A stretch of DNA of 64,000 bases from Patescibacteria group bacterium (GTDB lineage: Bacteria; Patescibacteriota; Minisyncoccia; Minisyncoccales; Staskawiczbacteraceae), in assembly GCA_038063015.1 (NCBI GenBank), contig JBBTVX010000001.1, positions 2,772 to 66,771 on the forward strand, given 5' to 3'. The number at the start of each line of letters is the position of its first letter. The stretch's first letter is position 1. Both the position numbers and the translations under genes were made by a program. Below are positions 1 through 64,000 of this stretch, one piece after another. The notes beneath the pieces were generated by a model. The model worked only from the letters and a program-made list of their open reading frames with translations, did no database searches and had not been told where the DNA came from.

Positions 1-938
1 AGAAAAACGCTTTCTCGCTCGCTGGGCGCGTCTATCAAAAGCAAAATGTCAGAATCAATAAGGTGTTCCAAGGTATTTTTCCGGGGCAAGGTATCTATTA
101 ATTTAACAACGTTGTTTAGGTTATATTTCGCAACTAAATTTTTAATTCCCTTGATTCTTCCGATTAATTTAACCTTAATTTTTTTATCAATATCCATCTC
201 GTTGTTTAATAATTTTAACGCTCTTAAAAAGGGTTCGGGCGATCTCGGACCGTAAAAATTTCCGGCGTGGGTAATTACAAACTTGTCTTCTTTTTGTTTA
301 TTAGTTTTTATCGGAAGCTCTGTCGGGTCATAAGAATTTGGTATTACCTCTATTTTATTTTCCATTTTATATTTCGCCAAAAACAATCTTTTTGTTTGTT
401 CCGTAGTAACAATAATTTTATCCGCGCTAAGCATAACTTTTTTCTCTAAGTATTCATCAATTTTTTTAATGAACTTGTTGGGAAAAAAATAATAAGAACT
501 TTGTGTCCAAGGGTCGGAAAAGTAAGCTATCCAATATAATCTGCTCAACGATTTTAATCTTAACGCCACCAAATGACTGACAATCGGGCTTGACCGAGAG
601 ATGATTATATCAACATTCTCCTTTTTTAAGATTTTTTTACCTTCCCTTATCGCAGAAAAAATCCATCCTATCCTGCTATAAGTGAACGATAAAATCTTAA
701 ATTTCTGAAAAATATAGATTATTATATTTCCTATCGGATAAGTTCTATAAATCGAAATGTTTTTGGGCAAATCAGACGAAATATAAATATCTGTTAACAC
801 GCCCGCTGTTTTTTTTGCGCATAAAACCGCTGCGCTCCAATTAAAACAATTCAAATATTTTACAAAGTTAAAAATTAACGCGCTATCGGCCGTTTGAATC
901 GGGGGAAAAGCATAAGAAACCAATAATATTTTTTTCAT
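1..938 (-). CDS. Glycosyltransferase, GT-B fold / GT4-like (partial; C-terminus lies beyond window start)
   Basis: Open minus-strand frame from ATG at 938-936 to the window edge. It is absent from the ORF track because it has no stop in the window. Hand translation begins MKKILLVSYAFPPIQTADSA, a typical GT4 N-terminus. It starts 4 nt after the wecB stop. Confidence 0.6.
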   Translation of the reverse strand, partial: MKKILLVSYAFPPIQTADSALIFNFVKYLNCFNWSAAVLCAKKTAGVLTDIYISSDLPKNISIYRTYPIGNIIIYIFQKFKILSFTYSRIGWIFSAIREGKKILKKENVDIIISRSSPIVSHLVALRLKSLSRLYWIAYFSDPWTQSSYYFFPNKFIKKIDEYLEKKVMLSADKIIVTTEQTKRLFLAKYKMENKIEVIPNSYDPTELPIKTNKQKEDKFVITHAGNFYGPRSPEPFLRALKLLNNEMDIDKKIKVKLIGRIKGIKNLVAKYNLNNVVKLIDTLPRKNTLEHLIDSDILLLIDAPSERESVF

Positions 939-941
939 TTT

Positions 942-2036
942 TTAATTGGCAATTTTTAAAATTATTCTTATAATTCTTTCGGCGGCTTTTCCGTCGCCAA
1001 AAGGGTTTTTCCAATTTCTTTTTTTATCAAGCATTTTATAAACAATTTTTAAAATTTTTGAAGAATTAGTTCCGGCTAAAATATTACTGCCAACCTCTAT
1101 TGTTTCCGGTCTTTCAGTATTGCTTCTTAAAGTGATGCAAGGGGTTTTCAAAATGCAAGCTTCTTCCTGTATTCCGCCCGAATCAGTTAAAATTAATCTT
1201 GCGCCGGCTTCAAGTTTTAAAAAATCCAAATAACCAACTGGTTCAATTGTTTTAATTCCCTCTGGAGTTTTCAGTTTGAAATTGTCCATCATTTTTTGTG
1301 TTCTTGGATGAATCGGAAAAATTATTGGTAAATTAAATTTTTTATAAATTAACCTTAATCCTTCAAAAATCTCTTTAATTTTTTCTTTTTTATCCACGTT
1401 TTCCGGCCGATGCATAGTGAGAAGAAAATATTTTTCTTTTTTAATATTTAACTTTTTTAAAATTTTTGATTTCTTTTCTGATAGTTTTAAATTTTGATAA
1501 ACCGCGTCAACAATTGTGTTTCCGGTAATGAAGATTTTATTTTTGGAAATCCCTTCGTTGATTAAAATTTGTTTTGATTTTTCCGTGGGAGCAAAAAATA
1601 AATCAGAACAATGGTCGGTTAAAATTCTGTTTATTTCTTCGGGCATTTCCCTAGAATACGACCTTAGACCCGCCTCAATATGATAAATTCTGATGTGAAG
1701 CTTGGCGGCCGCCAACGCTCCTGCCAAAGCCGTATTGGTATCCGCCAAAACTAAAAAAATATCCGGCTTCTCTTTAATTAAAACCCTTTCTATTCCTATT
1801 AACATTTTCCCCACTTCTTCGGCATGGGTTCCTGATTTAATTTTTAAATTATATTTAGGCGCTGGCAATTCTAATTCTTTAAAAAAAATTTTATCCAAAT
1901 TTTTTGAATAATGCTGATTTGTATGCAAAATAAAAAAATTAAGATGGTTTTTTTTACACTCTTTAATAACAGGGGCTATTTTTATTATTTCCGGACGAGT
2001 TCCAACGATAATTGAAATTTTAATATTTTTCTTCAT
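942..2036 (-). CDS. wecB: UDP-N-acetylglucosamine 2-epimerase (non-hydrolysing)
   Basis: 364 aa with GTRPEIIK, DTNTALAGALAAAKL, HIEAGLRS, PEEINR, HRPENVD, DSGGIQEE and TERPE motifs. These are characteristic of the WecB/MnaA epimerase_2 family. ATG confirmed at 2036. Confidence 0.9.
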   Translation of the reverse strand: MKKNIKISIIVGTRPEIIKIAPVIKECKKNHLNFFILHTNQHYSKNLDKIFFKELELPAPKYNLKIKSGTHAEEVGKMLIGIERVLIKEKPDIFLVLADTNTALAGALAAAKLHIRIYHIEAGLRSYSREMPEEINRILTDHCSDLFFAPTEKSKQILINEGISKNKIFITGNTIVDAVYQNLKLSEKKSKILKKLNIKKEKYFLLTMHRPENVDKKEKIKEIFEGLRLIYKKFNLPIIFPIHPRTQKMMDNFKLKTPEGIKTIEPVGYLDFLKLEAGARLILTDSGGIQEEACILKTPCITLRSNTERPETIEVGSNILAGTNSSKILKIVYKMLDKKRNWKNPFGDGKAAERIIRIILKIAN

Positions 2037-2044
2037 AATTTACT

Positions 2045-3517
2045 TTAAAAATTCTCATTTGATAGCCAATTTAATTTATGCAAAAATTTATAAAAAATAA
2101 AAAGGGCTGTAAAATAAGATACTATTCCCGTAATCACGCCAAAAACAACATTAAGACGGTAAATTATGGGTTGACTGATAACCAACAGCATTATCAAGCC
2201 GGAAAAAATAACTATAATAGCGATTTTAAGCAATCTCGTATTGAAAAGAGAAATATATGACATTCTTCTTGAAAATTCTATTCCCAAAAGAAGTATGATG
2301 ATGCTGGTAATTACCATGGTTATTGATGCCCCATAAAAACTATAACGAGGAATCAATATAATATTCGCAATAACATTTATTAAAGCGGCAATTGAATAAG
2401 TCCACAGATATTTTTTTTGCTGGTCGGAAACAAATAATATTATAATGTAAGGATTATAAATAAAACTAATTCCGGCTGCGAATATCAAAATCTGGAAGGA
2501 AGGAATTGATGAGCTAAAATTTTGGCCATAAATAAAATTGAAAATTCGAGGCGCCAAAGTTAAACAGCCGACCACTAAAGGTACGGTCAATATAATCATC
2601 GATTCCATATAGTAATTCCAAACTTTTTGAAATTTTTCTTTTGATTTTTTAAAAAGACTGCTTAAGGTCGGATAAAAGCTCATCCAAACTAATGTTGCCA
2701 CAACATAAATCAAGTTGACAATCGTGCGAGCGGCATTATACCAACCATTTTCTGTAACTTGTCCCAAGCGCCCCATTATTACCGAATCTATGTTCAAAAT
2801 AATCGCGTTAAAAATAGTGGCGAAACCCAAAAACTGAGAAAATAAAAAAAATTTCCGAAGAATAGCTTTATTAAAGCTCAATTTTAAAGGTTGAATATAA
2901 AAATGGAAAAATATCAGCAAAAAAATAAAAGCTGTCAAATTGGCGATTAAATAACCCCAGCTTATGTTTTCTATCGAAGGAAAATTAAAAATAACAAAAA
3001 TCACTATGCCGGCCATTATTAGGGCTTGAATGATTTTGGCTCCGGCCTCGTATTCCATTTGCTGACGAGCCCGAAAAAAAGCCCAAATAATAAAAGAAAA
3101 GTTATAAATTAAGGTGGAAATAGCCAAAATCCAGATTACTTTTTTGATAATAATATCCGAAGTAACAAAAAAAGAGCCGATAATTACTAAAATTAACGAC
3201 CCAACAGTTAAAAGAATTTTTAAACCAAGAACGCCTGAATATTCTTTCTCATTTTTTTTATCTTGGGAAAGCTCCCTCGTAGCAATATCAGAAAGACCAA
3301 AATCAGAAAAAAAAGCGAATAAAGAAACAAAAGCAAAGGCAAAGGCGAATTTTCCGAATTCAGTAGCGCCTAAAATTCGTATGGAGTAAATAATTAATAA
3401 AAATTGTGAAAGACGAAATATCGCTTCAGACACTGTTAACCAAAAGGTGTTTTTAATTACTGTTTGTCTTAATCCTAAATTTTTAAAAAAGAGGTTTGGC
3501 AATTCTTTAATTTTCAT
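2045..3517 (-). CDS. Polysaccharide flippase, MOP/Wzx-like
   Basis: 490 aa, hydrophobic throughout with many predicted TM helices. It shows the polysaccharide-biosynthesis-protein pattern and sits in a glycan cluster. Confidence 0.7.
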   Translation of the reverse strand: MKIKELPNLFFKNLGLRQTVIKNTFWLTVSEAIFRLSQFLLIIYSIRILGATEFGKFAFAFAFVSLFAFFSDFGLSDIATRELSQDKKNEKEYSGVLGLKILLTVGSLILVIIGSFFVTSDIIIKKVIWILAISTLIYNFSFIIWAFFRARQQMEYEAGAKIIQALIMAGIVIFVIFNFPSIENISWGYLIANLTAFIFLLIFFHFYIQPLKLSFNKAILRKFFLFSQFLGFATIFNAIILNIDSVIMGRLGQVTENGWYNAARTIVNLIYVVATLVWMSFYPTLSSLFKKSKEKFQKVWNYYMESMIILTVPLVVGCLTLAPRIFNFIYGQNFSSSIPSFQILIFAAGISFIYNPYIIILFVSDQQKKYLWTYSIAALINVIANIILIPRYSFYGASITMVITSIIILLLGIEFSRRMSYISLFNTRLLKIAIIVIFSGLIMLLVISQPIIYRLNVVFGVITGIVSYFTALFIFYKFLHKLNWLSNENF

Positions 3518-4241
3518 TTTTTCTCTGATATTTTAAAATTAAGTCAAAGGCTAAACTGTTAAAATATTTTTTAAGAATTTCGGCGTTAGGAATAATGCAA
3601 TGTCCGCCTATAAAATCTTTTGGCGAATAAAGAACCGGCCTGACCACATTCTTCATCCCAAGTTTTACATAACCCTCATTATAAGTTTTGTTAAAGTCGG
3701 ACGCCGCCTCATCAAAATCAACCCCCAACTTATCGCATATTTTCTTCATTTCTCCGTGCCAAGCAATAACAACTCCATAATAAGTAGTATCAAAAAGCTT
3801 GCCTAATTCCGTAGTTATAGAAGGATAAAAAACTTTCGTCTTAATGCCTATGGAATTAAGGTGTTTTTTAGCTAATTGGCCTGCCTTTTTATCATCAGCG
3901 CCGATATATTTTATAAATATTTTAATTCCCTTATGTAAATTAGGATGCACACCCCTAACCGGACTATGAACTACGGTTCCTCCAAATTTTTCTGAAAGTT
4001 TTTTTATTGTTCCGGGCGCCACCGTAGAGTGGATTATAACTAATCTGGGCCTAATGATTCTAATTTCCCTCTCTACTGTATTTATAAATTTTTCCGACCA
4101 CGGAATACAAATATTCAAAATTTCAACCCCGGACAAGCCATCGTCTCTTTTTAAATCTTTTATTTTTGGGTTTTGATAAAATTTAGCTATTGCCTGGCCC
4201 ACTTCGCCATAACCCAGTATGCCTATTTTTTTATTATTCAT
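3507..4241 (-). CDS. UDP-glucose/GDP-mannose dehydrogenase-family protein, short form lacking the C-terminal nucleotide-sugar domain
   Basis: Rossmann start MNNKKIGILGYGEVGQ, STVAPGT, a central-domain-like ELGKLFDTTYYGVVIAWHGEMKKICDKLGVDFDE, and a GGHCIIPN catalytic-Cys-like motif. Start set at ATG 4241, which overlaps the upstream stop by 8 nt. The track ORF extends further upstream without support. Confidence 0.5.
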   Translation of the reverse strand: MNNKKIGILGYGEVGQAIAKFYQNPKIKDLKRDDGLSGVEILNICIPWSEKFINTVEREIRIIRPRLVIIHSTVAPGTIKKLSEKFGGTVVHSPVRGVHPNLHKGIKIFIKYIGADDKKAGQLAKKHLNSIGIKTKVFYPSITTELGKLFDTTYYGVVIAWHGEMKKICDKLGVDFDEAASDFNKTYNEGYVKLGMKNVVRPVLYSPKDFIGGHCIIPNAEILKKYFNSLAFDLILKYQRKNEN

Positions 4242-5145
4242 ATTTTTTTTGAAACCATTTTTTTGTAATTTCGACTCCTTTTTCAAAATCAACTTTCGGC
4301 TCCCATGAAAGCAAGTTTCTGGCAAGAGAAATATCTGCCTGAGTATGAAGGGGGTCGCCGGGTCTCGGGGGTAAATATCGAACTTGGCCGCCAATAAGTT
4401 TGCTTAAATAATTAATTGAATAAGATTTTTCCTGGCCAATATTGATAAATTCCCCGCCCTTTATCTTTTCGCTTTCCATTGCTTTTATATTCGCATTCAT
4501 AACGTCTTCAACAAAACAGAACCCCCTTGTCTGCTCTCCGTCTCCAAAAATCGTTAGGGGTTTCTTTTCTGAATTCAACCTTAAAAACTTTCCGAGCACC
4601 AAACTATAATCAGAATTAAAATCAATCCTTGGCCCATAAACGTTAAAATATCTTAAGCAAACTATCGGCACTTCATAAAGGCTGTTAAACATTTTTGCAA
4701 ACTGCTCGCCGACTAATTTCTGTAAACCATACGGGCTTAAGGGATTGGGCGTCATACTTTCCTTTAAGGGCAGTTTTTCCTGATTTCCGTAAACAGAAGA
4801 CGAAGAGGCAAAAACAACTCTTTTACATTTATGGTCTGCCGCTGATTTAAAAACATTTATTGTTCCCAAAATATTGACTTTTGAGGTTAAAACAGGATTT
4901 TCAATTGAAAAAGGCACTCGCGGTATTGCGGCTAAATGAAAAACAAAATCGACTCCTTTAAAAATGGGTTTAATTTTTTTGAAATCACAAATATCTAACT
5001 GATAAAATTTTGCCTTCGGATTTAAATTTTCCTTTTTACCGGCCGAAAGGTCATCAATGATTATTACTTTGTGATTTTGTTCTATTAATTTATCTGCAAG
5101 ATGACTGCCTATAAACCCGGCTCCACCAGTTACTAAATATTTCAT
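4234..5145 (-). CDS. NAD-dependent nucleotide-sugar epimerase/dehydratase (extended SDR)
   Basis: MKYLVTGGAGFIGSHL Rossmann motif, ASSSSVYG, YGLQKLVGE (YxxxK). 303 aa. Confidence 0.8.
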   Translation of the reverse strand: MKYLVTGGAGFIGSHLADKLIEQNHKVIIIDDLSAGKKENLNPKAKFYQLDICDFKKIKPIFKGVDFVFHLAAIPRVPFSIENPVLTSKVNILGTINVFKSAADHKCKRVVFASSSSVYGNQEKLPLKESMTPNPLSPYGLQKLVGEQFAKMFNSLYEVPIVCLRYFNVYGPRIDFNSDYSLVLGKFLRLNSEKKPLTIFGDGEQTRGFCFVEDVMNANIKAMESEKIKGGEFINIGQEKSYSINYLSKLIGGQVRYLPPRPGDPLHTQADISLARNLLSWEPKVDFEKGVEITKKWFQKKYE

Positions 5146-5162
5146 AATTTCGCTGATAATTT

Positions 5163-6725
5163 CTATGATTTTATCAAAATATCTAATCTTTTTGATAAAA
5201 ATTTAGTTATTTTGTTATTTGATGTCCAATTGATTCCAAAAGGCGCCAAAGCAAAAAGAGAGATAAAAGCCGGAACTCTAATTCTGGTTGTTATGCCAAA
5301 ATTAGCTATAAAAACAGAAAGTACGGCTAATAATAATATGCTGAAAAAAAGCAAGGTAAAGGCAAGCGACTTAATGGGTTTTTTTATCCCTTTTATTATA
5401 AAAAATATAGAAAAATATAAAAGAATTGTTTCGGGTAAAATTAAAAAATGCCTTAAATATCTCATTTGCCAAGGAAAGGGACCCAGTGAAGCGTAAATAA
5501 AAGATATTAAAGAATTCTTTAAAAATATAAAAGGATTTCCAAATCCCGTTTTTACTATTACGTTAGACCCTCTGCCTCTTTTTGTAATAGGATTATCAGT
5601 AAAACCAGAGGGTTTGGGCTCGGCAGTCGCAGTGGGTTTGACAGTCACAGAAGATTCAACGGTCGCAGAGGGTTTAACAGTCGCGGGGGGTTTAGTAGCT
5701 ACAGAGGGTTTAGCAGCTGCAGAAGGCTCAACAGTCACAGGGGATTCAACAGCTGGCGGAATTTCAGGATTGGCAACAGCAAGAAATTCTCTATAATAAG
5801 TAATCATTTTTTGATTAAGAAAGGCCTTCATAAAATTAATTCCAAAATATCCCGCCCCGTTAGACGTTCCTCCTGAAATATTGGGCAGAAAGCCCAAAAG
5901 AGCGATAATTATAACCCCATAGATTAATCTTTTCTTTATTTTTAAATTTGAAAATAAAAACCAACAAGCAATAAAAGTTAAAACGGCGGCACAGGCGATA
6001 TAAAGACGAAAATGAAATAAAGCGCTTAAGGCAACATAAAAAATTATAAACTTAGGCCAAGAAAACGCTTTAAGTAATTTTAAAATTAATAATAATACGA
6101 TTGAAAATGATAAAGCGACTAAAGCGTCTTTTAACAGCAAACTTCCAAAAAAAAGCAAACTGGGATAAATGCTTACAATCAATCCCGCAAGAAAGGCTTC
6201 TTTTTTTAAACCGCCAATCTCCATAACTATCAAATAAACAAAAACAACTAAAAGAGCGATTAACCAAGCGTTAAACATTTGGCCGATAAGCGCTTGCGGC
6301 AATGTCAGAATATAAATATAACCAAGAATAACCGGATAATTGTGACCGACGTCTAATCCTTGCACAGAAAAATTTCCTTGACGAATCCTTTCTGATATCT
6401 GTCGAGCTATAACATCATATTCCGAATAGTCTCCAGCGCTCCCGCTAAACGGCTGAAATCCGATATAATGGATGAAAAAGACTGTCCCGAGGTGGATTAA
6501 AAGAGCAATTAAAAAAAGGGTGTATATTGTTTTAGTTTTGAAACCTATCTTTTTGAATATTGAAAAAACGACTGATGTTAAAAAAACAATAAAAATAATG
6601 CCCATGGCTAAAGTTTTATCAAACAGAGAAACTATCGTTAGTAATAAATAACTTGAAATAATTATTGTCAGTAAGTGAGGAGAATAAAAATTTTCCTTTA
6701 ATATTGATATAATTTTTCCGAACAT
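5163..6725 (-). CDS. Polytopic membrane protein, GT-C-like (ArnT/PMT_2-like) candidate glycosyltransferase with a Pro/Thr/Val/Lys hexapeptide-repeat insert
   Basis: 520 aa with more than 10 hydrophobic segments and a large loop carrying AAAKPS/VATKPP/ATVKPS/ATVESS/VTVKPT/ATAEPK repeats. The family call is by general architecture only. Confidence 0.4.
   Translation of the reverse strand: MFGKIISILKENFYSPHLLTIIISSYLLLTIVSLFDKTLAMGIIFIVFLTSVVFSIFKKIGFKTKTIYTLFLIALLIHLGTVFFIHYIGFQPFSGSAGDYSEYDVIARQISERIRQGNFSVQGLDVGHNYPVILGYIYILTLPQALIGQMFNAWLIALLVVFVYLIVMEIGGLKKEAFLAGLIVSIYPSLLFFGSLLLKDALVALSFSIVLLLILKLLKAFSWPKFIIFYVALSALFHFRLYIACAAVLTFIACWFLFSNLKIKKRLIYGVIIIALLGFLPNISGGTSNGAGYFGINFMKAFLNQKMITYYREFLAVANPEIPPAVESPVTVEPSAAAKPSVATKPPATVKPSATVESSVTVKPTATAEPKPSGFTDNPITKRGRGSNVIVKTGFGNPFIFLKNSLISFIYASLGPFPWQMRYLRHFLILPETILLYFSIFFIIKGIKKPIKSLAFTLLFFSILLLAVLSVFIANFGITTRIRVPAFISLFALAPFGINWTSNNKITKFLSKRLDILIKS
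5608..5765 (-). repeat. In-frame tandem repeat with 18-nt period (hexapeptide xxxKPS units), locally GC-rich
   Basis: The plus strand reads repeated gggtttRRcagtcRcag-type units. The encoded repeat is PVTVEPSAAAKPSVATKPPATVKPSATVESSVTVKPTATAEPKP. Confidence 0.8.
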
Positions 6726-6754
6726 AAATTTTTATATACTTATAATTTTTATTT

Positions 6755-7657
6755 TTATTTTTTAAAATAATCTTCAATCCCTTTATTTATATCATATTCA
6801 GGAATAAAAGATAAAGCTTTTTTTGTTTCTACCAAATCAGCCTCGGTGTATTCTTGATAATGTTTATATGGATTATCAATGTATTCTGGTTCAAAATCAG
6901 CGCCCAGAACTTCATTTAAATTTTTAATAATTTCATTGAAGGTTGTTGCCTTTCCGCTGCCAACGTTAAAAATTCCGCTTTTCTTGCTCTCCAAGGCCAG
7001 CAAATTAGCATTTACAATATCTTTAATATAAACCTGGTCTCTTTTCTGTTCTCCGTATTTGAATATCTTCGGTCTTCTTCCTTCTTTCATTTGCAAATAC
7101 AGTTGCCAAATCATGCTGGCCATTTTGCCTTTATATTTTTCTCCGGGGCCGTAAACATTAAAATAGCGGAGGCCCACAATATGAAGACTGTTAAAATTTT
7201 CGCGGGCAATGTTGTCTGCGTTTAACTTAGAAAGCCCATATATATTGGCCGGAACTTCGTTTTTTCCCACTTGCATCGGAGGCGTAGAATGGCCGTAAAC
7301 TGCCGCGGAGGAAGCATAAATTAATTTAGCCCTGCATTTTAGAGCAAAATTTAAAACATTTTTAAATCCGTCTACATTATTAAAGAGCATTTTTTTTTCA
7401 TCAAAAACCGTGGTGTCTGTAATAGCCGCTTGATGAAAAATAATATCCAGTTTGTCAAAATGCTTATTAAAATCTACTTCAACAATATTGTCAGAAATAA
7501 TTTCTCCCTTAAAATCTATCAAATTATCGGCATTTCCCGAAGAAAAATTATCAATAATATAATACTTGTTACCAGGATATTTTTCCTGAAGGGTTTTTAC
7601 CAAATTAGACCCGATAAATCCGGCTCCGCCCGTAATTAATATTTTTTTATTTTCCAT
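6755..7657 (-). CDS. hldD: ADP-L-glycero-D-manno-heptose 6-epimerase-like SDR
   Basis: ILITGGAGFIGSN, HQAAITDTT, YASSAAVYG, YGLSKLNAD. It lies immediately downstream of the heptose kinase and the adenylyltransferase/phosphatase genes. Confidence 0.6.
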   Translation of the reverse strand: MENKKILITGGAGFIGSNLVKTLQEKYPGNKYYIIDNFSSGNADNLIDFKGEIISDNIVEVDFNKHFDKLDIIFHQAAITDTTVFDEKKMLFNNVDGFKNVLNFALKCRAKLIYASSAAVYGHSTPPMQVGKNEVPANIYGLSKLNADNIARENFNSLHIVGLRYFNVYGPGEKYKGKMASMIWQLYLQMKEGRRPKIFKYGEQKRDQVYIKDIVNANLLALESKKSGIFNVGSGKATTFNEIIKNLNEVLGADFEPEYIDNPYKHYQEYTEADLVETKKALSFIPEYDINKGIEDYFKK

Positions 7658-8657
7658 TGTTTAAAACAATATTTACGGCTTCTAAAATATTTTTCGCGTA
7701 ATAATTTGGTTCTAATTTTAAACTTTTGGGCATTCTCCCGCCGATTTTTACGGTTTTAATATTCGCCTCCCTGCCAGCCATTACGTCCCTTGTGTCGTCG
7801 CCGATAAACCAGCTCTTACTTAGATTGATATTAAAATCTTTTACCGCTTGTAAAAACATGCCAATTTTCGGTTTTCGACAAAAACAATTATCGTCCGGTC
7901 CGTGCGGACAATAATAAATTTTATCAATTCTCACTCTTTTATTTTTTAACTCTTTTAGCATCCAGTTGTGTAATACTTTAAGCTCTTTTTCACTATAATA
8001 TCCCCGAGCTATTCCCGACTGATTCGTTATAATGATAATCTTATAGCCGGTTCTTGATAATTTTTTCAGAGCAGAAATTGCTCCAGGAACAAACTTAAAA
8101 TCTTCTATTTTATGAATATATTCCGGCTCATTTATGTTTATGGTGCCGTCACGGTCCAAAAAAACCGCTTTTATTTCTGGCTTTAAATTAATATCCCTAA
8201 TTTTTTCTACCAAACTACTGGTTGAAAATCCTTTCTGCCATTTTAAAATATGGATTTTTCCTCCGTTTTCTTCAACAACGCTCCTTTCAACGCAATTTAT
8301 TCCCCAATCAGAACCATTGCAATGGATATCTGGTTTTATTTTTTCTAAAATTACTTTTGGATTAATTTCATCAAAATTAACAACATAATCAACGTATTCA
8401 ATAACAGACAAAACTTCCGCCCGCTCTTTTTCTAAGTTTACAGGATGGTTGGGTCCTTTATATCTGCGAACGGAATTATCGCTGTTTAAAAGAATAATTA
8501 AAATATCTCCCTGTTTTTTTGCTTCCTCTAAAGATTTAATATGTCCAAAATGCAATATATCAAAACTACCGTTATAGGTAACGATTTTTTTCTCATTATC
8601 TCTGAGCTTTTGCGCAATCTTAATAATTTCTTTTTGGCTTTTAATTTTTGTGTCCAT
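7647..8657 (-). CDS. hldC-gmhB: Fusion: D-beta-D-heptose 1-phosphate adenylyltransferase (cytidylyltransferase fold) plus D,D-heptose 1,7-bisphosphate phosphatase (HAD)
   Basis: N-terminal half has GSFDILHFGHIKSLEEAK (HxGH nucleotidyltransferase motif). C-terminal half has VFLDRDGTIN (HAD motif I), YYCPHGPDDNCFCRKPKIGM (GmhB-type) and GDDTRDVMAG. Confidence 0.75.
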   Translation of the reverse strand: MDTKIKSQKEIIKIAQKLRDNEKKIVTYNGSFDILHFGHIKSLEEAKKQGDILIILLNSDNSVRRYKGPNHPVNLEKERAEVLSVIEYVDYVVNFDEINPKVILEKIKPDIHCNGSDWGINCVERSVVEENGGKIHILKWQKGFSTSSLVEKIRDINLKPEIKAVFLDRDGTININEPEYIHKIEDFKFVPGAISALKKLSRTGYKIIIITNQSGIARGYYSEKELKVLHNWMLKELKNKRVRIDKIYYCPHGPDDNCFCRKPKIGMFLQAVKDFNINLSKSWFIGDDTRDVMAGREANIKTVKIGGRMPKSLKLEPNYYAKNILEAVNIVLNNGK

Positions 8658-9613
8658 TAATTTTGTAAATCCTTTTTTAATTCTTCTGATAAAACCACTG
8701 CTGTACCCAACTTGCCAACTGCGATACCGGCTGCATGATTAGCAATTATAGTTGCCTGTTCAAGACTGGCTCCGGCGGATAAAGCCAATGCGACAACAGC
8801 TGTCACCGTATCTCCCGCCCCACTTACGTCAAACACTTCCCTTGCCATCGCGGGAAAATGCTTTATTTTATCATCTTCAAAAATGGTAATCCCTTCAGCT
8901 CCCTGGGTAAGCAAAACACTGCAGTTCAATTGCTTTTGAATAATTTTTCCGGCTTTTTTTATATCGTTGTCGCTTATGCCGGCTATCGCCAAAGCCTCTT
9001 TATAATTTGGGCTCAAAAGAGTTGCGTTTTTGAAAAAAGGCGCGTGCTTTGGCTTTACATCGCAGATAATCGGCTTTTTATATTTTACAGCTAAATTCAC
9101 TATAGTTTTTGATAAATTTTCAGTAATCACTCCTTTTGCGTAGTCAGAAACAACCAACCCGTCCCATTTTTTAATATGCGAGCCGATAAATTCCAATAAT
9201 TTTTTTTCAATATCGCTATTAATATATTGCGAGTCTTCTTTATCTACTCTAACAACCTGCTGGCTTCTGGCGACAACTCTTATCTTTTGAGTAGTCGGCT
9301 TTTGATTGTGCAACAAAATTCCGCCTGTATTTATGCTTAATTTTTTGAATTCCGAAAGCAATGTTTTTCCTGCCAAATCTTTTCCCGCCAGTCCTACAAC
9401 AAAAACTTTTCCACCCAAGGCAGTTATGTTTGTGGCAGTATTTCCTGCTCCGCCCGGCATAAAGCTCTCTTTTGTGACCAAAACTATGGGAATTGGGGCT
9501 TCGGGTGAAATTCTATCAACATTTCCCCATATAAAATGGTCCAACATCAAATCGCCAATTACACCGATTTTTTTTCCTTTAAAATTTTCTACTATTTCAA
9601 TTAAGTTTTTCAT
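8657..9613 (-). CDS. hldA: D-beta-D-heptose 7-phosphate kinase (PfkB family; RfaE domain I type)
   Basis: GVIGDLMLDHFIWGNVDRISPEAPIPIV, GGAGNTATN, DVSGAGDTV. It has a TAATG overlap with the downstream gene. Confidence 0.75.
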   Translation of the reverse strand: MKNLIEIVENFKGKKIGVIGDLMLDHFIWGNVDRISPEAPIPIVLVTKESFMPGGAGNTATNITALGGKVFVVGLAGKDLAGKTLLSEFKKLSINTGGILLHNQKPTTQKIRVVARSQQVVRVDKEDSQYINSDIEKKLLEFIGSHIKKWDGLVVSDYAKGVITENLSKTIVNLAVKYKKPIICDVKPKHAPFFKNATLLSPNYKEALAIAGISDNDIKKAGKIIQKQLNCSVLLTQGAEGITIFEDDKIKHFPAMAREVFDVSGAGDTVTAVVALALSAGASLEQATIIANHAAGIAVGKLGTAVVLSEELKKDLQN

Positions 9614-9619
9614 ATTTAT

Positions 9620-9694
9620 GGCAGAAATAAAAATATTTTTTAGCTTCGGGGAGACCGTGGGCTGGCGTTGCTAAAAAATATTTTTATTTCTGCC
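9620..9694. repeat. Perfect 25-bp inverted repeat with a 25-nt GC-rich loop (intercistronic hairpin)
   Basis: The arm ggcagaaataaaaatattttttagc (9620-9644) is the exact reverse complement of 9670-9694. The loop is ttcggggagaccgtgggctggcgtt. It lies between the cupin stop (9698) and the hldA start (9613). Confidence 0.9.
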
Positions 9695-9697
9695 CCA

Positions 9698-10060
9698 CTA
9701 GTCCCCTTTAATTATGCGCTTTGAATCTTCTTCAAAATGAGTAGTGGAAAATTCAAAAAGATTTGAGTCTTCCAGAGCTGTCATTTGATGCCTTAGGCTT
9801 GTTGGTATTTCAAGGCAATCGCCAGGCGAAAAAATATAGGATTCCGCAGATAGAATATCGTCGCTCCAGCTTATTTTTATTTCCATTTTTCCTGAAAAAA
9901 GATAAAATGTTTCATGTTTTTTTTCATGATAATGAAAACTGCATTTTTTTCCTTTTTCAAAAAACAACAACTTTCCGCAATATTCCCTATTATTTATCCA
10001 GTCCTCAAAACCCCACCCCTTTTTGTGTCTTTCGGGTTTATATGGCTTTGGCGTTTCCAT
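9698..10060 (-). CDS. Cupin-domain protein (small sugar isomerase/epimerase-like)
   Basis: 120 aa with KGWGFEDWI...GKLLFFEKGKKCSFHYHEKKHETFYLFSG, the cupin motif with its His cluster. Confidence 0.6.
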   Translation of the reverse strand: METPKPYKPERHKKGWGFEDWINNREYCGKLLFFEKGKKCSFHYHEKKHETFYLFSGKMEIKISWSDDILSAESYIFSPGDCLEIPTSLRHQMTALEDSNLFEFSTTHFEEDSKRIIKGD

Positions 10061-11099
10061 TTTTCAAAATTTGGTTAATTTTATTAAAAACTATTTCCGG
10101 AGTTATTTTTTTTAAACACTCGTGCTTCCTGGAGAAATCATATTTTGGGGTAAAAATATCATGATAGCGGTATCTGCATTTTTCTAAAATTATGTGAACC
10201 CTCGGGCCAACAGGTCCTGTTCTTCCATGAATAGTAGGTCCGAAAATAGCAATTAAATCAGTGTTTGTTGCGGCGGCAATATGGCTGAGACCCGTGTCTG
10301 AAGAAACAAATATCCTGCACCTGTCAATTAAAATAGCAACCTGGCTGAGGGTCAGCCCGATTGCGGGCATAGAATTTTTTCCTAAATAATTTTTAACTTC
10401 AGAACAAAGATTTTTTTCGCCCGATGACCCAAATAAAAGAATAAGGGCGTTCTGATGGCTGTTTAAAATTTTTCTGCCCAATTCAATAAAATTTTCTTTA
10501 GGCCACAATTTAAATTGCTGAGCTGTGCCCGACCCTATTGAAAACCCGATTAAAATTTTATTTCCTAAATTATTTTTTAAAATAAATTCTTCGGCAAATT
10601 GTTTATCGCTTTCGCTTCTTTCAAAAAAAGGTGGCGGCGGATTTTCTATTTTTATGCCTAAAGATTTCAATATTTTCAAATTCGCCTCTATTTTATGCAA
10701 ATCTCCGTCTAATTTTATTTGATGGCTGTAAAAAGGCAGTTTGAATTTTCTATATTCGCCAACGCTATTTTTTCCGCTGATTAAGAAAGCAAACAAGCTT
10801 CCTTTAATATGATTCACGCCGCTGGCGATAAAAACCAAATCGTATCTTTCCTTTTTAAGCTTTAATATCAATTTAATTTTATCTAAAAATTTATTCTTCT
10901 GAAAATTAAAAAAGAAAATTTTATTGATAATCAAAGAATCTTGAAAAATTCCCGTCTTGCCCGTAGTATGGCTTACAAAAATATCTATTACTGAATCCGG
11001 AAAATTATTTTTCAAAATTTGCAGAGCAGGAGAAAACATTATCAAGTCGCCGATTCCTCCGGGATTTATTATTAAAATTTTATGAAAAATCCCGGGCAT
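10038..11099 (-). CDS. Glycosyltransferase family 9 (ADP-heptose-dependent heptosyltransferase-like)
   Basis: ILIINPGGIGDLIMFSPALQILK N-terminus, KLWPKENFIELG, SSDTGLSHIAAATNTDLIAIFGPT. This is the classic GT9 pattern. Confidence 0.75.
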   Translation of the reverse strand: MPGIFHKILIINPGGIGDLIMFSPALQILKNNFPDSVIDIFVSHTTGKTGIFQDSLIINKIFFFNFQKNKFLDKIKLILKLKKERYDLVFIASGVNHIKGSLFAFLISGKNSVGEYRKFKLPFYSHQIKLDGDLHKIEANLKILKSLGIKIENPPPPFFERSESDKQFAEEFILKNNLGNKILIGFSIGSGTAQQFKLWPKENFIELGRKILNSHQNALILLFGSSGEKNLCSEVKNYLGKNSMPAIGLTLSQVAILIDRCRIFVSSDTGLSHIAAATNTDLIAIFGPTIHGRTGPVGPRVHIILEKCRYRYHDIFTPKYDFSRKHECLKKITPEIVFNKINQILKNGNAKAI

Positions 11100-11103
11100 A
11101 AAA

Positions 11104-11868
11104 TTAAGGTTTTTTAAAATATACTCCCGTATAATCTATTTTAATCAGTTCCGGGTTTATCTTTTTTTCTATAAAAAACTCGTCTAAGGCCTTTTTAGCG
11201 CCCTCCCAATGGCCATAATCGTCTAAAACAATATATCCTCCGATTATAACATTATCGTACAGGTTTTCAAGGCAGCATTTTGTTGACTCATACCAATCGC
11301 CATCCAGCCTTAAAAACGCAATTTTGCCTATTTTTTCTTTATCTTTCGGCAAAATGTCCTGAAACCAGCCCTTGCTAATTACAATATTTTCTTTATTCAA
11401 TTTTAAAATTTTAAAGAAAATTTCTTCTACATCCTTTAAAGGGGCCACGCATTTATCAATTGTTTTAAGGTTTCCCTCTGTTTTACTTAAAGCATAATCC
11501 CTTGCCGTTTGTCCATCTTCTACTGTTGGCTCCGGCAGACCCTCAAAAGAATCAAATAGCCATATCTTTCTATTAGAACCGAATTTTTGCGCCACAAAGG
11601 CCATAACAGCAACACAACCGCCCCTCCAAACCCCGCATTCAGCAAAAACGCCCGCTATTTTATTTTTTTCAATTAAATTTGCCAATTCGTAAACATTAGA
11701 CAATCTTGCATGCCCAACCATTGTATAAGGATATACTTTTTTAAATAACCATAATTTTTTAAAATTAAAAAAATCTTTTAGAGGAATGCTTTTTATAAAA
11801 ATTATCTTTTTGGCAAAGCTAAACAAAATTTTATTTTTTCTAATTATGTTTTTAAGTTGTTTTATCAT
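11104..11868 (-). CDS. TylF/MycF-family (macrocin-type) SAM-dependent O-methyltransferase
   Basis: GVFAECGVWRGGC, LFDSFEGLP, LRLDGDWYEST. These are typical of the TylF family. Confidence 0.7.
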   Translation of the reverse strand: MIKQLKNIIRKNKILFSFAKKIIFIKSIPLKDFFNFKKLWLFKKVYPYTMVGHARLSNVYELANLIEKNKIAGVFAECGVWRGGCVAVMAFVAQKFGSNRKIWLFDSFEGLPEPTVEDGQTARDYALSKTEGNLKTIDKCVAPLKDVEEIFFKILKLNKENIVISKGWFQDILPKDKEKIGKIAFLRLDGDWYESTKCCLENLYDNVIIGGYIVLDDYGHWEGAKKALDEFFIEKKINPELIKIDYTGVYFKKP

Positions 11869-13006
11869 TTTCTAAAAATTGCCACTCTTTAATAATATTT
11901 TTAATATTAAAATCTTCCGCTCTTTGTTTTGATTTTTCAATTAAATTATCTGATAATTTTTTATCGGTTAATACTTTTATTACGGCCCCTGCCAGTTCTT
12001 TTTTACTGTTTGTCAAAGAATCAATGGGCGTTAAAATTCCAAACTCTGCGTATTCAATATCCTTTATTTGGTATTTTATATCGGTTCCCGGGGCTAAAAT
12101 TTCTCTTGGCCCGGATTTGCAATCTGTTGATATAATAGGAAGGCCGCAGGCCATTGCTTCCAAAATCGAACAAGGCAATCCTTCCCGCAAAGAAGATAAA
12201 ACAAATACTTTTGCTTTGGCTAAAAATTTAAACGGATTATCTTGGCGACCCAATAAATATACGCTATCTCCGAGGTCCAATTCTTTGATTAGTTGTTCTA
12301 AGGGTTCTTTATTGTCTCCGGTTCCTAAAATTATTAATTTAGCCGTTTTGACCTTATTTTTTATTTCTTTAAACGCTTTTATCAGAGAGGAGTGATTTTT
12401 TTCCCCAGAGAGCCGTCCCATAGTAATTATTACCGGATTGTTAAAAATTTTTTGATACTTTGGTTCAATGGGCAAAATTGACGATTTTTTAATCTTTTCT
12501 ACATTTATCGGATTAAAAATAATTTTAATTTTTTCTTTTTTAATTCCGAAATTACTTATTAGGTCTTCGGCTACTGTTTTTGAAACACAAATAATTTTTT
12601 TTGATTTATTGAAAAATAATTTAATTAAAATTTTTTCAATAAAACCGCCGTGCGATTTTGACCAAAGGCTGTGCGCGCCTATTAATGTTTTTGAAGAACT
12701 CGATAAAAGTCCCATTAAATCGGCCGGAAAACCAAAAGTGATTATATAATCGGGATTTTCTTCTTCAACTATTTTTTTAAATAAAAAAAATCCTTTTAAA
12801 AAATAGTGTATTTTAAGCGGGAAATTGTTGGAAAATGACATGCCTAAAGAAATTAATTTTCCTTTGTATGGATAAAAAATATCGTTTTTAAACAAAACAA
12901 TGATTCTTTCAATTGAGCTTGGCAGGTTTAAAGACAGCTCAGACACCACCCTTTCTCCGCCTCCCATGCTTAAAGTGGGAATTAAAAAAATAATTTTTTT
13001 GGGCAT
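11852..13006 (-). CDS. Glycosyltransferase family 4 (GT-B)
   Basis: SMGGGERVV N-terminus and EGLPCSILEAMACGLPIISTDCKSGPREIL C-terminal motif. Confidence 0.85.
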   Translation of the reverse strand: MPKKIIFLIPTLSMGGGERVVSELSLNLPSSIERIIVLFKNDIFYPYKGKLISLGMSFSNNFPLKIHYFLKGFFLFKKIVEEENPDYIITFGFPADLMGLLSSSSKTLIGAHSLWSKSHGGFIEKILIKLFFNKSKKIICVSKTVAEDLISNFGIKKEKIKIIFNPINVEKIKKSSILPIEPKYQKIFNNPVIITMGRLSGEKNHSSLIKAFKEIKNKVKTAKLIILGTGDNKEPLEQLIKELDLGDSVYLLGRQDNPFKFLAKAKVFVLSSLREGLPCSILEAMACGLPIISTDCKSGPREILAPGTDIKYQIKDIEYAEFGILTPIDSLTNSKKELAGAVIKVLTDKKLSDNLIEKSKQRAEDFNIKNIIKEWQFLENDKTT

Positions 13007-13009
13007 AAT

Positions 13010-13957
13010 TTAAAAAAATTTTGACTCTTTAAGCTCAATTAGCATCGTCCCGTTGTTTCGTTTAAAAATTTTACCTATAACCCATAAAAACGCTGCTGGA
13101 ATAGTTCCTATTAAGTAATTTTTGAAACAGCCTAAAAAATAAACAGTTTTGAGAAAAATTAAGGATTCTTGCTTGTTTTTTGAGGCATATAAAGATTTGC
13201 CGGCCAATCCAGTCCTGAACCCGCTGGTCATCGCCTCTGAAAAAGTTTTGAATTGCTCTACATAATCAATGCGAGATATGCTAAATCCTTTTTTTTGGAA
13301 TATATTTGAAATTGCCTGCTTGTTCCATCTGGTAAAATAATGAGGCGGAAAATCCCAATGATTTAAATTAACCAGCATTCTTTCCCTGGAAGGCGCGTTT
13401 AGAACTATCATGCCATTGGTTTTTAACAAGTTTTTAACATTTTGAATAAATTCCAATGGGTCGTCTAAATAACCTATCACCGCTAAACAACTAATGATAT
13501 CAAACTTAGGCAAGTCCGTTTTTTTAAAAAAATCATCAAAAGATAACGCGAAAACATTTTTCAGGCCGAAATGCTCCCTGGCAATTCTAATATTTTCTTT
13601 GTCAAAATCCACGCCCCAAACTTCACAGCCTCTTTTTTGAAGCTCTGCGATAAACTCGCCTGCCGCGCAACCCAAATCTAAAATTCTTGCGCCTTTAGGA
13701 AAATTTTTGTGCGTTTTTAAAAATTTCTTATGGTATCCCGTATAAATTCCCGGCTTAACATTATTTTTTATCCTAAAAGCTTTTTCTTCATACCAACTGA
13801 GTCCGGGAATTTCTATGGGTAGCCAAAACTGAACTGAACATTCAGGGCATTGATATAAAGAAAATTTATCTGATTTTTTTTCAAAATCTCTGATAAATTT
13901 AAATTTTTTGCCCTGCCGGCAAATCGGACAAATTTTAGGGCAGTTTTGAAATGGCAT
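13010..13957 (-). CDS. Class I SAM methyltransferase with N-terminal Cys4 zinc ribbon
   Basis: CPICRQG...CPEC followed by ILDLGCAAGEF (SAM motif I). Confidence 0.75.
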   Translation of the reverse strand: MPFQNCPKICPICRQGKKFKFIRDFEKKSDKFSLYQCPECSVQFWLPIEIPGLSWYEEKAFRIKNNVKPGIYTGYHKKFLKTHKNFPKGARILDLGCAAGEFIAELQKRGCEVWGVDFDKENIRIAREHFGLKNVFALSFDDFFKKTDLPKFDIISCLAVIGYLDDPLEFIQNVKNLLKTNGMIVLNAPSRERMLVNLNHWDFPPHYFTRWNKQAISNIFQKKGFSISRIDYVEQFKTFSEAMTSGFRTGLAGKSLYASKNKQESLIFLKTVYFLGCFKNYLIGTIPAAFLWVIGKIFKRNNGTMLIELKESKFF

Positions 13958-15377
13958 ATTTTTTCAAACTTAAATATATTAATTTATAATCATTAATATC
14001 TTCCTTTTGGCCTACTGAAATAATACTGCCCTTAATCGTATTTCTAAAACAAGAAACAATAAAACGGCAGTTGATATCCTCTAAATTATCTACGCTTGGC
14101 TTGTTGATTAAATCGTTTTTTATCTTATCTTTTAATTCTTCAAAATTTTTTATTTTTTGGCATAAAGGATGATAAAAATAAGATACGTTTCCTAAAACAT
14201 AGGTTATCTTGCCGGCAAGAGCCGCTTCCATGCCAATGGTGCCGGTCAAAGTAATAACAGCCGATGATTTTTTTACAATCTGCCCCACATTCTCGTGCGG
14301 AGAAATTAAAACCGCATTGGGCAATTCTTTTAGTTTTTTATAAAAACTTCCCGGTCTCAGCCCGATACAGCCCGGATGCTCTTTTATGTACAATTTATAT
14401 GGAAAGGGCAGGGCAAAGGCGATATTTTTAATAGTGCTCAGCTGATCGGAATAATAAGTTGCCCAAATAGATGTAGAGGCTTCTGGCGGACCCTGTAAAG
14501 GATAAAAGAAAAAAATATCGCTGTTGCTGGTTTTAGAAAAAATATTCTTTTGGAATAGCGTCCTAATCTTTCTTCTCTCCGCTCTCCATGGGGTAACGAG
14601 CGCATACCTTAAAGCAATTTCGGTTTCGTAATCAAAATTTTTAAAATTCTTGATTTTTAAAAAACAACTCAATAAAAAGGGGACCTCTTTTATTATTCTT
14701 TTAATATAATATGTAAAGATATTGAATTGGGTAAGATAACTTCCCGCTATGCCTAATTTAAAATAAGAAGGCAGATTCTCATGGGATATAAATTTTTGTA
14801 TAAAATTTTGGACAAATTTTTTTTCTTTTTCCGATATATCAGTATCTTTAATTTCTTTAAAAGTTTTTTCGTATTTTGAAAAAGTAAATTCTAAATCGTA
14901 AATGTCTAACCGGCCCTCAAATCTAGAGCTACCTAATCCAAAATACGGTATATTGTTTTTCCTGCAAAAACTATAAGCAATTTCATGGAATAAACCGGCT
15001 GGCGGTTCGCCTATTATTGCGTCTGGTTTTTCCTGTTGAAAAAGAAATTCAAAGAATTGATGGGTTTGGGATATTATATTAAATGAATTATTATAATTGA
15101 AAAAACCTGACGGTTTATATCTATCAAAAGTAGGAAATAATTCTTTCCATGACAAATCGCCAAACTCTTTTCGGTCTGACTTATAATTTTCAACGCACCA
15201 GTCAACCCTGGAAATAATCTTGGCTTTATCGGGAAAAACTTTCTTTTTTGTGAATTCAACAATTTTGCTATTCATAGCAATTAAACATTCATCTCCTTGT
15301 TCTATTGCCTGACCGGCTAATTTAGCGAAAAATTCCGGAAAAAACGAAGAGTTGTTTACTATAAAAATCCATTTCAT
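13935..15377 (-). CDS. Capsule_synth (KpsS/KpsC-like) family protein, candidate CMP-ulosonic-acid transferase
   Basis: 480 aa. YIKEHPG and LTGTIGMEAALAGKITYVLG resemble the KpsS/KpsC beta-Kdo transferase family. Family assignment is by eye only. Confidence 0.45.
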   Translation of the reverse strand: MKWIFIVNNSSFFPEFFAKLAGQAIEQGDECLIAMNSKIVEFTKKKVFPDKAKIISRVDWCVENYKSDRKEFGDLSWKELFPTFDRYKPSGFFNYNNSFNIISQTHQFFEFLFQQEKPDAIIGEPPAGLFHEIAYSFCRKNNIPYFGLGSSRFEGRLDIYDLEFTFSKYEKTFKEIKDTDISEKEKKFVQNFIQKFISHENLPSYFKLGIAGSYLTQFNIFTYYIKRIIKEVPFLLSCFLKIKNFKNFDYETEIALRYALVTPWRAERRKIRTLFQKNIFSKTSNSDIFFFYPLQGPPEASTSIWATYYSDQLSTIKNIAFALPFPYKLYIKEHPGCIGLRPGSFYKKLKELPNAVLISPHENVGQIVKKSSAVITLTGTIGMEAALAGKITYVLGNVSYFYHPLCQKIKNFEELKDKIKNDLINKPSVDNLEDINCRFIVSCFRNTIKGSIISVGQKEDINDYKLIYLSLKKYAISKLP

Positions 15378-16837
15378 ATTTGTGTGTTTTTAATAGGCGA
15401 TTTAATTAATTCTCTTAAAAAAGCGAATTCTTTTTTTCCAATGCCTCTGAATAAAAATATCAAAATGCTATAAACAAAAACACCGTAGATAATTGACAAT
15501 ACAACATTAAACATACCCCAAGGATCAAGCCATCTTATAAATAAAATCATCAAAATTGACGCCGCTATGCTTTTGACCATAAAATTCCAATCAATTTTAA
15601 ATTTAAGTTCTTTAAAGGCGAAGTGCCATATCAAAACGAAAACGCAAAAATAAGATATAAAAGTAATAATAGCTGCGGCCATAATTCCAAACATGGGTAT
15701 GAAAATTGCGTTTAGCCCTAAATTGATAAAAGCCGCCACGCCCCAGATAGCCGCGATAAGTTTTGTCTTTTTGGCAAGAAATAAAATTTGGTTGAAAAAA
15801 CAAGCAATGCCATACACAAACATAGCCGCCGCTATAAAGGGAACTGTAAAATAAGCGTTAGCGGCGATTTCTTTGGTGGAAAGAATCTCAAGCAATTGGC
15901 GGGATAAAATAGACACCCCAAAAACCGCAGGGGTCATTATCAATAAAAAATATTTCAAAGAATAGCTTAAATATTTTTTAACTTCATCAAAATTATTATC
16001 ATCAAAAAACTTAGGCAAAACTATCGTCAATATAGATGTAATGGGAATAATAAAAAAGACTAAAAGCATTCCGACAGAATAAGCCGGCGCATAATAGCCT
16101 ACAAAAAGTATGCCTAAAAACAATCCAATAATATATCTATCGGCTGAAGCAACTACCCAATAAGAAAAATTATTAGTCATTGTGGGCATGCCAAAACGCA
16201 AATAATCTTTTATTAATGAAAAATCAGGAATTTTTATGCCGATTTTTTTAATAATATAAATAAATAAAATTAAAAATATCGCTATTCTGCCCAATAAAAG
16301 AGAAAAAACCGCGCCGTACAGTCCCCAGCCAAAAGTGATTGCCCCAATTATTAATCCTGTCTCTCCAAGCGTTTTTAGAATTGAAAACCCAAAATATCTC
16401 TCTATTTCTTTTCTAGTTTGAATTACGATTAAAAATGCTGAATTTAATGATTCAAAAACAATTATTAAGGCAAGAAGTTTAACAAATACCGGGGCAAATT
16501 GAAAAAAAGCGGCTGTTGGGCCTGAGAATACTATTAAAATTAAAGCCATTATTAAGGTAACGCCAGAAGTAAAAATCAATGAAGAATAAACGCCCTCTTG
16601 AACTTTTTCTCTATTTTTTTCTCCCGATAAAAATCTAAGCAAAGAGTCTTGTAAGCCAAAAAAACCAAAAGGAATCAACAGGCCTATTGTGGCCTTTATT
16701 TGGACCCAAATGCCATAATCTCCGGCTCCTAAAATTTTCGTGATAATAGGCAAAAAAATCAAGCTCTGGATAACTCCCGATGCGTGAAGCGCGCCTATAA
16801 GAAAGGTGTGTTTTGCGAATTTAAAATATGAATACAT
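15374..16837 (-). CDS. Polysaccharide flippase, MOP/Wzx-like (second copy)
   Basis: 487 aa and hydrophobic throughout. It has the polysaccharide-biosynthesis-protein architecture. Confidence 0.7.
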   Translation of the reverse strand: MYSYFKFAKHTFLIGALHASGVIQSLIFLPIITKILGAGDYGIWVQIKATIGLLIPFGFFGLQDSLLRFLSGEKNREKVQEGVYSSLIFTSGVTLIMALILIVFSGPTAAFFQFAPVFVKLLALIIVFESLNSAFLIVIQTRKEIERYFGFSILKTLGETGLIIGAITFGWGLYGAVFSLLLGRIAIFLILFIYIIKKIGIKIPDFSLIKDYLRFGMPTMTNNFSYWVVASADRYIIGLFLGILFVGYYAPAYSVGMLLVFFIIPITSILTIVLPKFFDDNNFDEVKKYLSYSLKYFLLIMTPAVFGVSILSRQLLEILSTKEIAANAYFTVPFIAAAMFVYGIACFFNQILFLAKKTKLIAAIWGVAAFINLGLNAIFIPMFGIMAAAIITFISYFCVFVLIWHFAFKELKFKIDWNFMVKSIAASILMILFIRWLDPWGMFNVVLSIIYGVFVYSILIFLFRGIGKKEFAFLRELIKSPIKNTQI

Positions 16838-16859
16838 TTTTTAAAATTATTCCAAGGAA

Positions 16860-18005
16860 TTAATGCGGCTGCTCGTTTCTTCTTCTTGTGCCTTGGGATG
16901 TTGAATAAGCGGCGTCGCTTACAAAATCCCATTTCCTTTTCCACTCTTTACCATGTCTAATTATTAATAAACCTTTATAGCAGAGCCTTAAAATTATTGA
17001 TGGAATTAGAAAAAGAGTTGAAAAAACCAAAGAAAATATCAATGCGTCTATAAATGCTGAATTTTTAAAAAACAATCTCAGACAGCCAAAATAAGAAAAA
17101 TAATTATAATTTTTAAATGCTTTCGTTGCCATCATATCAACAACAACCCCCCATCTCAATCCCCTGTATCTTTTGACAATCAAGGGCGCATAATCATTGT
17201 TCATGTGTTTATAAGACAATAACAAATTATTCAATTTTCTTTGCATTTGATAATGCAGAATAAATTTATCTTCAATATAATATTTATATTGAGATAATTC
17301 TTGGCATACTATTTCTTTGTTAAATACAATGCCGTTAAGATAAGGGTATTTTAAAAACATTAAAGAAAACAACACCATGTGCATATGGCTGGTCCCGATT
17401 CCTTTCTCAACAAAAGTTTTGTCTTCCGCCAATAATCCTTTAAGCGGTTTATTGTTATAGATTAATATTGATATAAAGGCGATTTGAGGAAAACTTAAGC
17501 CAATAATATCTTTTCTGTCTATTTTAATAATCTCGGGTTTATTTCTGTTAAAAGTATTGATAATAGTCATTTCTTTCCCTGTTTTTTTGTTGGAAAGATA
17601 TGAATTTACTCTAAGAACAATCAATCCAATATCTTTTTTATAATTTTCTTTATTTTTTTTCAGAAAATTTACAACCGTATCCAAACCATCGCTTACAATA
17701 TGGTCATCGTCGCCAAATGTCCAGATAAAATCTCCCTCGCACATTTCCGCCACTTTAATTATATTTGCGTCAACGCCTAAGTTTTTTTCGTTCTCGTTGT
17801 ATTTTATTATCAAATCCGGATATTTTTTTTGAAAACCAAAAACAACTTCCCTGGTATTGTCTGCCGAACCGTTATTAGAAATGCATATTTCAACTTCGCC
17901 TTTCAACTTTTTTGCTTGGGGTAAAACATTATTCAAAAGCTTTTCTAAAAAAACGGCTCTATTATAGGTCGGGATAGTAAAGCTTAGTAAAATTTTATTA
18001 TCCAT
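16860..18005 (-). CDS. Glycosyltransferase family 2 with C-terminal membrane segments
   Basis: FTIPTYNRAVFLEKLLNNVL, ISNNGSADNT and FGDDDH (DxD-like) motifs. Confidence 0.8.
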   Translation of the reverse strand: MDNKILLSFTIPTYNRAVFLEKLLNNVLPQAKKLKGEVEICISNNGSADNTREVVFGFQKKYPDLIIKYNENEKNLGVDANIIKVAEMCEGDFIWTFGDDDHIVSDGLDTVVNFLKKNKENYKKDIGLIVLRVNSYLSNKKTGKEMTIINTFNRNKPEIIKIDRKDIIGLSFPQIAFISILIYNNKPLKGLLAEDKTFVEKGIGTSHMHMVLFSLMFLKYPYLNGIVFNKEIVCQELSQYKYYIEDKFILHYQMQRKLNNLLLSYKHMNNDYAPLIVKRYRGLRWGVVVDMMATKAFKNYNYFSYFGCLRLFFKNSAFIDALIFSLVFSTLFLIPSIILRLCYKGLLIIRHGKEWKRKWDFVSDAAYSTSQGTRRRNEQPH

Positions 18006-18007
18006 AA

Positions 18008-18796
18008 TTATATCTTTTTACCGATAAATATTACGCAAGGGCTGAATAACCTTGTTTCAAAACCTTTGTTTTTAAAAACTAAATGGCAAAAAGGGTTTAA
18101 AATATATTCTAAACTGTATATAATTTTTAAAATTTTGTAACGGAAATTTTTGTTTGACATCGGAACTCTTAGTTTATAAGTCCCGTAATTTTTACAAAAT
18201 AGCTCCTGGACATTTTCTTTCTTGCACAATAACCTTAAATATTCTTCTTCCATTATTTCTAAGTTATGAAGAGACAAAAGGTCCGGTCTAAATATTTTAA
18301 ATTTTAAATAATTGAACCCTTTTAGGCGCGGTATTTGTATAAAAAATATTCCTCCTTTTTTTAAAATCTGCAAATGAATATCCACGGCTTTTTCCGACGG
18401 CATAATGTGCTCTATAAACCCGTAAGAATAAACCACATCAAAATACTCTTTATATTTTTCTAAAATATCTTTATTAAAAACATCTCCTTCAATCACATTT
18501 ATTCCCCTTTCTTTGGCTTGGTTAATTGGTCCCTTGGCAAACTCAATTCCATAAGGCTCGCAATTAAAATTATCCGCAATTTTTTTTAATAATTTTCCGT
18601 CGCCAGAGCCAATTTCGCAAATTTTAACTTCATGTCTATTTTTTCTATTAACCGAAAAATGTTTTGCCAAAATACTGTCATGCAAAAAAATATCGTAAGA
18701 ACTGAAAAATCCAACCTTAGGATTTATTTTTTCCTCTTTATAGTACTTATTCCACAACTCCGCAGATTGCTTATTTTCTACTGAATTATTTTCCAT
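18008..18796 (-). CDS. Class I SAM methyltransferase
   Basis: ICEIGSGDGKLL motif I and YSYGFIEHI motif. Confidence 0.7.
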   Translation of the reverse strand: MENNSVENKQSAELWNKYYKEEKINPKVGFFSSYDIFLHDSILAKHFSVNRKNRHEVKICEIGSGDGKLLKKIADNFNCEPYGIEFAKGPINQAKERGINVIEGDVFNKDILEKYKEYFDVVYSYGFIEHIMPSEKAVDIHLQILKKGGIFFIQIPRLKGFNYLKFKIFRPDLLSLHNLEIMEEEYLRLLCKKENVQELFCKNYGTYKLRVPMSNKNFRYKILKIIYSLEYILNPFCHLVFKNKGFETRLFSPCVIFIGKKI

Positions 18797-19730
18797 TTTT
18801 TAATAAAGTTTTTTTATACCATTTTAGTGTTTCTTTAATTCCTTCTTCAAAACTTGTTTTTGGCTGCCAATTTAATTTTTCTCTTGCTTTTGTCCAGTCA
18901 AGATACTGCTCTGGTATTTCGTTTTTCGCAATATTCAAAATTTTATAATTTATTTTCTTTCCCAACGCTTCTTCTGCCTGTTTCACGACATCCAAAACAC
19001 TAAAAATATTTTTTGAGCCGAAGTTAAACGCTTCACCCCAGTTTTCCTTATGGCTTGCCAGCTTTATACAGCCACCAACAATGTCTTTTATATAAGTGTA
19101 TTCTCTTACCATTTTTCCATCGCTTCTTATCAAAAGTTCTTTGTTTTTTACCACTGATTCCATGATTCCCGGAATTATTCTTGAAAAATTAAGGTCTCCA
19201 GGACCAAAAACATTGCTAAATCTTGTTATAACGACTGGCATTTTATATGTGGTAAAATAAGCTCTTGCTATTAAGTCGGCAGATGATTTTGAAGCATCAT
19301 AAGGGTGGTCGCCCTTTAACGGAGAGGATTCTTTATACGGCAGTTTTTCCGCTTTGCCATATGCCTTGTCTGAAGAAACAACAACAATCGATTCTACACC
19401 TTTTTGCTTTCTGCATGCCTCTAAAATATTTACAGTGCCCATAATATTCACTTCAATCGCTTCATAAGGATTTTTATACGCATCTTCAACCAGGGGTCTG
19501 GCGGCCAGATGAAAAATGATTTCTGGCTTTTCTTTTTCAAAAATCTCGTTAATCTTTCTGCTCCTGACATCAATTTTGTAAAACTTGGCTTTAGGGCTTA
19601 TATTTTCTTTTCTGCCGGAAGACAAATCGTCTAAAACAATTACTTTGTTGTTTTGCTTTATTAATTCGTCTGACAGATTAGACCCGATAAATCCGGCTCC
19701 TCCGGTTATTAATACTTTTTTTGCTTTCAT
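18786..19730 (-). CDS. Nucleotide-sugar 4,6-dehydratase/epimerase (extended SDR), probable partner of rfbF
   Basis: VLITGGAGFIGSN, SSDKAYG, YDASKSSADL. Start chosen at ATG 19730, which forms an ATGA overlap with the rfbF stop. The track ORF begins at a TTG (19766), and ATGs at 19748 and 19739 are alternatives. Confidence 0.7.
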   Translation of the reverse strand: MKAKKVLITGGAGFIGSNLSDELIKQNNKVIVLDDLSSGRKENISPKAKFYKIDVRSRKINEIFEKEKPEIIFHLAARPLVEDAYKNPYEAIEVNIMGTVNILEACRKQKGVESIVVVSSDKAYGKAEKLPYKESSPLKGDHPYDASKSSADLIARAYFTTYKMPVVITRFSNVFGPGDLNFSRIIPGIMESVVKNKELLIRSDGKMVREYTYIKDIVGGCIKLASHKENWGEAFNFGSKNIFSVLDVVKQAEEALGKKINYKILNIAKNEIPEQYLDWTKAREKLNWQPKTSFEEGIKETLKWYKKTLLKNGK

Positions 19731-20515
19731 TTTGACCATATTTTCCATTTCGGGTCTTTTTCCCAAAACTCATTTAATAGTTGAAAATCTCTATATGTAT
19801 CCATGCAATACCAAAAACCCTGATGCTTATAAAGGGCAAGTTGTTTTTCTGGCACCAGTCTCATTAAAGCATCCTCTATCATGTCTCCCGGTTTCAAATA
19901 ATTAAAAAATTCTTTGTTAAAAACCATAAAACCGCCATTGATATAATCGTAAAGCAGGGGTTTTTGGGCAAATTCGGTTACTATATTATTTTCATCTGAA
20001 TTTACCAGTCCCCATCTCGAAACGGGATGGACTCCGGTAACGGTTGCTATTTTTCCATGGCTTTTATGAAACTCCACAAGCTTTTGCATATCTATGTCGG
20101 AAACGCCGTCTCCATAGGTTACCATAAATATTTCATCGTCTTTAATGTGCCTTCTTGTTTTAATCACTCTTTCTCCATGAGGCGTTTCCAACCCCGTATC
20201 GGCGAAAATTATATTGAAATTATCCTCCTCTCCGTTCTTCAAAAAATTTGTGATTTTTCCCTCGCTTGGATTGAAAGAAAAATCGCAATTATAATATTTC
20301 TGTTTCAAAAAATAATCTTTGATATAGTTCCCCTTATATCCCAGCGCAAAAATAAAATCATTATAGCCGTAATGGCTGTAAATTTTCATAATGTGCCACA
20401 AAATAGGCTTTTCACCCACTTCCACCATAGGTTTTGGCTTAAATTCGGTCTCTTCTTTTAACCTGGTGCCCATGCCTCCGCAAAGTATTATTGTTTTAAT
20501 TTTTTGATTGTCCAT
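19727..20515 (-). CDS. rfbF: Glucose-1-phosphate cytidylyltransferase
   Basis: ILCGGMGTRLKEETEFKPKPMVEVGEKPILWHIMKIYSHYGYNDFIFALGYKG is a near-canonical RfbF N-terminus. Confidence 0.85.
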   Translation of the reverse strand: MDNQKIKTIILCGGMGTRLKEETEFKPKPMVEVGEKPILWHIMKIYSHYGYNDFIFALGYKGNYIKDYFLKQKYYNCDFSFNPSEGKITNFLKNGEEDNFNIIFADTGLETPHGERVIKTRRHIKDDEIFMVTYGDGVSDIDMQKLVEFHKSHGKIATVTGVHPVSRWGLVNSDENNIVTEFAQKPLLYDYINGGFMVFNKEFFNYLKPGDMIEDALMRLVPEKQLALYKHQGFWYCMDTYRDFQLLNEFWEKDPKWKIWSK

Positions 20516-21515
20516 AGTTTTTAAATTTTATAGTTTTTCCTTGTTTTTTTGCGCTTTGCCTTAAAGCAAGAATAATTTTAAGGGCTGCCAGCCCGTCTTC
20601 TCCCCCGCTTACTTGCTTTGATGAACCGTCAAGGCAGGAAACTATGTGCCCCACAACTGAACTTACTAAACTTCTTGGCTTGCCTTCTTTTTCAATTTTT
20701 TCAGACAGCTGATAAAAACCTTTGCAATATTTGTTCTCTACTGTTCTACTATATTCAACTTCAAAGCCAAAATTCTTTATGGCAAAATATCCTTTTTCTC
20801 CATAAAAATGAAAATCCGACAAGCCGTAATTTTTAGGAAGAGTTTGCAAGGTTGTCACTGTCCCGCTTTTAAATTTAATTAAAGCGTCTATGTTTTCGTC
20901 GTCTTTTTTCCAAGAAGTTTGTCTGTTTATAAAACCTTTTACCCAATCAACTTCTCCCAAAAAAAATCTTAAAAGGTCTATAACATGAGTTCCGCTATTG
21001 AGCAGTCCATTGTAATAATAGCAATTTACTTGAACAATTTTACCTATTAAACCATTGTTAATTTTTGCCTGCCACTTCTGCAACAAAGGGTCAAACCGAC
21101 GCTGATGATTAATAAATAATAAGGATTTGCTTTCTTTGCATTTTTTAATCATTTCTTCAGTTTGTTTTATCGACCCAGCAATCGGTTTCTCACAAAGTAT
21201 TGCCGGTATTTTATATTTTGCCGCCATTTTAACCAAAGAGGCATGGGAACCGGAGTTCGTGGCAATAGAAACAATGTCCGGTTTTGTTTTTTTGAACATA
21301 TCCTCGGCAGAACCGAATAAAGAAACTCCTGGAAAATATTTTCCGGCATTTTTTAGTTTTTCAGGATTAGTGTCAACTAAAGCAACTAAAACAACTTTTG
21401 GGTTCTTGTCATAACAAGCGGCATGGGTTTCGGGTTGAATCCCTTCAGAATAATTCCATTCTTCGGCCCCAACCTTACCGCACCCAATCACTGCCGCTTT
21501 ATATATTTTTTTCAT
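20496..21515 (-). CDS. Gfo/Idh/MocA-family NAD(P)-dependent sugar oxidoreductase
   Basis: AAVIGCGKVG Rossmann motif, CEKP motif, 339 aa. Confidence 0.75.
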   Translation of the reverse strand: MKKIYKAAVIGCGKVGAEEWNYSEGIQPETHAACYDKNPKVVLVALVDTNPEKLKNAGKYFPGVSLFGSAEDMFKKTKPDIVSIATNSGSHASLVKMAAKYKIPAILCEKPIAGSIKQTEEMIKKCKESKSLLFINHQRRFDPLLQKWQAKINNGLIGKIVQVNCYYYNGLLNSGTHVIDLLRFFLGEVDWVKGFINRQTSWKKDDENIDALIKFKSGTVTTLQTLPKNYGLSDFHFYGEKGYFAIKNFGFEVEYSRTVENKYCKGFYQLSEKIEKEGKPRSLVSSVVGHIVSCLDGSSKQVSGGEDGLAALKIILALRQSAKKQGKTIKFKNYGQSKN

Positions 21516-21516
21516 A

Positions 21517-22503
21517 TTATTCTATGTCACCGTCTATAAAAAACGGTGTTTCTTTATTATATAGTTTTTTTTCAATAATGTTTCCAATCTTTTGCAAATC
21601 GCCTTTAACCCCCCCTTTTCTGGCGATAAATATCAAATGAGTCCCAAATTGTTCTATGAAATTAATTATGGGCAATGGAATTTTTGAAGTATTTTTATAA
21701 AACTTATTAACTAACATTGAAAGAATAGCTGAGCGCTTGCCACCAATTGAAATATTTTTTCTCCAAGATAGCCCGCCAGGAAAAACATAATAATCCTTAA
21801 AACCTAAATTTTCTAAAAATATTTCTGCGGTTTTTTTTCGCCAAAAAGTCATGTGATATGGCGGCGAATCTCCTCCGCAGCTTTCAATAACGAAATCATC
21901 AATTATTTTTAAAAGCTTATAGTAATATCTGTTTCTGTTGGGCAAGCTCCCGATAAAATAACCGCCATCAGCCAAGTGTCTATATATATTTTGACCGACA
22001 ACTAATGGTTTATCGGCATGCTCCAGAATATCTAAAGCAGAAATGACATTAAAAGCATTAGGCCATTCTTTCGGGATATTAAATTGCTCTCCGCTTGTTA
22101 TGTGAAATTTAACAAAGGGACAATTCTGATTCAGCGCGCTTAAATAACTTTTAGAGACATCAATAGCATAAGTGTCAAATCCTAATCTATGAGCATGAAA
22201 CAAAAATGTTCCCGGACCAGTCCCAATATCTAAAATTGTTCCTTTTTTAATCAAATTTAAAAAAATAACTAAGGAAGAATAAGTAAAGTTCCTTCTTAAG
22301 GACTTTTCCAGCAATCTCTTAAAATCTACTTTTTCATAGGGTTGATTATAATCAGCCAAACTTTTGGCCGGCCAAGAAAACTCTCCCTTGCATTTTAAAC
22401 AGCCGAATAATTTATATCCGGAGATATTTTTTATAAATCTGTTTTCAGCGCTATTGCAAATCGGACAAGTAATATTAAATTTTGAAAAATTTTCCTCTTT
22501 CAT
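21517..22503 (-). CDS. Class I SAM methyltransferase with N-terminal zinc ribbon
   Basis: CPICNS...CLKC then ILDIGTGPGTF. Start set at ATG 22503 because the track start 22521 is a TTG. Confidence 0.7.
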   Translation of the reverse strand: MKEENFSKFNITCPICNSAENRFIKNISGYKLFGCLKCKGEFSWPAKSLADYNQPYEKVDFKRLLEKSLRRNFTYSSLVIFLNLIKKGTILDIGTGPGTFLFHAHRLGFDTYAIDVSKSYLSALNQNCPFVKFHITSGEQFNIPKEWPNAFNVISALDILEHADKPLVVGQNIYRHLADGGYFIGSLPNRNRYYYKLLKIIDDFVIESCGGDSPPYHMTFWRKKTAEIFLENLGFKDYYVFPGGLSWRKNISIGGKRSAILSMLVNKFYKNTSKIPLPIINFIEQFGTHLIFIARKGGVKGDLQKIGNIIEKKLYNKETPFFIDGDIE

Positions 22504-23536
22504 CTTGATATATTTCGTCAAAATAACGAATTAACCGGGTGCCCCATTTTATTTTTGGCTTTTTCCAACTTTCTCCTATGACGTTTTTTATTGCCAAACG
22601 CACAAGGTCAACGCCAGCCGCAACGCTAAGAAGCGCCGCGCCGTGAATTCTAGAATTTGCTTCTAATGCCCTCGGAACGCCTTTTTCGTCTTTTATAAAT
22701 TGTATTCCTACTATTGTGCTAAGATTAAGGCTGGCAACTATCTTTTCAGAATATTTTATAATTTCTTTTTCTTTGACGACCTGCCCTAAAAAACTAGCCC
22801 CTAAAAGGATTTTATCTCTTGTTCTTGGAATAACAATTTGAGCTTGACCATTATTGGCTAAAATATCAACGCTATACTCCTTACCGGATAAAAATTGCAT
22901 CACCAAAATTTCCGGGAAATCTTTGGCTTCTTTTAAAATTAAACAAATTTCAGAAAAGCCAGCCATAACGCTTTCTGGATGGTCTTTTAAAAGAGAATGC
23001 AACCGATTGTTTTTTGATGACAGAACCCTAAATCCTCTGCTTCCGCTGGAAATTGTAGGCTTGAAACAAACTGCCTTCTCGGGATAACCCAATTGAAAAA
23101 CAGCCCTCCGAAAATCTTTATAATTTTTGACCTTGATAAAATCCGGAACAGGGATTCCTTTTTCTTTGCAAAATACAAAAAACCTTTCTTTGTCTTCCGC
23201 AATTTGTATGCTTTCTAAAGATGATAATAAAACCAACGTGCCTATTTTTTCAAATTTATCTTTATTGCTGGCAATTGAAATAAGCTCCCTTGGATCAATT
23301 GGAATTAAGATTATAACTTTTTCTTTTTTGCAAATTCTTAAAAGATCATCTACATAGTTCTTGTCTTCTGGCTGGGAAACAAAATACCCTTTATCAATAA
23401 AAGAAAAACCCATCGTCTCTCTCTCGGAGGAGGTGCCTATAATCCTAAATCCTTTCCCCAGCCGTTTAAGATATCGTCCAAAGCTTGGGAATCCCGATCC
23501 GGATGCCGAGGTTACGAGTATGGTTTTTTTACTCAT
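22475..23536 (-). CDS. ATP-grasp ligase (carbamoyl-phosphate-synthase-like ATP-binding domain)
   Basis: 353 aa with an ATP-grasp layout: KPTISSGSRGFRVL, a QFLSGKEYSVD-type segment, and EANSRIHG near the C-terminus. Confidence 0.65.
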   Translation of the reverse strand: MSKKTILVTSASGSGFPSFGRYLKRLGKGFRIIGTSSERETMGFSFIDKGYFVSQPEDKNYVDDLLRICKKEKVIILIPIDPRELISIASNKDKFEKIGTLVLLSSLESIQIAEDKERFFVFCKEKGIPVPDFIKVKNYKDFRRAVFQLGYPEKAVCFKPTISSGSRGFRVLSSKNNRLHSLLKDHPESVMAGFSEICLILKEAKDFPEILVMQFLSGKEYSVDILANNGQAQIVIPRTRDKILLGASFLGQVVKEKEIIKYSEKIVASLNLSTIVGIQFIKDEKGVPRALEANSRIHGAALLSVAAGVDLVRLAIKNVIGESWKKPKIKWGTRLIRYFDEIYQDERGKFFKI

Positions 23537-25950
23537 ATTAATATGCTTTTTAATTGATTAAAATTTTTCATTTGTTGGCTGGGAATGATGAATGTTTTTA
23601 TGCCGGCAACCCTGCCCAGTTGCAATTCAGAGGCGGAGTCTCCTATTAATAAACATTGGTTGTTTTTAATTTTCATTCTTTTCAAAATTTTATTTAATCC
23701 CTCGGGATGAGGTTTTAAATACTTAACGTCGTCGCTTCCAATTATTATTTTAGGTTTGGGCAGTTTAAATTTTTTAAAAATTTCAACAATACACTGGCTG
23801 TTATTATTGCTAAGAATTGCGAAAGGAATATCATTAATATGTAAAAATTCTAAAAAATCTTTAGCGCCGGGCATTAGTTCAGCTTTTTCCGCCGACTTTA
23901 ATTCTTCTTTATTAACAATGGATAGCAAATCGGCATAAAATTTTTTCGTTTTTGACACTGTTTTGGCAATTTCGTATATCGGCTTAGGGTGGGAGAAATC
24001 AGCTTTAACGCCGTTCTTGGCGCAAAAATTTTCCATTTCCTTTCTGACAAAAACCCAATTTACTTTAAGGTCCGCTATCGTTCGGTCAAAATCAAGAATT
24101 ACTGTATTTCTATTTTTTATTGAATGGTATTCTTTACTTCGGATATTCTTGACAATAACCATATCTATTCTTTTTTTGTTTATTTCCAAAATTTGAGGAT
24201 TTTGTTTAAGGAATTCAAGAATATCTTTCGTGCCAAAAATTTTATTTTTCTTATCCAAAGCGTTAAAAATCTTTCTTGTAAGAATCAAATCTTCGGGATA
24301 ATCAAGGGTCAAACGTATCGTGGAAAGATTAACGGAATTTTTTAAATTATAAATCCTAAACTTTTTAGGATGCTCCATAATATAGGCGCCGTAGCATTCC
24401 CGATAAAAAGGATTTTTCATTTCTCTGTCCAGCCTTTCAAAGGTTGAAACAGGTATAATATCCATATCCAAACCGTGGGGAAAAGTAGGGGGGGAAGAAT
24501 TAGTGAAAAAATCAAATTTATTATAATTTTTTTTATATATTTTTACTATTTCGTCCACTATTTCAGGGTCAACGAAAGGACAATCTCCGGTAACTAATAA
24601 TAAAGCGTCCGCATTAAATTTTTTAGCAGATTCATACTGCCTTGAAATTAAATCATATTCTGATCCTCTGTGGCATTTAAGTCCAATTTTTTCTGCATGT
24701 TCCGCTAAAATATCATTTTCTTTGCTGTTTACGGTTGCCAAAACTATATCATCAATTTCTTTAGCCGCTTTTAATCTGCGGAACATGTTTTCAATTAAAC
24801 TTTTGCCGGAAATTTTTAACAAAGCCTTTCCTTTGAGCCGTTTTGAACCCATTCTTGCTTGAATACATGCAATCACTTTTAATTTTTTTTCGCCAGATGG
24901 CGGATTGTTTTCAAAAATTTTTGTTATAAAATTTATTACTTTTTGAGTAGATTTATTTTCTGTATATTTTTTAATTAATTTTGAATTATTTTTTTGAAAC
25001 GTCTGAAAAAGCATCTTTTTAAGAATAGGATAAAGCTCTTCTTTCTTATAAACAGGAGTAGATAAACCGAATCTATTGCTAATTAAAAGGTCTGCGCCTT
25101 TTAAATTGGGCTGGTAGCTTAACACTTTCTTGCCCAACATGGCCGCCTCAAAGAGCACCACTGAATTAATTCCAGCGATTATTTCTGATTTTTTAATTAA
25201 TTCTTTATTATATGGTTTTTTTTCTTTTTCTATTTTTATATTTGAATTTTTTATTATTTTATCAAACTTATCAAGTTTTTTAGAACGCGGATGAAAATTA
25301 ATAATAATTTTTTTATTTAAATCGATTTTTTCCAACGCCTTAACAATGTCTTCAAAAACCTGAACTTCATCAAATTTGGTGCAATTTTTATAATCTTTCC
25401 TGCTGTTTTTATATATTTCAGAAAATGGCTGAGAAAAAAAGGCAATATGGGCTTTGTTTGGTTTATGTAAAATAATTTTTGAAAATGAGTCAAAATATGG
25501 ATTTCCTGTAATAAAAATTTTATTTGCTGGCAAACCGTCTGCCGTCATTTGCTTTTTCATTATTTCATCTACCGCTAAAATGTAATCGGGCAAATATTTT
25601 AAGTTTCCTGTCTCTGGGTCGCTGAAAGACGGGGCATAATCTGTCCAAAAATCAACTATACTGATTGTCGGTATGTTTTTAGCTTTGGCCATGGCTATTA
25701 TTATTTTTTCTATAGAATCGGCAAAACTGGTGCCTGTAAAAACCAAGTCCGCTCCGTTTATGTTAAACGATTTTTTACCGGCATCTGAATATTTTATATT
25801 CAGTTTCTCGGCAAGTAGGCAGGCGTGTTTGGCTAAAATCACCGACATATTAAATCTTTTATCTTTTTCGAGTTTTTTTATAACCGGAGCTATCGCATTA
25901 AATCCTCCCGGGTCTTGGGCGGTAAAAATGATTTTATATTTTCTTTTCAT
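23533..25950 (-). CDS. Three-domain fusion: N-terminal GT-B-like domain (PseG/epimerase-like), central SpsF-type cytidylyltransferase, C-terminal HAD phosphatase
   Basis: The central domain has IQARMGSKRLKGK and TGDCPFVDPEIVDE (SpsF/CTP_transf_3 type). The C-terminal domain has ILDFDRTIADL (DxD HAD motif I), SNNNSQ and GDSASE. The N-terminal 340 aa look like a two-Rossmann GT-B fold, called by eye only. Confidence 0.6.
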   Translation of the reverse strand: MKRKYKIIFTAQDPGGFNAIAPVIKKLEKDKRFNMSVILAKHACLLAEKLNIKYSDAGKKSFNINGADLVFTGTSFADSIEKIIIAMAKAKNIPTISIVDFWTDYAPSFSDPETGNLKYLPDYILAVDEIMKKQMTADGLPANKIFITGNPYFDSFSKIILHKPNKAHIAFFSQPFSEIYKNSRKDYKNCTKFDEVQVFEDIVKALEKIDLNKKIIINFHPRSKKLDKFDKIIKNSNIKIEKEKKPYNKELIKKSEIIAGINSVVLFEAAMLGKKVLSYQPNLKGADLLISNRFGLSTPVYKKEELYPILKKMLFQTFQKNNSKLIKKYTENKSTQKVINFITKIFENNPPSGEKKLKVIACIQARMGSKRLKGKALLKISGKSLIENMFRRLKAAKEIDDIVLATVNSKENDILAEHAEKIGLKCHRGSEYDLISRQYESAKKFNADALLLVTGDCPFVDPEIVDEIVKIYKKNYNKFDFFTNSSPPTFPHGLDMDIIPVSTFERLDREMKNPFYRECYGAYIMEHPKKFRIYNLKNSVNLSTIRLTLDYPEDLILTRKIFNALDKKNKIFGTKDILEFLKQNPQILEINKKRIDMVIVKNIRSKEYHSIKNRNTVILDFDRTIADLKVNWVFVRKEMENFCAKNGVKADFSHPKPIYEIAKTVSKTKKFYADLLSIVNKEELKSAEKAELMPGAKDFLEFLHINDIPFAILSNNNSQCIVEIFKKFKLPKPKIIIGSDDVKYLKPHPEGLNKILKRMKIKNNQCLLIGDSASELQLGRVAGIKTFIIPSQQMKNFNQLKSILI

Positions 25951-27241
25951 ATCTTTTTAACTCTGCAATATTCTCCTCAATTTTTTTAACAGCTTCAATG
26001 AATAAATCAATGTCTTTTTTTGTCTGAGGCGGATGGCAAATAGTTGCTATTAAAAGCTCTTTTTCAGACATTCTTTCCGCAACGGGACAAATTCCTTTTT
26101 TGTAACTAATATTATGAGGATATTCTTTAGAAATAAAGGGAAATTTACAATTAGGATACATTTGCTGTTTTTGATAAACCGGCATTAAATAAACCGGATC
26201 TTCGCACCCTATCACGAGCGGAAATCCTTCGGCTTTCATTGCATTTACAAAAGTTTGTCTTTTAATATTAATTTTTTCTGATAAAAATCTGAAACCATAA
26301 CCATAATAAACATGAATGCTATTTTTAAAAACCGAAGGAGGAATCAGCCATTTGAATTGCGAAAGTTGTTTGCTTAAATAATCGGCAAGCATTGTTCTTG
26401 GTTTATTTAGTTTATCCATTTTTTTAAACTGTTCTATGGCAATTGCCGCCTGAATTTCAGTTAAACGAAAATTGTTTCCCAAAATTGGTTCGTAATTTTT
26501 TTTGCTATGACCTGATTTGCATAAATCATTGATAACCGCTTCTCCATGGTTTCTAATAAGTTGAGCCCTAAAAGCATATTTTTTATTATTAGTAACCAAT
26601 GCTCCTCCTTCTCCGCATTGGATGATTTTATGAACATTAAAGCTAAAAACGCCTATGTCGCCGATCGTACCGGTAAATTTACCGTTATATGTTGCTCCGG
26701 CTGATTGAGCATTGTCTTCAATAATTTTTAATTTATATTTTTTTGCTATTTTTAAAATAGGATTATAATTTGCCGAACCGCCAAGCATATTAACAGCCAA
26801 AATTGCTTTGGTTTTATCGTTAATATTTTTTTCAATGCTTTCGGGGTCAAGGCAAAAGCTATTTTCTTCTATGTCGGCAAAAACTGGCAATGCGTTATTA
26901 AAAAGAATAGCCGAAGCAGTGGCTGTCATGGTATAGGGCGAGGTAATTACTTCATCTCCGGGACCAATTCCTAAAGCTCCTACTGCTGCCTGCAGGGCAG
27001 TGGTGGCGGAATTAAAACTAACAGCATATTTAACCTTAAAATGCTTGCAAATCCTTGTTTCTAACTCTTTTACATATTTGCCACCCAAAAAATAACTGCC
27101 GGCCCTGCCGACAAATCCGGAAAGAATTCTCTCTTTTACTGCTTTAAGCGCAGCCCTCTCTTCCTCTTTGCCAATAAAATTATATTGAGGCAAAGGTTTT
27201 TTTATTACCGGCCTTCCGCCGAATAAAGCAAGTTTTTTCAT
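25934..27241 (-). CDS. DegT/DnrJ/EryC1/StrS-family PLP-dependent sugar aminotransferase/dehydratase
   Basis: 435 aa with FNSATTALQAAV, the SFNVHKII Lys motif and NFRLTEIQAAIAIEQ. Confidence 0.8.
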   Translation of the reverse strand: MKKLALFGGRPVIKKPLPQYNFIGKEEERAALKAVKERILSGFVGRAGSYFLGGKYVKELETRICKHFKVKYAVSFNSATTALQAAVGALGIGPGDEVITSPYTMTATASAILFNNALPVFADIEENSFCLDPESIEKNINDKTKAILAVNMLGGSANYNPILKIAKKYKLKIIEDNAQSAGATYNGKFTGTIGDIGVFSFNVHKIIQCGEGGALVTNNKKYAFRAQLIRNHGEAVINDLCKSGHSKKNYEPILGNNFRLTEIQAAIAIEQFKKMDKLNKPRTMLADYLSKQLSQFKWLIPPSVFKNSIHVYYGYGFRFLSEKINIKRQTFVNAMKAEGFPLVIGCEDPVYLMPVYQKQQMYPNCKFPFISKEYPHNISYKKGICPVAERMSEKELLIATICHPPQTKKDIDLFIEAVKKIEENIAELKRYEKKI

Positions 27242-27253
27242 AATTTTATAATT

Positions 27254-27955
27254 TTATGTTTTAACTCCGCTTTTAATAATAGATAAAGATTTATCTCCTT
27301 CATTAAAAACTAAATCAACCGCTGATAAATAGGGAACAAATTCTCCCCAAAGTTGAGAATATTCCGGATGTTTATAATCTTGAAATTTTATTATAATACC
27401 TTCTTTTTGGAATAGGGATTTATCCAAAATCTCTTCTGCTCCCTTGGCGTCGTATAAACAAGTTATTCCTTGGTTCTTGCATAAATTTATAACTTTTTCT
27501 GTTTTTTCCATGTTTTCGTCTTTTAAATTAAGTTTTGAAGAAAAAATAATCTTTGTTTTAATTCCTAAAATATCGCAAACTAATTTTATTAAATCCGTAT
27601 TTAAATCCTTTAATAAAACATATTTTTTAGAATAAATTTTTTCAAACAGGATTTTATGTTTTTCAAAATGCGGGGATTTTTTATAAGACAGCATTATTGT
27701 TTTCCAGTGGTTTTCTAAATGGTTTCCCTGCGAGTAAGATATTTTAATTTCAGATATCCGTGTTTTTTGCGACGCTTTCTCAACCGGAACGGTTAAATAA
27801 GTTTCTCCATTGGCTGTTTTAATTCTGTTTCTGTTTTGCCAGGACTTCCTTTCAAATTGAACGTGGTCAAAAACAACAAAAACATCTGAAGAATCAATCA
27901 TTTCAAAATATCCGAGCCATGGCAAATAAGTTGGTTGCAATATTGTTCCTTTCAT
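27254..27955 (-). CDS. WbqC-family protein
   Basis: ILQPTYLPWLGYFEMIDSSDVFVVFDHVQFERKSWQNRNRI is the hallmark WbqC N-terminus. Confidence 0.8.
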   Translation of the reverse strand: MKGTILQPTYLPWLGYFEMIDSSDVFVVFDHVQFERKSWQNRNRIKTANGETYLTVPVEKASQKTRISEIKISYSQGNHLENHWKTIMLSYKKSPHFEKHKILFEKIYSKKYVLLKDLNTDLIKLVCDILGIKTKIIFSSKLNLKDENMEKTEKVINLCKNQGITCLYDAKGAEEILDKSLFQKEGIIIKFQDYKHPEYSQLWGEFVPYLSAVDLVFNEGDKSLSIIKSGVKT

Positions 27956-27957
27956 TA

Positions 27958-29580
27958 TTAAATATCTATTCCTAATTTAGAAACATAATGAGACCAATCA
28001 AATGATTTATCGGTCTCCAATATGTTTTTTGCCTTGCTTAAATACTGTTTTCTTTTTTCAGTGTCGTTTCTTTTCCTCATAATTTCCGCCAAACAGAAAA
28101 AGGCGAAAAAATGCTTAGGGACTATTTCAAGAACATAATTAAAATCTCTTTCGGCTTGGTCTAGCGCTTTTTTTGTTCCCAATAACAAGTTTCTATTTTC
28201 CAAAAAATTATATTTAATGTTATACAGATAATTCCATTCGTTTAATTCCTCTTTTGTGTAATCAATATATTTAATTTCCGCCGCGCTATGGAATTCATAA
28301 TCTTTACAATCTTCTGCCCCGTATTCGGCCGTTAACTTATTATCAATGCAATAATCATATAACTCTGTTCCCGGAAACGGCTGAAAACAATAATATGCCC
28401 TCCAATCAAGGTCTAATTCCCCCCCAAATTCAAGCGTCTCTATAAAATCTTTTTTTGTTTCAAAAGGAAATCCCACGATAAAAAAACCAACGATAAAAGC
28501 ATCGCCGTGTTTTCTAATTAATTTAACTAAATTATCCACTTCATTAAGAAAAAGAGGTTTTTTAACTTTCTTTAATGTTTCGGCGTTGCCAGACTCAATG
28601 GCGATATTAAACGCGGCGATGCCGGCTTCATACATATTTTTAATTACTTCTTCATCGTTAATTGTCCTTACTGACAATCCTCCGCCTACAATCCATTTAA
28701 TATTCAGTTTTTTAATCTCGCGTAATAATTCTAAAAACCATTCTTTATTTACAGACATATTTTCGTCATTAAAAACAATGGTGTTTATGCCGTAATTTTT
28801 TTTTAAAAATCTTATTTCCTCTATTATTAAACCGACTTCCCTACATCTCCAAATATGCTTAAAAAATTTAGACGAAGAACAAAACGTACATCGATTTGGA
28901 CAGCCCCTTGTAGCAGTCATAGCCCCTAACTTTATTTCGCCTTTTTTAAATATTCTGTATAAAAAATTTTTACCTTCTTTATAATAATATTCCATTTTAA
29001 TGTCTTCCCATGGCAATCTTTTTGACGTCTTAAATCCCTGCCAAAAAGTTTTTCTATCATTTTTTATTATTTCTCCGTCTTTAACAAACGCTATGCCCTC
29101 AACATTTTCTAAATTAGAAAAACCATTTAAGGCGTCAATCAAGTCTGCAAGACCCAATTCGCCCTCAGACACAACAGCATAGTCAATGTTTTTATCCGCT
29201 AAAGCAATCTTTGTTATATGCGTTGGATAATGTCCGCCTAAAACAACTTTAATATTGGCGTCAACTTCCTTAATTTTTTTAGCAATATCATGGAAAATAT
29301 CCCTGCTGGTATAATATAAAGCAGAAATGGCGACTAAATCCGGCTTATACGAAGTTATTAACTCTTCTATGGTTTGCTTTAAATCTTTTTTACTAATAAA
29401 TTTCATTTCAATATTTAAATCAACAAAATATGTATCATATTTTTTTGTATCTTTTAAATATGAATAAACATATAGCAGCCCTATGGGTGGCTCAAAATAG
29501 GAATACGTTTGATTTTTTAATTCTCCAACCAAAACCGGATCTGGTGGATTTAAAAATAATATTTTTTTGATAGTTTTCAT
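27958..29580 (-). CDS. Class B (cobalamin-binding domain) radical SAM enzyme with helical C-terminal tail
   Basis: N-terminal B12-binding-like Rossmann region (DLVAISALYYT...VVLGGHYPT), the radical SAM cluster motif CPNRCTFC, and a TPR-like C-terminal end. Confidence 0.75.
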   Translation of the reverse strand: MKTIKKILFLNPPDPVLVGELKNQTYSYFEPPIGLLYVYSYLKDTKKYDTYFVDLNIEMKFISKKDLKQTIEELITSYKPDLVAISALYYTSRDIFHDIAKKIKEVDANIKVVLGGHYPTHITKIALADKNIDYAVVSEGELGLADLIDALNGFSNLENVEGIAFVKDGEIIKNDRKTFWQGFKTSKRLPWEDIKMEYYYKEGKNFLYRIFKKGEIKLGAMTATRGCPNRCTFCSSSKFFKHIWRCREVGLIIEEIRFLKKNYGINTIVFNDENMSVNKEWFLELLREIKKLNIKWIVGGGLSVRTINDEEVIKNMYEAGIAAFNIAIESGNAETLKKVKKPLFLNEVDNLVKLIRKHGDAFIVGFFIVGFPFETKKDFIETLEFGGELDLDWRAYYCFQPFPGTELYDYCIDNKLTAEYGAEDCKDYEFHSAAEIKYIDYTKEELNEWNYLYNIKYNFLENRNLLLGTKKALDQAERDFNYVLEIVPKHFFAFFCLAEIMRKRNDTEKRKQYLSKAKNILETDKSFDWSHYVSKLGIDI

Positions 29581-30939
29581 TTAAAAATATTTAAATATTT
29601 TTTCCGCTTCTTTTTTAGATTTTTCCAATTCAAAAATTTTAGGTTCGGCCGGATATAAAATTGTTTTTTCGGGACTAAACTTTTTCTGGTGCCTTTTAAC
29701 GTATTTTTTAACTCTCAAAATATGATAAGCGCTCGTTACTATCACTATTTTTCTTTTTCCTCTCAAAAATGATGATGGCATTTTTGAAAACTGGTCTTTC
29801 GTATTGTTTATATTAAGGTTTTTTGAAACAATTATTTTTTCTTTTGGAAAACCGTAATTCCGCAAAAATTCTTTTTTAATCAATTTTCTCAGATTGTCAT
29901 TTTGTTCGTTTGAAGCGTTATAGTAAACAATCGGACCCTTTATCAAAATATCCTTTGCTTTTATATCCTTATCGTTCATTTTTAATCTTCCCGCTGAAAC
30001 TTGTTTTGCTATTTTAAAAGCGGTCTCAAGCCTGTCTTTATCTTCGTTTCTCTTGTTGTTTGAAATATCTTGGATATTTTCTTCGCCGCCCGAAAGAACA
30101 ATTATTAGGTCCCAGTCATTTTTTGGCTTAGGGCTTTTTTGTTTAATTATTTTTTTTGTCTGCCATAAAATCTTTTTCTCTAATTTCTTTCTGACCAAAG
30201 CGTCCTTCGGTATCATATAACTGTGCCTTATACTCTTATTTATGGCTGCTATTTTTGGATTTTCATCAAGATATTTTAATATTTCTTCCGCGCCAAAATC
30301 TTCTTTCGGCTCAAAATGCTTAATTATATTTTCAACCAGAACTAAATCCTGGGGTTCGTCTACGCAAACCCTTAAGTCCTTGCGAAAAAATTTGGGCGGA
30401 GCTGTTTCAACTTTTATTTTAAACAAATCGGGATTTTCGCAAATAAATGATACTATATGTTCAAGATGATAGGGATTTTTTGTAATTTTAAGAATTTTTT
30501 TAAACGCGCCAAAACTTATAATTTCAATATCTCCCAAACCAAACGGGTATCCTTTAATAAAAAAATAATCTGGTTTGTTTTTTATGCTTTTATATTCTTT
30601 AATGCTTTGGTCAATTAAAACAGGGTCAATAAGCGGGCAATCTCCGGTAATTCTGATAGCCGGGTCAATTTTGAATTTTTCTGCTGCTTCTAAAAATCTT
30701 GAAAGAACGTTATTAAGGCTTCCCTGATAAAAATTAACTTTGCCCCTTTTAATTAACGGCAAAAGAACAGAACTTTTTTTAGTGTCTGGAATTGCCACCA
30801 CTATCTTTTTTGCCAGCTTAGCTTTTTTTGACCTTAAAATAACCCACTCTAATAAATGCTTATTCAATATCTTTTTATTCATTTTTCCTGGTAATCTTTT
30901 TGATTCCATTCTTGCTTGTATAATAATTCCTATATTCAT
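29581..30939 (-). CDS. Fusion: SpsF-type cytidylyltransferase plus DUF218 (YdcF/ElyC-like) domain
   Basis: N-terminus has IIQARMESKRLPGK and ITGDCPLIDPVLID. C-terminus has IIVLSGGEE and VIVTSAYHILRV, typical of DUF218. Confidence 0.65.
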   Translation of the reverse strand: MNIGIIIQARMESKRLPGKMNKKILNKHLLEWVILRSKKAKLAKKIVVAIPDTKKSSVLLPLIKRGKVNFYQGSLNNVLSRFLEAAEKFKIDPAIRITGDCPLIDPVLIDQSIKEYKSIKNKPDYFFIKGYPFGLGDIEIISFGAFKKILKITKNPYHLEHIVSFICENPDLFKIKVETAPPKFFRKDLRVCVDEPQDLVLVENIIKHFEPKEDFGAEEILKYLDENPKIAAINKSIRHSYMIPKDALVRKKLEKKILWQTKKIIKQKSPKPKNDWDLIIVLSGGEENIQDISNNKRNEDKDRLETAFKIAKQVSAGRLKMNDKDIKAKDILIKGPIVYYNASNEQNDNLRKLIKKEFLRNYGFPKEKIIVSKNLNINNTKDQFSKMPSSFLRGKRKIVIVTSAYHILRVKKYVKRHQKKFSPEKTILYPAEPKIFELEKSKKEAEKIFKYF

Positions 30940-30942
30940 AGA

Positions 30943-32016
30943 TTATAAAATTTTGATAAGAATTTTCATCAAATAATTAATTTCTTTTGCGGTCATTGAC
31001 GGATATATAGGAAGGGCTATCAAAGAAGATGTGGCTTTTTTTGTATTTTTGAATAAGTCATCTCTCATTTTTAAATATTGATGCAGCGGCGGATAAACCC
31101 CTCTGCCTATTTCTATGCCATACTTTGTCGCTTCTTTTATAACTTCTATGGGATTTTTATTTATCTCAATCATATAACGCCAAAAAATATTTTCTTTAGA
31201 CAAAAATGGAATCTTTGCTACACTTTTTAACGAACGGCCATAAGCTTTAGCTATATTTTTTCTTTTTTTAACAAATTGATTTAGCTGGTCAAGCTGGCTT
31301 GTTCCCAAATAAGCGTTTAAATCGCTAATTTTATAATTATATTGCACATTATAGCTGTCGGGTTTTTTAAGACGCTGAGCTACTATTGTGCTTTCGTAAT
31401 CGCCCAAAAATTTTGCTTTTTCAAATAAATCTTTTGAATCAGTCAAAAACACCCCTCCGCTACCAGTAGTCATCATTTTTGAAGAGTGCACAGAAAAAAT
31501 TGATATTGCTCCATAACTGCCCAATTTTTTGCTAAGATACTCACCCCCTAAAGATTGAGTTGCATCTTCTATTACAGGAATTCCAAATTTTATAATTTTT
31601 TCTATTTCAGCTGGAAAACCAAACATATGGGGAACAATTATTACTTTAGTTTTTAAACTGATTTTCTTTTTCAAATCTAAAAAAGAAATATTAAAATCGC
31701 TTTTTTCAACATTAAAATTGCAATCAACCAGCTTTACTTCTGCTTTTACATAAGAAATGGCATTTAACAGAGCAACGCAGGTATATGAGGGACAAATAAC
31801 TTCATCTTTTTCTTTAATATCCAAAGCCAGTAAAGCCAAATGCAAAGCAGATGTTCCAGAATTTGTTGATATGGCGTATTTTCTTCCAATATATCCTGCA
31901 AACTTATTTTCAAACTTTTTAATAGCCTCGTCTGAAAAAATATCCAAAACAGCCAGTTTTTTAAAACTTTTAGCGTCTTTTTTGGTTATAGTGGGCCTGT
32001 TTAATGGAATTTTCAT
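30943..32016 (-). CDS. DegT/DnrJ/EryC1-family PLP-dependent sugar aminotransferase
   Basis: TNSGTSALHLALLAL, FSVHSSKMMTTGSGG (Lys motif), YNYKISDLNAYLGTSQL. Confidence 0.8.
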   Translation of the reverse strand: MKIPLNRPTITKKDAKSFKKLAVLDIFSDEAIKKFENKFAGYIGRKYAISTNSGTSALHLALLALDIKEKDEVICPSYTCVALLNAISYVKAEVKLVDCNFNVEKSDFNISFLDLKKKISLKTKVIIVPHMFGFPAEIEKIIKFGIPVIEDATQSLGGEYLSKKLGSYGAISIFSVHSSKMMTTGSGGVFLTDSKDLFEKAKFLGDYESTIVAQRLKKPDSYNVQYNYKISDLNAYLGTSQLDQLNQFVKKRKNIAKAYGRSLKSVAKIPFLSKENIFWRYMIEINKNPIEVIKEATKYGIEIGRGVYPPLHQYLKMRDDLFKNTKKATSSLIALPIYPSMTAKEINYLMKILIKIL

Positions 32017-32078
32017 TTTAATGCTTCTATTATAGTTGTATAATTAATGCCATAAAAAAAGTCAGATAGCATTGCTAC

Positions 32079-33137
32079 CTAACTTTTAGCGACTAAACTC
32101 CAATCAAGAGGAGTGCCGCGCGTTATATCTGCCGAAGCTTTTCGCCCTAAAATTTCAGGCAGAAATTTGGGAGCAAGACCATACCCGGGGCGAATAGACC
32201 CGATATTTTCTCTGCTGAATTCTTCTCCTGCCTTTATGTCGCATACCGCAAACAAAGACCTCTTCCCTGCCATATTGGCTAACTCACTTTTTAATACACC
32301 GTATTGGACTTTGCCAATAGCTTTTTCCGCTTCTCTGACTGATTTGACCAGCTGCCTTAGCTCTTCTGGCTCTATGGAAAAAGAAGAATCCGGTCCCCCA
32401 TCAGACCTTTTCAAAGTAAAATGCTTTTCAATTATGCAGACTCCAAAAGCGACAGATTCCGCAGACATGGTAATGCCAAGGCTGTGGTCTGACAACCCTG
32501 AAACAATATTAAATCTTTCTTTTATGTCGGGTATTGTAGCTAAATTCATATCTTCTGGCTTTGCAGGATAACTGCTTACGCAATGTAAGAGCGCGATATC
32601 CTTGGTTCCGTTTTCCCGCAATGTGGAAATAGCAAGCTCTATTTCTTCTAAGTTTGCCATTCCTTTTGATATTATAACCGGCTTTCCTGTTTTAGCTATT
32701 TTCACAAGAAACTCAATATCATTTGTTTCAAAAGAAGATATTTTATAAGCCGGGACATCCATTTTTTCCAAGAAATCAACTGCGGTTGCGTCGTAAGCAG
32801 TAGAAAAAATAATAATTCCGCAATCATCTGCTTTTTTTTTAAGTTCAGGATACCATTCCCATGACATATATGCTGTTTTGTAAAGGTCGTACAGCGTTTT
32901 TCCATCCCAATCAGGATTGGCATCTTTGACAACAAAACTGTCTTCTTTGCAATCAATGGTAAGGGTGTCTGGCGTATAAGTCTGCAGTTTTATGGCATCT
33001 GCTCCTGCTTCTGCGGCAGCTTTGATTATTTCTTTTGCTCTTTCCAAATTTTGATTATGGTTGGCTGACATTTCAGCAATAATAAAAACTGGTTCTCCTT
33101 CGCCTATCCATTTGTTGGAAATCTTAATTTTTTGCAT
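32079..33137 (-). CDS. pseI: Nonulosonic acid synthase (NeuB family), most likely pseudaminic acid synthase
   Basis: FIIAEMSANHNQNLERAKEIIKAAAEAGADAIKLQTY, SDHSLG, and a C-terminal SAF/antifreeze-like domain. The Pse assignment rests on the pseB/pseC context. Confidence 0.75.
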   Translation of the reverse strand: MQKIKISNKWIGEGEPVFIIAEMSANHNQNLERAKEIIKAAAEAGADAIKLQTYTPDTLTIDCKEDSFVVKDANPDWDGKTLYDLYKTAYMSWEWYPELKKKADDCGIIIFSTAYDATAVDFLEKMDVPAYKISSFETNDIEFLVKIAKTGKPVIISKGMANLEEIELAISTLRENGTKDIALLHCVSSYPAKPEDMNLATIPDIKERFNIVSGLSDHSLGITMSAESVAFGVCIIEKHFTLKRSDGGPDSSFSIEPEELRQLVKSVREAEKAIGKVQYGVLKSELANMAGKRSLFAVCDIKAGEEFSRENIGSIRPGYGLAPKFLPEILGRKASADITRGTPLDWSLVAKS

Positions 33138-33153
33138 AAAAATTGTAATTTTT

Positions 33154-33837
33154 TTATTTTTTAACCATAATAATCCAGTCGGAATTTTTATTTTTTAAAT
33201 TATCAAAAGTAGTTTCTGTTTTTTCAATGACAATCTCTTCAAACTTGCTAAAAACTTTATTTATATCTCCTTTATTCAAAAAGCGCATAATCATATCTTT
33301 TTCGTTTGTTTCTGAAATATTTAAGACAAATGTGTTTTTTTCTATTTCTTTTCCCTTGCCAAATCTATAATCATCGGCGCTTCTGGTAAAAATAAACGCC
33401 TTTCTTCCCTTCTTTAAAATCCTATAAACTTCATCTACTGATTTTTGATAGCCCTCGCTATCATTATAATAAAAAACGCCGTAAGAAATTACTCCGTCAA
33501 AAAAATTATCTTTAAACGGCTGATTCTCCATGCTGGTATTTTTGAGCGTAGCCGTTAATTTTTTTTCTTGAAGCCGTTTTTTTGTAACATTTAAACCTGT
33601 TCCTGAAATGTCTGTAGCATAAGTTTGAAATCCTTCTTTAGCCAAAAAAACAGTATGAACGCCTGCCCCGCATCCTAAATCCAATATTTTGAACCGGCTC
33701 CTTTCTTTTAAATCTTTGGGGAATTGACTAAATACAAACCTGACCACATGGTCGTTTGGATATTTGGGCTGGAATCTTTCTTCTGAATGCAAATCTTCCC
33801 ATTTGGTTTTCATTGCAACGTTTAAATTATTTTTCAT
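33154..33837 (-). CDS. Class I SAM methyltransferase
   Basis: ILDLGCGAGVHTVFLAKEGF. Start set at ATG 33837 because the track start 33846 is a TTG. Confidence 0.75.
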   Translation of the reverse strand: MKNNLNVAMKTKWEDLHSEERFQPKYPNDHVVRFVFSQFPKDLKERSRFKILDLGCGAGVHTVFLAKEGFQTYATDISGTGLNVTKKRLQEKKLTATLKNTSMENQPFKDNFFDGVISYGVFYYNDSEGYQKSVDEVYRILKKGRKAFIFTRSADDYRFGKGKEIEKNTFVLNISETNEKDMIMRFLNKGDINKVFSKFEEIVIEKTETTFDNLKNKNSDWIIMVKK

Positions 33838-35068
33838 TTTTAACAAGTTTAATTTCTTTTAATTTATTTACAAAATCTAAAACATCGTTAAACTTCATAT
33901 CCAATTCTTCCGCTATGTCAAATACAGTTTTATCTCCCTCAAGATTCAGCATAATTTTTTCAATATTCTGGTTTAATTCTAAATTTTCTCTCCAATCCAC
34001 CCAAAAGCCGTAGCCCGATAAAAATATCGGCCCTTTGAAATTTCTCTTAGGCGCAAAATCCCTGTCAATAATGTTTAATATTTCTAAAATCAAATCCCTT
34101 GATTTTTCCAATCTTTGTTCTGAAATAATGGCGGGATTATCGTCTGACGTATGATATTCGGGGTAAGGGTATTTGCTGATTGAAATCATTGGAATATTAA
34201 CGCCCGGGCCGTTAAAAGCAATTTCATCATTTGCCACAACTGTCCTAAAAGCTCCCTCTGTGAATTTTTTAAGTTCTCTTTTCATCACATATCTGGCGAT
34301 TCTGTCTATGCGCGCGTCGCCCTGTTTTGTCAGCTGCAGGGCGTAAATATCATCGCTTCCAAGCATTTCAAGAAAAATTCCGCATTCAATTTTTGAAATT
34401 AAATCTTCATTTTGGCTCAAATAAGCTATTGACCCTATGGTTTCCGGGACAAATAAAAATTTATATGTGTAGTAATTATTCTTCTTGCTCATTGCTTTGG
34501 CAAGAGCAACTAAGACTGAAACTCCGGCCAAATCATCATTCGCCTGCCCTGGATGGCAAAGGTGAGCGGCCAAAATAATTATTTTATCTGTTTTTCCTTT
34601 TATTGTATAATCTCCGACTTTCAAATTTCCTTTTTCAAATTTAGAATCAATAAAAACTTTGTATTTGTCTTTTGTAAATTCTTTTAATTTATTATCTTGA
34701 ATGCAAAACCCCCAATCTTTTTGATAATATTTAAACTCGAAAGGAACAGCGTCTGGTCTTTCTGGATTTGTGTGTAAATGCTGAAATAGCTCCTCCTTGC
34801 TTACAATTTTATCAATTGGCAAAGAATAAGAAACAATATGCAGGGGGTGGTCTTTTAAATTCAGCATCCTTTTACCGTCTAAATCTTCAATAAAAGCGCT
34901 GCTTACAGTCCATTTTTCCGGAACAATCCATGTCCAGCATTTTGTTCCCGTGGGAATTTTATGAATTTTTAAAGGAATTATTTTTGAAATATATTCCAAT
35001 GATTCGTCAAATCCGTCAGAGACAATATCCCTTCTTTTAAGCCACAAATCATTAATTAATTTCATCAT
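33827..35068 (-). CDS. DUF4910/DUF2172 aminopeptidase-like (M28-fold) protein with C-terminal winged-helix domain
   Basis: IHKIPTGTKCWTWIVPEKWTV and the AHLCHPGQANDDLAGV metal-site-like motif match the polysaccharide-cluster DUF4910 family. It has an ATGA overlap with the upstream gene. Confidence 0.65.
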   Translation of the reverse strand: MMKLINDLWLKRRDIVSDGFDESLEYISKIIPLKIHKIPTGTKCWTWIVPEKWTVSSAFIEDLDGKRMLNLKDHPLHIVSYSLPIDKIVSKEELFQHLHTNPERPDAVPFEFKYYQKDWGFCIQDNKLKEFTKDKYKVFIDSKFEKGNLKVGDYTIKGKTDKIIILAAHLCHPGQANDDLAGVSVLVALAKAMSKKNNYYTYKFLFVPETIGSIAYLSQNEDLISKIECGIFLEMLGSDDIYALQLTKQGDARIDRIARYVMKRELKKFTEGAFRTVVANDEIAFNGPGVNIPMISISKYPYPEYHTSDDNPAIISEQRLEKSRDLILEILNIIDRDFAPKRNFKGPIFLSGYGFWVDWRENLELNQNIEKIMLNLEGDKTVFDIAEELDMKFNDVLDFVNKLKEIKLVKNEK

Positions 35069-35877
35069 ATTTTTGTATTCGTTTTAATAAAACAAGTTGG
35101 ATCATTTTTAAACATTTTTATACCTTCTCGACAAATGTCGCCTATTATAGCAACGCTTATTTTAGCGCAACCAAGGGGCAATTTTTTAAGCAAACCGCTG
35201 TCTAAAAGGTTTTTTTCAATTTTACTAAAATCAGGAATTGCGCTTTCGTCTAATGGTCTAACATAATATTCATATTCATCATTATATACTTTATTTTTAA
35301 TTTTAATCTTTCCCTTAAATTTCTTGGTGTATCTATAAGAAACTCCTATCTTTTCCTCGATATAATGAATCTGTGTGCAGACGAAATAATCAACCCCGAA
35401 TATAATATATTTACTATCTCTAATATTCGCAAGTTTATCATATATTGAACCTTTTCCAAAACTGTTTTTGCTAAGATTGCTAGTTAATTCTTCGGCTCTT
35501 TTTCCAATGGCGGCAACTGAAAATATCGGATGAATGCTTCTATAAGCGTCCTTTCTTTTACGCAATTCTTCAGTGAATAATCCCACTGTTGACGGCGTGT
35601 TATCTGGGTCATAAATTTCATTATTGCAAAAAGAGTATGTAAATGTGGGGACAATCAAAGTTCCTCCTTTTCCTATAGTTTTCAAAAATGCTTCTATAAA
35701 AACATTAGCGAATTCGGTCTTGTCGACGATATCGCCTAATTTACCGAATTTTGACAGGTCGGCGTGGACCATCGCCACATCTCCTTTTTTAATTCCGGAT
35801 TTCTTGATAGTTTTGACTATATCTTGAAAAACAAATCCTTTTTGTCCGCATTTAAATATGATTTTTTCTTTCTTCAT
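35065..35877 (-). CDS. AAC(3)-fold (Antibiotic_NAT) N-acyltransferase, probable amino-sugar N-acyltransferase
   Basis: GDVAMVHADLSKFG and GGTLIVPTFTYSF are the AAC(3)-family signature. The gene sits between the ACP and DUF4910 genes. Confidence 0.7.
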   Translation of the reverse strand: MKKEKIIFKCGQKGFVFQDIVKTIKKSGIKKGDVAMVHADLSKFGKLGDIVDKTEFANVFIEAFLKTIGKGGTLIVPTFTYSFCNNEIYDPDNTPSTVGLFTEELRKRKDAYRSIHPIFSVAAIGKRAEELTSNLSKNSFGKGSIYDKLANIRDSKYIIFGVDYFVCTQIHYIEEKIGVSYRYTKKFKGKIKIKNKVYNDEYEYYVRPLDESAIPDFSKIEKNLLDSGLLKKLPLGCAKISVAIIGDICREGIKMFKNDPTCFIKTNTKI

Positions 35878-36110
35878 AATTCTATGCCTTTTGAACGAAG
35901 CGTATTTTTAATATCGCCTAAAGATTTGACCTTCAACACTTCATTCATGTTAAAAGATACTTTAAACTGCTTTTCCAATTCAGCAATAAGCAATAAATAA
36001 TTCATAGAATCCCAATTGGGAATTCCTTCTACCGTCAGGGAATCTTTAATTTTGTCCGGCGTTAATTTAAAAATATCAAAAATTATTTTATTAAATTTTT
36101 CCATTTTCAT
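35874..36110 (-). CDS. Acyl carrier protein
   Basis: About 78 aa. MKMEKFNKIIFDIF...EGIPNWDSMNYLLLIAELE carries the DSM phosphopantetheine-Ser motif. Start taken at ATG 36110 (or 36104). The longer track ORF overlaps the FkbH gene. Confidence 0.7.
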   Translation of the reverse strand: MKMEKFNKIIFDIFKLTPDKIKDSLTVEGIPNWDSMNYLLLIAELEKQFKVSFNMNEVLKVKSLGDIKNTLRSKGIEL

Positions 36111-37161
36111 TTGATAATAAGTTTGTGGCCACCCAATATGGCGAATCAATAATATCATCAATTGGCACCGGATTCTCTTTAAAGTATTTTTCCAAAAAGT
36201 CTTGGGCTGGTTTGTTCTTTTCAGTTTGGACAAATGTTATTGATAAATTTTCAGCCTGGTTATCTTTGGCGATTTTTGCGATAGCTGCCAAAAATGCTTC
36301 TTCAACGCCTCGCCCGATAACTCTGCAGCTCATTAAAAATTGATCAACATGCCATAACTCAGCGCCCTCTTTTACAACAGCAAAGCTAATTATTCCGTAA
36401 TCGCCAAAACAATCCGTTAATCTGCCGTAAAATATTCGATAGTCTTTGTTATTCATAAAATCTGCGATGTCTTTTTCTGACAACTCATATTTGTTAAAAT
36501 TGAATTGATTGGTCTTGCCGGTAAGCTGGGCTAAGCGCGCCAATTGAGACGGATCGTCTATAAATATCTGCAATTCCAACCCCAAACTTTTTAAAAACTC
36601 TTTCTGGTTGTTAAAAGATTTCTCAGATTCGCGACGCAATCTTTCAGTTGTATAAAAATTCCCCCTCATTTTGTCTTCATCTGTCAGGGCGGCTAAATCA
36701 AAATATGGAAGGCCAATTAAAAACTTTGTATAATCTGAAGGATTAGATGGCATTTCTGGAGTTTCAACTTCCGACAAAATTGCTTTGACCAGCGCTCTAT
36801 TTACCGGGTCATCATCTAAAAATACCATTGAATCAAGGCCGATATTTATTTCTTTTGCCAATTCTTTTAAATTGCTGGCCTTGTCATTCCAATTAATTCG
36901 CGCAGCTGCAAAATTATTTTCTCTCAAAATCATATTTGGGTGAGTTCTAATGACTCTTATGGCATCCTCGTAATTATTACGGCTGTTAATGGCTAAAATT
37001 ACTCCCTTATTATGTAAATCTAAAAGAGCTTGCTGAAAAGCAACAAAACCCGCTCCCGGTCCGGCAAGGGAGAGTTTTATGCCGTTAAAGCCGTCCTCTC
37101 CCACAATACCGCCCCAAAGAGTGTTATCAAGATCTAATACTATGCATTTTTTAGCGTTCAT
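36091..37161 (-). CDS. FkbH-like HAD-IIIC phosphatase/acyl-loading protein
   Basis: CIVLDLDNTLWGGIVGEDG (HAD-IIIC motif I), LAINSRNN, VFLDDDPVNR, and a C-terminal GNAT-like half. This is the FkbH-domain architecture. Confidence 0.75.
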   Translation of the reverse strand: MNAKKCIVLDLDNTLWGGIVGEDGFNGIKLSLAGPGAGFVAFQQALLDLHNKGVILAINSRNNYEDAIRVIRTHPNMILRENNFAAARINWNDKASNLKELAKEINIGLDSMVFLDDDPVNRALVKAILSEVETPEMPSNPSDYTKFLIGLPYFDLAALTDEDKMRGNFYTTERLRRESEKSFNNQKEFLKSLGLELQIFIDDPSQLARLAQLTGKTNQFNFNKYELSEKDIADFMNNKDYRIFYGRLTDCFGDYGIISFAVVKEGAELWHVDQFLMSCRVIGRGVEEAFLAAIAKIAKDNQAENLSITFVQTEKNKPAQDFLEKYFKENPVPIDDIIDSPYWVATNLLSNENGKI

Positions 37162-37175
37162 TTTTTACCAACTTT

Positions 37176-37541
37176 TTACTTTTTGAAAGTAATGCATACC
37201 GCCTGGACGATTGATTTGGTATGCGAAATGCTAATTATTGATTTATATTTCTTTTCCATTATCTTGTTTAAAAATTTAACCTTAGGCGCGCCGTTTTTAT
37301 CGTTTGTTATTTCTATCTCGTTAAAAGCGATATTGTCTCTAATTGTCTTTTTTACCGCCTCTTTAGCGACAAACCTTGCGGCGAAATGAGAAGAAGGATT
37401 CGGCTTAGACAGAGAATATTTTTTTTCTTTCCGGGTATAAATTCTATCAAAAAAACTTCTGTTTTTTTCCGGGTCTAATTTGGCAAATCTATCAATATTT
37501 TCCATATCTAAACCGACGCCGATGTTATTTATCATTTTCAT
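37176..37541 (-). CDS. acpS: Holo-ACP synthase (4'-phosphopantetheinyl transferase, AcpS type)
   Basis: 121 aa with IGVGLDMENIDRF, FAARFVAKEAVKK and ISISHT. It has an ATGA overlap with the upstream gene. Confidence 0.8.
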   Translation of the reverse strand: MKMINNIGVGLDMENIDRFAKLDPEKNRSFFDRIYTRKEKKYSLSKPNPSSHFAARFVAKEAVKKTIRDNIAFNEIEITNDKNGAPKVKFLNKIMEKKYKSIISISHTKSIVQAVCITFKK

Positions 37542-38278
37542 AAAACAATATATGATATATCCGGTTCGTAATAAAAATTTTTAATCGTATGTTTTTTTAA
37601 ATCTAATTCTTCCATTAAGGCGACTGTTTCCCCCGGCCATTTGGGATTATTTATTTCATCAAAAACTAAAATTGATCCGGCCGCCATTCTTGGTAAAAAC
37701 ATTTTTAAAGCCTCTTTAGTGGGCTTGTAAATATCGAAGTCCAAATATAATAAAGATATTACAAGATGCTGATTTTTTTCAAGAAATTCCGGTCCGGTTT
37801 TCAAAAAATCCCCTTTAACTAATTTAATTTTACTGATATGGGAAAGAAATCGGTTTGAATCATATAAATCTATTGCTTTTTTAAGTTCGTCATAGGAATC
37901 GGCGAATATGCCGCCTGTTTTTGCGTCAACATTTTTATTTTCCGCCATGTCTTTAATATCAACGTCGGGAAAACCGGAAAAAGTGTCAAACCCGATAATT
38001 TCTCTATGATAATTTGTCGGTTCATATATTGCCGATAGTTTAGCCCAAGCCATCAATCCGGACCCCCTGAAAACTCCGCATTCCACAATAGAGCCCTTAT
38101 TGTCTAAAATCATCTTAAACAGTTCGTGTTGGGCTAAAAAACGGGAAATCGCCTGCCGTGAAGCATATTTGGGAAAATCATCAACAAGCTCTATGGCTGG
38201 TTTATTTTCTTGGGCAATTAGATTGATTAAGTGCCGGTTTAATTCTTCAGAATAATTTTTTTCTTTTTCTGTTCTCAT
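37538..38278 (-). CDS. TylF/MycF-family SAM-dependent O-methyltransferase (second copy)
   Basis: VECGVFRGSGLM, GFDTFSGFP, LYLDFDIYKPT. Confidence 0.7.
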   Translation of the reverse strand: MRTEKEKNYSEELNRHLINLIAQENKPAIELVDDFPKYASRQAISRFLAQHELFKMILDNKGSIVECGVFRGSGLMAWAKLSAIYEPTNYHREIIGFDTFSGFPDVDIKDMAENKNVDAKTGGIFADSYDELKKAIDLYDSNRFLSHISKIKLVKGDFLKTGPEFLEKNQHLVISLLYLDFDIYKPTKEALKMFLPRMAAGSILVFDEINNPKWPGETVALMEELDLKKHTIKNFYYEPDISYIVL

Positions 38279-39396
38279 ATTATTTTTTTAATTGAATTAA
38301 TAACATATTGAATATCTTTATTAGCCATCTTGGGAAAAAGAGACAAAGTGATTGCTCTTTCATAATATTTTTCAGCTTTTGGGAAATCACCTTTTTTGTA
38401 CCCAAATTCCTTTTTATAAAATGGATGAAGGTGCAAAGGCATATAATGAACCTGCGCGCCGATTCCTTGCTCCTGCAAAGCATCAAATATATTCCTCCTG
38501 GAATGCTCTTGAACTTGAATAGGATATATGTGCCATGCTGATTTTACGTAATCTTTTTCTGTCGGCAATATAATTTCTTTGATATTTTGGAACGCTTTAT
38601 TATATTTAACCGCAATTTCTCTTCTTTTTTTTAAAAATTTATCTATTTTTTTTAACTGGCTTAAGCCCAAGGCGCATTGAAAATCAGTAAGGCGATAATT
38701 ATAACCGATGTCTTTTATTTCATAATACCATTTGCCGTTTTCCGGCTTTTTTATTATTCCGTGATGCCTGAATGTTTTCAATTTTTCGTAAAAATCTTTA
38801 TTGTTTGTCAGTATCATTCCTCCTTCTCCTGTTGTAATATGTTTTACCGGATGAAAACTTAAAATTGTTATATCGGCCAAACTTCCAATTTTCTTTCCTT
38901 TGTATTCTGCCCCTAAAGCGTGGCAGGCGTCTTCTATAACTAACAATTTATATTTCTTGGCGATTTTTAAAATTTTGTCATAATCGCAGGGATGGCCGGC
39001 AAAATCAACTAAAACTATTGCTTTTGTTCTTTTTGTTATTTTTTTCTCAATTTTTTCCGGGTCAATGTTCAAAGTATCTTCTTTAACATCGGAAAAAATC
39101 GGCCTAGCCCCTAAAACCACCATCATGTTGGCGGTGGCGGCAAAAGTTAAAGGAGTAGTTATTATTTCGTCTCTCGCATTAATGCCAGCCACGCTGTATG
39201 CCGAATGGAGGGCGGCTGTTCCCGATGAAACTGCCACTGCGTATTTTGCTCCGCAGTATTTAGCAATTGCCTTTTCAAACTCTTCAACCTTTGGACCCTG
39301 GGTCAGCCAATCGCTTCTTAAAGCTTTCACAACTTCTTTTATATCCTCTTCGTCCACCCATTGGCGGCCATATGAAATTATTGGAATTTTAGCCAT
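38275..39396 (-). CDS. pseC: UDP-4-amino-4,6-dideoxy-N-acetyl-beta-L-altrosamine transaminase-like (PseC-type DegT aminotransferase)
   Basis: IPIISYGRQWVDEEDIKEVVKALRSDWLTQGPKVEEFE, SFHPVKHITTGEGG, YNYRLTDFQCALGLSQL. Start set at ATG 39396 because the track start 39444 is a TTG. Confidence 0.75.
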   Translation of the reverse strand: MAKIPIISYGRQWVDEEDIKEVVKALRSDWLTQGPKVEEFEKAIAKYCGAKYAVAVSSGTAALHSAYSVAGINARDEIITTPLTFAATANMMVVLGARPIFSDVKEDTLNIDPEKIEKKITKRTKAIVLVDFAGHPCDYDKILKIAKKYKLLVIEDACHALGAEYKGKKIGSLADITILSFHPVKHITTGEGGMILTNNKDFYEKLKTFRHHGIIKKPENGKWYYEIKDIGYNYRLTDFQCALGLSQLKKIDKFLKKRREIAVKYNKAFQNIKEIILPTEKDYVKSAWHIYPIQVQEHSRRNIFDALQEQGIGAQVHYMPLHLHPFYKKEFGYKKGDFPKAEKYYERAITLSLFPKMANKDIQYVINSIKKII

Positions 39397-40322
39397 TGCG
39401 TTGTTTTTAATATTCCCTGTTCCAAATTTATTGTTGGTTTCCAATTTAAAACATCTTCTGCTTTGCTTGAATCGGCGCGCATATTCATTACTTCGGCATG
39501 AGGATGATGGTGCTTAATAAACTTTATTTCTATTTTATCGTCGGCTATCTTTTCTGCTAAATCCTTTATTTTCACCTCTATCCCAGAACCGGCATTAAAA
39601 ATCTGTCCAATCGCTTTATCGCTGAAACAGGCTCTGGCAATAAATTCAGCGCAATCTTCTATATAGAAAAAGTCTCTTCCTTGTTCCCCGTCTCCAAAAA
39701 TCTCTAACGGCTCTCCTTTGAGCTTCTTATTAATAAATATGCTCATTACTCCTCCCTCGGAATCGCTCCTTTGATAAGGACCGTAAATGCTAAACGGCCT
39801 TAGAATAACAACCGGTAAATTATATGTTTTAGAATATGACATTACAAGGTTTTCGCCGTTAATTTTACTGGCTGTATACGGACATGAAGCGTAAAGAGCA
39901 TGCTCTTCCGTTATTTTACGGCCCGGTTCGGCTGTTTTATAAACTAAAGCGGAGCTTGCAAAAACCATTTTTACATTATGTTTTCTGCATTGTTCAAGAA
40001 TGTTAAAGGTGCCCAAACAATTGTCATTAAAGCTTTTTTCCGGATTATCAATGCTCTCCTGCACGTCTATTGCCGCGGCAAAATGAATGCATATATCAAA
40101 ATTATTTTTAAAAAGTTCTGAAACTAATTCTTTATCTTTTATATCTCCTATTATAAAATCCTCTAATTTATCTCTAAATTCTTCGATGTTTTTTTCAGAG
40201 CCGTTTGAAAGGTTGTCTAAAATCCAAATTTTATGTCCTTTATTGAGCAGATTTTTCGCAGTCCAACGGCCCATAAAACCCGCTCCTCCTGTTATTAAAA
40301 TATTTTTAACCTTTATATCCAT
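39378..40322 (-). CDS. NAD-dependent nucleotide-sugar epimerase/dehydratase/reductase (extended SDR)
   Basis: ILITGGAGFMG, ASSALVYK, YTASKINGE (YxxxK). Confidence 0.8.
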   Translation of the reverse strand: MDIKVKNILITGGAGFMGRWTAKNLLNKGHKIWILDNLSNGSEKNIEEFRDKLEDFIIGDIKDKELVSELFKNNFDICIHFAAAIDVQESIDNPEKSFNDNCLGTFNILEQCRKHNVKMVFASSALVYKTAEPGRKITEEHALYASCPYTASKINGENLVMSYSKTYNLPVVILRPFSIYGPYQRSDSEGGVMSIFINKKLKGEPLEIFGDGEQGRDFFYIEDCAEFIARACFSDKAIGQIFNAGSGIEVKIKDLAEKIADDKIEIKFIKHHHPHAEVMNMRADSSKAEDVLNWKPTINLEQGILKTTQWLKFQ

Positions 40323-41727
40323 AATCCCACCAATTTACAGGTAAATTATATTTTTGCATTTTATCTTGAACGGCTTTAAAAGCTTTCTTTTTAAATTCCT
40401 CAATTTCTGGAGCTGTAATATCATAGGGCTCGCCAACGCTGGTATTGCAATCATAAAGCTCCCAGTCCTTATGAAATATCCTATATCTAAATTTTTCTGG
40501 ATTCCTGAATATCTCTGTTCCCGGATTTGGAGCTAACAAATTAAACTCTGCTCTTGAATTTTCCACAATTAATTTAAACGACATCATTTCAAGAAGTTTT
40601 TTAAAATTCTTTTTTACTGTGGTAAAAGTGGCGTCGCAACATTTTAAAGCAATATCAAGCGTCTGCTCAAGGGTTTGTTTTGTTTCTCCTGGAAGCCCCA
40701 AAATAAATCCGGCGTGAAACAGCATTTCGTTTCTCTGAAACATTTCGGCGATTTCTAATATCTTAGACACGGTAATAGCCCTCTTGTTAACTTTCAGAAC
40801 TTCGTCCGAACCCGACTCCATTCCTATATAAAGATTGGTACATCCCGCTTCTTTCAATTTTACAAGAATTTCGTCAGTAATGCCGTCTGGCCTTGTTGCT
40901 GCCCGAAATTGTCCAACATTCTTACTTTTTATTAATTCTAAAACTTGTTTTGTGCGGTCCGGAAATAAGCCCATAAATTCGTCCTCATATCTTATCTCAA
41001 GTTTTGGATTTAACGAAAGAGCAAGCTCTAGCTCTTGCGATATTGTATTCGCGGGACGACAGCGAATTCCTCTTCCGTGCACTGACGGCAATTCGCAAAA
41101 AGCGCAATTATGAGGGCACCCTCGCGTACACATTAAAACAACATAGGCATATTTTTTCATATCAAGCATATCATATGCCGGTATAGGTATTTCTTCGGGA
41201 TTTAACAATGGGCCCATCGGATTATCAATAATTTGGCCGTTTTCTCTAAAACTGATGCCTTGTATTTGAGAAAAAGGTTTGCCTTGTGAAAGCTCAAATA
41301 AAGGACGCTCTCCCTCTCCTCTGACAACAACGTCTACCCATGGACACTCATTTAAGGTTTCGTGAGCCATAAATGTAACATGCACGCCCCCAATTACCAC
41401 TATTGTTTTCGGCTCTGCCTCTTTTACCGCTTTGGCTATTTTCGTTGCGGGAATATACGATATTGTTGTTGATGTTATTCCAACAATGTGCGGTTTAGAG
41501 TCGTTAATATAATATTTTACAACCTGTTGTATCTCGTTTATTGAGCGAGAGAGAAGAGATGGTTTTTCATACTGCATCTGTTTTGTGTCCAAAACATCAA
41601 CTTTTACTCCTGCTTTGCGCAGATAGGCCGCTAAATACATAAGCCCCTTGGGAGGAAACTGCGTCAACCAGTTTATATCCCAGGGTCTTTCTGGAAATGG
41701 CGGGTCTATTAATAAAATATTCAACAT
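40306..41727 (-). CDS. Class B (cobalamin-binding domain) radical SAM enzyme
   Basis: N-terminal B12-binding-like region (HIVGITSTT...VVIGGVHVT) and the radical SAM motif CPHNCAFC. Confidence 0.75.
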   Translation of the reverse strand: MLNILLIDPPFPERPWDINWLTQFPPKGLMYLAAYLRKAGVKVDVLDTKQMQYEKPSLLSRSINEIQQVVKYYINDSKPHIVGITSTTISYIPATKIAKAVKEAEPKTIVVIGGVHVTFMAHETLNECPWVDVVVRGEGERPLFELSQGKPFSQIQGISFRENGQIIDNPMGPLLNPEEIPIPAYDMLDMKKYAYVVLMCTRGCPHNCAFCELPSVHGRGIRCRPANTISQELELALSLNPKLEIRYEDEFMGLFPDRTKQVLELIKSKNVGQFRAATRPDGITDEILVKLKEAGCTNLYIGMESGSDEVLKVNKRAITVSKILEIAEMFQRNEMLFHAGFILGLPGETKQTLEQTLDIALKCCDATFTTVKKNFKKLLEMMSFKLIVENSRAEFNLLAPNPGTEIFRNPEKFRYRIFHKDWELYDCNTSVGEPYDITAPEIEEFKKKAFKAVQDKMQKYNLPVNWWDYGYKG

Positions 41728-42728
41728 AAATCTACTTCTGTTTCTAATAATTTATTTATTGCTTCTTGCGATATAAATTTACCCTTATTTGAAGAAACAA
41801 CGGGATTCTCAATAGATTTCATGTCCTGATATTTTACTCTAACTCGCGAATAATCAAGCATTGGAAAAATAACATACATATCATCTGATTCTACCGACCG
41901 GGAAAGCTCTTCTTCTGACATTATGTGTTCATGTATTTTTTCGCCCTCGCCTTTTTCTGTAATAATTGTCTCTGTTTTTTTGCCATTGGCATATCTATTT
42001 GTCATTGCCTCTGCCAAATCAACAACTTTCAATGTTTTCATTTTCCAAACAAAAGTTTCTCCTCCTTTTACAAGCTCAATGGCTTTAAAAATTAAACTTA
42101 CCGCTTCTTGCATTGTAATCACAAAACGGGTCATCTCTTTGTTGGTAATTGTAATGGGAACTCCGTCCTCAATCTGTTTTTTAAAACGAGGGATAACCGA
42201 ACCATTGGACCCTATCACATTTCCAAAACGCACAGAAGCAAACAGTGTTTTTTTATCTCCTTTATAATAATTCGCCGAAGAAATAAGTTTTTCTCCCAAA
42301 AGCTTAGTCATGCCCATTACGCTTAATGGCTGAGCCGCTTTGTCGGTGCTGGAAAAAATTACTTTTTCAACATTTTCATTTCTGGCGCAATCTATAACGT
42401 TCTGTAAACCCTTTATGTTTGTTTTTACTGCTTCAAAAGGATTATATTCACAAGCATATACATGCTTCATTGCCGCTAAATGAACAACGATATCAATTCC
42501 CTCCATTGCAAGTTTTAATCTGTCAAAATCTCTCACGTCGCCAATTAAATAACGCAACCTTTCTTCTCCGATAAAACTATTCTTTAATTTATATATCTCA
42601 TTTTCCGATAAATCAAAAACACGGATAACATTTACATCATGCTTCAACATTTCTTTAATCAGCGCTTTGCCAACCGAACCAGCTCCGCCGGTTACCAATA
42701 TTTTTTTATTTTTTAATTCTTCTTGCAT
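41721..42728 (-). CDS. pseB: UDP-N-acetylglucosamine 4,6-dehydratase (inverting), FlaA1/PseB/CapD-short type
   Basis: ILVTGGAGSVGKAL, YLIGDVRDFDRL, HLAAMKHVYACEYNPFEAVKTNI, STDKAA, MGMTKLLGE, RFGNVIGSNGSVIP. It aligns closely by eye with PseB-type proteins. Confidence 0.8.
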   Translation of the reverse strand: MQEELKNKKILVTGGAGSVGKALIKEMLKHDVNVIRVFDLSENEIYKLKNSFIGEERLRYLIGDVRDFDRLKLAMEGIDIVVHLAAMKHVYACEYNPFEAVKTNIKGLQNVIDCARNENVEKVIFSSTDKAAQPLSVMGMTKLLGEKLISSANYYKGDKKTLFASVRFGNVIGSNGSVIPRFKKQIEDGVPITITNKEMTRFVITMQEAVSLIFKAIELVKGGETFVWKMKTLKVVDLAEAMTNRYANGKKTETIITEKGEGEKIHEHIMSEEELSRSVESDDMYVIFPMLDYSRVRVKYQDMKSIENPVVSSNKGKFISQEAINKLLETEVDLC

Positions 42729-42739
42729 GAAATTTTAGC

Positions 42740-43834
42740 TTAGCTTATACAACCCAGTCGCTCAAAGGCGCGAGCCAGCTCTTCTGGTGTCGCCTTATGG
42801 GGAATACGCAGTACGCGACAAGGCGCGCCAGACACTGCCTTCTCCAAAATAACGCGAGCGCGCCAAAAATCAGCTCCGAGGTCTTCTAAACCCAAAGACC
42901 CCATTTCAAAAAGTCGCTTAAGGTCGTTTTCAAGCTCTTGGTAGAGAACAGCAAAAATGCGACGGGCCATCCATGTCCCGTTTTGTTCCTCTATTGAGAA
43001 ATCAGGAACATGACATCTAAGAAGCAATATTGTTTTTGTGACAGATCCTTTTGTTCCCAAACATTTTGCATCAAATATTTGTTCAGCGGGCACAATATCT
43101 ACATAGTCTCGGCGGATAAAAGGAATAAAGGCAATTCTATTGTAAACTCCCTTACTCTTGAGAAATTTATCAATAATCCCCCGGAATGGAACGTTAGCGT
43201 AGAGGTTCCATATAATGGAACGAGTGACGCGTTTTTTCAAACTCATGTGTTTGCGAGAAGCGAATAACTCGGGATAAACCGAACTATGATATTCCTTAAG
43301 CACGAATGCTTTATGAAACGCCAAACACATGCCGGATTCTGTGAGCGCTATCATGTCGTCGCCCAGCAGTTTATACCCTTTTTCTTTTACGAGGAAACCA
43401 GAGAGCGCTGTTTTGCCAACTCCTCCGCAACCTGCTAAAATAGTAACGCCTCCCGCGGGGTTTTGCAGGGCAGCCGCATGGGCGAACGAAATGCCGTTAC
43501 TAATAAAAAGTTGTTGAATAAGACCGGTAAAAGAAAACATGGCATCGGTGTATACGGCGTATCCCGTCGGTTTTTTTTCTATTGCCAAGCGAGAGTCGCG
43601 GTTCGCGCACCACGAATCTCTGCCACCTTCTGAATTTTGGAATATCTCGTTTTCTTGAGGAAAAGAAAACATCTCAAAAGGATTAACCAATATCATCAAG
43701 GGGTTAGAATGGTCTTGTTCAGAACTTTTAAAAGACCCCAACTGCCGATTGATTGATTTCAAAACCCACGGACGAATTTTTGGATTGACGCGCACGGTTA
43801 TAAGATCGTGAATGTGGTATACGTGTTCATTCAT
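42740..43834 (-). CDS. HprK-like P-loop protein (uncharacterised), compositionally atypical
   Basis: LAGCGGVGKTALSG followed by LLGDDMIAL resembles the HPr-kinase C-terminal-domain Walker-A plus GDD arrangement. The N-terminal 130 aa give no call. GC is visibly higher than in neighbouring genes. Confidence 0.4.
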   Translation of the reverse strand: MNEHVYHIHDLITVRVNPKIRPWVLKSINRQLGSFKSSEQDHSNPLMILVNPFEMFSFPQENEIFQNSEGGRDSWCANRDSRLAIEKKPTGYAVYTDAMFSFTGLIQQLFISNGISFAHAAALQNPAGGVTILAGCGGVGKTALSGFLVKEKGYKLLGDDMIALTESGMCLAFHKAFVLKEYHSSVYPELFASRKHMSLKKRVTRSIIWNLYANVPFRGIIDKFLKSKGVYNRIAFIPFIRRDYVDIVPAEQIFDAKCLGTKGSVTKTILLLRCHVPDFSIEEQNGTWMARRIFAVLYQELENDLKRLFEMGSLGLEDLGADFWRARVILEKAVSGAPCRVLRIPHKATPEELARAFERLGCIS

Positions 43835-43840
43835 AAAAAA

Positions 43841-44089
43841 TTACCACTTTTCAATGGCTTCTCTGGTTTTATTTTTTAATTTTTTGTAAACTTTAAAAAC
43901 GTTCAGCTCCAATTTTGGAGAAATAAGCTTCAAAATTTCATCGCCCCAAATCCTATATTGACCGGAAACTTTATAAGCTTCTATTATGCCGCTCTTTATC
44001 ATTCTTTTCATTGTGCTGTCGCTAACTTTTAAGAAGTCGCGGGCCTCTTTTGGCGTATAAACTTTCCCTGGCTTAATTTCTTCTACCAT
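43841..44089 (-). CDS. Small helix-turn-helix DNA-binding protein (excisionase/MerR-like HTH_17 type)
   Basis: 82 aa with YTPKEARDFLKVSDSTMKRMIKSGIIEAYKVSGQYRI. Confidence 0.6.
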   Translation of the reverse strand: MVEEIKPGKVYTPKEARDFLKVSDSTMKRMIKSGIIEAYKVSGQYRIWGDEILKLISPKLELNVFKVYKKLKNKTREAIEKW

Positions 44090-44095
44090 GATTTA

Positions 44096-44124
44096 ATGAT
44101 AAACCCCCCTTAACTTAATGTCAA
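44096..44124 (-). promoter_or_regulatory. Sigma-70-like promoter predicted to give a leaderless mRNA for the HTH gene
   Basis: The minus strand reads TTGACA (44124-44119), a 17-nt spacer, TATCAT (44101-44096), then 6 nt to the ATG at 44089. AT-rich background makes chance matches possible. Confidence 0.4.
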
Positions 44125-44160
44125 GAGAGGTCAAAAAGTATCATTTGAATAGTAGTTTGG

Positions 44161-44724
44161 TTAAGTTTGAACAGGAACGATGCTGTTTGCTTTTGCTTTA
44201 AACTTTTTTTTAATTAAAATCGTCGCCGCTTCATAAGCGCCGAAAAAAGCGCCTACATAAAATAAGTCTCCCAATAATGTATTTCTGAAAAACGGCAAAG
44301 CCATAATATAAGACTGAATTATTCCAGAAAAAGTTTTGGCATACCAGGGAGAAAAAGCCCAGACCGCGAAATTAGTAATAAGAAAAAACAAAACAGAAGA
44401 CAAAATTGCGGCTCCCGCAACTGTCTGCCATTTTTTGCGCTTTTTTAGCCAAAAACCCAAAATTGTACATAAAATAAAACTCCCATAAACCGCAGTCATT
44501 ATTTTTAAGTCATAAAAACCAATAAATACATCGGAAATCAACATTGCCAAAACTGGCAAAAAAAGAGCTATTTTTTTAGAAAAATAAACTCCGCCAAATA
44601 GAGCAATAGCGGCTATGGGCGTAAAATTAGGAGCGTGGGGAATAATCCTCAAACTAACTCCTATTAGAATAAAAAATAAAGCGATAATAAACTCTAAAAT
44701 TTTTCCGTTTTTTGAGATTTCCAT
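44161..44724 (-). CDS. Small polytopic membrane protein (DUF6580-like), candidate cobalamin transporter / ECF-S-like component
   Basis: 187 aa with about 6 TM segments and the IPHAPNFTPIAAIALFGG motif. It is the last gene of the riboswitch-controlled operon. Function is inferred from context. Confidence 0.4.
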   Translation of the reverse strand: MEISKNGKILEFIIALFFILIGVSLRIIPHAPNFTPIAAIALFGGVYFSKKIALFLPVLAMLISDVFIGFYDLKIMTAVYGSFILCTILGFWLKKRKKWQTVAGAAILSSVLFFLITNFAVWAFSPWYAKTFSGIIQSYIMALPFFRNTLLGDLFYVGAFFGAYEAATILIKKKFKAKANSIVPVQT

Positions 44725-44747
44725 AGATTTATTGATTAGTTTTAATA

Positions 44748-45209
44748 TTAAAATTGCGATTTTTCAAATTTGAATTCAATTTTGTCTCCGGATTTTATAA
44801 TCATCTTGTCTGCGGAAACCATAGGCGTTTCCCCATTGATATAGTATAGCCAATATTTTCCGCCTTGTCCATTTTCTTTGTCTCCGATTGCTTCGATCAT
44901 AATTCCTATATCATAGGTTTTGGTTTTCAAAACCATGTTTAATTCTTCTGTTTTATTTTTTAATAAATCAAAGGCGGTCTCTCCTTCAACAAATTCAACT
45001 TCAAAGGTTTTTGGTTCTTTTTCTCCATCGTTAATTGTCAGCTTCGCTTTTTTTTCTGCTTCTACTGCTTTTGATTTTGCCGTTTTTAAAACATTGCTAT
45101 TTTCCCTTTCTTCAACACCGAGCTGCGATGAATTATTAGAAAACAACAGCCAACTGCCAACAATAATAATTATTCCCAAACCAACTATGATATAAATATT
45201 TTTTTTCAT
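44748..45209 (-). CDS. Secreted/anchored DUF4430 (transcobalamin beta-domain-like) protein
   Basis: N-terminal TM/signal segment. C-terminus has ETAFDLLKNK...GGKYWLYYINGETPMVSADKMIIKSGDKIEFKF, typical of DUF4430. Confidence 0.65.
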   Translation of the reverse strand: MKKNIYIIVGLGIIIIVGSWLLFSNNSSQLGVEERENSNVLKTAKSKAVEAEKKAKLTINDGEKEPKTFEVEFVEGETAFDLLKNKTEELNMVLKTKTYDIGIMIEAIGDKENGQGGKYWLYYINGETPMVSADKMIIKSGDKIEFKFEKSQF

Positions 45210-45211
45210 TT

Positions 45212-45751
45212 TTAAAGTTTCGCTTTTTTATTTTTTCCTATTAAAAGACCGAAAAGAATTAAAATTAAGATAACGCCAAAAATATAAATTAAACTTTGCT
45301 GATTTTTAAATAATCCCTTAAAATTTTCTAAGACAGATGCCATCCAAAAATTAGACTTTTTTTCCGAAACTCTGACCTCTATAGGGATTTTTACGCCAGC
45401 ATTGGCTTTAAATTCTCTTTCGGATAAGGGTTTGGCCACCACTGAAATCGTGGTAAAGAAAACTCCTGTTTCTTTGCTTTCAATTTCTAAAATTGCTTTT
45501 TGAGACTTTTTGGCTTCCAAAATAAAGCTTTCCGGTTTTATTTTAACCCAATCAGAAAAATTATCAAGATAAACTTCAAGTAAGGCCACGTTGTCTCCCG
45601 GATTTTCTATTGTTATTTCTTTTTTAGTTAAACTTGCGCTGGTTTCAATTTTTATCTCCGAAGGGCTTACTTTAATTGATACCGCCTCAACAGAATTAGC
45701 GGTTAAAAAAGAAATTATTATTAATATTAAAATTAACAGATTTTTTTTCAT
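45212..45751 (-). CDS. Secreted beta-rich protein with C-terminal TM anchor (unknown function)
   Basis: Signal peptide MKKNLLILILIIISFLTANSVEA and C-terminal IYIFGVILILILFGLLIGKNKK. ATG 45751 forms an ATGA overlap with the upstream stop. The track start 45766 is a TTG. Confidence 0.5.
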   Translation of the reverse strand: MKKNLLILILIIISFLTANSVEAVSIKVSPSEIKIETSASLTKKEITIENPGDNVALLEVYLDNFSDWVKIKPESFILEAKKSQKAILEIESKETGVFFTTISVVAKPLSEREFKANAGVKIPIEVRVSEKKSNFWMASVLENFKGLFKNQQSLIYIFGVILILILFGLLIGKNKKAKL

Positions 45752-47562
45752 TTTTTGATTGCCCAAAAAGTAAGCTCTCCCTGCATTAAACCAAAATCTC
45801 CATTATAGTTTAAGGGTATGCTTAATTTAACCGGCAAAATTTTACTTTGACTTTTCTCTATTTCAGCAGAGAAAATTCGCCAAGATTGCCCCTCTATATC
45901 TAAATTATCCCGAAAAATATTAGCCCCGCCAACCTCTGTTTCTAAATAAATTCCACTATCTTTGTTGTTAATGGTTAAATTTTGAGCAGAATTTCCTCCT
46001 GGTTTCAATTTTCCAAAATCCAACATATCCGGACTCACTGAAAAACTAATTCCGTCTTGGTCTCCCCCTGGTAAAACCTTAATTTTTTCAATTTCCACTT
46101 TTAACCCTACCTGATGGCTTGCAGGAGCTTCGCCTGCTGTTAAATTTACTTTTTTGCTTCTAATATAACCTATTTCGTTTATAATCTGGTTTTCAACAAA
46201 TATCTGATGAAAGCCCCCCTCTAATCCGTCTAAAGAAACCTTAACCTTGCCAAAATTATCTGTTATTAATTCCGAAAGTCCGATTTTCACCTTTATCCCT
46301 TCTTTTTCTAAGTTTTGCCAACTACTTATTTCAGGATTATAGTATTTAACCTGAACTTCGGCTGAATCCTCGGTTTTAGTAAGCGCTATCTTGGTTTGAA
46401 ACCAACCTTTTTCCAGCCACTCTCCGGTAAACCACAAAACTTCGTCTCCGGATTCTAAATAATAACTGTCTGCTCCTATTGTGGGAGAAATATTGTTTAC
46501 CATATACATCCAGCTGTCCTGGCCGTTTATTTTTGCCAAATAAAAACCCATTCCAGGGTATTCGCTGATTAAATAATCGTAATTACATGTTTCAGAGCCA
46601 TTAATTATCAAATCCAAAGCAGTTGCTCCGCTTATTCTTCTGTCGCAAATGGTGCTGTCTTTACCTTCAATTCTTAAATATTTTAGATTAGAATCTGTTG
46701 AAACCGGGTAAAACTTTTTTGATAAAGCGATTAAAGCATATGAACTGCAAGATTTGTTGTCCCCTTCAGACTGCCACCAAAAACCTCCGTCTGCGTCTTG
46801 CAAGGAAATAAGATGATTAAGGGGATTTTTCCCGTTTTTCACCCAATTTGAACTAATGGGCCCCTGACCCAATTTATAAATAGCTGAAATTATCCAAGCG
46901 TCGGAACAGGAATCGGAAGGAGACGCCGCAGAATAAGGAAACCCTCCGTCGTCATTCTGCTGAGATTTCAAATAATTAATCGCGTTCTGGACAGCAGATG
47001 AAGAAGGGAAAACTCCCGCCTCTAACAAAGCCATAATGGCCGACGCCGTGTCATTAGTGTCAGAAGAGGAAGAAATATTATAACTCCATCCGCCGTCTGA
47101 ATTTTGATGGTTCAAAATATAATTTTTAGCGTCTTGAACCATTACTGAATTTCCTTGGCCAACCGAACCCAATGCCGAAATCGCCCAAATATCATCATTG
47201 ATTAAATCTTTATCGCCGAATTGGCTATCTTGATAAAAACTTTTAAGTTTCTCTACATAATTTTCACTCCCAAAATTAACAGGACTTTTGCCGGCTGCCG
47301 TTAAAGCCAAAATATACTTGGCGTAAGTGGCAATGGATTCTTGTCCGGAAGGAATAGATTTAAGATAATCTAAACTGGCTTCAGTTTCTCCCGCCCCGGC
47401 TAAGGCCATAGTATTCCAAGCGGTTTGAGGCTGAGATTTAATATAATTAACAACTTTATCAATTTCTGATTGGTTTTCCGCCTTAATTTCAAAAAAATTG
47501 CTAAATCCAATCAAACCGGCTGAAATCACAGCTAAAAAAACTATTAAAATTTTCTTTTTCAT
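45748..47562 (-). CDS. Secreted alpha/alpha-toroid (prenyltransferase/squalene-cyclase repeat) plus DUF4430 plus Ig-like-tail protein; candidate extracellular cobalamin binder
   Basis: Signal peptide. Repeats are DGGWSYN...DTASAIMAL, DDGGFPYS...DAWIISAI and ADGGFWWQ...SSYALIAL. Then YPGMGFYLAKINGQDSWMYMVNNISPTIGADSYYLESGDEVLWF (DUF4430). Confidence 0.6.
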   Translation of the reverse strand: MKKKILIVFLAVISAGLIGFSNFFEIKAENQSEIDKVVNYIKSQPQTAWNTMALAGAGETEASLDYLKSIPSGQESIATYAKYILALTAAGKSPVNFGSENYVEKLKSFYQDSQFGDKDLINDDIWAISALGSVGQGNSVMVQDAKNYILNHQNSDGGWSYNISSSSDTNDTASAIMALLEAGVFPSSSAVQNAINYLKSQQNDDGGFPYSAASPSDSCSDAWIISAIYKLGQGPISSNWVKNGKNPLNHLISLQDADGGFWWQSEGDNKSCSSYALIALSKKFYPVSTDSNLKYLRIEGKDSTICDRRISGATALDLIINGSETCNYDYLISEYPGMGFYLAKINGQDSWMYMVNNISPTIGADSYYLESGDEVLWFTGEWLEKGWFQTKIALTKTEDSAEVQVKYYNPEISSWQNLEKEGIKVKIGLSELITDNFGKVKVSLDGLEGGFHQIFVENQIINEIGYIRSKKVNLTAGEAPASHQVGLKVEIEKIKVLPGGDQDGISFSVSPDMLDFGKLKPGGNSAQNLTINNKDSGIYLETEVGGANIFRDNLDIEGQSWRIFSAEIEKSQSKILPVKLSIPLNYNGDFGLMQGELTFWAIKK

Positions 47563-47565
47563 AAA

Positions 47566-47802
47566 AAAAAATCCCTTTTCGAGAGGGAAAGTTTGCCTAA
47601 TCTAAAAATTAGACGCTCTTTTCTTTGCTCGAAGAAAGTTAAGTTAATTATAATTATTAAAAATTAATGGTATTCTGGCTTTACCCTGTTAAATAGCGCT
47701 TTGCGCTAATTTCACGAAGTGAAATTATTTAACTGGGTTTACAGTTGCGGCACAGCCCCGGACTTTCCCGCTAAAGCGGAATCACCGGTGTTTCCCATTT
47801 AT
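47566..47802 (-). ncRNA. Cobalamin (B12) riboswitch with expression platform
   Basis: The minus-strand RNA reads GGGAAACACCGGUGAUUCC...GGGGCUGUGCCGCAACUGUAA...AAGCCAGAAUACC (B12-box-like), matching the conserved cobalamin-aptamer core. It ends in UCCCU-CUCGAAA-AGGGA plus U9 directly abutting the AUG at 47562. That hairpin can act as a terminator or sequester the AAGGGA ribosome-binding site. Confidence 0.75.
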
Positions 47803-47808
47803 TTATTT

Positions 47809-47836
47809 ATTTTATCTTTTTTTACAAAGCTGTCAA
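47809..47836 (-). promoter_or_regulatory. Sigma-70-like promoter for the riboswitch leader
   Basis: The minus strand reads TTGACA (47836-47831), a 16-nt spacer and TAAAAT (47814-47809). It lies in the last codons and stop region of the upstream radical SAM gene. Confidence 0.35.
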
Positions 47837-49798
47837 TACTCTCATCTTATTTTTGAGCATATCCACGCCGCCTGTTTCTAAAAATTGGACAATATTTTTT
47901 GAAGATAAGTCTTTTTTTCCGTCTGGGCTTAAATGAAGCCTGCAAAAAGAAACAAATTCTTGAGGCCGATAAATTTCTAATTCAATGACATCTTTGTTGG
48001 CAAATTTGGGGTCGCCAGTTATAATTGAAATAATCTCGCCCGGATATTTTTTAATTATTTTTTTCTCGTCTTCCAAAAAATCTTTACAAATTAAAAGGTC
48101 TGAAAGTTCAATTATATTATTCATAACAACCTGGTTAAAAATATTTTTCAATCTGAGTTTTTCGGTTGCAATGGTTTCTATTTCTTTTTGTAAAGCTTCA
48201 ATAATTTTTAAATCTTGATACGCTAATGCGACATAAAAAAGATTTAATTTTATAAAAGTATTAACCAAATTGTTAAAATTTTCTGGTTGCTCGTAGAAAA
48301 AAATCATTTCTTCTTTTGTTTCAAACCATTCTTCCATAGATTCTTTTTTTATACGGTCAAAAAAATTTCTCAAAATAGAATTTTTGGTCCGAGAAAGCTC
48401 ATCTATAATTATTTCCGGATTAATTCCTTGTTTTTTAGCTAATAAAAAAACTGGTTTAAATATACCCATATTCCAATTAAAAAGAATAAGCCAGTGATGA
48501 ATTTTAAAGTTGTTCAATTCTTCCTCTGACATATCTTTTGTGGCTCTTACAGACTCTTCTATCTCAAATACTATCCTATTATCGTATTTGCCATAAGCGC
48601 CGAAAATCGGCCTGTATTTAGTTTTGACTCCATATTGTTGGCGATATTCATCGCTTTCATATTTTGTGCCTTGCAAGAGCGTAATATTTAACATGCTGAT
48701 ATAATCAAACCCCATATCAAAAGCGGATGCGAGAGTATTATAGTGGCTCTTCGCGCTCTCGCCTGGCAATCCTATAAGAATATCTGTTCGCACCTCAAGA
48801 TTTTTTTTGTGGAAGTAATTAAGCTGTTCCGTTATGCCGCTCATTTTTATGGCGCCCCTGCCAATATTATCAAGAACTTTCGGGTCCGCCGATTGTATGG
48901 CAATTAATCCTTTATTATTTTCTCCTAAAATTTCTGAAATTTCTATGTTTCGGCTAACCGTGTTTTTTGACTGCCAAACAGTTACATCTGCGGGGTATCC
49001 TTTTTTATCCATAACTTCACGCACTTTTTTTGCAATTTCCAAGTCTCTTGGCAAGATTCCGAAATTACTGTCGCAAAATATCCAAGCAGGCTGACCTGCT
49101 GATTTCTCAGCTATGTATTCAATTTCTTTTAAGACCTGGTCAAGCGGCCTTATTCTTATTTTTGAAAGCATCGTCCCCCAGGCGCAATAAACGCACCGAA
49201 AGGGACATCCTCTATTAGTTTCTATAAGAGGAATCATATTAGGGTCGGCCAAAAATTGGTCTAGCCATCCCGTAAGGTATGGACTCGGCTGGTTTATTTC
49301 CATACTTTTTTGGTCAGGCGGTTTTGGGGCATAAAAAAACTCTCCGTCAATAATAACGGCGCAGCCTGAAGGATGCGGCTTGACGCATCCTCCCAAAATT
49401 TCGCTTATAATTTTTGCAAAAGTTTCCTCGCCTTCGTTTATTATGCAATAATCAAGATTTTTATGATTAGTGAGAAATTTTTCAATATCGGCTGGCTCTG
49501 TCCTAATGTTTGGTCCGCCCATTGCTGTTAATGTTTTGGAATTTAAACGTTTGACCATATCTAAAAAAAGAAAATCAAGTCTCTCGTTCCAACTGTAATG
49601 GCTCAAAGCTAAAATGTCCGGAGGGTTTTCAAGAAGAGCTTTTTCAAGAACATCCGGATATTTAAAAAGTTTAATATTAACTTCCGACCCGAATTTTTCT
49701 TTAAGAAATGATGCCACATACCCTATGTTTAAAGGCACGACGTAATCTGTCTTAACGGTGTTGTATACTAAGTCGGCAAGATATATGTTTATAGCCAT
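47822..49798 (-). CDS. Class B (cobalamin-binding domain) radical SAM enzyme, large form (658 aa)
   Basis: N-terminal B12-binding-like region (DILALSHYSWN...AMGGPN), the motif NRGCPFRCVYCAWG, and a C-terminal helical extension of about 250 aa. Confidence 0.75.
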   Translation of the reverse strand: MAINIYLADLVYNTVKTDYVVPLNIGYVASFLKEKFGSEVNIKLFKYPDVLEKALLENPPDILALSHYSWNERLDFLFLDMVKRLNSKTLTAMGGPNIRTEPADIEKFLTNHKNLDYCIINEGEETFAKIISEILGGCVKPHPSGCAVIIDGEFFYAPKPPDQKSMEINQPSPYLTGWLDQFLADPNMIPLIETNRGCPFRCVYCAWGTMLSKIRIRPLDQVLKEIEYIAEKSAGQPAWIFCDSNFGILPRDLEIAKKVREVMDKKGYPADVTVWQSKNTVSRNIEISEILGENNKGLIAIQSADPKVLDNIGRGAIKMSGITEQLNYFHKKNLEVRTDILIGLPGESAKSHYNTLASAFDMGFDYISMLNITLLQGTKYESDEYRQQYGVKTKYRPIFGAYGKYDNRIVFEIEESVRATKDMSEEELNNFKIHHWLILFNWNMGIFKPVFLLAKKQGINPEIIIDELSRTKNSILRNFFDRIKKESMEEWFETKEEMIFFYEQPENFNNLVNTFIKLNLFYVALAYQDLKIIEALQKEIETIATEKLRLKNIFNQVVMNNIIELSDLLICKDFLEDEKKIIKKYPGEIISIITGDPKFANKDVIELEIYRPQEFVSFCRLHLSPDGKKDLSSKNIVQFLETGGVDMLKNKMRVLTAL

Positions 49799-49799
49799 A

Positions 49800-51473
49800 T
49801 TAAGATTTAAGAAACTGATTGAAATCTTTTATAATTGGATTATCCCAAGATAAATACTTAGAAAAAGTTTCGGAAAGCTCTTCGTCTTTGAAAAGATTTT
49901 TGGCTATATTATAATGCTCTTCATATTCAGAATAACAATTTTTTTGCTTATAAATGTGCCCCATAACTAAATGCAGAATGATGTGTTCCGGCATTGCCAG
50001 TGAAAAATCTTTGAAAAATTTCAAAAGTTCGTCTCGCCCGTCCGCGGTTTCAAGAGAGGGATTATTAAGAAAATTCATCTCAATATTGGCATCATATATA
50101 ATTGCCTGCAGTTGATTGTAATTCCATTGGTCTGATTTTAAATAGTCGCATCGCCGATTATCAAATTTATCTAAATTGTCTTCGGGGAAAACTAATAAAT
50201 CAGCGCTCTTTGCCTCGTCAAACATCTGTGTTCCGGGATAAGGCAAAACGGTGGCAAATTGGTTCCAATTAGCTTTTAACTCGCGGGCGAAACTAAAAGT
50301 GCTGTTAATTTGAGCCATCGTTTCATTCGGAAATCCCACCATCCAGCAAATGCTAACATGAACGCCGTGAGATTTCATCATTTTTACCACCTCTCTTACT
50401 TTATCAAAATTCAGAAATTTATTGATGCGTTTTTGCATCTCGGGAGAACCCGACTCAACGGCTATGGCAAACTTGCTCATACCCGCCTCAATTAATAAAC
50501 TTACTATTTCTTCGTCTAAATGCTTGACTGAAAAATTTAAAACCTTTAGCTCCAGGGGCAACTTCATGTTTATTATTCTGGTCAAAAAATCCTTAATCCA
50601 GTCTTTGGAGAAAGAAAGATTATCGTCTGTAAAATATAAAGTTTTAACACCATTGTATCTTTTTTTTATTTCTAATATCTCTTTTATCAAATTTTCAACC
50701 GGCTTGTAGCGAATCTGTCCGCCCCAAAAAAGAAAAGTTGTGCAATAATAACAACGATACGGACAGCCCCTGCTTCCTTCTGTCGGCAACGCGCTGTCCC
50801 CGCTCTTTTTGAAATACTCCTCTATATTTAAATAATTCCAAGCCGGCATTGGCAAGTCGCTTAAGTTAATAAAATTACACCCTCCTTTGACAATATTAAT
50901 TTCTCCTTTTTCATTTTTTGTCGCATATGACCCGGAAGGAAATTTTTTATCAAATTCAGCGTCTTGATGATTATTGTATTTATTAAGAATATGTAAAAAA
51001 GTGGTTTCCCCTTCTCCTATTATCGCGTCATCAATATCATATTTTGTCAGGCATCTCTCGGGAAAAAGGGTAGAATATCCCCCGCCGATAATTATTTTTG
51101 CTTCAGGATGAAATTTTCTTGATAATTTCACGGCATCGTCAACCCACCTTTCATTAAAAACATACATCACCGACAGAGATAAAACATCGTAATCGTTATT
51201 CTGAATAACTTCAGCTAACAAATTGGGAAAAACAGATGTGTCTACCGGAATTTCAGGTTCGGTATAAGCCTCTAAATTTAAATCTACGGCTTTTATTTTA
51301 TAATCGCAGGTTTTATATTTATCCACAAAAGCGCACAATACCGGCAAAGCCAAAGTGGGAATTGGTCTAAACGGGTTTTTAGTTCTGAAGCTATCTTCGC
51401 TCGGAGTGTCCGGATGGGAACACATAGGAAGCTTTAAAAGAAAGATTGATTTAAATTGTTTTTTTTCCGTCAT
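49800..51473 (-). CDS. Class B (cobalamin-binding domain) radical SAM enzyme (557 aa)
   Basis: DVLSLSVMYVF...IIGGGYST B12-binding-like region, SRGCPYRCYYCTT, and a C-terminal helical extension. Confidence 0.75.
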   Translation of the reverse strand: MTEKKQFKSIFLLKLPMCSHPDTPSEDSFRTKNPFRPIPTLALPVLCAFVDKYKTCDYKIKAVDLNLEAYTEPEIPVDTSVFPNLLAEVIQNNDYDVLSLSVMYVFNERWVDDAVKLSRKFHPEAKIIIGGGYSTLFPERCLTKYDIDDAIIGEGETTFLHILNKYNNHQDAEFDKKFPSGSYATKNEKGEINIVKGGCNFINLSDLPMPAWNYLNIEEYFKKSGDSALPTEGSRGCPYRCYYCTTFLFWGGQIRYKPVENLIKEILEIKKRYNGVKTLYFTDDNLSFSKDWIKDFLTRIINMKLPLELKVLNFSVKHLDEEIVSLLIEAGMSKFAIAVESGSPEMQKRINKFLNFDKVREVVKMMKSHGVHVSICWMVGFPNETMAQINSTFSFARELKANWNQFATVLPYPGTQMFDEAKSADLLVFPEDNLDKFDNRRCDYLKSDQWNYNQLQAIIYDANIEMNFLNNPSLETADGRDELLKFFKDFSLAMPEHIILHLVMGHIYKQKNCYSEYEEHYNIAKNLFKDEELSETFSKYLSWDNPIIKDFNQFLKS

Positions 51474-51479
51474 ATTATT

Positions 51480-52421
51480 TTATGATTTTCCAAAAAATTT
51501 TCTAATAATTGTCTTTGCGATTTCTTTGTTAAAGGCGAATGCATAGGGCAATAATTTTGTTTTAAAATTAGCAGGCGGATATTCTTTAATTTCTGAAACA
51601 AATTTAAAATTAATATTATCATGTTTGGAAATAAAAGAAAGAAAATTATCCGCTAGGGAAATATAGTAAGGGTCGGCCATAACAGGAGAATGCAGGGCAA
51701 TATGAAATAATGGCGCGCCTTGTTCATGATATTCTTTGAAACAGGCCTTTAGCCAGGAAAAACCGTACTTTGGCGCGTCTTCTGGACCAGCTGTTCCTCT
51801 CAAAAACATCCGAGAAACCGGAACTATTAAAATAGGCATATCTCCTTTATTTTGATAATCGTCTATACTTGGTTTATAGGGCATACATATTCTAGGGAGC
51901 TTTGACCAATCCAAATAAGATAATTTAAAACCGGGATAGGCGGAACAATCGTGAGTAAAACCCAATTCTGTGAGAATCTTTACCGTATCATTATTCAGAG
52001 ACCATCTGCCGGCAACAAAAACCTTGGGCTCAATTCCTAATGATCTTTTTAGCCGTTCCTTCCCCGTCTTTATCATATCAAGTTGTTCCGGATAAGAATA
52101 ATCCTGCAAGGCGCTGGAAACCGATGCCTGTTTGCAATGTTCCTTAAGATATTGGTCGCCCACATGCCATTTTAATCCAACTCTCTCAAATTCTTCCCAT
52201 CCCGGATGAATATGAAGACCGACTTCTTGTCCTGTGTTTTTAGGAAAATAATCAACAACTTCCGGACAAACGACAAAGGTTATTTTTGCCCCGTATTTTT
52301 TTGCTAATCTAACTAAATTCGGCGCTCCGTCTTTTACTCCCTGAAAAGCTTTTTTATCAAAAATCATTCTTTTATTTCTTATAAAACCGAATTCTGTATG
52401 GCAAACTATAATTATGTCCAT
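51480..52421 (-). CDS. Hypothetical protein, possibly of the polysaccharide-deacetylase / glycoside-hydrolase-57-like barrel superfamily
   Basis: 313 aa with CHTEFG, GLHIHPGW and FVAGRWS. There is only weak by-eye resemblance to metal-dependent carbohydrate deacetylases. Confidence 0.3.
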   Translation of the reverse strand: MDIIIVCHTEFGFIRNKRMIFDKKAFQGVKDGAPNLVRLAKKYGAKITFVVCPEVVDYFPKNTGQEVGLHIHPGWEEFERVGLKWHVGDQYLKEHCKQASVSSALQDYSYPEQLDMIKTGKERLKRSLGIEPKVFVAGRWSLNNDTVKILTELGFTHDCSAYPGFKLSYLDWSKLPRICMPYKPSIDDYQNKGDMPILIVPVSRMFLRGTAGPEDAPKYGFSWLKACFKEYHEQGAPLFHIALHSPVMADPYYISLADNFLSFISKHDNINFKFVSEIKEYPPANFKTKLLPYAFAFNKEIAKTIIRKFFGKS

Positions 52422-52433
52422 TTATTATAACTC

Positions 52434-52610
52434 TTCCTTGAATTATGAAATGACCATTTTAAAATATAAGTTTTTGCTATTTATTGCTAATTTTACCCCT
52501 GACTGCGTAAAAACTTTAAAATGTAAGCGTAGCTACATTTTAAAGTTTTTCCTTCGCCAGAGGCAAAATTCCCTAATAAATAGCTAAAAATCATTTCGTA
52601 ATTCAAGGAA
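52434..52610. repeat. Large imperfect palindrome (about 177 bp) filling the divergent intergenic region
   Basis: Outer arms: ttccttgaattatgaaatga (52434-52453) pairs with tcatttcgtaattcaaggaa (52591-52610), with 1 mismatch in 20. Middle arms: tttttgctatttatt / aataaatagctaaaaa. Central perfect 17-bp arms: aaaaactttaaaatgta (52509-52525) / tacattttaaagttttt (52534-52550) around an 8-nt loop. Confidence 0.85.
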
Positions 52611-52650
52611 CTATTGTATTTCTTAATAAATCTTTATATCATAAATTACA

Positions 52651-55242
52651 ATGGAAAACAATAATTTTATTTCGCAAAAAAAATCTCATCGCTTATTTTT
52701 CTGGGGAATTTGTTTTATCTTATTTTTACCAATAATTATTCTGCCGCCGGCCTTTGAACCCTCTGTTTGGAGCCGGGCAATTTTATTTAGAACTGCTCTA
52801 ACCCTCTTAATTTCTTTTTTATTTTTTAAATTTTTCTATAAAAAAGATATAACTATTTCTATCCCAAAGTGGAAAAATCCTGTTTACCCCGTTAGAAACT
52901 TCGTTTCTAACGGGGTTTATTTGCCCTTCTTGATACTTTTAGCTTTTTTAATTGCTTTAATTATAGCAACTCTATTCTCGCAAGATTTGATGTTTAGTAT
53001 TTTTGGCTCGCCGAAGAGGGCCGGCGGCATTTTAAATTTGTTATTTTTCTTTCTTTTTGCTGTTTTTTTAGCTCTTTTCATAGATAAAAATGACTGGAAA
53101 AAATTATTTCACATATTATTCGGCTTTGGAGTTTTAATCTCTTTATTAGCTGTTGTTCAATATTTTAATCTCTTAAAAAATGTTTTTATTTCTTTTGAGT
53201 CGGGAGGCACTCCGTCTTTTTTAGGCAATGCCACTTTTTTAGCAATCTATATGCTTTTTTTAACTTTTCTATCTTTCACTCTATTAACACAAGAAAAAGA
53301 TAAAAAGAAAAAATGGGCATATGGCGCGCTATTTTTGCTATTTGGTTGTACTATTTTAATAACAGGAGCCAGGGCCACTTATTTGGGATTACTGATTGGA
53401 TTTTTTTTCTTTATCTTTTTCTACCCTAAAAAATTTAAACTTCTCAAAATAGTCGCCTCTTCTTTTGTGTTATTTGTCATAATTGCCGCGGTTCTTTTCA
53501 ATATTTTTCCTCAAATCGCGGAAAAAAACAACTTATTTAAAATGACGGCCGGCAGATTATCCATAAAGGGGGTGATGACAGACCTGGCAGGAACCCGTTT
53601 CTCGGCCTGGAAAATCGCCTTTCAGGCAATAAAAGATAAACCGATTTGGGGCTGGGGGCCTGAAAATTTCTATATCGGCTTTGAAAAATACTATGATACC
53701 AATACTCCGGGCATTAAAGATACATGGTGGGATAGGCCGCACAATGCATTTTTAGACATTGCCGTAAGCTCCGGCATAATATCGCTAATTCTTTATTTTT
53801 TATTCTGGCTCGCTCTTTTCTGGCAGCTGCAAAAATTTAAAAGGCGGCAGGGCGATGACGAGCGCGCCTACTTGGCTCACGGGCTTCAAACGATGTTTAT
53901 AGCGTATCTTACGGCGCTTTTCTTCAATTTTGACGATTTTTCAACCTATCTTATATCTTTCTTTTTTATCGGATATGCTTTTCATTTAATATCAAATCAG
54001 GGCGAACAAAAAATTATTCAAACGCCGAAAACGAATTTTTTTAAAAAAAAGTTTGCTTATATCCCCCTTCTGCTGATTTTAATCTGTTTTATTTGGTTTT
54101 GGAATATAAAACCATTATATCTCAATGAAAAAATCAATTATGCTGAAATTTTAATTGCCGCCAAAAAATGCGATAAAGCGATAAATATGACAAAAAATAT
54201 CTGGCAAGGCGGCGGAATTCTAACATCTTACGCGGGATTAAAGTATACTGATTTTATTAAACAGTGCGCTACAGCTGAAAAAGAAGTTGAATATGTTTTA
54301 TCTGGAACTGAAGCCCTAAAATCAGCCTCCCTTGTCCAGCCCAATTACACCAGAACATGGCTTGTTTTAGCTGGGTTTATAAATGTTTTAGCGGCTAAAG
54401 AAGAAGATGTTGAAAAGCAAAAAAAATTATTATTGGAAGCAAGGGGCTATCTTGAGAAAGCTTTGGAATTAAGTCCGAAACGCCAGGAAATTTTTATAGA
54501 AATGGAAAAAAATTATATTATGGCCAAAGATTACCAAAAAATGAAAAAAACAGCCGAAGATTGCCTTGAAATAGATTCCGGTTATGGACAATGTTATTGG
54601 TATTTGGGCATTGCGGAAATATTTTTAGGAGACCAGGAAAACGGCAAAAAACATATTCAGAGGGCGCAAGAAGGAGGCGCTGTTACCCCGCCATATATTC
54701 AGCTTGGAGTCGCCTATATAAGCCAAAAAAACTATAAAGACGCGGCTGAAGCCTACCGCATGGCTACTGTTTACAATAATGATAAAAACGCCGGCTGGCA
54801 CGCTGTTTTGGCTTTTTTATACAAAAAAATCAAGGAATATGATAAAGCGGGAAAAGAAGCTATTAAAGTTTTTGAATTAGAACCGGAAAATAAAGAGGCA
54901 ATGGATTTTTTAAAACAACTGCTGGGTTTAAGCCCCAATGACCCAAGCCTTCATTCTTCTTTGGCTTATGTTTACAAACAAATGGGAGAAGACGAAAAAG
55001 CCAGACAAGAGTATTTAATAGTTAAATCGCTTTATTTGCAGGCCGCGGCAAAATATCCAAAAGAGGGCACCTATCGCTTTAATTTGGCGGGTGTCTACAA
55101 AGAATTGGGCGAATACGAAAAATCGTACTACGAAGCTGTGCTTGCCAAAAAAATAGACCCGGGACTTGAGCCTGCCGTATTAGGTCTTTTATACACTTTG
55201 CCAGAAAATTACATAGAAAGATACAGACAAATTGGAAAATAA
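52651..55242 (+). CDS. O-antigen ligase / Wzy_C-domain membrane protein fused to C-terminal TPR repeats
   Basis: 863 aa with about 12 TM segments. GARATYLGLLIGFFFF and RPHNAFLDIAVSSGI are Wzy_C-like. The C-terminal 350 aa carry TPR-like repeats (YWYLGIAEIFLGDQENG, LGVAYISQKNYKDAAEAY and others). Confidence 0.75.
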   Translation: MENNNFISQKKSHRLFFWGICFILFLPIIILPPAFEPSVWSRAILFRTALTLLISFLFFKFFYKKDITISIPKWKNPVYPVRNFVSNGVYLPFLILLAFLIALIIATLFSQDLMFSIFGSPKRAGGILNLLFFFLFAVFLALFIDKNDWKKLFHILFGFGVLISLLAVVQYFNLLKNVFISFESGGTPSFLGNATFLAIYMLFLTFLSFTLLTQEKDKKKKWAYGALFLLFGCTILITGARATYLGLLIGFFFFIFFYPKKFKLLKIVASSFVLFVIIAAVLFNIFPQIAEKNNLFKMTAGRLSIKGVMTDLAGTRFSAWKIAFQAIKDKPIWGWGPENFYIGFEKYYDTNTPGIKDTWWDRPHNAFLDIAVSSGIISLILYFLFWLALFWQLQKFKRRQGDDERAYLAHGLQTMFIAYLTALFFNFDDFSTYLISFFFIGYAFHLISNQGEQKIIQTPKTNFFKKKFAYIPLLLILICFIWFWNIKPLYLNEKINYAEILIAAKKCDKAINMTKNIWQGGGILTSYAGLKYTDFIKQCATAEKEVEYVLSGTEALKSASLVQPNYTRTWLVLAGFINVLAAKEEDVEKQKKLLLEARGYLEKALELSPKRQEIFIEMEKNYIMAKDYQKMKKTAEDCLEIDSGYGQCYWYLGIAEIFLGDQENGKKHIQRAQEGGAVTPPYIQLGVAYISQKNYKDAAEAYRMATVYNNDKNAGWHAVLAFLYKKIKEYDKAGKEAIKVFELEPENKEAMDFLKQLLGLSPNDPSLHSSLAYVYKQMGEDEKARQEYLIVKSLYLQAAAKYPKEGTYRFNLAGVYKELGEYEKSYYEAVLAKKIDPGLEPAVLGLLYTLPENYIERYRQIGK
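52886..52916. repeat. Perfect 14-bp-arm palindrome embedded in-frame in the Wzy_C gene
   Basis: accccgttagaaac-ttc-gtttctaacggggt. It encodes YPVRNFVSNGVY and is locally GC-rich relative to the rest of the gene. Confidence 0.9.
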
Positions 55243-55248
55243 AAATAT

Positions 55249-56616
55249 ATGAAAATGGAAATAAAAAATTTAATAAAAAAACAAATAAGAGAAATACAGG
55301 ATTGGCCAAAATCAGGCATTAGCTTTAAAGACATAACCCCCCTGCTTGAAAATAAAAAACTTTTTTCCAAAACGATTGACGAACTGGCAAAACCCTATTT
55401 AAACCAAAGAATTGACAAAATTGTCGGCATAGACGCAAGGGGTTTTTTATTGGCTTCCGCTATGGCTTATAAATTAAAAACAGGAATTGCCATTATAAGA
55501 AAACAGGGAAAACTTCCGTCAAAAACAGTTTCTAAAAAATATGCTTTAGAATACGGCAGTAATACCATTGAAATGCATCAAGACTCTATTTTGCCCGGAG
55601 AAAAAGTCTTGCTGATTGACGATGTTTTAGCCACTGGCGGCACAATGAAAGCCGCCGTTGACTTGGTAAAAGAGCTTGGTGGAAAAATAATCGGCATTGA
55701 TTTTTTAATTGAGCTTTCCTACCTAAATGGAAAAAAAATCCTCAAAGGACAAAAAATAAAGTCTTTAATAAAATATAATTCTGTAAGCAATCCGCCAGCC
55801 AACGGAAAACCGCAAAAAAAATTAGCGGAAATCGGAATAATCGGCGGCTCCGGGTTTTATGAATTTTTTAAGGGCGGGGCAAGGGAAATTGATATTGAAA
55901 CAGAGTTCGGAAAACCTTCAGATAAAATTACCATAGGAAAGATATCTGGAAAAACAGTGGCTTTTTTGCCAAGGCATGGAAAAAATCATCAAATTCCGCC
56001 TCATAAAATAAATTACAGGGCAAATATCTCTGCCTTGAAACAAATCGGCGTTGAAAAAATTATCGCCCCTTCGGCTGTGGGCTCGTTAAAACAAAACATT
56101 AAGCCGGGCGACTTTGTAATTTGCGACCAATTCATTGACAGAACTAAAAAAAGAGAGGACACTTTTTTTGACGGACCCAAAGTAGCCCACATTGAAAGCG
56201 CTTTTCCCTACTGCCAGGATTTAAGAAAAATCGCTGTCTTGCAGGCAAAAAAATTGGGGCTAAAAACGCATTCAAAAGGAACCGCTGTTGTTGTTGAAGG
56301 TCCGAAGTTTTCAACTGCGGCGGAAAGCGCTTATTTTTCTAAAATAGGAGCCGATGTTATAAATATGACTCAATATCCCGAGGTGATTTTGGCGCTGGAA
56401 ATGGGCATGTGTTATTTAAACATTTCTTTGGTTACTGATTACGACGCCGGAATATACGCTAAAACAAAAATTGAACCGGTCTCAATTGAACAAGTTCTGG
56501 CAAATTTTAAAAACAACAACGAAAAATTAAAAAATTTGATATTGAAAATCATAAAAAACATTCCAGACAAAACCTCCTGCGACTGCCAAAAAAAAGCGGA
56601 AAGAGCCGTTATGTAA
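55249..56616 (+). CDS. apt-mtnP: Fusion: adenine phosphoribosyltransferase plus S-methyl-5'-thioadenosine phosphorylase
   Basis: N-terminal half has DWPKSGISFKDITPLL and VLLIDDVLATGGTMKAA (the PRPP motif). C-terminal half has IGIIGGSGFYEF, FLPRHGKNHQIPPHKINYRANI and INMTQYPEV (MTAP/PNP family). The linker is near nt 55780-55830. Confidence 0.85.
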   Translation: MKMEIKNLIKKQIREIQDWPKSGISFKDITPLLENKKLFSKTIDELAKPYLNQRIDKIVGIDARGFLLASAMAYKLKTGIAIIRKQGKLPSKTVSKKYALEYGSNTIEMHQDSILPGEKVLLIDDVLATGGTMKAAVDLVKELGGKIIGIDFLIELSYLNGKKILKGQKIKSLIKYNSVSNPPANGKPQKKLAEIGIIGGSGFYEFFKGGAREIDIETEFGKPSDKITIGKISGKTVAFLPRHGKNHQIPPHKINYRANISALKQIGVEKIIAPSAVGSLKQNIKPGDFVICDQFIDRTKKREDTFFDGPKVAHIESAFPYCQDLRKIAVLQAKKLGLKTHSKGTAVVVEGPKFSTAAESAYFSKIGADVINMTQYPEVILALEMGMCYLNISLVTDYDAGIYAKTKIEPVSIEQVLANFKNNNEKLKNLILKIIKNIPDKTSCDCQKKAERAVM

Positions 56617-56682
56617 TTGATTACCGCTGATTGCTGGCTGATTAACACTGATAAAATATTAAAATACGAATTAAGCTTAAAT

Positions 56683-56722
56683 CGATGTCCGACCTCGCAA
56701 AGCTTTGCGAGGTCGGACATCG
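56683..56722. repeat. Perfect 40-bp GC-rich palindrome (20-bp arms, no spacer) in the convergent intergenic region
   Basis: cgatgtccgacctcgcaaag / ctttgcgaggtcggacatcg, centred on aagctt. Confidence 0.9.
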
Positions 56723-56751
56723 CCGTAACTCATCAGTGGAAATCAGCAAAC

Positions 56752-56776
56752 AAAAAACCCCTTTCGGGGTTTTTTG
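56752..56776. terminator. Bidirectional intrinsic terminator
   Basis: aaaaaacccc-tttc-ggggtttttt. A G/C stem is flanked by an A-run and a T-run. It lies between the stops of the convergent genes at 56616 (+) and 56829 (-). Confidence 0.8.
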
Positions 56777-56828
56777 TTTTCATCCCTTCAGCTCTTTCAC
56801 AAGAAGAGCAAGGGTTTTATTCAAGAAA

Positions 56829-59800
56829 TTATCTCAACCAAGTCTCTGAATTTAAGATAGATTCTAACAGATAGCTGTTTGTCCAGTCTTTATCTGAACT
56901 TGTGCCAACTGTACCGTTCGCAGGAGCATGGCCAACAGCTGACATATCAGACCAAATCATAGTTGCCTCTTCGGCATCACCAGTTGCTGCTGCGGCTGAA
57001 TCGTGCAAGCCGATTATACCAAGTGAAGCATTAGCGTTCAGATATGTATGGGAAGCTGTCTGGGCCGCTGTGTCTCTGCTGAATACCACAGAAACCGAGT
57101 CAACTCCAGCCGTATCGCCTGAGCCTGTACCGGTTCTGAATTGTTCCGGAGTTCCTTTTATTGTGTAGGTAACTTCACCGCCAGATAGAATTGTATCAGC
57201 GGTATTACCATCCCAAGCAACAACAATTGTGCTGTCGTTCTCGGAAACTCCTGAAGATGATCCTTCGACTGAAAGACCGTCTTCGTTCAGAATTGACACA
57301 GAACTTGTGATATCTAATCCATTCTTCTCAAGCTTCAAGTTGCCAAGTCCTAATTGGGCCACAGTTCCTCCATCAGACCATGAAACAGCTAACTTAAACT
57401 GCTTCATTGTAATATCGCCTTTGTCAGCTTTGGCTTTGAACGAATATACGCTCTGTTCTGCGCCGTTAGACATATAGGTGCTGTTATTTAAGTCGTTCAA
57501 CGTAAGCACTGGAACGGCTTTGTAAACAAGCGTGGTGTTTCCAGCAGCTGTTGTAAAGGTGGTGTCAGTGGTTACTGTCCCGTTCGGGTCCTGCCTCTTA
57601 ACATGAGTTAAGGTTGGCTTTACGTCAACATTTGAAGAACTGGCTGTAGCTGATATGCCGGGTGACAATGTATAGGCAATTGTTACGGTCTTTGAAGTAG
57701 AAGCGGGAATCACAATGTTTAAACCGGTAAAGTAGAACCTGTCATTTGCTGTATCATAAGGAATTGTTTTTAACACAGTGCCTGAAGCATCTTTAAGCGA
57801 AGCTGAAACAACAGCTTGGGCAATTGTGTCTGAACCCATAGAGAACCTCATTTCTGTCACAGTGTATTGCTGATAAGAAGAGGTCATCACGTAATTTGCA
57901 ACATCAACTGTTTGATTACCGGCAGCCACCTGATTCAAAGGAGAGCTAGAAGATGTTGTTGTGAAGCTCCCCGTACTAAAGGCAATGTTTTGCCCGTCAA
58001 CCGTTCCAGAAGTGTCAGCCGATGTAGCTGAGCTGACAGTTGTTCCGTCAATGTCAACTGTAGCATACGCTGTGCCGGCCGCTGATGAACTAAAGTCTGC
58101 ATAAACCATTATGTCAATGGTGTTGCCGGCTGGCAATGTGTGGTTGATTGACCATGAGTCGCTGGTTGAAACTGTTGGCTTTATAGTTGTTGTTTTGTCT
58201 CCATATACAACATACAAATTGCTTCCGTATGAAGAAGCCACTGAGTTCAAAGCAACATTAATAGCTGTTACATTAACCGATTCTGTTGTGTTAGCTGTTA
58301 ATGTAAAGTGAGCTAATTTGTGAGCTGTCAATGGAGCAACAACTGTCTGGTCTGTGTAAGCAGGGTATTTTGACAACGTCAAAGCCCCTGTTGCCACAGT
58401 CAAAGTGTTGCCATTGGTGGCAGCTGAAGGCGCGCTTAAGCTTGCCAAAGATACCGTGCCCTGGGCATTGCTTGAACCTGCAATAATACTAACTTGCAGG
58501 GTATCGGTAGCATCAATATCGTTATAAGTGCCAGTTGCGTCGTAGATATCGCCTTTTACTTCTAAAGTAACAGGCGAACCCGGCGTAACGATTAAAGATG
58601 AACCTGGGCTAAATAGTGTTCCGGCGGCAACAGGCGAAATTGCTGTTGTGCTGCCGATTTGGACGCCATTAGCCAATACCATACCACTTCTTAATAACAT
58701 GCTTGCCGCATCAGTACATACAGTACTGGCGGCGGTACAATTATCTGTTCCAGTTACGTTAGTAAATATGATTCTAACGTACAAGCTTTCAACTTTTACA
58801 GGTTCTCCGGCGGCAGTAAGGGTGTATTTAGCTAATGTTGCATTTGGGGCAGTGTTAACTATATCGCCAGATGGAGAAGTGGATTGCTTGGTAAAAGTCA
58901 AAGTTCCCGAAGCTACTGTCTGAACACCGGATGTTACATCGGCTACTGTAAAGCTTCCAGTAGTGGTTGCTGTTGTTGGCGCTGTGTTGACATTATATTG
59001 TGTATCAACAAAGTTAGCGTCAGCGGATACTGATACTCTAAACTTAAAGTTTAAGCTTGATCCGCCAATAATATCAGCCACTAACTTAATAACTCTTGTG
59101 CCTGCCTCCATTCTCTTTGGGCTAGCAGATAAATCAAAAGTCACATAACCATTCTCGCCATCTAAATTAGCTACAGCAGAACCAACCTGGACTCCGTCAA
59201 CATAAAGACGAAAGTTTTGAAGGTCGGTTTTCTTAACAGAGCCAATCTCCCTGAAAGCAATACGGGTGAAGTCAACGGCTCTGGTAGAAATAACAACGCT
59301 GTTTTGCCAAACCGTGTAATCGTTCTGGGGAGTTAAGCTGGTATTTGTTGATGGTGTCGTGGTGGCCGCAAACTCAACTCCAGCTCCAGTGGCAGTTGCC
59401 GCTGTCATTAGATTTCCGTTAATTGGATATGTTCCCTTAACAGAACTGGCGTTGGTGGTTACACTAGTAGAAGCGTTGATAGCGGCCCCTACTGTTTGAC
59501 CAGCAGAAGCGGCTAAATCAGCGGCTACTGTGATTGTTGTTGAACCGCCAGATGGAACTGTAAATAGTCCGGATGCGTCATTGAAAGTAATTACACCAGA
59601 TGAAACGCTGGCTGCATCAGTTAATCTTTTTGCTCCATTGAACAAATATACATTTGCCAAGGTAGCATCAAGAGAAACACCAATTCTATTTACTTTTAAA
59701 TTGGTAACTTTTACTTCTGCGTTATCGCCGTTAGTAAAAGTGAATTTAGCCAATGGGGCCAAACCCTGCGCCAATATAACTGTTCCAGAGGCTGGATTAT

Positions 59801-60338
59801 TGTAGGCTAATCCCACTGTCAATCCCGCGCCTGTTGGAACTACAACTGGAGGAGTTGTTCCGCCGGTTGTTCCGCCGCCGGTTGTTCCACCGGTTGTTCC
59901 GCCGGTTAATATTAAATTCATTTTGGCTCTGGTGTTTGGACCAACTGTGCCTAATGAACCTGTTCCGTATTTTGCTTGAAATTTTTTAACAGCCGCTACG
60001 GTTAAATTTCCGTAAGTGGTTGTTTCGTTGCCGGCTGAGCCGACTCCGCTAACTGCTACTTGTGTCGCTGTATCGGTGTTTAAAAGCGCTTGAACGCATT
60101 TTACATCACTGCCCGTGGAACCTTTTACCAGTGTTCTAGTAAGAGTAATTCCAGCGCAGGCGGTAGGTGCTGTTCCGGTTGTAGTTGTTCCGCCTTGCAA
60201 TGCCACTAATTGGGCCTGTAATGCGGTAATTTGAGCTAACAACTCGTCAATCGTAACACCTTGAGCCACACCAGGAGCAATCATTGCAACCAAAGTCAAA
60301 GCGACTACGGTTGTGATAATTGTTTTTCGTATACTCAT
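56829..60338 (-). CDS. Large secreted Thr/Ala/Gly/Val/Ser-rich surface protein with an N-terminal peptidoglycan-binding domain and about 8 beta-sandwich-like repeats (S-layer-like)
   Basis: Signal peptide MSIRKTIITTVVALTLVAMIAPGVAQG, then coiled LLAQITALQAQLVALQ. PG_binding_1-like GSTGSDVKCVQALLN...NLTVAAVKKFQAKYG follows, then a GGTTGGTTGGGTTGGTTPP linker. Modules recur, each opening like LAKFTFTNG..VKVTNLKV, LAKYTLTAAGEPVKVESLYV or LAHFTLTAN..VNVTAINV. Confidence 0.65.
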   Translation of the reverse strand: MSIRKTIITTVVALTLVAMIAPGVAQGVTIDELLAQITALQAQLVALQGGTTTTGTAPTACAGITLTRTLVKGSTGSDVKCVQALLNTDTATQVAVSGVGSAGNETTTYGNLTVAAVKKFQAKYGTGSLGTVGPNTRAKMNLILTGGTTGGTTGGGTTGGTTPPVVVPTGAGLTVGLAYNNPASGTVILAQGLAPLAKFTFTNGDNAEVKVTNLKVNRIGVSLDATLANVYLFNGAKRLTDAASVSSGVITFNDASGLFTVPSGGSTTITVAADLAASAGQTVGAAINASTSVTTNASSVKGTYPINGNLMTAATATGAGVEFAATTTPSTNTSLTPQNDYTVWQNSVVISTRAVDFTRIAFREIGSVKKTDLQNFRLYVDGVQVGSAVANLDGENGYVTFDLSASPKRMEAGTRVIKLVADIIGGSSLNFKFRVSVSADANFVDTQYNVNTAPTTATTTGSFTVADVTSGVQTVASGTLTFTKQSTSPSGDIVNTAPNATLAKYTLTAAGEPVKVESLYVRIIFTNVTGTDNCTAASTVCTDAASMLLRSGMVLANGVQIGSTTAISPVAAGTLFSPGSSLIVTPGSPVTLEVKGDIYDATGTYNDIDATDTLQVSIIAGSSNAQGTVSLASLSAPSAATNGNTLTVATGALTLSKYPAYTDQTVVAPLTAHKLAHFTLTANTTESVNVTAINVALNSVASSYGSNLYVVYGDKTTTIKPTVSTSDSWSINHTLPAGNTIDIMVYADFSSSAAGTAYATVDIDGTTVSSATSADTSGTVDGQNIAFSTGSFTTTSSSSPLNQVAAGNQTVDVANYVMTSSYQQYTVTEMRFSMGSDTIAQAVVSASLKDASGTVLKTIPYDTANDRFYFTGLNIVIPASTSKTVTIAYTLSPGISATASSSNVDVKPTLTHVKRQDPNGTVTTDTTFTTAAGNTTLVYKAVPVLTLNDLNNSTYMSNGAEQSVYSFKAKADKGDITMKQFKLAVSWSDGGTVAQLGLGNLKLEKNGLDITSSVSILNEDGLSVEGSSSGVSENDSTIVVAWDGNTADTILSGGEVTYTIKGTPEQFRTGTGSGDTAGVDSVSVVFSRDTAAQTASHTYLNANASLGIIGLHDSAAAATGDAEEATMIWSDMSAVGHAPANGTVGTSSDKDWTNSYLLESILNSETWLR

Positions 60339-60354
60339 TTTTTGTGTGTTTTTT

Positions 60355-60670
60355 ATCCCTCACTAACTTTGCTCTCTTTACCCATTAGTTGGGTTTCAAA
60401 ATACTATTTTTTATTCTTTCTTTTATTCTATACCAAGCTGCTCCATGATTTTTCAACTTCTGCTCCCTATCTGCTGCATCTGTTTTTGATTTATATATCT
60501 CACAATATATCAGTTCCCAAGGAATTTTGCGTTTAGTTGAAAAAACTTTACCTCGATTATGCGCGTCTAATCTGTTTTGCATATTCAGAGTAATGCCGAT
60601 ATAAAATGTGAAATCTTTTTTGCTCTGAATTACATATAAAACATGCATAAGAGCAAAGTTAGTGAGGGAT
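60355..60670 (-). mobile_element. GIY-YIG gene cassette bracketed by a perfect 21-bp inverted repeat (candidate selfish/mobile unit)
   Basis: atccctcactaactttgctct (60355-60375) is the exact reverse complement of agagcaaagttagtgagggat (60650-60670). The arms lie 9 nt past the stop and 1 nt before the start of the enclosed ORF. Confidence 0.45.
60385..60648 (-). CDS. GIY-YIG nuclease-domain protein (UPF0213-like, 87 aa)
   Basis: LYVIQSKKDFTFYIGITLNMQNRLDAHN (GIY...YIG motif), and REQKLKN with the conserved Arg/Glu/Asn region. Confidence 0.8.
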   Translation of the reverse strand: MHVLYVIQSKKDFTFYIGITLNMQNRLDAHNRGKVFSTKRKIPWELIYCEIYKSKTDAADREQKLKNHGAAWYRIKERIKNSILKPN

Positions 60671-60762
60671 GAATTAATTTATATTTTTATTTTTCTCGCC
60701 GGTCGACCATTGTAAACTCGCGATTTTACGTATTAATCACGAATTAACGACTCGTCAATTGT

Positions 60763-61530
60763 TTATTTATTAAGCGTTAATATTCCTTCTAAAGCGTCTG
60801 AATATTTCCCGTCTGCGTATAAATCCTTTATTGTTTGCATTGTTTTTTGCTGGTCTTCTGTTAATGTTGTTTTTTCTAAATCATCAATCTCTCTTTGCGC
60901 CAAAGGAGCCAACGCGTCGTTTAAATCTTTTGATTCTTGGGTATCTATCAGGTCCACTCCGTAGGTTTGCAATTGCTTTTTATTATCTTCTATTTTTTTA
61001 ATCTGCAAAACAAGCGCCCTTATTGCTTGTGAATCTTTCTGTTCTATGCTGTCAATCAAATTTTTTGTCGCTTGTGAAATGCTTGCCTGAAACTCTTTTA
61101 TGGCTGGAGCAATATTTTGCATTCTGTTATTTTTTACAACTTGCGTTAAATCATCCAATCTTCTGCTGGCAATTTCAAGGTTATTCTTTAACTGATTCTC
61201 CGGCGCTCCAAAAGCTGTTTGGGATTGCTCTGTCATTCTTTTTACTGAAAATAATATATCGCCGGGCATTGTGTACTGGGCAAAGCCAAACATCCCAACC
61301 ATTATAAAAAGAAGAGTTGCAAAAGCGTAAGCTAATTTTCTTTGATAAATAAGAGCGGGCAAAAAGCTTAAAATTCCAAATATGCTTTCTTTCTTTCTCG
61401 CGCTAAAACTTTCAGCGAAAGCAGGCTTTGGTTCTGCTAATATCTGATTTTTAGCCAAAATCACCCATTCTTTTCTGGGCTTTATCTGCTGGAGTTCCTT
61501 TAATTTGTTGATTAATTTTGTCTCCTGCAT
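60763..61530 (-). CDS. Single-pass membrane protein, DUF5667-like; candidate anti-sigma factor
   Basis: Short cytoplasmic N-terminus, a TM segment LAYAFATLLFIMVGMFGFA, and a helical extracytoplasmic domain. It lies immediately downstream of the ECF sigma gene. Confidence 0.45.
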   Translation of the reverse strand: MQETKLINKLKELQQIKPRKEWVILAKNQILAEPKPAFAESFSARKKESIFGILSFLPALIYQRKLAYAFATLLFIMVGMFGFAQYTMPGDILFSVKRMTEQSQTAFGAPENQLKNNLEIASRRLDDLTQVVKNNRMQNIAPAIKEFQASISQATKNLIDSIEQKDSQAIRALVLQIKKIEDNKKQLQTYGVDLIDTQESKDLNDALAPLAQREIDDLEKTTLTEDQQKTMQTIKDLYADGKYSDALEGILTLNK

Positions 61531-61569
61531 GTTATTATTATGACGTAAAAACCGTGATTTTGTTACAAT

Positions 61570-62085
61570 CTACAGTTCTTGTACTTTCCTTGCTTCCATT
61601 TCCTTTTTTAAAACTTTTAGCCCCCGATGAAGCATTACCCTTATTGTGCCTTCTGGCTTTCCCATAATCTCGGCTATTTCCGGCACCTTCATATCATCAA
61701 TATAGTGACAAATGATTATGTCCTGATAGTCTTGTTTTAAGTTTTGGATAGCCAGCCTAACTTCTTCAAATTCAGAGCTTAATATGGCTCTTTCTTCTAA
61801 TCCCATTCCTCGGTCAACTATTTGAGGCAAAATGTCAGCCGAAATTATTCTTGTCCTACCCTTTTCTCTATAATGGTCAATCACTGTATTCCTGGCAATC
61901 TGGTATAAAAAGGCGCTTGGATTTAGGACTTTTTGGCTCTGGAAGGCCTCCCAGCCCCTTAAAAAGACCTTTGAGGTAATGTCCTCGGCTGTTTCCTGTG
62001 AATCTACTTTTAAGTAAACAAACCTATATATTTTATCAATATAATGGTCGTAAATCTGGCTAAATTTCTCTTTATAATTATCCAT
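61570..62085 (-). CDS. ECF-type sigma-70 family RNA polymerase sigma factor
   Basis: 171 aa. Region 2 has IYRFVYLKV...AEDITSKVFLRGWEAF...AFLYQIARNTVIDHYR. Region 4 has DMKVPEIAEIMGKPEGTIRVMLHRGLKVLK. Confidence 0.85.
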   Translation of the reverse strand: MDNYKEKFSQIYDHYIDKIYRFVYLKVDSQETAEDITSKVFLRGWEAFQSQKVLNPSAFLYQIARNTVIDHYREKGRTRIISADILPQIVDRGMGLEERAILSSEFEEVRLAIQNLKQDYQDIIICHYIDDMKVPEIAEIMGKPEGTIRVMLHRGLKVLKKEMEARKVQEL

Positions 62086-62099
62086 TATTATATAACTAT

Positions 62100-62128
62100 A
62101 TAATATAATAAAAACAAAACAAAGTCAA
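62100..62128 (-). promoter_or_regulatory. Sigma-70-like promoter upstream of the ECF sigma gene
   Basis: The minus strand reads TTGACT (62128-62123), a 17-nt spacer and TATTAT (62105-62100). The predicted leader is very short. AT-rich context. Confidence 0.35.
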
Positions 62129-62142
62129 GACTAATAAAATTA

Positions 62143-62160
62143 ATCCCGTTTGGGCGGGAT
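62143..62160 (-). terminator. Intrinsic terminator downstream of the DeoR-like gene
   Basis: The minus strand reads AUCCCG-CCCAAA-CGGGAU followed by a U-rich UUAAUUUUAUU. Confidence 0.55.
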
Positions 62161-62221
62161 GTTGATAATCTTTTTATTGATAGGACAAAATAGGACAAAA
62201 TTTAATTTAATTAAGATATAG

Positions 62222-62806
62222 TTAATGTCCTAACTGATAAAACACTTGATTCCATTCCCCTGCCCTAATTATCTCTCCATTTTTTAATAATTCGTCTAAA
62301 TCCCTTCTTATTGTTCTTTTTGTAACATCATTTAAAACTGTTTTAAAATCTGAAACCTGGGCATGCCCTTTTTCGCTTAAAATCTGGAGTATTTTTTTCT
62401 GGCGGTCTGAAATAGAAAATTCAGCGACTTTCGGCTGGCTAATTTTTTCTTCGGTAAATGACACTTGGTTTTCTATGGTCTTTTGAAAAGTAATTTTTTG
62501 GGTTTGGGCAACAATTTTTGTGTTTTCTGCTTTTTTCACCGGCTGGCTTGCTTGCCCCATGATTTTTTCGTATTCTTTAGAAATTATTAAAAAATTAATG
62601 CTATCTATCCATCCAAAGGACTTGGCAAGTTTTAGGTAGTTCAAAAGAACCTCTATGTCCTCCAAAAACTGGCCAGAGGCATTATTCCTATTATCCATTA
62701 TTGATAATGCTTTTTCTTTAGCTCGATTTTTTAACGGCTCCCCTTCGGGAAAAAAATCCAGCAATTTATAAACCGCACCGGTTAATTGTATAAATTTATC
62801 TTCCAT
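62222..62806 (-). CDS. DeoR-type HTH protein with an uncharacterised helical N-terminal domain
   Basis: C-terminus has RQKKILQILSEKGHAQVSDFKTVLNDVTKRTIRRDLDELLKNGEI (DeoR HTH). Start set at ATG 62806 because the track start 62836 is a TTG. Confidence 0.6.
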   Translation of the reverse strand: MEDKFIQLTGAVYKLLDFFPEGEPLKNRAKEKALSIMDNRNNASGQFLEDIEVLLNYLKLAKSFGWIDSINFLIISKEYEKIMGQASQPVKKAENTKIVAQTQKITFQKTIENQVSFTEEKISQPKVAEFSISDRQKKILQILSEKGHAQVSDFKTVLNDVTKRTIRRDLDELLKNGEIIRAGEWNQVFYQLGH

Positions 62807-62852
62807 CTGGCCTTTAATATACCAGAAAAAAATCAAAAGTCAAAAAAACGAT

Positions 62853-63125
62853 GGGGCACGGGGTTCAAACTAGAATCAATTTAGCGGAGTGAATTCAGGC
62901 AAGCTTCAAGGCGCGAGGAAGAGATACGATGCTTTACGCATCGTTCTCGACGAGTAACGAAGAAGATTGCCTGAATTCGCCCGCCCGAAGGGAAGCCAAA
63001 AAAATGGCTAATTTCTGCGTTGCGACTTCGTCAACGTATCACATAGGATATGTTTCCTCGTCGCTCCTTGAAATTATCTCACTTTTTGGCTTCTAAATTT
63101 GATCCTAGTTTGAATCCCGTGCCCT
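62853..63125. other. Highly structured, GC-enriched element of about 270 nt (candidate novel ncRNA, or a MITE-like element)
   Basis: A closing helix of about 29 bp joins 62853-62882 to 63095-63125. Hairpin A spans 62884-62984, with perfect 12-bp gaattcaggcaa/ttgcctgaattc and an apical 7-bp acgatgc/gcatcgt. A short cccgaaggg hairpin reads C(UUCG)G on the minus strand. Hairpin B spans 62992-63093, with perfect 11-bp gaagccaaaaa/tttttggcttc and inner taatttc/gaaatta and gcgac/gtcgc. Confidence 0.6.
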
Positions 63126-63208
63126 GAAAACCGTTTATTTATTATATCATAAAAAAAAGATATACCATGTGAATAACTCTATGGCTTAAACTGAGGCAAA
63201 GAGCCCGC

Positions 63209-64000
63209 TTATTCTTCAATCTTTATCAAAACTTCTTTTGGAATGCTTATTTTTGTTTCTGCTGGTGTTTCTGGCAACCAAACAGATTCGTTTCCGGCAA
63301 AATCCTTTGCTTTTATTTGAAAATAATAAGCCTTTTCGTCTTGGCTTTCTATAAATTCTCTTGTAAAACTGGCGGACGTCGGGCTTCCGCTAACTATTAC
63401 TGGAGCGTCTTCCTGCCAATCGCCACTTTCTTCTTTCCAATGAAAAATATAGATGGCTATGCCAGACGGAGTAACTGTCCCAATAGTATCTGTAATTTCA
63501 AAATTAACTGTAAAAATAATATTGTTTTGAACCGGATTTAAATTAAAGCTAACTTCGGGCGGAGTCGCATCCTTTTCTTCAACCGGCGGCTCAATATATT
63601 TAATATTTTTTGCTTTTGGAGTAGGCGCGGCCAGCTCAAAATCAACTGAATTGTTATCTGTATCTAAGTAAGTTTGACTGGCCTCATCAAATACCCTGCC
63701 CAAACTTTGGCTGTTGTCTGGATTTTGCGCAGGCGAAGTTTCAAAATCCTGCGGACTGCCGAAACCTAATTTGTCGGAAATATCTCCTTTAGGATTTTTT
63801 AAAACCAAAGAATTATTTTCAGTAAGAGTTAAATCCAATACAATATCGAGCGCGCTGGCTGATTCTGAAATTAAAAAATAATCATTTGCCAAAATCGTCT
63901 TTCCTTCAAATTTAGGCGAGGAAACAAGAGAATTCCATGAAGTTCCTGTTTCTGTTTTTCTCTGTAAATACCAACCTGTCAAACTAACTTCAAAATTATT
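63209..64000 (-). CDS. Lamin-tail-domain (LTD) containing secreted protein (partial; N-terminus beyond window end)
   Basis: The frame stays open to nt 64000, and the track M at 63982 is a TTG. NNFEVSLTGWYLQRK...SWNSLV...LKNPKGDISDKLGFG is LTD-like, followed by a beta-rich C-terminal domain. Confidence 0.55.
   Translation of the reverse strand, partial: NNFEVSLTGWYLQRKTETGTSWNSLVSSPKFEGKTILANDYFLISESASALDIVLDLTLTENNSLVLKNPKGDISDKLGFGSPQDFETSPAQNPDNSQSLGRVFDEASQTYLDTDNNSVDFELAAPTPKAKNIKYIEPPVEEKDATPPEVSFNLNPVQNNIIFTVNFEITDTIGTVTPSGIAIYIFHWKEESGDWQEDAPVIVSGSPTSASFTREFIESQDEKAYYFQIKAKDFAGNESVWLPETPAETKISIPKEVLIKIEE

Follow-up and report, generated by a model that had tools for sequence, protein, structure and literature searches.

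What is the GC-enriched, multiply hairpinned block that stands in the spacer between an LTD-domain gene and a DeoR-like gene in this genome of Candidatus Staskawiczbacteria (Patescibacteria/CPR), and is it a working part of the locus or a guest in it? The question is addressed here on a 64-kb stretch of DNA (64,000 nucleotides, hereafter the window), for which the first-pass annotation had proposed an unclassified structured RNA or a MITE. By the proteins encoded around the element, the window is assigned to a Candidatus Staskawiczbacteria-like CPR bacterium of Hainich groundwater. The gene order on the minus strand is LTD-domain gene, 402-nt spacer and DeoR-like HTH gene (start 62806), followed by an ECF-type sigma factor, a DUF5667 protein and a GIY-YIG gene.

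The element comprises 271 nt (62854..63124, without strand assignment) and is built from a closing helix, module A, a mini-hairpin and module B. An inverted-repeat search finds the arms of the closing helix, read on the plus strand, at 62854..62882 and 63096..63124 (inverted repeat I1; 29 nt each, 90% complementary), in agreement with the end pairing of about 29 bp described from the first inspection. The two hairpins of about 100 nt reported inside it, with perfect 12-bp and 11-bp basal stems, are likewise recovered as inverted repeats I4 and I2. Hairpin A is based on a 17-nt inverted repeat (62891-62907 / 62962-62978, I4) that includes the perfect 12-bp stem GAATTCAGGCAA / TTGCCTGAATTC, and hairpin B carries the 11-bp stem GAAGCCAAAAA / TTTTTGGCTTC within I2. 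At the dyad centre, between the two, lies the mini-hairpin CCCGAAGGG (62984..62992, no strand assigned), whose minus-strand reading CCCUUCGGG is the tetraloop noticed earlier; the GUAAA apical loop of hairpin A on the same strand is also seen.

Folding of a 291-nt stretch containing the element gives a minimum free energy of about -129 kcal/mol for the minus strand and about -133 kcal/mol for the plus strand, vs about -75 +/- 5 kcal/mol for shuffled versions. None of the 200 shuffles folds as well as the real sequence, and the z-scores (-10.9 and -10.7, i.e. about -10.8 on both strands) show that the strong fold holds whichever strand is read. In the folds of the element itself (about -127 kcal/mol minus, -132 plus), 4 G-U pairs occur on the minus strand vs 7 on the plus strand; folding of both strands does not show the surplus of G-U pairs, on the strand that is transcribed, expected of a structured ncRNA. 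The GC content is 46.5%, compared with 34.8% for the whole window and 31% for the flanking spacer, and is foreign to the host. The enrichment reported by the first-pass annotation is thus real, but its use as a signature of functional RNA is a weak argument when taken alone, because the same enrichment is seen with foreign or mobile DNA.

Comparison with known RNA classes supports the initial statement that none can be matched. Rfam 15 at the gathering threshold gives 0 matches across the whole window, and a permissive scan reaches at best E = 1.8-6.3, far under gathering; Rfam also returns nothing for the three related copies described below (L098, L075 and L047). ARAGORN places no tRNA or tmRNA at the element. 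A likeness of the ends to a T-arm (GGTTCAAA/GAATCC) was considered and rejected, as no T-stem partner is present. Among the papers retrieved on mobile or palindromic elements and ncRNAs of CPR/Patescibacteria, none describes this element family. The word "unclassified" therefore stands, and the family is uncatalogued.

The spacer that harbours the element is a leader whose parts are common to related genomes. They follow one another as a TTATNCACA box, a spacer of about 20 nt, an extended -10-like TGTGrTAyAAT, a small A/U-rich hairpin AACGrTTTT...TCGTT with a T-run, the pair TTGACT-16/17-TAwATT, a Shine-Dalgarno sequence and ATG. Two promoter-like sites on the minus strand, given by a promoter scan, are kept in relatives: P1 (TTCACA-16-TATGAT, 63146..63173), which overlaps the conserved TGnTATAAT (63141-63152) and ends about 20 nt ahead of the element, and P2 (TTGACT-16-TATATT with TG, 62816..62843), located between the element and the start of the DeoR-like gene. 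Comparison with empty sites identifies the two halves of the host leader hairpin, the 5' half at 63125..63137 (AAACGGTTTTCAG on the minus strand) and the 3' half with its U-run at 62839..62853 (CATCGTTTTTTTGAC on the minus strand), with the element in the loop between them. On the minus strand the closing helix and the host stem run up to a U7 run. A terminator consensus scan, which admits loops of 3-8 nt only, makes no call at the element.

The DnaA-box-like TTATNCACA (63168-63176, minus strand) and TGTGrTAyAAT (63141-63152, minus strand) are each partly an inverted copy of the other. The pair is kept ahead of the DeoR-like gene across Staskawiczbacteria (L008, L009, L012, L020-L023, L027, L028, L094, L097 and many of L029-L086), and could be an operator or a promoter. 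An origin of replication, hinted at by the box, was rejected because just two boxes occur in 64 kb.

The same leader without the element is available from several relatives, and this comparison shows that the element at the DeoR-like locus is an insertion and not a conserved part of the locus. The spacer measures 402 nt in the window and in L007 but 103 nt in L008, the closest relative without the element (DeoR-like protein 89% identical), in which both flanks align and meet in a clean junction, TTTTCAG|CAATCG. Seven different orthologous leaders are free of the element (L008, L012, L020, L021, L022, L023 and L028), as are those of L094 and L097. The filled site of the window, AACGGTTTTCAG[271 nt]CATCGTTTTTTT, corresponds to the empty sites AACGGTTTTCAG|CAATCGTTTTTTTT in L008 and AACGATTTTCAG|AGTCGTTTTTTTT in L094, and the insertion point is exactly the loop of the small leader hairpin. 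No target-site duplication is visible, the filled TTTTCAG[...]CATCG being set against TTTTCAG|AGTCG (L094) and TTTTCAG|CAATCG (L008), which confirms what had been read from the ends of the element in the window. Since close relatives and the other homologous loci scanned lack the element, it is not a conserved cis-regulatory RNA or riboswitch of the DeoR-like gene.

L007 and L001/window represent two Hainich strains that differ at 27 positions in 2.8 kb, with no others. Apart from two neighbouring bases where the spacer begins, the differences are confined to three tight clusters, of which the LTD gene contains two and the DeoR-like gene one, a pattern that points to recombination patches rather than clock-like divergence. 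Selection on the element cannot be read from this pair and was rejected as a conclusion, because with clustered patches the 0 changes in the element are uninformative.

At the same insertion point, L009 and L027 hold just a 32-33-nt hairpin that corresponds to the outer ends of the element (13 nt + 19-20 nt), namely GGACACGGAATTC-TAGTTC-GAATCCCGTGCCC in L009 and GGGTGCGTGATTC-TATTTT-GAATCGCGCGCCC in L027. The parts kept are 19 nt of the left arm (62854-62872) and 13 nt of the right arm (63112-63124). Comparison of the sequences shows that the 239 nt absent from the short forms are exactly bracketed in the window by a direct repeat of the 5-nt GAATC (plus strand, 62873..62877 and 63112..63116). 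Two histories would fit: slippage could have deleted the interior of a long form to give the short forms, or a short form could have received the long one as a later insertion. Relative to the window, the short hairpin of L027 has a single compensatory exchange (A-U to G-C) together with two U-G wobbles, which shows that this hairpin is maintained. In L027 it is the sense strand that the wobbles favour, but in L009 and the window it is the antisense strand; consequently, they give no consistent RNA-strand signature. The calculated folding energy of the leader is -4 to -6.6 kcal/mol when empty, -21 to -36 kcal/mol with the short form and -129 kcal/mol with the full element.

Other, unrelated palindromes occupy the same leader elsewhere (L020 204-356, L037 ~1310-1480 and L059 ~1310-1480). 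That of L020, CCCTGAGTTTATCGAAGGG, lies at the very insertion site of the element, and in L059 a palindrome of about 70 nt separates the -35-like and -10-like hexamers of P2. Judged from these sequences, the leader appears to be a hot spot for hairpin insertions. A second palindromic family of the same genomes has the conserved ends CCCCGTTAGAAA...TTTCTAACGGGG. Within the Wzy_C/TPR gene of the window (52885-52917) it forms a perfect hairpin of 33 nt capped by a TTCG loop; in L027 (1437-1501), L043, L057, L066 and L075 it is a 65-135-nt in-frame insert in the DeoR-like gene, past about codon 6, by which the protein gains about 22 or more residues, and in L037, L043 and L066 it takes a promoter-region position. 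It also occurs in L044. By analogy, this family seems to behave like Rickettsia palindromic elements (RPE).

The element is not confined to this locus. A spurious 55-aa ORF within it, used as protein query, led to P0121 and from there to L098, a 1.4-kb JGI contig carrying another full-length copy, which has a SIMPL-domain gene on one side and a small GIY-YIG gene on the other, the start of the latter about 30 nt from the element. The flanks of L098 are unalignable with those of the window, while hairpin A is about 95% identical and the mini-hairpin identical. In hairpin B the base is conserved and the 45-nt apex is replaced, and the closing helix has diverged and is compensated in part only. 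The 55-aa ORF itself was rejected as coding, the L098 version having 46 aa and a different C-terminus. An nhmmer query built from the window and L098 copies retrieved two partial, diverged copies. One, in L047 (Hainich H51-bin038 MAG, JBBTQB01), begins 2 nt past the stop codon of a sigma factor and is followed 62 nt on by the contig end; the other, in L075 (JBDRST010000090.1), lies downstream of a kinase gene, is covered up to the edge of the locus sequence at position 3705 and has the mini-hairpin CCCAAAGG. All four copies are intergenic, and each has the orientation of its upstream gene (4/4). The copies recovered are two full and two partial ones, the four contexts being spread across different metagenomes and MAGs; the 74 kb formed by the 64-kb window and the 10 kb beyond its end contain one copy.

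Further searches delimit this distribution. Searched exhaustively with HMMER, the spurious ORF of 55 aa retrieves P0121 alone again, and a six-frame concatenated protein query for mis-called ORFs over further copies gives nothing. The end 20-mer is absent, exactly or near-exactly, from 185,579 GTDB species genomes and from IMG/VR; in JGI metagenomes it yields an L009-type remnant and four eukaryote-like repeat copies. The latter (L016-L019, from Ga0116226, Ga0116229, Ga0209611 and Ga0116227; JGI) end in GGGCACGGGGTTCAAACTAG, equal to the end 20-mer, and were judged chance matches, having no similarity beyond it. Core k-mers and degenerate motifs in IMG/VR give 0 matches, or 8 that all fail the covariance model, and in collections of phages and plasmids the element has only chance blastn matches of 24-33 nt. 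Contigs broken inside the element (L004, L005 and L047) were given no weight as a sign of repeats, since they are short and of low coverage.

Comparison of the interior reveals a repeated unit. Module A (62884..62984, plus strand) is an irregular hairpin of about 100 nt, and module B (62992..63093, minus strand) resembles it in the opposite orientation; a covariance model, R1, scores A at 101.5 bits on the plus strand and 23 on the minus strand, and B at 92.7 bits on the minus strand and 28 on the plus strand. Hairpins A and B are inverted paralogues of a single module of about 100 nt. R1 was built from five module sequences, two of which are paralogues inside one element, and across the modules it gives 93-101 bits forward and 18-38 bits in reverse. 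A scan of 346 kb of Staskawiczbacteria loci and 88 kb of viral candidates finds no further module. Each module consists of a 12-19-bp basal stem, a UUC/GAA helix, two purine-rich internal-loop strands that are conserved (yTTCAAkGnnCGAsGAnGA and GAnGrAGnnAAsGmAGAAr) and a variable apical hairpin.

Compensatory changes have preserved the fold of the module. In the basal stem both sides have changed in 13/28 pairs among the five sequences, two of them from within one element. Of the cells, 89% are paired, vs 32-50% when the partners are slid, and the observed score is reached by 0/500 shuffles. The L075 stem TGAAATAAGGTCAGTTTC shares 72% identity with the module-A stem of the window, TGAATTCAGGCAAGCTTC, with five differences compensated on the opposite arm, which indicates that the two stems are homologous and not unrelated host hairpins. 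G-U pairs account for 3 to 4 of the approximately 115 paired cells in the module helices. Selection on a fold of either strand, acting through single-stranded DNA or DNA-level repair, fits this near-absence at least as well as selection on RNA, and selection at the level of single-stranded DNA would produce the same covariation as selection at the level of RNA. The termini of the element are its least conserved part, the interior being more conserved.

With respect to mobile DNA, the terms of the original alternative can now be weighed. Two features of a classical MITE are found, namely 29-nt terminal inverted repeats and presence or absence at orthologous sites; a target-site duplication and an autonomous IS with matching ends are lacking. 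The MITE half of the proposal is therefore supported by insertion relative to orthologous leaders and by copies elsewhere, and weakened by the missing duplication, the missing parent IS and the poorly conserved termini. The structured-RNA half gains from the compensatory base pairs of the covarying module, a feature of structured ncRNAs in general, and from the shared orientation of 4/4 copies, but loses a conserved cis-regulatory role, given the relatives without the element. The statement that neither reverse transcriptase nor transposase adjoins the element needs one correction: an rve-family integrase/IS lies on the same contig about 8.4 kb past the window end (L001 287-1588 / 297-1642, 433-aa rve-domain transposase). 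This IS has perfect 14-bp inverted repeats, AAGGACCCTGAAAT, and was rejected as parent because they are unrelated to the element ends. The basal stem of the L075 module (GAGCCCTGAAAT) also begins with the 9-mer CCCTGAAAT, tied to the rve IS repeats, by chance or through a link. In the gene lists of the loci, no Y1/HUH transposase, RAYT, TnpB or integrase occurs near any copy.

Known palindromic systems offer partial parallels. BOX of Streptococcus pneumoniae and ERIC/IRU of enterobacteria are transcribed with neighbouring genes into stable hairpins. Like them, the element is intergenic and non-coding, falls within 100-300 nt, has no transposase of its own and is modular, with mutually pairing end modules around variable internal modules; unlike them, it has two inverted paralogous internal modules with conserved purine-rich internal loops, an apparently low copy number, a CPR host and no sequence similarity. 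With classical MITEs such as Correia/NEMIS of Neisseria it shares 29-bp terminal inverted repeats, small size, lack of coding capacity, presence/absence polymorphism at orthologous sites and insertion near promoters and terminators. It departs from these in lacking a target-site duplication and a same-end parent IS and in having covarying internal hairpins, and its conservation is lowest at the termini, which reverses the situation in typical MITEs. REP/BIME sequences (mobilised by RAYT), IS200/IS605-derived PATEs and integron attC sites are recognised as folded single strands. The element resembles these in the absence of a target-site duplication, the compensatory upkeep of hairpins, the orientation bias (relative to genes or replication) and the hairpin-associated insertion site, whereas its modules are inverted rather than direct and far longer than REP or attC hairpins. 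The closing inverted repeat around several hairpins and a total length of 150-300 nt recall retron msr-msd ncRNA; however, no reverse transcriptase adjoins any copy, the downstream genes being the DeoR-like HTH and GIY-YIG genes. Finally, the element is intergenic in 4/4 contexts, unlike Rickettsia palindromic elements, and its sequence is unrelated to the RPE-like family of the same genomes, with which it nevertheless shares the occurrence of long forms and ends-only short forms.

Collectively, these data lead us to favour, with a probability of about one half, the reading that the element is a copy of a non-autonomous, dyad-symmetric palindromic insertion family (MITE/BOX/REP/ERIC-like) whose single-stranded fold is under selection. 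The mobile character is suggested by presence and absence at orthologous sites, unrelated contexts, foreign GC, dyad symmetry and ends-only derivatives, and the same genomes bear other palindromic insertions at or near the DeoR-like locus. From this distribution the element is probably mobile. The departures from a MITE, i.e., no duplication, no parent IS, weak termini and covarying hairpins, are expected if the single-stranded fold matters. Against this reading stand the single copy in 74 kb and the combination of conserved loops, covarying stems and 4/4 co-orientation, which is the pattern of a functional RNA.

That pattern is the core of the strongest competing explanation, in which the element would be a stand-alone sRNA gene, transcribed from P1 as an RNA of about 300 nt ending at U7, with purine-rich loops binding a protein or nucleic acid in trans. 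Horizontal spread of such a gene would explain its patchy distribution. Conserved loops, covarying stems and a variable apex are in keeping with this proposal, as are the GC enrichment, the common orientation with the upstream gene in 4/4 copies, the promoter-like site about 20 nt upstream and the U-run 5 nt downstream on the minus strand. However, P1 and the U-run also occur in element-free relatives and hence belong to the host leader, and the element is dispensable in close relatives. Furthermore, both strands fold equally well, G-U pairs are nearly missing (3 to 4 / ~115 paired cells), the transition mismatches of the closing helix in the window, L009 and L027 have no consistent strand bias, and the inverted modules leave just one forward-sense module per transcript. 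Taken together, an sRNA gene is possible, yet somewhat unlikely.

Mobility and RNA function may also be combined. The family might constitute a new class of horizontally mobile structured CPR RNA, in which the module of about 100 nt with its invariant purine-rich loops (yUUCAAkGnnCGAsGAnGA ... GAnGrAGnnAAsGmAGAAr) would act as a platform for a putative protein or nucleic-acid partner, perhaps a nuclease or recombinase that also moves it, and the inverted arrangement of the modules would make either strand functional. This idea is speculative, and we regard it as unlikely.

A further possibility is that the element represents the ends of a larger mobile unit, an IS or a GIY-YIG homing-endonuclease cassette, from which the cargo was deleted, that is, a classical deletion-derived MITE whose parent is unsampled. 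The dyad arrangement of an end and a subterminal hairpin module on either side of a tiny central hairpin would agree with such an origin, and so would the end-only derivatives in L009 and L027; no copy, however, contains a gene between the modules. The small GIY-YIG gene about 30 nt from the L098 copy points in the same direction, but small GIY-YIG genes are common in CPR genomes and a single adjacency is weak evidence. The window itself contains an 87-aa GIY-YIG gene (60385-60648, minus strand) flanked by a perfect 20-bp inverted repeat (60356-60375 / 60650-60669; TCCCTCACTAACTTTGCTCT / AGAGCAAAGTTAGTGAGGGA), and the whole cassette is absent at the same spot in L012 and L094; the flanking repeat and this absence make it look like a mobile homing-endonuclease-type unit. 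Its existence lends the proposal some plausibility, although the inverted repeat of the cassette is unrelated to the element ends. We regard an origin from a larger unit as improbable.

A locally grown palindrome, without mobility or function and produced by replication template-switching at the existing leader hairpin, would suit the hairpin-loop position, the inner closing helix (AAACTAG...) that is an inverted copy of the short-form loop, and a leader prone to varied palindromes (L020, L037, L059), but it is highly improbable, being largely refuted by homologous copies in unrelated contexts (L098, L047, L075) and opposed by a GC-rich interior unlike the local DNA and by compensatory evolution between copies.

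For the preferred reading, a mobile palindromic family selected for its fold, a working scheme can be outlined. A putative protein acting in trans may move the element by recognising the folded single strand, and such recognition would explain why no target-site duplication is seen, why a hairpin loop was the landing site and why hairpins are under selection. By analogy with REP/RAYT, IS200/IS605 ends and attC, the fold could matter for a mobilising protein that reads single-stranded DNA, or it could matter for an RNA function. At the DeoR-like locus, transcription from P1, or read-through from the LTD gene, would produce a very stable RNA with a four-way junction directly followed by U7. The insertion would thereby raise the terminator between P1 and P2 from weak (-4 to -7 kcal/mol) to strong (-129 kcal/mol), and the regulator gene would be insulated while keeping its own promoter P2.

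In the tiny genomes of CPR/Patescibacteria, few mobile elements have been recognised and few non-coding RNAs are known. If the interpretation is true, a hairpin family that keeps its fold, lands in loops and leaves no duplication would represent a route of mobilisation undescribed in CPR, via the folded single strand. In groundwater populations, the family would make it possible to trace recombination and strain variation. Such elements would reshape regulator genes at their promoters and terminators, and metagenome assemblies may break at them. If the purine-rich loops bind a dedicated protein, the element and its partner would constitute a new RNA-protein or ssDNA-protein system.
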